A stretch of DNA of 64,000 bases from the human T2T-CHM13v2.0 reference genome, Homo sapiens: the NCBI RefSeq assembly GCF_009914755.1, contig NC_060925.1; one strand, given 5' to 3'. Positions 1-64,000 of this stretch are shown in pieces. Position 1 is the first letter of the stretch. Each line of letters begins with the position of its first letter. The notes below the pieces were generated by a model. The model saw only the letters and a list, made by a program, of their open reading frames with translations, did not search any database and was not told the origin of the DNA. Made by a program: the position numbers and the translations under genes.

Positions 1-2530
1 AAATTTGTATACAATAAAATGTACACATCTGAAGTGTTCAGTCTGGTAAATTTTGACAGTTGTAGAAACAAAAGGAACCACTACCGAAAACACCTCCAAT
101 ATTTTCTTCATTCCAGAAAGTTTGTGTTCCCAACAAAGTAACCACTTTGTAAGTTCTATCATTACAGATTAATTTATAGCAAATAGACATATAAATGTAA
201 CCTATAAATGTAGATTTTATAATCATTATCACGTGTATTTTTTATATGTAGTTTCTTTTGTTCATCATGATGCTTTTATGATCTTGCATGTTTTATGTAT
301 ATCACAAAATCTATTGCTCAGTGGCATTCCTTAAATAATAATAGTAATAATTTACTGTTTGTTTATCCATTCTCCTATAGATGGATGATGTGGGTTGTTT
401 CCAATTTTAGGTGATTATGGATAAGGCTGCTATGAATATTCATATACAAATCTTGGTATATAATTAATATAATTAATCTTTCATTTCTCTTAGACTAAAT
501 ATTTAGGAATATAATTACCGAGGCATATTTTCTAATTTTTGTTGGCCTTTTTACTGAATTGTGTTTCTAAAAGTATATTTTGGATAGAAGAACCATGTCA
601 GGTATGGAAGGATTTTCTTCTGTTTGTAAGTTGCTTTTTCATTTTCTTAATGAGGTCTTTCAAAGAGCAGACATTCTTAATTTGAAGTCCATTTATGATT
701 TTTTTCCTTTATAGTTGTGGGTTCCTAGGACATCTTTGCCTATGCAAAAACAAAAATATTGTCTCTTATGTTTCCTTCCAGAGTTTTATTATTCTAGCTT
801 TTACTTGTAGGTGTGTGATCTAAAGTGAGTTAGCTTTTGTGTATGATGTAAGCTTAAGATCAAGGTTCATTTGTTGCACAGATGAATATCCAACTGTCCC
901 AGCACCATTTGTTGGAACAATTATCCTTACCAAATTAAATTACCTTGGCGTCTTAGTCAAAACCTATTGAACACATAAGTCAGTCTATTTCTGGACTGTA
1001 TATTCTGTTCCATTGATCTGTATGTCTGTCCTTAAGTTAATATTCCATTCTCTTCATTTTTATCACATAGTAAATTTAAAATCAGGTAGGGCAAGTCTTC
1101 CAACTTCTTTCATATTTTATAAAGGTTTTTTGTTCTTCTTTTGCATTTCCATATACATTTAGATTCAACTTGTTAATTTGATTTGGATGGGATTACAGTT
1201 GAATTCGTAGGTCAGTTTGGGAAGAATTGATATTTTAGCCATATTTAGTCAACCAATTCATGAACATGGTACATTTGTCCATTTATTTTCATCCTCTTTA
1301 GTTTCTCTTAGCATTGCTTTGCAGTTTTCAGACTAGAGGTCTTATACATTATTTGTTTGATTTATCTATATTTTTGATACTATTAAATGAAATTAGTTTA
1401 AAGTTCATTTCATTTTCCAACTGTACACGAATATGAGATATATAATTGATATTTACATATTGATCTTATATCCTGTGATTTGGCTAAATTTATATGTCAG
1501 TTCTATTTTTTTGTAAATTCAGTGGGATTGTCTATATACATAATCATGAGGTCTGCAAAAACTAAACCTCACTTTTTCTTTTACAATTGGTATAGCTTTT
1601 TTGCTTCTTGATTTATTGAACTGGTAAAGAATTCAGAACACTATTGAATAGAAATGGTAAGAGAGTTTATTCTGCCTTATAGGGGGAAAGTTGTGATGTT
1701 TCACCATTAAGTATGATGTTAAGTATAGCTTTTTATAGCTGTCCTTTATCACATTGAAGAGATTCCCTTCTGTTCTTAGTTTGTGGGTGATTTTATCATA
1801 AATAGGGTCTTGAATTTTGTCCAGTGCTTTTTTCCCCATTTATTGAACAGATTATGTATTTTTCTCCTGTATTCTGTGGATATCACGACTATCAAGTGAT
1901 TTTCAAATGTTAAACCAACTTTCTAGTTCTAGGATAACTCTCTTCAGTCATGATGCATTGTCCTTTTTTACACAGAGCTGTATTCTATTTGTTAATATTT
2001 TGCTTAGGACTTTTGTAGCTAAGTTTATGGGCAATACACTGGTATATATTTTTTTCTTATAATGTCTTTGTTAGATTTTGATATCAATGTAAATCTAGCT
2101 TCCTAAGTAGGAAATTTTCTCTTCTGTTTTCTGAAAGAATTTGTGTTAATTCTACATTGTTTCTTTTTCAAATATTTGATAGAATTTATCATTGAAACCA
2201 CGAGCCTAGAGTTTTATCCTATAGGAAAGGTATTTTGTTATGAATTCAATGTATTTGATAGCTTGAGAGCTATTTAGATTTTCTATTTATTTGTGTGTCA
2301 GCTTTGATAAATTATGTTTTTCTGTAAATTAGTTCATTTAATTTAGGTTGCCATATATAGGCATAAAATTGCACTAATGTGCTCTTATTATTCTTTTAAT
2401 GTCTGTAGGATCTTTAATGATATCTCTCTTTTCATTCCTGGTAATGATAGTTGCTGTTTTCTCTCTTTTTATCTTGATCACTTCTCTAAGGGATTAATTG
2501 ATTTTATGAATCTTTTCAAAGGTTAATTGA
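1..2530 (-). mobile_element. Old L1M fragment (3'UTR and ORF2), antisense
   Basis: T-rich degenerate L1 antisense motifs such as ccagcaccatttgttg and ctgctatgaatattcat. Confidence 0.75.
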
Positions 2531-3879
2531 ACTTAAATGTACTTTTGTTTTGGTTAAACTTTCAGACATTTATTTATTTCTCCATATCACCAATCGTGGA
2601 TTATTATGAGTGATATGCTGTGGTTATGTGTGACTATGTCTTACATTACCTTAGGAAAGCATGGCATTATTGAGTAGGACTATGGCATCCTATGGAGAAC
2701 GTTAATGTTCAATCACAGTATCAAGAGATCCTGGTTTCACAGCTTTGAAATGACCTATTAAATGTACTTTCTAATCAACAAATGTATATATCAGGCATAC
2801 AAATATTCACTAACATTGCCTTATGATAATATAGTATTTCCAATAGTGTTTTTGCATATTTTCAAATATTTGATTCAACTACTCTCTTTAGGCAAAAGAA
2901 GGGTGTAATAATCAAAGAGTTCTTGAGCTTCCCTCTAACTTTATAATTCTTTAACATTTGTGCATCCCTAGAGGATGTAGGTAGCAGTGATGACAGTCAA
3001 TATATTTTTAGGTTGGAAAGATACTTATATAATGATAAAGATAAAATTTTGGGGAAAAAACTCACACCTGGTTTTATAGTCTGACACATCAACCATTTGA
3101 TTTCCCCAGGTTTTCATTACTTTACACATGAATATTTATATTTTGGTATCTATAGTCTTAATAGAGATATAATTACCTGTTTTCCTTCCGCTCCCCCACT
3201 CTGCTTAATATCAAACATTTTGAAAGTTACTTACTCTACATTTAGAAGGAACTCTGACAACATTGCTTTCCTGATACTCACTGAAAATTGCAAAGAGAGA
3301 ATGCCTAAGTCTGGTTGACTCAATTTTAAACTTATAGATAATAACTTAATAATAAATGTCTAAAGTTATAGATAATAACTAAAAATAAGGGAAAACACTA
3401 CAGCTCAGAGAATTTATAACCTTGAGTCTTCAAGGAAAGAGTTAATTATGGTCAGTATCCAGGAAAAGGAGTACAGTTTCCCCTGCACATAGAAATATGC
3501 ATTGCAATGCCAGACAGAAAAAAATCAATGATGGTTATATTTTAAAGATATTGTCACTTAAGGGCATAAACTATATTCAGTGACACATGATACATTTGCT
3601 TTTAGAGATAACTTTACTCCAGAATGGTGCCAGATAAGTAAAATGTTAAGAAGTTATTCTGATGACATACAGTGTTTTATACTATTTGTAGCTAATACGT
3701 ATTAATAATTTCATCTTCGTAACACCGTTGTGGACAACATATTGCTACCTTATGGGTACCTACTTTCTTCTGAATTATGTGAATTTTAAGAAGAAAGAAA
3801 AGGAGCTTATATTTATAAAACATATGCTCCACTTCATTTTACTTCCATATTTGCAATTCTCATTTCCATTTTTTAAAAT

Positions 3880-4203
3880 ATTATTATTATTATTATTATT
3901 ATTATTAGTTGAGATAGAATCTCGCTCTGTCCCCCAGGCTGGAGTGCAGTGGTGCAATCTCAGTTCACTGCAACCTCTGCCTCCCTGGTTCAGGTGATTT
4001 TCCCTGCCTCAGCCTCCCGAGTAGCTGGGACTACATGCGCCTGCCACGAGGCCCGGCTAATTTTTTTTTTTTTTTTTGTATTTTTAGTAGAGGCGGGGTT
4101 TCACCATATTGGCCAGGCTGGTCTTGAACTCCTGATGTTGTGATCCACCCACCTTGGCCTCCCAAAGTGCTGGGATTACAGGCATGAGCCACTGCACCTG
4201 GCC
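3880..4203 (-). mobile_element. Alu (S-type) with (TTA)n tail
   Basis: Alu reverse-complement consensus. Confidence 0.93.
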
Positions 4204-4424
4204 ACTCTATTTTATTTTAACACATAGATATGGAACACCTACTGTGCCTAGTTCTGGGAATTCAAAGATGAATAAGAGTTTTTGTCTTATGTAGCTCTCA
4301 GTGTAGACAGGGAAAATAGACTAAATTGCTACCACTACCATACAATGAAAGTGTTAAGCTGAAGAGTCATAACACAGGGGGTTTAAATCAGCTTGGTGAT
4401 ATGAGGGAAATCTTTAAAGAGGAG

Positions 4425-4475
4425 GTATATTAGTTATCTATTCCTGTACAGCAAACTACCCCTTTCCCTCCCACC

Positions 4476-4506
<31 letters not shown>

Positions 4507-4975
4507 CTCTCAGTGGCTAAAAATAACAAAATTTGTTATCTCAAAGTTTCTGTGGGTTATGAATGTGAGTGATAGGTGGTTCTGGATCATAGTCTCTCTG
4601 AGATTGCTATTAAGTTGGCCAGGGCTTAAGTCATCTGAAGACTTCACTGGAGCTGGAGCACTGGATACTAAGACAGCTCACTTGCATAACTGTTGGCTAA
4701 AGAACTCGCTTCCTCTCTGGCTGTTGGCAGAAGACACAGCCAGATGGGTACAGCCTTGCCACACAGAGCTCTTCATAGAGATGCTCGAGTGCCTTCACAT
4801 GGAAGCTGACTTCCCCCAGAATGAAAAATCGAAGAGTGAGTACAAGGATGCTGTAATGCTTGTTACAATTACTTCTATTATATTCTGTTTGTTAGAAGTG
4901 AACCACTAAATGAAGCCCACACTTTTTGAATGGAGGTGTACTCAAGTATTTGTGGACATATTTTAAAACCACCAA
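4425..4975. mobile_element. MLT1-type MaLR solo LTR
   Basis: tattagttatctatt...aaactacccc...cagtggct; tttgtggacatattttaaaaccacca. Confidence 0.65.
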
Positions 4976-5969
4976 AGTAGGTACAGCTAAGTCAATCGGG
5001 TTCATGCATTTCAGGCAGAGAGAATAGTATATGTAAAGGCTTAGAGACACAAGGAGGATTGCAAATGGGAATTTCAGAGAGCTTTGTACGACCAGATGTA
5101 GAGTGGAGTTTGAAAAGTGGCAGTAGATCAAATAGAGGAGGCAGGAGTTGAAACAGTTTTTTTTTTTTTTTAAATTAAAGAATGATTCTAGTGGCTCTTT
5201 AGGAAAAAGGCTGAATGTAAACAAAACTGGAGATGAGGACAGCAGTTTGGTGACAAAAAAGAAGTATAGATGAGGAGTGTTGGAGACCTTGTCTTTGGCA
5301 ATACTGTGAACAGAAAAAATTATTTGGCATTTAGAAGTAGAATCAGCAGAAGGACAAAGGAGGCATCTGAGATAGTTTCTGGATTGATAGATGTCAAGTA
5401 CATACACACTGGTTGGGAACACAGGAATTGGAGCAGATGGACATGGGGTAGTGGGAAGATTCTGAGTTTTATTGTAAACATCTTCAGTTTGAGGTGCATG
5501 TGAGACAACTCAACACATATACCAGGATTCAATTACATATATAAGTACAAACGTGAGACTATTGCTAGAGAGAAACAGAGGGTTAAAAATTTAATTTTTT
5601 AAATGAAAGAAATGTGGACATTTTTACACTAAGGGAGAGAGAGAGGTTGAAAGTACAGTAAGAGGAGCTTGATGAGCTGTGGTCTCTGAGAAGGTTGAAG
5701 GGAATGAAATTCAGAGCATGGGTAAAGGGATTGGCCTCCTGTAAAAGGAACAACAACACTTATTCCCCTAAGGTTAGTAGGAAAGAAGTAAAGATTGAAG
5801 ACGCTGCAAAAACCTGTGTACAGGGAAAATCAGGAGGAAGCTGAGGGCAGTCTACTGTATAATTATTGTCTTCAGGATGAAATAGAAAATGAGTTTATTT
5901 TCCTAAGGAGTAGAAGTTAGGGCAGGCTGGACTGGATTAGAAGCCTTGAAGAGAGCAGTAAAGATGTGT

Positions 5970-8385
<2,416 letters not shown>

Positions 8386-8980
8386 AATAAAGATTAAAAA
8401 TTGCTGTTTTGTGGGATGGAACAGAGAGCAGACTGCAAACAGATAAAAACATTGTGGAGAAACATTGATGGTCCCGTTGAGGTTAGAGACTCTGAGTTAG
8501 TGGTGCCAATCTGTTCGGTGCATGTGTTTTCTGGCGAACTCAGCAGAGCAGGTATAGATGTTGAGAGTGAAGGTAGTGAAATTGGACAGTAATTGGGGTT
8601 AAGAGAGCAAGTAGGGGAAAAGCTAATAAGGGCAAGAAAGTATGGAAAGTTATATAGGGAAGGGAAGAATGAAGGAATCTAATGAGTTTGAAGAGTGAGT
8701 GTATAAGAAAATGAGAAAACGGAGGAAAAAATGGTGATCACACAATCTCTGTATTTTAAGAATTTAGAGATAGAGCCACTGACAGTTGTTTGACAAGGTT
8801 TGATTTTACCGAAGTTATGTGAACAGTGAGCAATGAGAATAGAGTGGCATATTCTACAGTAGAAGCTGAGATTATGTTTAGTGTTTACTACGTGCCAGGA
8901 TATAACAGCATGCTTCATAGTAGGGATGCAAGTGATCTGTATGGAAAAGACATAAGAAGAAAGATTAATTTTCCAATGGG

Positions 8981-9081
8981 AGGAATCAGTAAAGGGAGAA
9001 ATATCTTCAGAGTTAGATGTTGAAAGGATCAGGAATCAGTAAAGGGAGAAAATGTCTTCAGAATTAGACGTTGAAAGGATC
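8981..9081. repeat. ~50-bp tandem duplication
   Basis: aggaatcagtaaagggagaa...ttgaaaggatc occurs twice. Confidence 0.9.
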
Positions 9082-10001
9082 AAAATTTCAACAAGTAGAG
9101 ATTAGTGTCAGAAAGGCCATCGCTACTAGAAAGAAAGTACATCTGATGTGATTAAGTGTAGAAAGAGTTGAGGAAGGGTAGATGGTCCACTTAGGATAAA
9201 ATATAGGGTACAGATGGGGAGAGAGAACAGGCATAGATGAAGGTAGAAAGATTAGGACAAAATATGGAATATCTTGCAAACTCAGCTAAGAAATGTGGAT
9301 AAATTTGTATAAGGAGTACCAGCCCCAGGAAGTTTTAAAGCAAGAGCTTGATGTGTGATCACAGTTTACAATAGCAATATAACTACGGCAACAGTGGGAA
9401 GGGACAGATTGGAGGGGGCAGTGCTTGGAGGTAGACCAGTTGGGAGGCTTTAGAAAAATTGTTTTTTTGAACAAGGATGGTGGGAATAAAAATTAAAAGA
9501 TAGATGTTGAGAGATTTTATAGCATAAAGCAAAATCAGTCTGATTATCACTAAGAGGAGATTCAAAACATTCATTTATAATAGTCTATACTGCTGTTGCT
9601 GACATTTAAAAAAAAGTCAAGGGCATAAAAAGTTTAATAAAATTGAGTCAAGCCTTATGTAATTAATCAGAATTATAATTTATTTTCTCTTAGGAGAATG
9701 CTTACATATTCCAGATAAAACATGAACTCTGTATTTGAGTTGTAGTATCTTTGGAGTACTGTTGTCAATAATATTTTAAAGCATTTGAAAATGGAATTTA
9801 TTCTTATTTACTACAAGGTTTAATCAAGATTTGAATTGCTTTATCCAAAATAATACCAGAAGGTTGAAAGGATGGCTGATTAATACCAATAATTTTAAAA
9901 AGTATTATCATTAGACCTAAAAGATTCTAGATATGTATAAAATTTTAGCTTTTCCTTATAGCTTCTTGTAACTTAAGATTTTAATGTATAGTTAGATCTT
10001 G

Positions 10002-10020
10002 ACTGCCCTCTAGTGGCGTA
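10002..10020 (-). promoter_or_regulatory. CTCF consensus motif (candidate)
   Basis: Minus strand reads TACGCCACTAGAGGGCAGT, matching core CCAC/GYAGRKGGCR. Confidence 0.65.
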
Positions 10021-10717
10021 TATTTTCTTAGCTATATTGTTTGGAGAGCAGAGTGTATGGTTACTTTAGGCCTTTTTAGGCCCTAGTTAGGTGATTGGTG
10101 GTGTGTCATGCCTGGGAGGTACGGGGAGCACAGTCTTTGCTCAGTCCTTGGCCTTAATCTTGAGGTAGTTCATTAATAATATAATTCCTGAATTGTTTCT
10201 GCTTTGAATACCAACAGACTTGATAATGTATGACAGGAATATGTCTCCCAACTATTCATTTTTAAATGTCCATTATTATTATATTCATTATAACAGTATA
10301 AAAATCACTTATATAACATACTTACATGAGTTATAATTGCCTATCAAACACATAAATATATCGTGTTTAAAATCGAGCAAAGCATAAGGATGTTCGGGGG
10401 AGAGTTCTGTGCCTTTGACAGGATGCTACCCATTAGCTATTTGTCTGGGCTGCTATATCCGGAGCCCGGAAGAGTCTTCGTTTCTAGATACAGTTTGGCA
10501 GGTATATATGGAGCACTTACTTTGTGGCTCAGGTGCTTGATACTACAAGGTATGCAAAATAAGTTTGTTACGGATTGCTTGGATCTTTTTAAAAAACTCC
10601 TACAAACCCAGATTTCACTTTGTATTAGTATTTTAGCAAGAGGTATAATGTTGAACTGTTGCTTCTTTAAAACGTAGTTGCAAACTACCCTAAACTAACT
10701 TAATAAATATATACTAT

Positions 10718-11020
<303 letters not shown>

Positions 11021-11861
11021 CACAAACAAATAGGAAAATCCACAGAGATTAAAAAAGAAAAAGAAGAGTCCTTTTTTTTTGTGAAGTCCCTTGCATGATA
11101 GTATCTGTGAACCACATGTTTGTTTCAAATTCAGGTTAAGTATCATCAATGAGCATAAGAATAGCATAGCATTAGGGCCAGGAAGAAGAATATTAGGACT
11201 CAGCAACTCTGCATTGTTTCTACTGCAATATATTCTCCATGTAGTACCCCCTATTTTTATTCCCTATAGTAATAAAGGGGATTAGTGGTATGTTTTAATT
11301 CCAAGAGAATTGTGTAGGGGGCTTTTGGGGGAAATTATTACATTTTTATACCAAATTTGCCTTCTAAAATATTTGATTTGCGCTAATATTAAAATTAGTT
11401 TGCATTATTTGAGTGCACTATACATATTTGTGAAGTCTTGATATATTAGAAACCAAACACAGAAAAGAGAACCTGGTATTTTTCAGTAGTTTAGTTTTCC
11501 AAAAAAACTGTAGTATAGTTTTCATGGTATATAATGACTATAGTATATACTAATTCTATATTTAGAAAATTAGGAGTTACATCTATTAATGCATACTAGA
11601 ATGTAATGTAATATTTTATTTGCAAATATCAACGTAATTAAAAATAAGGATAACTACCTGATCATTCTTTCTTCCCTGAAAATAATCTCCAAATTTTTGT
11701 GTAATTTATAGCTCATATTTATCTCTTAGATTCATTTAGGGAAGATTACAGGCATGTTTTAAGGAAACAATTTATCGGTAATCTGTTTTTTGAGGAAATA
11801 CTAACTCTGAGTAAAAATTTGACTTTCCTGTTTGTTTAGTATTGCAGCACTGAGAACTAGT

Positions 11862-12165
11862 TTCTTTCTTTCTTTCTTTTTTTAAACACAGAGTCTTGCT
11901 CTGTTGCCCAGGCTAGAATGTAGTGGCATGGTATCGGCTCACTGCATCCTCTGCTTCCCGGGCTCAAGCAGTTCTCCTGCTCAGCCTCCCAAGTAGCTGG
12001 GATTACAGGCATATGCCACCAGGCCCTGATGATTTTTGTATTTTTTGTAGAGATGGGATTTCACCATGTTGGCCAGACTGGTCTCGAATTCCTGACCTCA
12101 AGTGATTTGCCTGCCTCAGCCTCCCACAGTGTTGGGATAACAGGTGTGAGCCACCGCAACCCGCC
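11862..12165 (-). mobile_element. Alu
   Basis: Alu consensus; TSD agaactagtttct on both sides. Confidence 0.92.
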
Positions 12166-12687
12166 AAGAACTAGTTTCTTAATAGCACAAACTACCTTTA
12201 AATATCATAAAATCTGATAGAATTTTTTTCTCTCAAAACAACGTTTACGATCCTATTTTTCAAAACATATTTACTTACCAAGTAATAGGCATGAGAATTT
12301 ACCCTTAACCATAGAAATGTTTCTCTGATTCAGAGACTTAAGCTAGTTTCTGAAGGGTTAGCCAGCAGATTCAGTTAGTTCTACATTCAGTAAGCACTAC
12401 CACCATTATCAAAAAAGCAGTTATTGATCGTTTCATTAATTAAGCCCATGTGATAGGGAGCCATCTCATGCTACAGCCATGGTGTCTCCACTGCTTTACT
12501 TCATCTCATTTTAAATTGTTACATATGACCTAGCTGTATGTTTATTGGCAACCTTTAGTGCTTATATAGATTATTTTTATAGTTCTAATTTGATCATACC
12601 AAGTCATTGATTGAACTGTTATTAAATTTTTATTATGCATAAAGTCTTTCCCAAATCTTAAGGAGAAACAAATAGGAACTTCCTTCT

Positions 12688-12753
12688 TCTCTTTTCTTTT
12701 CTTTCTTTCTTTCTTTTTCTTTCTTTCTTTCTTTTTCTTTCTTTCTTTCTTTC

Positions 12754-12817
<64 letters not shown>

Positions 12818-13135
12818 TTGTCTTTCTTTCTTTCTCTCTCTCTCTTTCTTTCTCTTTGTTTGTTTGTTTTGTTTTGAGACAGGATCTCACTCATCACCCA
12901 GGCTGGAATGCAGTAGAACGACCATAGCTCACTGCAACCTCGACCTTCTAGGCTCAAGTGATCCTTCTGTATCAGCCTCTTGAGAAGCTTGGACTTACAG
13001 GCATGCACTACCATGTCTGGCTGAATTTTTAAACTCTTTGTAGAGACAGGGTACTACTATGTTGCCTGGGTGCGATCCTCCCGCCTTGGCCTTCCAAAGT
13101 GTTGAGACTACAGCTGTGAGCCACCACACCTGGCT
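12688..13135 (-). mobile_element. AluJ-type with long (TTTC)n tail (~12690-12860)
   Basis: Alu consensus; tail expanded into a tetranucleotide repeat. Confidence 0.9.
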
Positions 13136-14157
13136 GAAAACTAGCATTTAACCAGTATCTAGTAACTCTGTGCGAGCTATTGGAGGCAAAGTAGGAAGAA
13201 GAGGGGCTATAACATGAAGCAGCTCCCAAGTTCCACCATTTTTAGTTGTGCGATGTTGGTCAAGTCTGAAATTTCCTCCTCTGCATCTAACTCAGATGTT
13301 AGCTGGGTGGCCACCTTCTTTGAGATATCAATTCAATGAACACTCATTCCTCTCCTCTGTGGTTTCAGAAGGACTTACCTTCTCATCGTCGTTCTGGCTC
13401 TGGGTTCCTCATTCTGAGACTTCCCCCTCTCGTCTCTCTCAATCTCACCTGCATCTCATTTCCTAGGGATACTTTTCCCCCTTTTGCATCACACTGGTCC
13501 TAATGTTGGATGCTGACCTTTTTATTTTTCCCCCAGATCTTTTAAATACAGCATTTGTATGTATAGCAGATCACAGTGAAGATGTATGCGAGAATGGAAA
13601 AATTTTGCATCACATTTGAGTTCCTTAGCCATCACCATCCTGTAGGGAAATTTTTACTATTGATGCTATTGTTACTTTTCTCCACTGTTTACAACTTTCC
13701 CTTATTTCTGTTTCTCTTCTCTTCCTTGCTTCGTCTTCCCTCTTCTCTCTCACCCGTACATGTCTACTCATTTCTTATGCAGAGCAGTTCGGATCTTTTT
13801 TCTTATTGTCTTCTTTCCATCTCATCCTCCACAACCAAAGCACCAAGGCACTTGGGTTTTGTTCTACAGAAAGGTCGTTCCCTCCTGAAAATGAGGCTGA
13901 CGGAGACTCATTCCCCAGTCTCTCCAGCGCAAGCCCTGGTGCTTTCCACTTCACCCAGCTGGTCTGACAGTGGCTGATCCTAGATCAGAAAGCACTTGGT
14001 AAAATGGGAAAGAAGATAAGAAGGTATCATTATCATCATCGCTCTAGGTTGAATTACTAAAGTCATGATTTATCTTTCCTTCTTTTATTTATGATATCTT
14101 TCCTTCTCTTTCACCTCCCCATCCAATGACCACCAGAAATCTCTGTCCATTTCCCAG

Positions 14158-14366
14158 CAGCCAGAGCCGAAGTGTGCAGCGGCACCGGGGAAAGGTTCCG
14201 AATCTTCCGTGCCGAGAAGACCTATGCAGTGAAGGCCGGACGGTGGTATTTTGAATTTGAGACGGTCACTGCTGGAGACATGAGGGTTGGTTGGAGTCGT
14301 CCTGGTTGTCAACCGGATCAGGAGCTTGGCTCAGATGAACGTGCCTTTGCCTTTGATGGCTTCAAG
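14158..14366 (+). CDS. RYR2: RYR2 exon 28 (209 nt), SPRY2 domain
   Basis: ttcccag|CAGCCAGAGCC...TTCAAG|gtgagt; encodes (A)[34 protein letters not shown]...DGFK; phase 1 to 0. Confidence 0.96.
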
Positions 14367-14902
14367 GTGAGTGGACTTTGTCCTGTGCCAGTCATCTGTA
14401 CGTGCTGGAGGCTCGTCTCCTCTGCTGTTCCTCTTGGTAGCTTCACAGTACCAGTGTTTTCCACAGCACAAACGTGGAAAAATATTTCACAGGAAAGCTT
14501 TTGTCCTCGTAGTCTCAAAACCCTTCCCTACAACCCATGAATGCAGTGAAATTCACCAAGTAAGACATTGCTTTTCCATGGTTATCAAAAAGATAAATCA
14601 TCTTTGTCTATCAAAATGTTAAAGATACATATGTAGAGGAAAAATGCATATACATTGACGCAGCGATTCCGTATCAGGAGTTTATCTTTAAGCTATAATT
14701 AGTGGTATGTTTGTATAAACATTTAATAGCTACAATGCTTAATGTAGTGTTGTTTATAATCACAAACGGTTTTCATTTTCAACATTATTGGTAATTTCTA
14801 TTAAGTTGGATGGAAGCTGGTCAGGTGTTTATTTTGTTATTTATATACTAATAAATGTTTAAAGATTCTTTTACATGTGTAAAATATTTTGATCAGTAAT
14901 AT

Positions 14903-15254
<352 letters not shown>

Positions 15255-16741
15255 TCACTTTTGATTGGTAAAATCATAGATTTTTTTAAAGTCTTCTTTT
15301 TTTTTTATTTTTTAAGTGAATTTATTTTCCTTTTCACATGAGGGGGAAAAAGCTACTTTTTAACCAAGAAAAATAAAATTAGAATAAATAAGCAATCATG
15401 AAGAGATTTGACGTTTGGATATTTCTTGGAGTGAAATGTCCTGTGTAGGAAAGCATTTCTAGGCTTGAAATTAGGGCAGTTGACCCACTTAGTTTTGAAA
15501 CATCACATTTCCTGAATCCAGTTTTTTAAAAATTTCAAATAGAAAAATTTAACACTTTTTTGGGGGGGTGGGGGGCGGTCAAAATTAGCAAACTTTAAAC
15601 TTCAAAAAATAAAATAACAGATAAAAGGCAGCTTTAGGTTTATACCTCCTGAAGATCAGATGTAATGAACCAGAGTGGGAAGTAACCTGAGGAAGTTAAA
15701 ATAACCTTTACTCCCAGTCAAATGATAGGCAAGAAAGGATACTCCCGATTTGGGAACAGGCATGGGGTGGGTGGGGTAGGAAGGAGAACACCACAGCCAG
15801 GTAAGTCGGTTGGGCATTTTATGCCTTTTGATACCTGATGTAAACTTTTTTAAAAAGACAGTGTGTTATATTAAGAAGAATTATGTCATTGCTTTGCATT
15901 GGCGACTCTGTCTGGTAACGTACCGATTCACAATGAAGGTGAGGCTTAAGAAAAAGTCAAAAGATTTATCTGACAAAAAAATTCACATAACTCAGGTGTG
16001 CCTATGAATCAACGGAATATACTTGTAGATGCAAAAGTCACATTTATCAAAACTATGTTTCAAATGTACTTACAATATGAGATTTCACTTTACGTATATA
16101 TATAAAAAGGTTGGCATCTATATTCAATTTTTGGCTTGTTACTTCAGCAGATATCCTAAGGATATTTTTAGGTTTGATTTGAAGCTTTTTTACTTTTAGT
16201 ATGTAACTGAAATGCTTCTAGATTTCCATTTTGTTAAAGTATCTGTGCCATCGGTTCTAAGGAATGAAATTTCATTTTGAAATAGATGAAAATTACACTA
16301 TCATTTTCAATGACAGATGCCCAGCTTGATTCCCTAGCTCATAATTATTTGTATTTGTGGGAGTAGAGAAAAACAAACTGTATTCTGGGAAACATTCATT
16401 GTCGCAGAAAAATAATATATTCTAAAGGCATATAAGTTTTCTTTCAGTAGAAAGTATGTGAGGTTCGATTTTTAAAATAATAAGCTCTCAAAATCATGAC
16501 ATAGATTTTGGATTTTTTTCCCAAGATTCGATAATATACCATGTTAATATTAGGTAGGGATTTAGAATTCCCAGACAGCTCCATTTTGCTTAGGACATTG
16601 CAGTAGACCGATATGCCAGCTGGAGTTTTTCCTACTGTTGTGTTGATAGAAGGGACTGCTGTTAGGTCGTGACAGAGTGGTGGGTGGGTGCAATTTTCCT
16701 GGCTTAGTCTGTGACAAGGGACTTTTCTGTCCTCTGTATAG

Positions 16742-16916
16742 GCCCAGCGGTGGCATCAGGGCAATGAACACTATGGGCGCTCTTGGCAAGCAGGCGATGT
16801 CGTGGGGTGTATGGTTGACATGAACGAACACACCATGATGTTCACACTGAATGGTGAAATCCTTCTTGATGATTCAGGCTCAGAACTGGCTTTCAAGGAC
16901 TTTGATGTTGGCGATG
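16742..16916 (+). CDS. RYR2: RYR2 exon 29 (175 nt), SPRY2 domain
   Basis: tgtatag|GCCCAGCGG...GGCGATG|gtaagt; [26 protein letters not shown]...FDVGD; phase 0 to 1. Confidence 0.97.
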
Positions 16917-17532
16917 GTAAGTCTACTATGTTTTGTGTTTTTTTTAAGTTTGCAGCACAAGGAAGCTTTCATCCTGAGGCTTCCTAACCGGGCGTTTCTG
17001 TTTCAGGGTGAGTGAGCAGATGAGTTGCAGCTGTAAATCGTGAGGGTGCCTTGTGACTGACTTGATCAGATGCCCTTGAAATAACATTATTAGAAATGCT
17101 ATCTATACGACTTAGCTAGGATTTCTAGAAGGCTGAAATGGCTTTTATGAGTATGAATAAGAAAATAAATAGCAGATAAAAGAATAGGTTTCCATCATTG
17201 TTAAATTTTCATTTAGAACTTCCCTGCTTCATCAGCTGCCTAGAGCCTCTTTCTGTTTATTCATCTCATAAAAGTGAAATGAGGACCCACAATGGATCAG
17301 GTACTTTGCTGGATGCTGAGGTGACAAAGATGAATGAAACACTGTCCTATCTTTGTATAGATTACAGATTACCTGCCAGGGGAGGTTGACACTTGTACAG
17401 TTTCTGTTTAGTGGCTAAGTTCTAAGACAGAAAAATGCAGAAAGCTCTGTGGAAGCACCATGCAGGGAGCACGTGCTGCTGCCTGTGGGGCCCCGAGATG
17501 GCCTTTGAGCAGAGTTGTAAAGATGGAGGGTG

Positions 17533-17868
<336 letters not shown>

Positions 17869-17936
17869 TCAGACATGCACTCCCAATTTGGTGGCCTTGG
17901 CCACACAGGGCTGTTTATATTTAAGTTAGTTTGAAT

Positions 17937-18234
<298 letters not shown>

Positions 18235-18442
18235 AAATTTTAAAAAGTTAAGAATTGAGTTTCTTAGTCACATTGGCCACCATTTAAAGGGCTCAATTCC
18301 CACAGGTGGTTAGGGATGCCCCTGCTGGACAGTGCAGGTAGCGAATATTTCTCTCATCACAGAAAGTTCTATTGGATAGTGTTACTCTAGAGCATATAAA
18401 CAAGACAGTATCTGATAAAAATTATATAATTATCTTATTTCA

Positions 18443-18737
18443 GCCAGGCATGGTGATTCATGCCTGTAATCCCAGCACTTTGGGAAGCTAAGGCGGAGGA
18501 TAGCTGAGCCCAGGAGTTTGCGACCAGCCTGGGCAACATAGCAAGACTCTGTTTCTACAAAAATTAAAAAAATTAGCCAGTTGTGGTGGCATGTTCCTGT
18601 AGCTCCAGCTGCTCAGGTGGCTGAGGTGGGAGGATCACTCGAGTCCAGGGAGGTCGAGACTGCAGTGAGCTGTGATTGTGCCACTGTACTCCAGCCTGGG
18701 TGACAGAGTGAGACCTTGTCTCAAAATAATAATAATA
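18443..18737 (+). mobile_element. AluJ-type
   Basis: Alu consensus; TSD cttatttt(c)-like. Confidence 0.9.
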
Positions 18738-18866
18738 ACCTTATTTCAAAGATAAGCCAACACTTCTTTTCAAAATGGCTTTTGAATATATCCTGTTATA
18801 TGTTTGCATATGGATTTGCATATAAAAATGTATATATATTTGCATATATATAGTCTTGGATTTTAA

Positions 18867-19299
<433 letters not shown>

Positions 19300-19389
19300 T
19301 AGCTTTTGAGCAGGTATGAACATCATTTCCCTAACACAGATTTGCAAAGATAATAGGAATTTTACATTTGTGTAACTCAATATCTATGT

Positions 19390-19665
19390 TTAAAATTTTT
19401 AATTTTTACTTTTTGGAGATACATGGTAAGTCTAATATGTATGAGGTACATGAGAAGTTTTGATACAGGCAAGCAATGGGTAGTAATTGCATCATGGAAA
19501 ATGGGGTATCCATCCCCTCAAGCATTAATCCTTTGTGTTACAAACAATCCAATTATACTTCTAGTTATTTTAAAATGTATGATTGAATTATTACTGACCA
19601 TAGTCACCCTGTTGTGCTATCAAATATTAGGTCTTATTCATTTTTTCTAACTATTTTTATACCCT
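19390..19665 (-). mobile_element. L1MA-type 3' end fragment
   Basis: atggggtatccatcccctcaagcatt...tagtcaccctgttgtgctatcaaata. Confidence 0.7.
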
Positions 19666-20819
19666 TAATATCTATTTTGAACACTTATCTCCGGGTGGTG
19701 AAATTAGTGCTCTAACCCTCCCCTACCTGTCTCCCTTTCTCTGATATTGGTTTTAGGGATGTCAAAGTATTAGTGGGAAGGTAGGAGGAAGGCTTTTTAT
19801 TGGTGTTATCTATCTGTCTACACTGGCTGCTACTATGGATGTGACTTAGGTTTCATTTTTTTAATTGGCTTTTTAAAAAATACTTGACTGCTGTGCTTCC
19901 TTTCTTTGGATGTTAAAAAAAATTTAAATGCATGTGTGAGTTCTGTTTGTATGGTACGTGGTTCACATGATACACATAGATTTGCAGAATGCTCATCCGT
20001 ACTATTTAAGCACGTAACAAATGTTCATGGTACCACACAGTCACATAGACCAATCACCATTGCAATAATGAGATAGACTCTGAAGTGTGTCACCGTGGCA
20101 CATGGTTTTGAACAATTTTGGCTTTTGACTTTGTATTTCATAGGATTTTTAAAATTTAAAAACTGACTTGAACTTTGTATTGGTATCTCTATCATAGAGT
20201 TAACACAGGATTTTGATGAATTGTCTGAAATTTTGTGGTTGAGGTTGCTGGGCTTTTATTAGAGGTTTTGGGAGGACCTGCGTTTTGGTCTTCAAGGCAG
20301 ATTATAAGCTTTATGTAGCAATAATCATTAAGTAGTAACTTTGTAGGGGTCAGTCATGAATCTAAATTTTCTACTATAGAAAGGCTTTCAGAGTTTATCC
20401 ATGCCTATGATTTTTGAATGCTTTTTGGTACTGGAATATCTCTTCCCCATCCCTCCTCTCCCAAATTGACTTTATATAGCTTCCCAAAAAAGCTCCTTAA
20501 TTTACCTGTCACTACTGGGAGCTAGCATTGAGGTAGCTAGAGCTCAAAGGATCCAGTTTGAAAAACTATTTATTTAGGGTTTTCTAGCACAGAAACATAC
20601 TATGGTTGCTAAAGTACTAAAATGGATTTATAAGTGGTCTATTTTAAATTTTTCTTACACCTAGCCTGTCTTTATGTCTGTATCATGTTCGATTTGCCAT
20701 TTTTAACTATCTTCATAATCTCTTCTTATTGCTACAGAGAAAGCTCAGTCATTTATACACTGACTATTAAAGTATGTGGTAAGATGGATAAATGTAGAAA
20801 TTATTATCTATGGAGATAT

Positions 20820-20892
20820 ACACATACACACACACACACACACACGCATACATATGTATATGTGTGTATGCGCACACATACACACAGACACA
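20820..20892. repeat. (CA)/(TG) purine-pyrimidine microsatellite
   Basis: acacacac...atgtgtgtatgcgcacac. Confidence 0.85.
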
Positions 20893-21172
20893 TGCTGTAG
20901 ATCCCTGTCTGGTCAGCTTAGTAGACAACATGGCCAAGTATATTTTGACCTTTCTATCTATTGCATAGTTTATACAACTGAAATGATTTGCTGACCAGTA
21001 TAAGTTGTTTCTATATACCGTCAAAAAGAAAATCACAAACATCTTTGAAAGACTTATATGGCCATCCAGTTAAATCCAGGGGGGAGCTATGGCTATCCCA
21101 GTTCTGGAAGAGGATAGGGTTGTTCTATAAAGGTACTGCTAGGAACAACCCTATCCTCTTCCAGAACTAGAT

Positions 21173-21462
<290 letters not shown>

Positions 21463-21989
21463 TCAAATAGGGACTGCAGCAGCCCTCAGGAAACTCATCT
21501 GTTAACTGGATAAAAACCAAATGACAGAAACACTGGTCTCTGGTAGAAGGAGCAAGACTCTCATTCCCTCAACTCCTCCTCAAAACCACACTTACATGGT
21601 CAAGATCAAGAGCATTGTTGAACTAGAGTGAAATTCCACTAGAATTTCAGGGTTTAAAGGCCGCATTGTCTATGTGGCAGATCCTCTGTTAGGATTCTCC
21701 CTTCTCTTTGGCTTTTTAAAAATCTCTTCAGAGTATCTTTGGGGAAGGCAAAAGGATTCCTTCAATCATCACTTTTAAAAGACCCCTTGGACTGTAATGT
21801 CACAAAGGAATAGTGAGGGGCATGTGTGGAAGCAGTTTTTAGATGAGCTTAAGTTTTTCCATGAATTCTTGTCTCTTCTCACCATTGGACTGATAACCAT
21901 TCAAAATCAGGATTGGGGAAGCCCAGGGAAAGAGGTTGCAGTGTTCACTCTTATGGACAGAATCCTAAGATTGCTTCTAGGAATCTTTC

Positions 21990-22585
21990 TGTGTGGTGTT
22001 CACACCATTTTATATAACCCTCTCCTCTTGAGTGTCAGCAGAACTTGTGAATATGATGGGATATCACTCATGATTAGGTCACTAAATCAGTTTACTTTGA
22101 GTTAGTCAAATAGAGATTATACAGGTGGGCCTGACCCAACCAGATGAGCCCTTAGGGATTGGGTCCTTCCTGAAGTCAGAGAGATACAAAATATGAGATA
22201 AATTTTCCTGCTGGACTTGAAGAAGCAGACTGCTGTGGTATGGAGAGAGCAACATGGTGGTAACCTGCAGGCTGCTTCTGAGAACTGAGAACAGCCCCAA
22301 GTTCATAGCTGGCAAAAAAACAAACAAAAACTGAGAAATCTCAGTTCTACAGCCCAAGGAACCAAATTCCATCAATAACCAGGGAGCTTGGAAGATGACT
22401 CCAACCCTCAGATGAGAATGTAGCCCACGTTACCATCTTGATTATATCCTTGTGAAACCCTGAGCAGAGAACCCAGCCCTACCATGCTGGACCTCTGACC
22501 TACAGAACTATGAGATAAGAAATGAGTATTGCTTTAAATGGCTAAGTTTGTGGTAGTGTGTTCCATAGCAATAGAAAACCGGTAT
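21990..22585 (+). mobile_element. MLT1-type MaLR solo LTR
   Basis: ccctctcctcttgagtgt; ctgacctacagaactatgagataa; atagcaatagaaaac end. Confidence 0.75.
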
Positions 22586-23379
22586 GTTGATCAAGGGGCT
22601 TTCTTAGGTTCAACCGAACCTTCAGACTCACAAGACTATCAAAGACCACCCATGACACCAGTCTGTTTAGAGAGAGAACAGGAATCATGGCTTGCCAGCA
22701 GGGCAGTCCCAAGGATTCCTCTTCCAACAGGAGTGTTTTTAGATGTACGTATAATTCTCTGAGTTCATACGCGGTTACCTAATCAGAAGCCATTTTTATT
22801 ATAAGCCATGCTGCCTAATAACTTAGTTGACACTTCAGCTTTTACCCACAGAGGTATAGTAGCTAATCAAGCTGTGATACTCCTCCATACCAAGAACCTA
22901 GGAGGAGCTCTCCTGACACATCTATGGTCTACTGCATTTTACCAAAACCAGAGATTATTCCACATCATGTTTTGGGACCAAGGCTTTTTATATTAAAGCC
23001 ATGATTTTTATATGGAGCATCCCTTTATGTACACATTCCTCAAGAGCCTAGTGGAGGTGATCCTCATCACATTAGTTGGGGGACAAGAACAAGGGTAATA
23101 GAGGCCTGAGATCTCTCTTCTTTCCCCCCACCCCCAGCGTACCTATATAAATTTCCATCCATCTTACCACATAATTATTTTCATTACTAGCCAATGTAAC
23201 AATAAGAAGGAATTATGAAGATGGCAAAACATGCCATATCAAGCATGACACAGACACAGAGACAGGGTAGTTATATGAGAAATGTAATTACAGAGCACTT
23301 ATAAAACCTTTCAGTACTTTAGCAACCACAACTTATTGCTGTGCTAAAAGATTTTTTCTAAATTGTTTTTCAAACTTGT

Positions 23380-24880
23380 AATATGACAAGAAAAAGAAAT
23401 TGGAGATGATAAGAATTGGAGTAAAAGGGACGAATTTATCATCATTCGAAGACAATATAAGTATTTACAGAGAAAACCCTAAAGAATCTATACACATTAC
23501 TAGGAACAATTGGAGTGTTTCACAAGGTAGAATTTCTATTCTAGCAGCAGTTAAGAAAAGTAAATTAAAGATACCATTTACAGTAGCATCAGAGACTAGC
23601 AGTAGCTAGGTATCTCTCTAACAGAAGGTATATAATACCTTTACTGAGAAAATTATTAAAACTTATTGAGAGATGGTTGACTTTATTAAAAGACTTATTA
23701 CCAAATAAATGAGAGGTGTGTTATGTTCATGGAGAAGACAAAAGCCTGAAGATATTAATTCTTCCAAAAGTGATCTATAGCTTCAATCCGTCGATCAGAC
23801 TTTTCAAATAAAAATCCCAACAAGTGTTTTTATGGAAGTCGATGTGATGACTCTAAAATGTATATGGAATTGTAAAGGGCTAAAATATCTTCTGTCTAAA
23901 AGCAGTGAGGGGATGCATGTCCTACCAGATAGCAGGATTTATTGTGAAGCTATAGTCATTAAAATAGAGTGGTATTGTTGTAGGGATAGACAAATTGACA
24001 AATGGCATAAAGTAGAGATGCCAGAAACATAGAACTGATATAGAAACAGATGCCATAGAACATGATGAGGTAGTGTGTCAGTATGTTGGAGAAAAGAGGC
24101 CTGTGACAAATGGGGATCTGTAGTGAAAATATGAGATGGTCACTTCTTCACACCCTATATGATAACGAACTCCAAATGGTCTTAAATGTCAACAGCAAAA
24201 CTTTGAAACCACTGGTGGAGTATATAGACAAATTTAAGAACATTCATTTAAAAAAATGAATGTTCTGCTTCCTTAAAGGAAGCAGAAAAACAGTCAGGTA
24301 TTAATGGGGAGAAGCTATTCACAATGTGTACAACTGAAAAAAATGTTAGTGCTAAGAAAATATAATTTCTGAAATCAAGCAAAATGATGAAAAGGTATGA
24401 ACAGGTATTTCATAGAAGCAGCAACTCAGAGGGACAATAAACGTGTGAAGAGATGTTCATTATTATTGATCAGGGAAATGCAAATTCATAATTAAATGCT
24501 ATTTTACATCCATTCTGTTGGCAAACATTTGTAAAGACCTGACAATACTCAGTATTGGAGAGCAGTACACCCATAGGACCTCTTTTACGTTGCTCTTAGG
24601 AGCGCAAATTGGTCTCTCCACTTTGGAAAACTGTGTGACAGGATCTCTGAAAATGGAATATTCACATACCCATGACCCAGAAATTCTACTCCAGTTTTTT
24701 AGCTACACTAATGTGTCTCAACAGCAGGAGATATGTACAAGAATGGTTGTAGGAGCACTATTCACAATTGCCAAAGCCAGGATACAACCGAAAGCACACA
24801 GGATGGATGAATTAACTGGAAACTACGGTAATAAATGACAACATGGATATTTAAGGGAAAGAAGTCCCAAAAGATAACTA
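23380..24880 (+). mobile_element. Old L1M ORF2/3' fragment
   Basis: Degenerate ORF2-like translation (IYRENPKES; LPDSRIYCEAIVIKIEWY..RDRQIDKW). Confidence 0.7.
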
Positions 24881-25084
24881 TGGTAGGCCGAATAATGTCC
24901 TCCAAAGATGTTGATTGATGGCCTACTCTTGGAAATCTGTGAATATGTTACTTTACATAGCAAAAGAGATTTTGTTGATGTGATTAAGATAGTGATCTTG
25001 AAATGAGGAGATTAATTAACCTGGATTATCTGGGAAGCCAATGTCATCACAAGGATCCTTATAAGAAGGAAGTAGGAGTGTGTG

Positions 25085-25140
<56 letters not shown>

Positions 25141-25262
25141 AGAGAGAGAGAGAAAGAGAGAGATCGATCTGGGAGTCAGGGAAAGCCAGAGACCTCTAGA
25201 AATGACAGGAAAGTCAGGAAGTGGGTTCACTGCAGGGCCTCCAGAAGGAACTCAGCCCTGTT
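24880..25262 (+). mobile_element. MLT1-type LTR fragment with (GT)n(GA)n at ~25080-25160
   Basis: ggtaggccgaataatgtcctccaaagatgt; gcctccagaaggaac. Confidence 0.7.
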
Positions 25263-25320
25263 GAGCAATAGGTTGGTAGATACTTAAGAGTATTTTTAAA
25301 AGAACCAACTAAATAAATAA

Positions 25321-25693
<373 letters not shown>

Positions 25694-26271
25694 TCTGAAA
25701 TTCCTAAAGAAGAAACAGGATTGTGTCTGTAGAGCTTTTGGGACTGATCTAGTAAGAAGAGGAGAAATTAATGATAAAGGTATAAGTATGAGAGGAGATA
25801 ATTACTCATGTTCCTGATAAGGTGAAGGGGGGTGTGATCTCAAGCACAAGTGGATGAAATGAGACAATTTTTTCATTTTAGCACAGAAAAAAAAATGGCT
25901 CAGGTACAGGTCATAGTAGTATCCTCTCTTTTATGAGCAGGGTGCCTTGTATGTGTAGGGGAACTCCCCAAGCAAAATGAACGGCTTTGAATGAATGGCT
26001 TCTCTGTATTTCTTTATCTTCTCCAACTCCCTAGTGTTTGATTGCCTCATATCCTACATAGTCCTTTGGTGCTTCCCATTGCCGCCTTCTCTGGAAGCCT
26101 ATTTCCAAAGGGAAGTCTCCCTTCCATCTTCTAACATAAGCCTACACAAGAGAATTTCTTTCAAAAGATCTCTGAACTAGAGTTGATGCAATGCCCCTTT
26201 TGGAGGTATTATTTTTTTGGAGACTTATTTTGCAATGCCTCTTTTGGGGGTAATTTTGGAGATTTGTTAAG

Positions 26272-26405
26272 GTCTCTCACCCATTCTGCAGTTTTGATAA
26301 GGTGGTGGGAGTGGGGGCATGTACGCTCCCTCAGTGTCTCTCGCCCATTCTGCAGTTTTGATAAGGTGGTGGGAGTGGGGGCATGTACGCTCCCTCAGTG
26401 TCTCT
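26272..26405. repeat. 64-bp tandem duplication
   Basis: 26272-26335 and 26336-26399 differ at one base. Confidence 0.95.
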
Positions 26406-26822
26406 TCCTGCCTGCATCTTTGGGATAAGTCTGTGACCTCTGGGAACAGAAGAGTCCTGCAGTGAATGGCTTAAGATGCTCCTGGCCACATGGAGAAATG
26501 GTCTCTTCCTTGATGACCTCTTGGGTTGGGTTTATCTCTCCCTGTTCTTTTGTACCATTAGAATAGTAACATCTTAAGGACTGAGAATCAGATATCAGCT
26601 TAGAGGGGAAAAAAAAGAAACAAAACACAACTAAGAAGGCCAACCAGTGCCTTTCATTCTAAGTCTCTGGAGAAACAGAAGCAAATCTTCTAGTTCATTT
26701 ATGATCTAAGCCCAGCTCACCAATTTAAAAAATCAGAACTTGAGTCCCAAATACCAGCTAATAATAAATTGTACTTTTTCTTTGCCTTGTGCTCTCTTCC
26801 TTGCCACGTGAGGATAATTTAC

Positions 26823-27135
<313 letters not shown>

Positions 27136-27738
27136 GGGAAAATTTACTTCTTAAAGCACACTCATAGGGCAAATTTCCATGGGTCAAAAAACTATTATTA
27201 ATTTAATAGGAAAAAAGTGCATTCTTGAGCTCCTATATTAAACCTAATTTGTATTAAAATTATACTAAATCTCCCTAAAATGAAGTCAGTAATTAATTAA
27301 CATGTCATATGCTCACCTAAATGTATTCCCTTCTTCACTTGTTCTTCAGTTTGGTTGTTAACCTGTTCTACCAAAGCTTGTTCTTAACTATCACATAGTA
27401 TAAACTCCAGATTCCCTTACAGAATATATCATACCGAATATGTACATAATTCAAACTTCAGTGTAAGGAAAGCAAAACAAAACCAGCAACAATAAAGTTG
27501 GAAAAAAACAATAAAGACAAAGGAATGTCAGTGAAGAAACGCAGATGATATCTGATTTACCCAGCATATTGACGGCATAGGGAAAACCATGCACAGAGTC
27601 TTCTCTGATGTGAAGCGTGTGCTTGTCTGCTGAAAGAACTTAGGCGCTATGGGCTAATTCTTACGACTGTGAGGAAGACTGCACGTCTCACTCTGCTTCT
27701 GCTTGGCTCCTCCAGAGCCACGTGAAATCACAACAATT

Positions 27739-28086
<348 letters not shown>

Positions 28087-28238
28087 TAATGAAATGAATT
28101 TCCCATAAAGTAGAATTCAAATTCTTCTAATGAGGGATGATTTCCGGGTTCCTTGGGGCTCCACACACATGGCTTTGGAGGACATGTGTCTGCTGGCAGA
28201 TACAGCGTTCTGAATACAAACCGTGTCTCCATTCTACC

Positions 28239-28599
28239 TGTTATGGACTGAGTTGCATAGCTCTAACCCTCAATGTGGCTGTATTTAGAGATGGGGCCTT
28301 TAAAGGGGTAATTCAGGTTAAATGAGGTAATAGTGTGGGGCCTTAATCCAGTATGGCTGGTGTCCTCATAAGAAGAGGAGAAGACACCAGGGTTGACTGT
28401 GCTCAGAGAAAAGACCATGTGAGGATACAGCCAGAAGGCTGCCATCTACACACCATGGAGAGAGACCTCAGGAGAAACGAAGCCTGCTGACACCTTAATC
28501 TTGGCCTTCCAGCCTCCAGACTGTGAGATCACACATTTCTGTGGTTTAAGTCACTCAGTCTGTGATCATTTCTTATGGCAGTCTGAGCTGACCAATACA
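28239..28599 (+). mobile_element. MLT1A-type solo LTR
   Basis: TGTTATGG...AATACA ends; 5-bp TSD ctacc/ccacc. Confidence 0.85.
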
Positions 28600-29598
28600 C
28601 CACCCCTTCTACTCTTGCATCCCCTACTAAGCTAGTACTATTCTCAATTTATTCTTACGGGAACAGCCTTATATTATCAGTAGTTTGAAGAGCTAACCAT
28701 ATCCTTAATTAAAAATAAGTGAGAGAGTCACTTAAAATCTTGATGTATAGTTTATGGTAAAAGAACGGTTATTTATGTTTGGAGATTACCACATTCTACA
28801 GTGTCTGCTGTGGATACGTATCTTGTGTTGTCCATTTCAAGCTTCTCAGCTATTCTGCAAGTAAAGATCATCTCAGAGGCCCATGATGGTTATAATCAAA
28901 TCCAGAAACAATACTTTTGAGTCTGTATTTGCCACCTGAAAGGAGTGTGAGTAAAATTGAATTCCTGGTCCTCTCAGAACTCATGGAATTCCTTTCCTCG
29001 GGAGAAAACCAGATTATTTTTGTAATTAAAATAGCTGTATAGCTGTAGACAGAAAAGAAAATAAAAAAGAGAGGCAGGGAAAACTTTCCATTATTGATTT
29101 TATCATGCTGCTGTTTTAGAAAAAAAAAAGAAGCCAGGATATAGAACTACTAGTTTGTTCCTACAGTATGCTTTGTACCCTCAGTTGAAATATTGCAGCA
29201 GTTAGATTATTTGATGGAAATGGGTGGCTTATTCAGAAGTCTGGTTTTCAACATGGTGTGAATTAAGGTTAGTAGGTCTGTACCATCCCCAAACCCACCT
29301 GCCTGGCTTTACCATAACAGCTGAAGTTCCTGTCACCAGCATCCTCTGTGCAACCTGCTATCATGATACAGACCTGGGAGAGTAACTTATTATTGGGAAT
29401 CTCCTTAATTAAAAATCAACACTTGTCAGAGGAAGGAAGAAATCAGGACTGTGAGGCCAACTTCTATAGCAGAGGAATCCAAGTACAACCCAATTCTGAA
29501 ATGATTCTTGTGTGGCCTTGGGCAAATAGCCTGTTTTCATTTCCTTAAAATAAAAACACAAATTAGAGATGATCTCTTCTTGTCTAGTTCAGTTCTAA

Positions 29599-29992
<394 letters not shown>

Positions 29993-30019
29993 AGCATTCT
30001 TTAAAAAAAAAAAAAAAAA

Positions 30020-30975
30020 TCAACTTTGATTTTAGATTCAGAAGCTATATGTTCAGGTTTGTTGCCTGGGTATATAGCGTTATGCTGAGGTTTGTAGTAC
30101 AATTGATACTTTCACCCAAATACTGAATATGGCACCCAATAATTTTGCAACCCTTGTCCCCCCACCACAGTTGTCCCCAGTTTCTGTTTTTGCCATCCAT
30201 CTTTATGTCCATGAGTACCCAGTGTTCAGCTCTCACTTGTAAGTGAGAATACACAGTGTTTGGCTTTCTGTTCCTGGGTGCTAAGATATGGCCTCTGGCT
30301 GCATCTATGTAGCTGCAGAGGACATGATTTCATTTTTTTATAGCTGCATAGTATTTCATGATGTATGTGTACCACATTTTCTTTATCCAGTTCACTGTTG
30401 ATGGGCACTGAGGTTGATTCCATGTTTTTACTATTCTGAATCGTGCTGGGATGAAACCTATGAGTGCGTGTTTCTGTTTTTGGTAGGATGATCTATTTTC
30501 TTTTGGATATATATATATATATATATATATATACCCAGTAATGGGATTGCTAGGTTGAATGGTAGTTCTGTTTTAAGTTCTTTGAGAAATCTCCAAACTG
30601 CTTTCCACAGTGGCTCAACTTATTTACATTCCCACCAACAGCGTATAAGCATTCTCTTTTCTCCACAGCCTCGTCAGCATCTGTTCTTTTTTGACTTTTT
30701 AATAATAGCCATTCTGACTGTGTGAGATGGTAGCTCTTTGTGGTTTTGATTTGCATTTCTCTGATGATTAGCAATGGGAACATTTTTTCATGTTTGTTGG
30801 CTGCTTGTATGTCTTCTTTTGAAAAGTATCTGTTCATGTTTTTTTGCCCATTTTTTAAATGGGGGTGATTTGTTTTTTACTTGTTGGGTTATTTAAGTCC
30901 CTTATAGATTCTGGATATTAGGACCTTTGTCAGAAACATAGTTTGCAAATACTTTCTCCCATTTTGTAGATTGTC
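30020..30975 (-). mobile_element. L1PA/PB 3' fragment, antisense, with internal (TA)n
   Basis: Minus-strand ORF MNRYFSKEDIQAANKH...IIREMQIKTT; L1 3'UTR. Confidence 0.85.
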
Positions 30976-32242
30976 CTTCTCAGCATTCTTGATTCAAATT
31001 CTAGCATCCATTTAACTACCTATAGAAACTTAGACAAATGACTTAACATCTTAGTTGTTTCCTCATCTGAAAAAATGGGATTAATATTAAATAATATAGG
31101 CAAAAGTACTTATGTATTATATGGCACATAGTAGGCCACAAGCAGCTAGCTGTTACCTTTTCTTCTGATCAAAAAATGTGAATTTACATCTTCATATAAT
31201 ATTGGTCATTTTTATCTGCTTTTTGGCCATTTGGTTTGGGTTATATATTTAATACATGGATTCTTAACTGTATTTCAGAAATGTTAAAATTTGAAATAAT
31301 TTATTCTTAGGAAAAGCTGGTACGCTTGTGATCTGCTTTATCTTCCTTTTATTGTAGCCCCAAACAGAGATTTCAAGCCTGTATTTTGCCCCTACATCTT
31401 TGGGACTGCTAGCTCCTTGGCTGGATTTGCATGCTCATCACCCTCCCCTCTGCTCTGGAGCAGGGAGGCTCATCAGCACAGAAAGTTAAAATTTGCTGAA
31501 GCCATCTGTCTTTTGTTGGAGGAAGCAGCTTAGCCATAAGTTGTAGCTACTGTTTTAACAGATTTGCAAATAGTTAGGGTGGGTCTGGCTCAGGCCCAAG
31601 TAACTGATTGGGCTCATATGCACTAATTTAAGATCCACTGCCAGAATGAAAACTTCCCTTATATATCATCAGGCTCTGTTATTTGCAGGGTGTCAATTAA
31701 GGTAACTGGATAGAAGATCAAGAACACAAAGGACAGGAAGGTGGGACCCATATTTTACATGTGCTGGGGGAGAGGCATGATTTTGTGGAAATCTGTTTTA
31801 TTGTGTTGAAATACTTGTGTGTGTTCTGCCTACTTCATGCTAATAAAGAATTGAACCCCAGTTATGTTTAGCTATGGAGTGATGATTAAGAGTGATGTCA
31901 TTTACCAACCTGTTTTGTTCAATTTATGCCAAACATTCCATCTTAATATCATTTATCATTTTCTGACACTGTATGATGTAGACAGTGGTATACAATGGTA
32001 ACTAGTTTTTTATTTACCTGTTACCTGTCTTTTGTATTCAAAGTTGTGCTCCAGAAAGTCAGGGGTTATTTTTGATTTTGTTCACAGCTATATTCCCAGT
32101 GTGTAGAACAGTTCCTGGCACATGGTAGGTGTTCATTAAATATTTGCTGAATGGAGACACCTGATACTCTATGAAGACAATGTAGAACAGTAACTTAGAA
32201 AAGGGATTGCCAAACTAAGGCCCAAATCCAGCTCACCACCTG

Positions 32243-32630
32243 TTTTTTTTTTTTTTTTTTTTTTTTTTTGAGACAGGGTCTCGCCTTGCTCTGTCACCTA
32301 GTCTAGAGTAGTGTGGAGTGATCATAGTTCATTGCAGTCTTCAACTCCTGGGCTCAGGTGATCCTCCCATCTCGGCTTCCCAAGTAGTTGGGACCACAGG
32401 CACATGCCACCATGCCCAGCTAATTTTTAATTTTTTAAAATAGCTCTTTGAAAAACAAAGCTAACTCCTAAGCAGTGTGCCCAGAGTCAACCTAATTTGT
32501 TAATTTTTTTTTTCTTGTAGAATCAGGGTCTCGCCATGTTGCCCAGGCTGGTCTCAAATTCCTGGGCTCAAGCGAGCCTCCTGCCTCAGCCTCTCAGATA
32601 CAGATACAGGCATGAACCACTGCCTTGGCC
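32243..32630 (-). mobile_element. AluJ-type with a ~55-bp insert in the linker, nested in a MER58A-like element (~32200-32805)
   Basis: Alu consensus; MER58 motifs ggcccaaatccagc and ttttattggaacac. Confidence 0.85.
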
Positions 32631-32807
32631 CTGCTGTTTTAAGTAAACTTTTATTGGAACACCACCACGCTTGTTTGTTTACCTACTGTCTATGGCTGCT
32701 TTTGCACTATAGCTCAGAGTTGAGTCGTTGCAACAGAGGCCATATGATCCATGAAACCTAAAATGTCTTCTCTGTAGTCATTTATAGAGTTTGCTGAGCC
32801 CCAGGAT

Positions 32808-32975
32808 AAAGCATGGGCATTGGGATCCACCAGACTTGGATTTATTTTCTGGTCACTTAGTAGCTGTGAGGGCAAGTGATTTAAACTAAGATTTTGGTTT
32901 CCTCATGTGGAAAATGGTAATAACGATTCCTATCTCATTGGATGGTTGTAAGGGTTCACCAAGATGAAACATCAG
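32808..32975 (+). mobile_element. MIR fragment
   Basis: cacttagtagctgtgagggcaagt...tttcctcatgtggaaaatgg. Confidence 0.65.
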
Positions 32976-34310
32976 GAAACATTAACTACTAATATGGAGC
33001 CATGTGTGCTGGGAATTTCATTTATTGGCGACCTCTTCATTACGCAGGATACTTTGTCATGTACTGAACAAAGGGAGGTGACGGAGGCCTGGCCCTTTCT
33101 CTGTGTGGCAGCTGAACAGTACCTGTAGTTTTTCTCCACTCTGTCTTCTTTGATCCCATTGCCACATAGTTGTCCTTGCTGTGTATAGGCTAATTTTTAA
33201 AAGTAAATGTAGTTTCTAGAAATATTGGTTGTTTTGTTATAATAGATTATTAAAACCATAATTTCAGAAGTAAGAATATGATTTGATTTTTCCTGTTAAG
33301 TTCTGCTTCACTTAAAATGAGAAAAAAATATGCTAGTTTCTACCTGTGGAGGTACTTGCATAAATACATTCCTTTAAAGGGGACCAAAACAGTAAAGCAA
33401 TAAATAGAAATACCATCTACTGGTATAATTGCTATAAACTAATGCAAAAATGGGGTGTATTTAATTATTTATTTTAAAAGTTTTATATTGCTTTTGAATA
33501 TTTGGAAAATACACAGGAATATAATGAAAGTGATTAAAAATTACAAACATTCCCACTACACAGAGAAAAAATTGACTTTTAATACATCTCTCCTACTTAA
33601 AGAACTGAGATGATAGTGTAAAAATAATTTTCCATCACCTCCTTTTTAACTTAATATTACATATTTGTCCAAAGGCTTAGAAACATTTTAAACATACTTT
33701 TTTGGTTTTTTTAAAATCAACTTTTTATTTTGAGGAATATCTGCCCTGCAGAAAAGTGCAAAAAAATGCTTTGGTAACACCTGTATATTCTTCAATCGTC
33801 AATTATTTTTATTTGCCATATTAATTTTATCTCTCTCTACAGTTTATTTTGTTGAGCCCTAAAGATAACTTTTAATGGCTGCACGTATTTACTCCTGTGT
33901 ATGTATCATAGTTAATTATTCTCAGGAATAGATTATTTCTCTTTTTACCTTTTTTTACCATTTAAAATTCAGTTCACTGAGCATTCGTGCTAAGCATTAT
34001 ACATACAAGATCTAACTTTAAAACTATAACCCTAAGGGGCAGGAGTTACAGAAGATAGGATTAAAGCTTAGAGAATTTAAGTAACTTGCCAAAGGTCAAA
34101 TAGCTAACAAGTGGAGGGGCTAAGACATGAATCCTGGTTTACTGGACTTAGAACTCTGTGTTTTTAATCACTTCATAGTAATATCTGTCTGCCATCTTCT
34201 TAGATGTTAACTCTTCTACAAAACCTTCCTGACTCCCATCTCTCCATACTTCCTTTGCTCCTAGAACCCTGGCTGCTTAGATGGATGGTACGCTATTTCA
34301 GTATAACAAC

Positions 34311-34605
34311 TTCTTTTTTTTTTCTTTTTTTTGAGACGGAGTCTTGCTCTGTCGCCCAGGCTGGTGTGTGGTGGTGCAATCTAGGCTCACTGCAATGTCC
34401 ACTTCCCAGGTTCAAGAGATTCTCCTGCCTCAGCCTCCCAAGTAACTGGGACTACAGGTGCCCACCACCACGCCCGGCTAATTTTTATATTTTTAGTAAA
34501 GAAGGGTTTCACCATATTGGCCAGGCTGGTCTTGAACTTCTGGCCTCAAGTGATCCACCTGCCTCAGCCTCCCAAAGTGCTGGGATTACAAGTGTCACTG
34601 GGCCC
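34311..34605 (-). mobile_element. Alu
   Basis: Alu consensus; TSD-like cagtataac. Confidence 0.9.
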
Positions 34606-36045
34606 AGCCAGTATAACTTCTTTACTTTTCTTTGTATGTTATTAGACCACGAGCACGTTTTGCCCTGGATCTGTGTTAGTCATCTTTTACTCCTACTTTC
34701 TGACACATGGTAGTTGCTTAGTGAGTAATTATCGAATAAGTAAATGAATGGTTGAAAGCTTCTTAACACATATTACCAAATTGCTCTACATAAATCTTAT
34801 ACTAGTTTAAGTTGATTTGGAGGATTTCTGTTACTGAATTCACCACCTGCCAACATTGAGTGTTAGGACTCAAACAGTATGTTGTTTGGGCCATTTTATG
34901 TCCACACCACTCTTACAAATTTCTTTATGGGAAAGAAATTTTTGTCCCATTTTGTTAAATAAAATTTTAAAAATGAAAGCTTGTTTTTTAATAAAATATA
35001 TATACATTGAAGAAAATTTGTTAAATTGGGAGTCATAGAGAACAAAATTACCAGGAATTCCACTATTCTGAAGCTTTTAAATAAAAACCCTGCTGCTGTT
35101 TTCCTATTTAAAAATAAACCATATGTTATCTTTCTTTCTTTCAATAATAATTACTTGGAGTATTTTCCTATGCATTAGTGGGCCTTTGAAAACCAAAATG
35201 TCAAAGGCTGAATAATGTTCGTCTCACGAAAAAAAGTATATTTATTATCAAAACAGTATTCTAGAATTGTAAACATAGCTATGGGGAACAGTTTAGGACA
35301 TAAATATTTGTGCATATTACTAGACACTGAATATTTTAAATGAAAGTATTTCAAATACACAGAAAAGTTTAGGTATTAGTGAAACAAATAGCCAAAGGTC
35401 AACTATACAGATATTTACAGCTATCCAATAACTTTCCATGTAGGCTAGGAACTCCTTCTACAAATAAAGTGATCAGAAAGAAATAGATGTTTACCATTTG
35501 AGGAAATGTTTCTATCTTGGTAGCTCCTAGTTTATGTTAAATGGGTGCTAGATTTACTAATTTCTGTTAATGCAGTTCAAGCTGTCTGAGATCTATTGTA
35601 TTTACACAATACAATAGATTTTTTATTTGATTTGATTTCTTTTTATTTGATTTCTTTGGGGACACTCATTTAAAACAACTTTTCTTGACTATAGCTTTAA
35701 GAGCTGTCACAGCTGCAGATACAGCTGCAATTTTTTTTAGTTTTAACTAGAAACTCATCATTTACTCTTCCTTGAACACAGCTGGATATGTTCTTTTTTC
35801 CTGGTTGGTGGCACTGTTATACAGCTATTCATATGACTATATGTTGCTGCATACAAACTGGGTAAAATCATTATGAATTATTGGATGTAATTTTTATCAT
35901 CTTATGCTATTTTGGGGGTTATATATTGCTTTCACTGCCACTAATTTCAGTAAGAGAAAAGTGTGTAAATCATAATGACAGAGCTAACTACAATTCTTGT
36001 CAAAATTGTTGGCTTATTCTTAGGATCCATTGGTTTTATGCTCTA

Positions 36046-36468
<423 letters not shown>

Positions 36469-36847
36469 TCATCTCATCCCCTTGTGAAAAAAAAAATCTC
36501 ATCTCCTTTCCAAAAAATACCATCTCATTGTCTTGCCAATCAATTCCAAAGAGCTCAAAAAAACAATTAACAAAGTTAGTATAGTTCCCCTTTTTGTTCA
36601 AAAGAGGAAAGATTTGCTAACTCTGACACACATGGGAAGAGCTTATGAAATATTTTATTGGTTTTTGCTCTATTGTTCATTGCTATTGCATATAAACATA
36701 AGATTATATATATAATTTGTGCATTATAAATGTACCTCATTCATGCATAAATACATGCTTCATACATTAAACATGTATTTTTCCCCCATGCTTAGATCCA
36801 GTTTATTCCAGAAAAAAAGCAAAATTTTCTTCAAAGATCAAAAGCAA

Positions 36848-37930
36848 CTATCAGTAGATGGAAAACTTTTAAATTTTTGCCTCCAATTCTTTTTTTTCTT
36901 GAGCTATGTATGAGGAAATCTATAGCTCAGACTGTGTCTGGTGTTAGTATGTATCAAGCTCTTTAGCCAGAAGGAGGAGCAAGGCAAGTGAACCACATCC
37001 CTTGGCACTTAGTTCCTTCTTACTTTCCCTATATGAGAGAGTACATGCACTCCTGAGCAAGGAGACTGCAGGGCGGGGATCTCTAGAATCCCCGGAGGAC
37101 CAGGGGCTGCATAGCATTTACTTCATCTTACAGAGTTAAGTCTGAGATGACAGAAGGGACTTATCTAGGGCCCACAGCTAGTAAATTATAATGTCAAGAT
37201 CAAATCCTGGTTTTCTCACCCTTATGGGTAATATTTAATGTCATTGTTCCCTTTATTACACTACTTTTTTCACCCTAGGGTGACAGCTCTCACAAAGTTC
37301 GGTCCTGGAACAATATGTTTGATAATTCTATACTAACAGGATCATATACTAATGGTACTAAAACTTGATTTTTTTTTCTTCCCAGGATTCATACCTGTGT
37401 GTAGCCTTGGAGTGGCTCAAGTGGGTAGGATGAACTTTGGAAAGGATGTCAGCACCTTGAAATATTTCACCATCTGTGGCTTACAAGAGGGCTATGAACC
37501 ATTTGCCGTTAATACAAACAGGGATATTACCATGTGGCTGAGCAAGAGGCTTCCTCAGTTTCTTCAAGTTCCATCAAACCATGAACATATAGAGGTTTGC
37601 TTTTTCTTTAAAAATCAGGCCATTTCTAAAAAGCAGGAAAAGAATATCTTTATACACAGGAACTTCTGCTTAGACAATTATTGTGACTTACTTAAAATGA
37701 TGACCTTGATGTGTTATATAGTAGTGGAATCTAAGCAAAGATGGTACTTTCTACCAGCTATCAGTGGATGGGAAACTTTTAAATTTTTGCTTTCAATTCT
37801 TTTTTTTTTTTCTTGAGCTATGTGTGAAGAAGTTTATAGCTCAGACTATGTCTGGGGTTTGTACGCATCAAGCTCTTTAGCTAGAAGAAAGATCAAGGCA
37901 AAGGGAACCACATCCATTCTCATATTAGTT
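36848..37930. repeat. Pair of ~170-bp diverged direct repeats (36848-37014 and 37758-37930) flanking exon 30
   Basis: ctatcagt...aaacttttaaatttttgc...tgagctat...atagctcagact...caagctctttagc...aaccacatcc in both copies. Confidence 0.9.
37386..37594 (+). CDS. RYR2: RYR2 exon 30 (209 nt)
   Basis: ttcccag|GATTCATACCT...ATAGAG|gtttgc; (G)[18 protein letters not shown]...NHEHIE; phase 1 to 0. Confidence 0.96.
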
Positions 37931-38231
37931 ACGTTACAAGTAGCTTGTTAGAATGATGAAAAATACTTTCCTTTTTATGTGTGGGCAATGTCAGGCTGAA
38001 TCTGAATATATAGAATTATAAGATAAATTTCCGAAACCGTCTTTAGAAACAGAAGCAGAACTCTATGACTATATCCATAGCACAGTAATCTGTTTAATCA
38101 TCTCTTACAAAATGATGCCATGTGTGGACCGCATTTGGGATTCTGAAAACGTGATGTGCCTTAGTCATCTTTAGAATCAGGAAATTGACAATGGTGATTG
38201 GAATGTGAACTATCGCTTCTTCGTTTGCTAG

Positions 38232-38584
38232 GTGACCAGAATAGACGGCACCATAGACAGTTCCCCATGTTTAAAGGTCACTCAGAAGTCTTTTGGTTCT
38301 CAGAACAGCAACACTGATATCATGTTTTATCGCCTGAGCATGCCGATCGAGTGCGCGGAGGTCTTCTCCAAGACGGTGGCTGGAGGGCTCCCTGGGGCTG
38401 GCCTTTTTGGGCCCAAGAATGACTTGGAAGATTATGATGCTGATTCTGACTTTGAGGTTCTGATGAAGACAGCTCATGGCCATCTAGTGCCCGATCGTGT
38501 TGACAAAGACAAAGAAGCTACTAAACCAGAGTTTAACAACCACAAAGATTATGCCCAGGAAAAGCCCTCTCGTCTGAAACAAAG
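38232..38584 (+). CDS. RYR2: RYR2 exon 31 (353 nt), includes most of divergent region 2
   Basis: ttgctag|GTGACCAGA...AAACAAAG|gttact; VTRIDGTIDSSPCLKV...PSRLKQ(R); phase 0 to 2. Confidence 0.96.
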
Positions 38585-38669
38585 GTTACTAATTTATACG
38601 CTGTGATTTTAAATTTGTAGTTATGTGAGGAGGGTTACAGTCCAGAGTAAAGGGTCTCCTAGTGTAAAT

Positions 38670-38757
38670 TTTTTCCTCCTTCTCCTCCTCCTCCCCCTCC
38701 TCCTCTTCCCCCTTCTCCTCCTCCCCCTTCTCCTCCTCCCCCTTCTCCTCCTCCTCT
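38670..38757. repeat. (CCT)-rich polypyrimidine low-complexity tract
   Basis: Pure C/T run with repeated ccccttctcctcct units. Confidence 0.9.
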
Positions 38758-38959
38758 TTGTGCAAAGGATGCTGTAGGGAAAAATTAAGCAACCTGTTAG
38801 TCATCTAATTTGTTAGCGTAGATGCAATCTATCTCAAGAGTTACTTTTAAAGATGTCTGTGTTTACATTCTTGCCTGAAACTTGCAGAGCATTTTCTCCA
38901 AATAGTATTTTTTATGATAAAGGCGGCAAGTTATTTTAACATCCTTTCTTATACTAAAT

Positions 38960-39178
38960 CAGAGTTTCTCAGTCTCAGCACTATTGACACTTTAGGCCAG
39001 ACAATTCTTTGTTGAGGACACACCTTGGACATTGAAGGATGCTGAGCAGCATCCTGACCTCCACCCACTAGATGCCAGTAGCACTCCATCCCCCAAACTG
39101 TGAGAACCAAAAACATGTATTTTCAGATATTCCCAGATGTCCCCCAGGGAGCAAAATCGCCCAGGTTTAAGGCAACTC
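38960..39178 (+). mobile_element. MER20 (hAT-Charlie) DNA transposon
   Basis: cagcactattgacact...ccactagatgccagtagcac...ggagcaaaatcgccc. Confidence 0.8.
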
Positions 39179-39255
39179 AATTGATTATATGCTCATATTT
39201 GAAGTAGACAGAACATTTTAATGTTGCTTATTGTTAGTCCTCTGAAATATTTCAG

Positions 39256-39370
39256 ATTTTTGCTTAGAAGAACAAAGCCAGATTACAGCACAAGCCATTC
39301 TGCAAGACTCACCGAAGATGTCCTTGCTGATGATCGGGATGACTATGATTTCTTGATGCAAACGTCCACG
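39256..39370 (+). CDS. RYR2: RYR2 exon 32 (115 nt), not in the ORF track
   Basis: atttcag|ATTTTTGCTT...TCCACG|gtatga; translated by hand as FLLRRTKPDYSTSHSARLTEDVLADDRDDYDFLMQTST; phase 2 to 0. Confidence 0.96.
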
Positions 39371-39851
39371 GTATGAGGTTGCAGCTTTTGTCGTTTATTT
39401 CTATTTGTCACTCATTATGCTTTACATCTCCAGTAATACATACCGATTCATCATACTTAGTAACATTATTTTTAAAATGTCTGTTTCTGTTTTTGGATAT
39501 ATTTTGGGGACTGAAAGTTTGAAAAAAGTTTACGTATTATGATGGATATTATGCAATACAAGAGCTATTTTAGAAAAAATATTTGTAATGGCATGCATAA
39601 TCTTAATTTTGCTCTGTTGCTTGACAAAATTTTAAATTGCCCTTGAATTTTTCAACTACATTTGATTTTCTTCATCTTACTGAATTGTCTGAAGATCAAT
39701 CATCATAATTTGTGAGAGGTCAAGCTTTGCTCCCTTCCATTTTAAATTCTCAAAGCTACTTCTCCTAAAATGCTACATTGAAAAAGTATTTAGTTGTGTT
39801 CATTGTAGAGTGATCCCATATTTGAGTTTGATGTTCACATGTTCTGAACTA

Positions 39852-40169
<318 letters not shown>

Positions 40170-40256
40170 TTAAAGTTCAAAATGTTATGTGTCAGAGAAA
40201 GGAAAGGCCAAGAACATGCAAAAAAGGTGGGTGACAAGTATAAAAACCCAAACATT

Positions 40257-40556
40257 GGCCAGGTGCAGTGACTCGCGCCTGTAATCCCAGAACTTTGGGA
40301 GGCCGAGGCAGGTGGATCACCTGAGGTCAGGAGTTCGAGAACAGCCTGGCTAACATGGTGAAACCCCGTCTTTACTAAAAATATAAAAATTAACTGGGTG
40401 TCGTTGTGCACACCTGTAGTCCCAGCTACTCGGGAGGCTGAGGCAGGAGAATCTCTTGAACCTGGGAGGCAGAGGCTTCAGTGAGCTGAGATCACACCAC
40501 TACACCCCAGCCTGGGTGACAGAGTGAGAGTCTATCTCAAAAAAAAAAAAAAAAAA
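40257..40556 (+). mobile_element. Alu (S-type)
   Basis: Full dimer and poly(A). Confidence 0.92.
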
Positions 40557-40994
40557 GTGAACATAGATTTGCATACGTGTATAAGCTTGAAGAATTTGAA
40601 GCTTCCTTATGCTTAATGGGTTCGTGGTTTTATTACATACATACACTGTATATGTGCACATATATATGTATGTGTGTATATTACACACATCTAGCACACA
40701 CATATATGCTGACCAGCATAAAAAGACTTAAATCATTTAGCATGTTTGCTCAGATCACATCTTTTCTCTCTTTCCTGTTATTTCTTATTTAATTCAGGAT
40801 CTCTGGTAAAAGACGTTTCTTAGTTTGTAGTGTTAGTCCTTTGTGCCTACAATATTTTCATTCACCCAAACGGTTTTAAACCAAGAAGTGAATTCTTAAG
40901 TCATTCACAGACTTAGACACAGTTAGGATTGCAAATCCAAGTTTTGTTTTGTTTAGTTTTACTTTGCCAATATTTGGTTCTGCTATCTTCACAG

Positions 40995-41155
40995 TACTAT
41001 TACTCAGTGAGAATCTTTCCTGGACAAGAACCTGCTAATGTCTGGGTGGGCTGGATTACATCAGATTTCCATCAGTATGACACAGGCTTTGACTTGGACA
41101 GAGTTCGCACAGTAACAGTTACTCTAGGAGATGAAAAAGGAAAAGTGCATGAAAG
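40995..41155 (+). CDS. RYR2: RYR2 exon 33 (161 nt), SPRY3 domain
   Basis: ttcacag|TACTATTAC...CATGAAAG|gttagt; [20 protein letters not shown]...KVHE(S); phase 0 to 2. Confidence 0.97.
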
Positions 41156-41574
41156 GTTAGTTTTCCTCAATTTTTTGCAAGAATGACATGTGAAAAAAAT
41201 ATTGGTGAACCTAGCTATTCCTTTTCCTTGTATTTTGTGACCAAGATATTTCTATTTATAGGAAGAATATAATCAAGCCATTAATGTCAATGTCGTTTTT
41301 GTTATTCATACAAACCAGTTAAGGAATCTAAATGTGTTAAATGTGCAAACATTGTACAGTAAGAGCAGTGCAGCCTTTTGGGGTAATGATCATATATTCC
41401 TTCAGGTAACATGACTAACAGCTTGGGTTACCAATACTTAGCCTTTGTTTTAGGGTTGAGAGATGGGTGAATGTGCGGCTTTTAACCAATGACTTGATAT
41501 AGATTTCGGGAACTGGCTATGTGGTGGGGAGAAAACTGTGAAGACAATGTGGGCTGGTAGTTTAGACCAGGTGG

Positions 41575-41695
41575 ACGCATTTGAACTCGGACTGAGGAGA
41601 AGTGGGTTCTTTCCTCAGCTTTGCCATTGACTCGCTGTGTGGCTTTGGGTAAGTCAGTTACACTTTCTGTGCCATCTTTTTTTCATTTGTAAAAC
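41575..41695 (+). mobile_element. MIR SINE core fragment hosting the 30-nt exon
   Basis: gggttctttcctcagctttgccattgactcgctgtgtggctttgggtaagtcagttacactttctgtg...catttgtaaaa parallels the MIR core gggttcgaatcccggctctgccacttactagctgtgtgaccttgggcaagttacttaacctctctgtg...catctgtaaaa. Confidence 0.8.
41619..41648 (+). CDS. RYR2: RYR2 alternative 30-nt cassette exon (adds FAIDSLCGFG), MIR-derived
   Basis: ttctttcctcag|CTTTGCCATTGACTCGCTGTGTGGCTTTGG|gtaagt; phase 2/2 fits the exon 33/34 junction; peptide matches the human RyR2 30-bp splice insert as I recall it. Confidence 0.9.
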
Positions 41696-42996
41696 AAACC
41701 AAACTCAAACCAAACCTTCAAAAAAGTGAAGAAGGCTATGTTCCTTGCAGAATAAGACAAGAGAAGATCTGACCATTGGCTTCTACCTTTTGTGCCCATG
41801 CATCCTCTCTGATCTGCTGTGACAGGTCTCCGAAAGAGTCCTTTATAACGTTGCTTTTCTTCTATACTTGCACCATCATTTTTTGGGAAACTCACTTTCC
41901 TGCCCTCGGGTTGTAACATATGAAGCATAATGGACTTAGCATTTTCAATGGGAGCCCAGCAAAAATCTCTAATGAAGAGCTCTTTACATAAGTTTGGAAC
42001 AAAAAAACCACATGTCTCCAGGAATATTTTTTGGGGGCCATGCTTAATTTTCAGGGATGGCAACAGTATAAGTAAAGAACTCAATATAGGGATGGGATAA
42101 CTGAAAGATGATTTTGTTGGAGGAAATGGAAGATAGGGAAGGGTCATTGGATTTTATGTAGATAGTGTGAAGAAATGCAGCCTACATTTGATTACTCAAA
42201 AACTGATTTATCCCAGCCTTTTTGTTCTTTCCCTTCTGCTTGCCTGGCTTTAGCCTTTTTTGCTGGTTTTGTTAATATGTTTACTGTACAGTGGCAAAGA
42301 AAGAGAATGCTGATAAGGCTCAAATTACTTAACTTTGTTACCATCTCTAGTAAAAGCTTTAGGGAAGGTGAAAATCAGGTGGCATTTGTGGTTAATATCA
42401 CTGGGTTTTTTTTTTTTTTTTTTTTTTTTTGCATATTCTAGTTAAGTCTGTCTCTCAGATCACTGGGAATTGTCCAGAAAGGGGCAAAATTTTAGCCAAA
42501 TTTTAAGTATATCAAATCACTGAAGGCTTATGTAGAATTTGCCTAAGGACTTTGATAGTGTCTGGAAATAAATGCTTCTTATTTCAGAACAAGTGGTAAA
42601 ACAAAACAAAACAAAAAAAAGCTAAAAAAAATCCATGAGATGAAAATTACAAATTTGGATGATTTTTAAATAGTTAAACTTTTTTGAACCCAGAAAAAGG
42701 TCTAGTTTGGTTTGAGTTTTTGGAGAGAAGGTGCAGGTCAGTTCTTACTTGGTTCCAACTTGTTGACCTGTCTTCATTAGGTGTGAAATGTAGAGACTTA
42801 TAAGACCTGATTCAGAACGTCCACTGCAGTCAATGGAGTTTTGCTCAGAATCACAGAATCGGGCCTATTGTGCACCTCTCCCATTACAGCATGAGCTTGT
42901 TGCTTGCGCAGCATAATTTAGTTAGTTTGCAAGATATACCTGCTTTCTCTTTTATCTGTGGTTGTACAAAGATAAAAATGTTCTTTTGAAATTCAG

Positions 42997-43156
42997 CATC
43001 AAACGCAGCAACTGCTATATGGTATGTGCGGGTGAGAGCATGAGCCCCGGGCAAGGACGCAACAATAATGGACTGGAGATTGGCTGTGTGGTGGATGCTG
43101 CCAGCGGGCTGCTCACATTCATTGCCAATGGCAAGGAACTGAGCACATACTATCAG
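42997..43156 (+). CDS. RYR2: RYR2 exon 34 (160 nt), SPRY3 domain
   Basis: aattcag|CATCAAACGC...TATCAG|gtacgc; IKRSNCYMVCAGESMSPGQG...LSTYYQ; phase 2 to 0. Confidence 0.97.
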
Positions 43157-44771
43157 GTACGCGGTCAGTGATGATATCAGTCTTCTAGGGAGGAAGACTT
43201 CTTTCCCCCATTAAAGGAAAACACAGTTTGTAAGATCAAAAAGTAAAATAGACACATGTACATGTGCCCCTGGTCTGAAAATCAGCCGAGCAGACCTGCC
43301 CCTAGCAAGCCCTCCTCATAGCTGTCCCAGCCACTGCACTCCTGTGACCTGAGAAACAGGTCTCACCCCAACAAAGCTGCACAATCACCACCACAAATGC
43401 CTGTAGCGAGACCACTGAGGCACTTGCAGATGCTGCTGACATAAATTACAGCTGAAGAATCTGCACAGATACTACACTACCGCATCCACCCAGAACCAAA
43501 ACCAGTGTATCCTACCCAACCGGTACCCTAGAACCCATCTACAGGAAAAGCTATTTCCTACAAAAGCTACTTCATAAAGTTGGAAGAAGCTACTGTTTTA
43601 CCAGATGAACAGATATCAAAGGAACACAAGAAACACGCGAATGGAAGGAAACATGACTCCTCCAAAGGAACACAATAATTCTCTAGTAACAGATCCCCCT
43701 CCCCAAAATAAATTTATAGGATGCCTGAAAAGAAATTCAAAATAATGATCTTAAGGGAACTCAGTGAGATACAATAAAATGCAGATACTTCAACAAGATT
43801 AGGAAACCAATTCATGATCTGAATGAGATATTCAATGAAGAAATACATATAGTAGAAAAGAACTAAACAGAAATCTTGTAACTCAAGAATTCAATAAATG
43901 AAATAAAATATACAACTGAGGGTTTCAACAACAGACTAGATCAAGCATAAGAAAGACTTTATGAACTTGAAGACAGGTCTTTTGAAATAACCCATCCAGA
44001 GGGAGAAAAAGAAATAAAAATAAGAAAGAAGGAAAAAAGCCTATAGAACTTATGGGATGCCACTGAGCAATGGAGAAAGGCACAGAAAACGTTTAACAAA
44101 ATAATGACTAATCACTTTCCATCCAGATCCAGGAAGCTCAAAGGATCTCAAGAGAATCAACCCAGAAAAGTCCTTTCCAAGGCACATTATAATCAAACTG
44201 TCAAATATCAAAGAAAAAGAATCCTAAGAGTAATGAGAGAATAGCACCAAGTCATATATACTTGGATTTCCATTTGACTATCAGCAAGTTTCTCAGCAGA
44301 AACCTTGAAGGCTAGGGAAATGAGATATATTCAATGTGCTGAAAGAACAACTGTCAGCCAAGAATACTATGTCTAGCAAAGCTATCCTTCAGAAATGAAG
44401 GAAAAATAGAGTACTCCACAGATAAGCAAAAGCAGAATGAATTCACCACCTCTGGACCTGCCTTAGAAGAAATGCGTAAGGCAGTGCTAAAGCTGGAAGC
44501 AAAAGGATGGTAATTACTATCATGAAAACATGTAAAAGTATAAAACCCATTCGTAGAAGTAAATTTTAAATCAAACTCAGAATACTGCAGTACTGAAATG
44601 GTGCTATGCCAAATCTTTCAGACCTCTAGTACTCTAGTATGAAGGTTAAAAGTCAAAATTGTCAAAAGTAACTACAGCTACAAGTAGTTGTTAAGGAACA
44701 TACAATATAGAGAGATGTAAATTAAGGCATCAGAAATATAAATTGTGAGGGGAGGGTAAAAGTCCAGAGTA

Positions 44772-45056
44772 TTTTTTTTTTTTTTGAGACAGAGTCTTGC
44801 TCTGTTGCCAGGTAATGGTGGGATCTTGGCTCACTGCAACCTCTGCCTTCTGGGTTCAAGCAATTCTCATGCCTCAGCCTCCTGAGTAGCTGGGATTATA
44901 GGCATGCACCACCACACCCAGGTAATTTTTGTATTTTTAATAGAGATGGGGTTTCACGATGTTGGCCAGGATGGTCTCGATCTCCTGACCTTGTGATCCG
45001 CTCACCTCGGCCTCCCAAAGTGCTGGGATTACAGACATGAGCCACCATGCCTGGCC
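44772..45056 (-). mobile_element. Alu nested in L1
   Basis: TSD agtccagagtattttt on both sides. Confidence 0.93.
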
Positions 45057-47002
45057 AGTCCAGAGTATTTTTATGCAACCAAATGTATCAGCTTAAGATG
45101 GTCTATTATAACTACAATATTGTTTGTCTTAGTTTCATAGTAACCACAAAGAAAAAATTGCAGCAGTCACACTAATGAGAAAGGGAAAGGTATCAAAGCT
45201 TAGCACCACAAAAAGGTATCAAACCACAAAGGTAAGCAAGAGAGCAAGAAAGAAATGAAGGATCTAGAAAACAACCAACAAAATATTAGGAATAATTCCT
45301 TACCTATCAATAATAACCTTGAATGTAAATGAATTAAATTGCTTAGTTAAAATATATAGAGTGGCTGCATGGATAAAAAGCAAGACTCAACTATATGCTG
45401 CCCACTAGAGATTCACTTCACCTTTAAGGACAGACATAGCCTGAAAGTGAAGGGATGGAAAAAGATTTTCAATGCAAATGGAAACTGAGAGTGAGCAGAA
45501 GTAGCCACACTTAGATAAAATAGACTTAATTCAAAAAATGTAAAAAAGAGTCAAAGAAGGTCATTAATAGAAAAGGATCAGTTAAGAAGATATAACAATT
45601 GTGAATTTATATGCATTCAACACTGGAGCATCCAAATATATGAAGTATGTTTTATCTAAAGGGAGAGATAGGCTTCAATGCAACAATAGTAGGGAAGTTC
45701 AACACCCCACTTTCAACAACAGCAGATAATCCAGACAGAAATTCAGCAAGGAAACAGCAGATTTAAACTGCACTCTAGACCAAAGGGACATACTAGACAT
45801 TTACAGAACATTCTGTGCAACAGATGTATAGCTGAAGAATACACATTATTCTCAACTGCTCATGTGGCATTCTCCAGGACAGATCATATGTTAGGCCACA
45901 AAATAAATCTTTAAAAATTTAAGATGATATCGTATATATTTTCTGATCACACTAGTATAAAACTAGAAATCAATACTGAGAGGAACTGAGGAAACTTTAC
46001 GAATACATAGACATTAAACAACATACCCCTGAATAACCAGTGGGTAAATGAAGATGTTAAAAAAGAAATTAAAAATTTTCTTGAGACAAACAAAAATGGC
46101 GACACAACATACCAAAAGCTATGGGATACAGCAGAGGCAGTTCTAAGAGGGAAGTTTACAGTATTAAATGCCTACATTTAAGAAGTAAAAAATAAACCAC
46201 CTAATATTGCACCTCCAAAAACCACAAATACAAGAACAAACTAAACCCCAAATTAATAGAAGTAAATAAATAATAAAAATTGGAACAATAACGAAACAGA
46301 GACTAAACAATACAAAAGATCAATGATACGAAGAGTTGGTTTTTTGAAAAGACAAAATCAGTAAACCTTTAGCTAGACAAAGAAAAAGATGACTCAAATA
46401 AATAAAATCCACATTGAAAAGAAGACATTACAACCTATACCACAGAAATACAAAGGATAATGAGAAAATATTATGAAAAATTATATGCCAACAAATTGGA
46501 TAACCTAGAAGAAATGGATAAATTCCTAGATGTATACAACCTACCAAGACTGACTTATGAAGAAATAGAAAATCTGAGCAGATTAATAGTGAGTGAGGAA
46601 ATTGTATCAATAATGAAAAGTCTCTATCAAAGAAAAGCCCAGGACTAAATGGGGGAAAAGTTGAAAGCTTTTTTTTCTAAGGTCTGGAACAAGACAAAGA
46701 TGCCCACTTTCACCACTTCTGTTCAACATAATACTAGAAGTGCTAGCCAGAGAATTTGGCAAGAAAAAGAAATAAAAGGCATCCAAATTGGAAAAGAAGT
46801 CATCAAATTGTCTCAGTTTGTAGATGACATGATCCTATATATAAAAATACCTTTAAAAGTTTACTAAAAAACTGTTAAAACTAATACATTCAGTAAATTT
46901 GCAGGATACAAAATCAGCATACAAAAATCAGTATTTCTTTGCACTAGTAGTGAATGCTCTGAGAAAAAAAATCAAGATACAATCTCAGTTACAATAGCTT
47001 TA

Positions 47003-47302
<300 letters not shown>

Positions 47303-64000: not shown

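What the first reader, a model, noticed from the sequence alone, without database searches (positions are those of the whole stretch)
41575..41695. RYR2 30-nt alternative exon (FAIDSLCGFG) appears to be an exonised MIR SINE core
Seen: ttctttcctcag|30 nt|gtaagt at 41619-41648, phase 2/2, inserting FAIDSLCGFG between ...VHES and IKRSN in SPRY3. It is too short for the ORF track. Recalled: a human RyR2 30-bp splice variant with this peptide has been reported near residue 1479, which is where my exon-length count places this junction. Inference: the surrounding sequence is a sense MIR core in which GGCAAGT became GGTAAGT (perfect donor) and an AG acceptor arose upstream. The MIR at ~32870 keeps GGCAAGT. 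A transposon fragment would thus supply a 10-aa, Cys-containing loop to the cardiac calcium-release channel. I do not know whether the MIR origin has been noted before.
Basis: partly seen in the sequence, partly recalled or inferred. Interest (0 to 1): 0.8.

Follow-up and report, generated by a model that had tools for sequence, protein, structure and literature searches.

The report
RYR2 30-nt exon from MIR repeat
The small optional 30-base exon of the human heart calcium-release channel gene RYR2 is built entirely from a fragment of an ancient MIR repeat, an ordinary way for new exons to arise, applied here to a medically important gene.

Summary
Window 41619-41648 is a 30-nt cassette flanked by ttctttcctcAG and GTAAGT. 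Spliced between exons 40995-41155 and 42997-43156, it inserts FAIDSLCGFG after Ser1479, inside a SPRY domain.

The MIR reading also holds. I built a profile from 30 other human copies of the repeat, without the RYR2 copy. It hits window 41585-41694 on the + strand with E = 2e-11. Reversed-sequence controls gave 0 hits. The same profile lands exactly on two published RepeatMasker-annotated MIR and MIRb loci.

Both splice sites and all 30 coding bases lie inside the repeat. Compared with the family consensus, the RYR2 copy differs in four ways:
- The donor has T where the consensus has C (GCAAGT became GTAAGT). T occurs in 119 of 887 strict-core copies genome-wide.
- The acceptor AG is a common decay state of the family.
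- The pyrimidine run before the AG is 10 nt; the best of 44 other copies has 6.
- TCG stands where the consensus has an in-frame TAG stop.

The exon itself is already known: RefSeq annotates it, and reviews cite George 2007. None of my 10 paper searches linked RYR2 to MIR, but the main MIR-exon surveys were not readable. I could not date the exonisation or measure exon usage here.

The parts
41585..41694 (+). Sense-oriented MIR fragment (envelope 41569-41697). It covers part of the tRNA-related head and the conserved central domain and is 3'-truncated.
   Evidence: nhmmer with a profile of 30 other human copies: 37.0 bits, E = 2e-11, profile positions 109-219 of 355. 76 of 107 aligned positions (71%) match the family majority consensus. 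Reversed and shuffled controls gave 0 hits.
41606..41618 (+). Polypyrimidine tract and acceptor AG (gttctttcctcAG), inside the MIR.
   Evidence: Only 6 of 13 positions match the consensus GTTTAAATCCTAG. The uninterrupted pyrimidine run is 10 nt; the best of 44 other family copies has 6 and most have 4. AG occurs at these columns in 12 of 42 copies and GG in 11 of 42.
41619..41648 (+). 30-nt alternative coding exon that adds FAIDSLCGFG after Ser1479.
   Evidence: plus the RefSeq table supplied by the hub. It occupies profile positions 144-173. 23 of 30 positions match the consensus.
41632..41634 (+). Codon TCG (Ser) where the family consensus has an in-frame TAG stop.
   Evidence: In the RYR2 frame the consensus reads C TCT ACC ACT TAC TAG CTG TGT GAC CTT GG. 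RYR2 has TCG at that codon. By hand count, 25 of the 77 copies with the same AG-30 nt-GTA layout have TAG, and only RYR2 has TCG.
41649..41654 (+). Donor GTAAGT, derived from the family's GCAAGT by a C-to-T change at 41650.
   Evidence: Genome-wide, 119 of 887 strict-core matches carry T and 768 carry C.
41691..41716 (.). (AAACC)n microsatellite that abuts the truncated 3' end of the MIR fragment.
   Evidence: Tandem Repeats Finder: period 5, 5.0 copies.
40995..41155 (+). Upstream constitutive RYR2 exon (residues 1426-1478 plus two bases of Ser1479).
   Evidence: Pfam SPRY profile positions 2-44.
42997..43156 (+). Downstream constitutive RYR2 exon (IKRSNCYMV...).
   Evidence: Pfam SPRY profile positions 43-94.

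Best explanation
The 30-nt RYR2 alternative exon is an exonised fragment of a MIR SINE that lies in the sense orientation in the intron between exons 40995-41155 and 42997-43156. The repeat supplies the pyrimidine tract, the acceptor AG, all 30 coding bases and the donor.

Compared with the family consensus, four kinds of change separate a silent MIR copy from this exon:
1. The acceptor AG. The family's copies split between CA|G and TG|G at this site. I read that as two-way decay of a CpG; this step is inferred.
2. Replacement of the purines upstream of the AG, giving a 10-nt pyrimidine run. This is shown and is unusual for the family.
3. C to T in GGGCAAGT, giving a GTAAGT donor. This is shown.
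4. A to C turning an in-frame TAG into TCG, which opens the frame in the phase set by the upstream exon. This is shown.

The order and dates of these changes are unknown. When the exon is included, ten residues are added after Ser1479 inside the third SPRY domain of the channel. That the exon is only optionally included probably reflects its very small size and flanking repressor-type motifs; this step is inferred.
For: Sequence and frame.

Repeat family:
- The segment hits 5 other chromosomes in the same genome.
- A consensus-like copy gives 518 first-look candidates, and all 40 that were scored are significant, on 17 contigs.
- About 19 by-catch copies were found in about 170 kb.
- The profile, built without the RYR2 copy, hits 41585-41694 (+) at E = 2e-11. 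Reversed and shuffled controls were empty.

Naming as MIR:
- PMC5381342 defines MIR (passages read) and prints annotated loci in its supplement.
- I located two of those loci in this genome.
- The profile covers exactly the annotated elements. L037 1751-2019 is 269 nt, the annotated length, at E = 2e-10. L038 1275-1130 is at E = 7e-7.

Changes relative to the consensus.

Protein position.

Exon known: the hub's RefSeq table, and review PMC11263117, which states that 24-bp and 30-bp RYR2 insertions exist and cites George 2007 (passages read).
Against: - No Dfam or RepeatMasker run was possible. The family name rests on a home-made profile tied to two published loci, and the subfamily (MIR, MIRb, MIRc or MIR3) is unresolved.
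- The excess divergence of the pyrimidine-tract segment is only marginal statistically: 7 of 13 versus 24 of 94 mismatches, Fisher p = 0.05.
- Some of the 30 profile copies are segmental duplicates of one another (L010/L012/L015 and L013/L014/L021), so the copy counts are not fully independent.
- No RNA evidence was seen here. Usage rests on RefSeq and on secondary citations.
- All 130 RyR2 proteins from other species in which a junction was found lack the insert. That listing is ranked by score against an insert-less query, so it would hide insert-bearing isoforms.
Confidence: 0.93

Rival explanations
1. The exon is MIR-derived but is splicing noise. On this view it is a low-level, possibly lineage-restricted by-product of a MIR copy that drifted into good splice sites. 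It would have no selected function in the channel.
For: The same AG-30 nt-GTA layout occurs in 77 strict-pattern MIR copies genome-wide, so such latent exons are common decay products. All solved RyR2 chains are 4966-4968 residues long and so lack the insert. None of the 130 RyR2 proteins from other species that I inspected has the insert (weak evidence, see text). The exon matches the consensus at 23 of 30 positions and the downstream intronic part at 29 of 37, so it shows no extra conservation.
Against: The frame is open only because the consensus TAG was lost. The pyrimidine tract is far better than in any of 44 other copies. Both fit selection, although ascertainment could also explain them. 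Review PMC11263117 reports, citing George 2007, that the 24- and 30-bp variants differ in cellular localisation and in modulation of Ca2+ release. RefSeq keeps the exon.
Confidence: 0.4
2. The segment is not MIR. On this view the resemblance is chance, or the segment belongs to a different repeat family that only shares a short motif.
For: Single-sequence self-searches of the window found nothing convincing: the best blastn hit was E = 0.016 and the best nhmmer hit E = 0.23. The 3' LINE-related part of a full MIR is absent, because the fragment ends at 41694.
Against: The profile hit is E = 2e-11 over 110 nt. The controls were empty. The profile coincides to the base with published MIR and MIRb annotations. 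The fragment's 71% identity to the consensus lies inside the range of 53 other copies, 57-82%.
Confidence: 0.03

Closest known systems
Exonised MIR elements in human genes (Krull et al. 2007 Genome Res; Lin et al. 2009 Hum Mol Genet). I saw both only as reference-list entries in PMC2879366; neither paper is held.
   Same: An ancient intronic MIR copy acquires splice sites by point substitutions and becomes an alternatively spliced cassette exon.
   Different: This case is a 30-nt coding micro-cassette lying wholly inside the central domain of a sense-strand copy, in a disease gene. Whether it appears in those surveys' lists could not be checked.
Alu exonisation (as described in PMC2879366, passages read)
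   Same: A few substitutions in an intronic SINE create a 3' or 5' splice site, and the new exon is alternatively spliced.
   Different: According to that text, Alu exons arise mostly from antisense, primate-specific copies. Here the donor repeat is a sense-strand MIR, a family that stopped amplifying about 130 Myr ago (PMC5381342).
RYR2 24-bp alternative exon (George 2007, as cited in PMC6052891 and PMC3787966; passages read)
   Same: It is a second very small in-frame optional exon of the same gene, described in the same primary study.
   Different: It lies at a different place in the gene, outside this window. It is reported to redirect the protein to intranuclear cisternae and to rise when RBM20 is lost. 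I did not examine its origin.
CHRNA1 exon P3A (PMC3796306; search listing and abstract only)
   Same: It is an in-frame optional exon in a muscle channel gene. That paper cites the MIR-exonisation study, and the MIR origin of P3A is my recollection.
   Different: According to the abstract, inclusion of P3A disables receptor assembly. No such effect is known for the RYR2 insert.

Membership tests
MIR SINE (as defined in PMC5381342) | Significant sequence similarity to the family | tested here: met
   A profile of 30 other human copies hits 41585-41694 (+) at E = 2e-11 and 37 bits. Controls gave 0 hits. Identity to the family consensus is 71%, within the 57-82% range of other copies.
MIR SINE (as defined in PMC5381342) | The profile used really represents what is annotated as MIR | tested here: met
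   The published loci MIR_dup3493 and MIRb_dup5848 (supplement) were located in this genome. The profile covers them exactly: L037 1751-2019, 269 nt, E = 2e-10; L038 1275-1130, E = 7e-7.
MIR SINE (as defined in PMC5381342) | Very high copy number, dispersed over the genome (more than 500,000 annotated copies) | tested here: met
   518 first-look candidates, with 40 of 40 scored significant, on 17 contigs. 887 strict-core pattern matches against 0 for the reversed pattern. About 19 by-catch copies in about 170 kb.
MIR SINE (as defined in PMC5381342) | Full architecture: tRNA-related head, 70-bp conserved central domain and LINE-related 3' end (about 260 bp). This defines the intact element, not every fragment. 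| tested here: inconclusive
   The fragment covers profile positions 109-219, that is part of the head and the central domain. The 3' part is missing, replaced at 41691-41716 by (AAACC)n. The paper notes that many annotated MIRs are truncated. A and B boxes were not examined.
MIR SINE (as defined in PMC5381342) | Subfamily assignment (MIR, MIRb, MIRc or MIR3) | not testable with these tools
Exonised transposable element (cassette exon) | Both splice sites and the exon body lie inside the repeat | tested here: met
   AG at profile positions 142-143, exon at 144-173 and GT at 174-175, all within the aligned hit 109-219.
Exonised transposable element (cassette exon) | The exon is actually spliced into mRNA | not testable with these tools
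   Only the hub's RefSeq table (exon of other transcripts) and secondary citations of George 2007 are available. No RNA-seq is available here.
Published RyR2 30-bp splice insertion (George 2007; Tunwell 1996 is recalled) | 30 bp, in frame, at about residue 1479, with this peptide | tested here: inconclusive
   The length, frame and position after Ser1479 are met. The primary papers are not held, and the peptide string is in 0 searchable papers. Identity with the published variant therefore rests on length, on RefSeq and on recollection.

The most novel reading that the evidence does not exclude
The exon may be a lineage-restricted innovation, perhaps limited to anthropoid primates. On this reading an ancient MIR copy was converted by a small set of substitutions: loss of a stop, gain of a donor and improvement of the pyrimidine tract. 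The result would be a developmentally regulated coding micro-exon that adds a Cys-containing loop to SPRY3 of the cardiac calcium-release channel. A transposon fragment would then tune RyR2 behaviour in the fetal heart or brain, and this origin would not yet have been described in print.
Probability: 0.25. Interest if true: 0.55.

Novelty: new member of a known kind. Interest (0 to 1): 0.35.

Why it matters
RYR2 is a major gene for arrhythmia and cardiomyopathy, and its small optional exons are usually treated as ordinary gene parts. Knowing that this exon is a co-opted MIR fragment has three practical consequences. First, it predicts that the exon may be absent or unusable in model species such as mouse, because its presence depends on a few lineage-specific substitutions. 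Second, it identifies the positions whose variants should switch the exon on or off: the donor T at 41650, the TCG codon at 41632-41634 and the pyrimidine tract at 41608-41616. Third, it adds a clear, well-dissected example of MIR exonisation that produces coding sequence in an ion channel. In kind it is not surprising, since MIR exonisation is well documented.

Tried and rejected
**Sequence searches within the session**
- Single-sequence self-comparison of the window (blastn and nhmmer with 41500-41760 and with 32760-33010) was too insensitive for copies this diverged. I replaced it with a family profile.
I used by-catch copies in the flanks of loci already held instead.
- A 38-place genome pattern was over the size limit. 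I shortened it to 35 places.

**Earlier findings**

**Literature (all 10 paper searches used)**
- The peptide string: 0 papers.
- RyR2 + 30-bp + 24-bp + splice: 0 papers.
- exoniz + RYR2: 2 papers. I checked one and it was irrelevant; the other I judged from its title and abstract only.
- RYR2 + 'interspersed repeat': 4 papers. I checked one and it was irrelevant.
- A 25-nt consensus string: 0 papers.
- RYR2 + microexon: 15 papers. The one I opened concerns exon 75.
- RYR2 with MIR terms: none of the 9 papers listed holds RYR2.
- Not held: George 2007, Tunwell 1996, Krull 2007 and Lin 2009.
- The supplements of PMC2879366 were unreadable.
- The supplements of PMC3765721 hold no RYR2.

**Dating through proteins of other species**
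- 10 partial RyR2 proteins with a recognisable junction (of 43 hits) and all 120 long RyR2 proteins listed show VHE-SI-KRSN without the insert.
- Only the best 120 of 1077 hits are listed, ranked against an insert-less query. Insert-bearing isoforms would fall below the cut, so I draw no conclusion from this.

**Structure**
- An AlphaFold2 model of a 425-residue RyR2 fragment (P0001 with 7 relatives) came out at mean pLDDT 37. That is too poor to say whether the junction lies in a loop.

Full report
**1. The observation**

Window 41619-41648 reads CTTTGCCATTGACTCGCTGTGTGGCTTTGG. It is preceded by gggttctttcctcAG and followed by GTAAGTcag.

In one search a script joined the RefSeq exons listed by the hub. 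The coding frame is open, and adding the 30-nt piece between exons 40995-41155 and 42997-43156 keeps it open. The result reads ...[29 protein letters not shown].... Both junctions split a codon after its second base.

The upstream exon aligns residue for residue to positions 1426-1478 of RyR2 chains in the Protein Data Bank. The insert therefore follows Ser1479. All RyR2 chains found are 4966-4968 residues long, so no solved structure contains the insert.

The upstream exon matches Pfam SPRY profile positions 2-44 and the downstream exon positions 43-94 of 121. The insert therefore falls inside a SPRY domain. That this is the third SPRY domain follows from the residue numbers and from general knowledge of RyR architecture.

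The hub's table lists 41619-41648 as an exon of other RefSeq transcripts.

**2. Is the surrounding sequence a repeat?**

A search of the window against itself with the single segment was not sensitive enough.

The window's own genome is searchable. The 181-nt segment 41540-41720 hit five other chromosomes at E = 2e-9 to 6e-6. An alignment showed a shared core.

The most consensus-like of these copies (on contig 12) was used as a second query. It gave 518 first-look candidates. All 40 that were scored were significant, and they lie on 17 contigs.

I aligned that copy and 29 of its matches, leaving out the RYR2 copy, and built an nhmmer profile from the 30 sequences. In the 64-kb window the profile finds four places:

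| Window position | Strand | E-value |
|---|---|---|
| 34064-34166 | - | 1e-13 |
| 41585-41694 | + | 2e-11 (37 bits) |
| 32805-32967 | + | 1e-8 |
| 55290-55359 | + | 1e-5 |

Three controls were empty:
- The reversed window gave 0 hits at E <= 1.
- 170 kb of reversed loci plus window gave 0 hits at E <= 1.
- 500 shuffles of the segment gave no hit.

In the flanks of the fetched loci and in the window, the profile picked up about 19 further untargeted copies in about 170 kb. That is roughly one per 9 kb, so this is a very abundant family.

**3. Is the family MIR?**

I recognised the consensus as MIR from memory, and I also tied the name to a source. Carnevali et al. (PMC5381342, passages read) describe MIR as follows:
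- It is about 260 bp long.
- It has a tRNA-related head, a 70-bp conserved central domain and a LINE-related 3' end.
- It has more than 500,000 annotated copies in four subfamilies.
- It has been inactive for about 130 Myr.

Their supplement prints the genomic sequence of annotated loci. Using the first 24 bases of two printed sequences as anchors, I located MIR_dup3493 and MIRb_dup5848 in this genome. Each anchor matched once.

My profile hits exactly where the annotated elements lie:
- L037 1751-2019 (+), E = 2e-10. This is 269 nt, the annotated length, and it starts at the 251st printed base.
- L038 1275-1130 (-), E = 7e-7.

The profile therefore models what RepeatMasker calls MIR or MIRb. 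The subfamily of the RYR2 fragment cannot be resolved here.

**4. Anatomy of the exonisation**

In the profile alignment the positions are as follows:

| Feature | Profile positions |
|---|---|
| Acceptor AG | 142-143 |
| Exon | 144-173 |
| Donor GT | 174-175 |
| Whole aligned hit | 109-219 |

There is no gap between the AG and the GT. By offset from MIR_dup3493, the exon corresponds to roughly positions 64-93 of the element, at the 5' side of the conserved central domain.

Overall the fragment matches the family majority consensus at 76 of 107 positions (71%). This is within the 57-82% range of the 53 other copies.

By segment:

| Segment | Positions matching the consensus |
|---|---|
| Pyrimidine tract plus AG | 6 of 13 |
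| Exon | 23 of 30 |
| Donor | 5 of 6 |
| Downstream | 29 of 37 |

*Donor.* The consensus is GCAAGT and RYR2 has GTAAGT. A strict-core pattern matches 887 places in the genome, against 0 for the reversed control. Of these, 119 (13%) have T and 768 have C. In the profile alignment, leaving out the RYR2 row and the four copies found with the RYR2 segment itself, 33 of 44 copies have GC and 3 have GT.

*Acceptor.* In that same set of copies, 12 of 42 have AG and 11 of 42 have GG at these columns, as ...CA|G versus ...TG|G. I read this split as the two decay products of a CpG; that is an inference. The AG itself is therefore common in the family.

*Pyrimidine tract.* RYR2 has ten uninterrupted pyrimidines before the AG. 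Among the 44 other copies the best has 6 and most have 4. The consensus GTTTAAATCCTAG has become GTTCTTTCCTCAG. The excess of mismatches in this segment is only marginal (Fisher p = 0.05).

*Reading frame.* In the phase imposed by the upstream exon the consensus reads C TCT ACC ACT TAC TAG CTG TGT GAC CTT GG, with an in-frame stop. RYR2 has TCG at that codon.

A pattern for the layout AG-15 nt-GCTGTGTG-3 nt-TTGG-GTA finds 77 places in the genome, against 0 for the control, and one of them is RYR2. By my hand count 25 of the 77 keep TAG, and only RYR2 has TCG. Latent exons of this shape are thus a recurrent decay product of MIR. The RYR2 copy stands out for its pyrimidine tract and its open frame.

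**5. Splice-site quality and regulation**

The donor TGG|GTAAGT matches 7 of 9 consensus positions, with all six intronic positions matching. The pyrimidine run is second only to that of exon 37386 among the 11 exons in the window.

The sites are thus at least as good as those of the constitutive neighbours. I infer that optional use comes from the 30-nt size and from flanking elements.

TCTT motifs lie at 41608 and 41675. The text of PMC6052891 says that RBM20 binds intronic UCUU near the exons it represses. The review PMC11263117 names RBM20 and SRSF2 as regulators of the 24- and 30-bp variants. A four-base motif is weak evidence.

**6. What is known**

Reviews state that two RYR2 variants with 24-bp and 30-bp insertions exist and differ in localisation and Ca2+ release, citing George et al. 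2007 (PMC11263117). PMC6052891 and PMC3787966 describe the 24-bp insertion only.

The primary papers are not held. My memory of them is not a test: insertion after residue 1479, and the 30-bp form abundant in embryonic heart.

MIR exonisation as a phenomenon is established. Krull 2007 and Lin 2009 were seen only as references and are not held.

None of my 10 paper searches found a text that links RYR2 with MIR or with exonisation of this exon. The searches cover main texts only. The supplementary lists of the genome-wide surveys could not be read, apart from PMC3765721, which has no RYR2. Any genome-browser repeat track would also show the overlap. I therefore call this a new member of a known kind, not a new phenomenon.

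**7. What remains open**

*The date of exonisation.* In protein searches, 10 partial RyR2 sequences with a recognisable junction (of 43 hits) and all 120 long sequences listed lack the insert. They come from primates, other mammals, birds, reptiles and fish. Only the best 120 of 1077 hits are listed, ranked against an insert-less query, so this says nothing firm.

*Usage, and the structural place of the loop.* The fold attempt failed, with mean pLDDT 37.

**8. Verdict**

This is a tidy, well-supported case of MIR exonisation in an important gene. It is modest in surprise.

Noticed in passing
window 34064-34166 (-): An antisense MIR copy lies in the long intron upstream (profile E = 1e-13). It is the best-scoring copy in the window.
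   Followed up: partly
window 55290-55359 (+): A short MIR core fragment (E = 1e-5) lies just beyond the long masked repeat at 50937-55061.
   Followed up: no
window 14155-14160: There is a tandem acceptor cccAG|CAG|CC (NAGNAG). It explains the alternative exon start 14161 versus 14158 in the hub's table, which is a one-codon difference.
   Followed up: partly
window 37592-37600: The donor of constitutive exon 37386-37594 is weak (GAG|GTTTGC, 5 of 9 consensus positions). It lies inside the RefSeq enhancer feature 37551-38749.
   Followed up: no
window 41608-41611 and 41675-41678: TCTT motifs flank the 30-nt exon. One is in the pyrimidine tract and the other is 27 nt into the downstream intron. 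This motif type is reported for RBM20-repressed exons (PMC6052891 text). A four-base motif could be there by chance.
   Followed up: no
L010, L012, L015 (contigs 10, 1, 17) and L013, L014, L021 (contigs 12, 10, 22): There are two groups of nearly identical MIR-containing segments on different chromosomes. These are segmental duplications that carry the repeat along, so they are not independent family copies.
   Followed up: no
proteins P0004, P0007-P0010, P0012 and others: Short 'proteins' from unnamed metagenome sources read from intron sequence straight into the exon IKRSNCYMV.... They look like vertebrate host DNA assembled within metagenomes and called as open reading frames.
   Followed up: no
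L037 2146-2355 (-): A second, inverted MIR copy (E = 4e-16) lies about 130 bp downstream of the published MIR_dup3493 locus.
   Followed up: no
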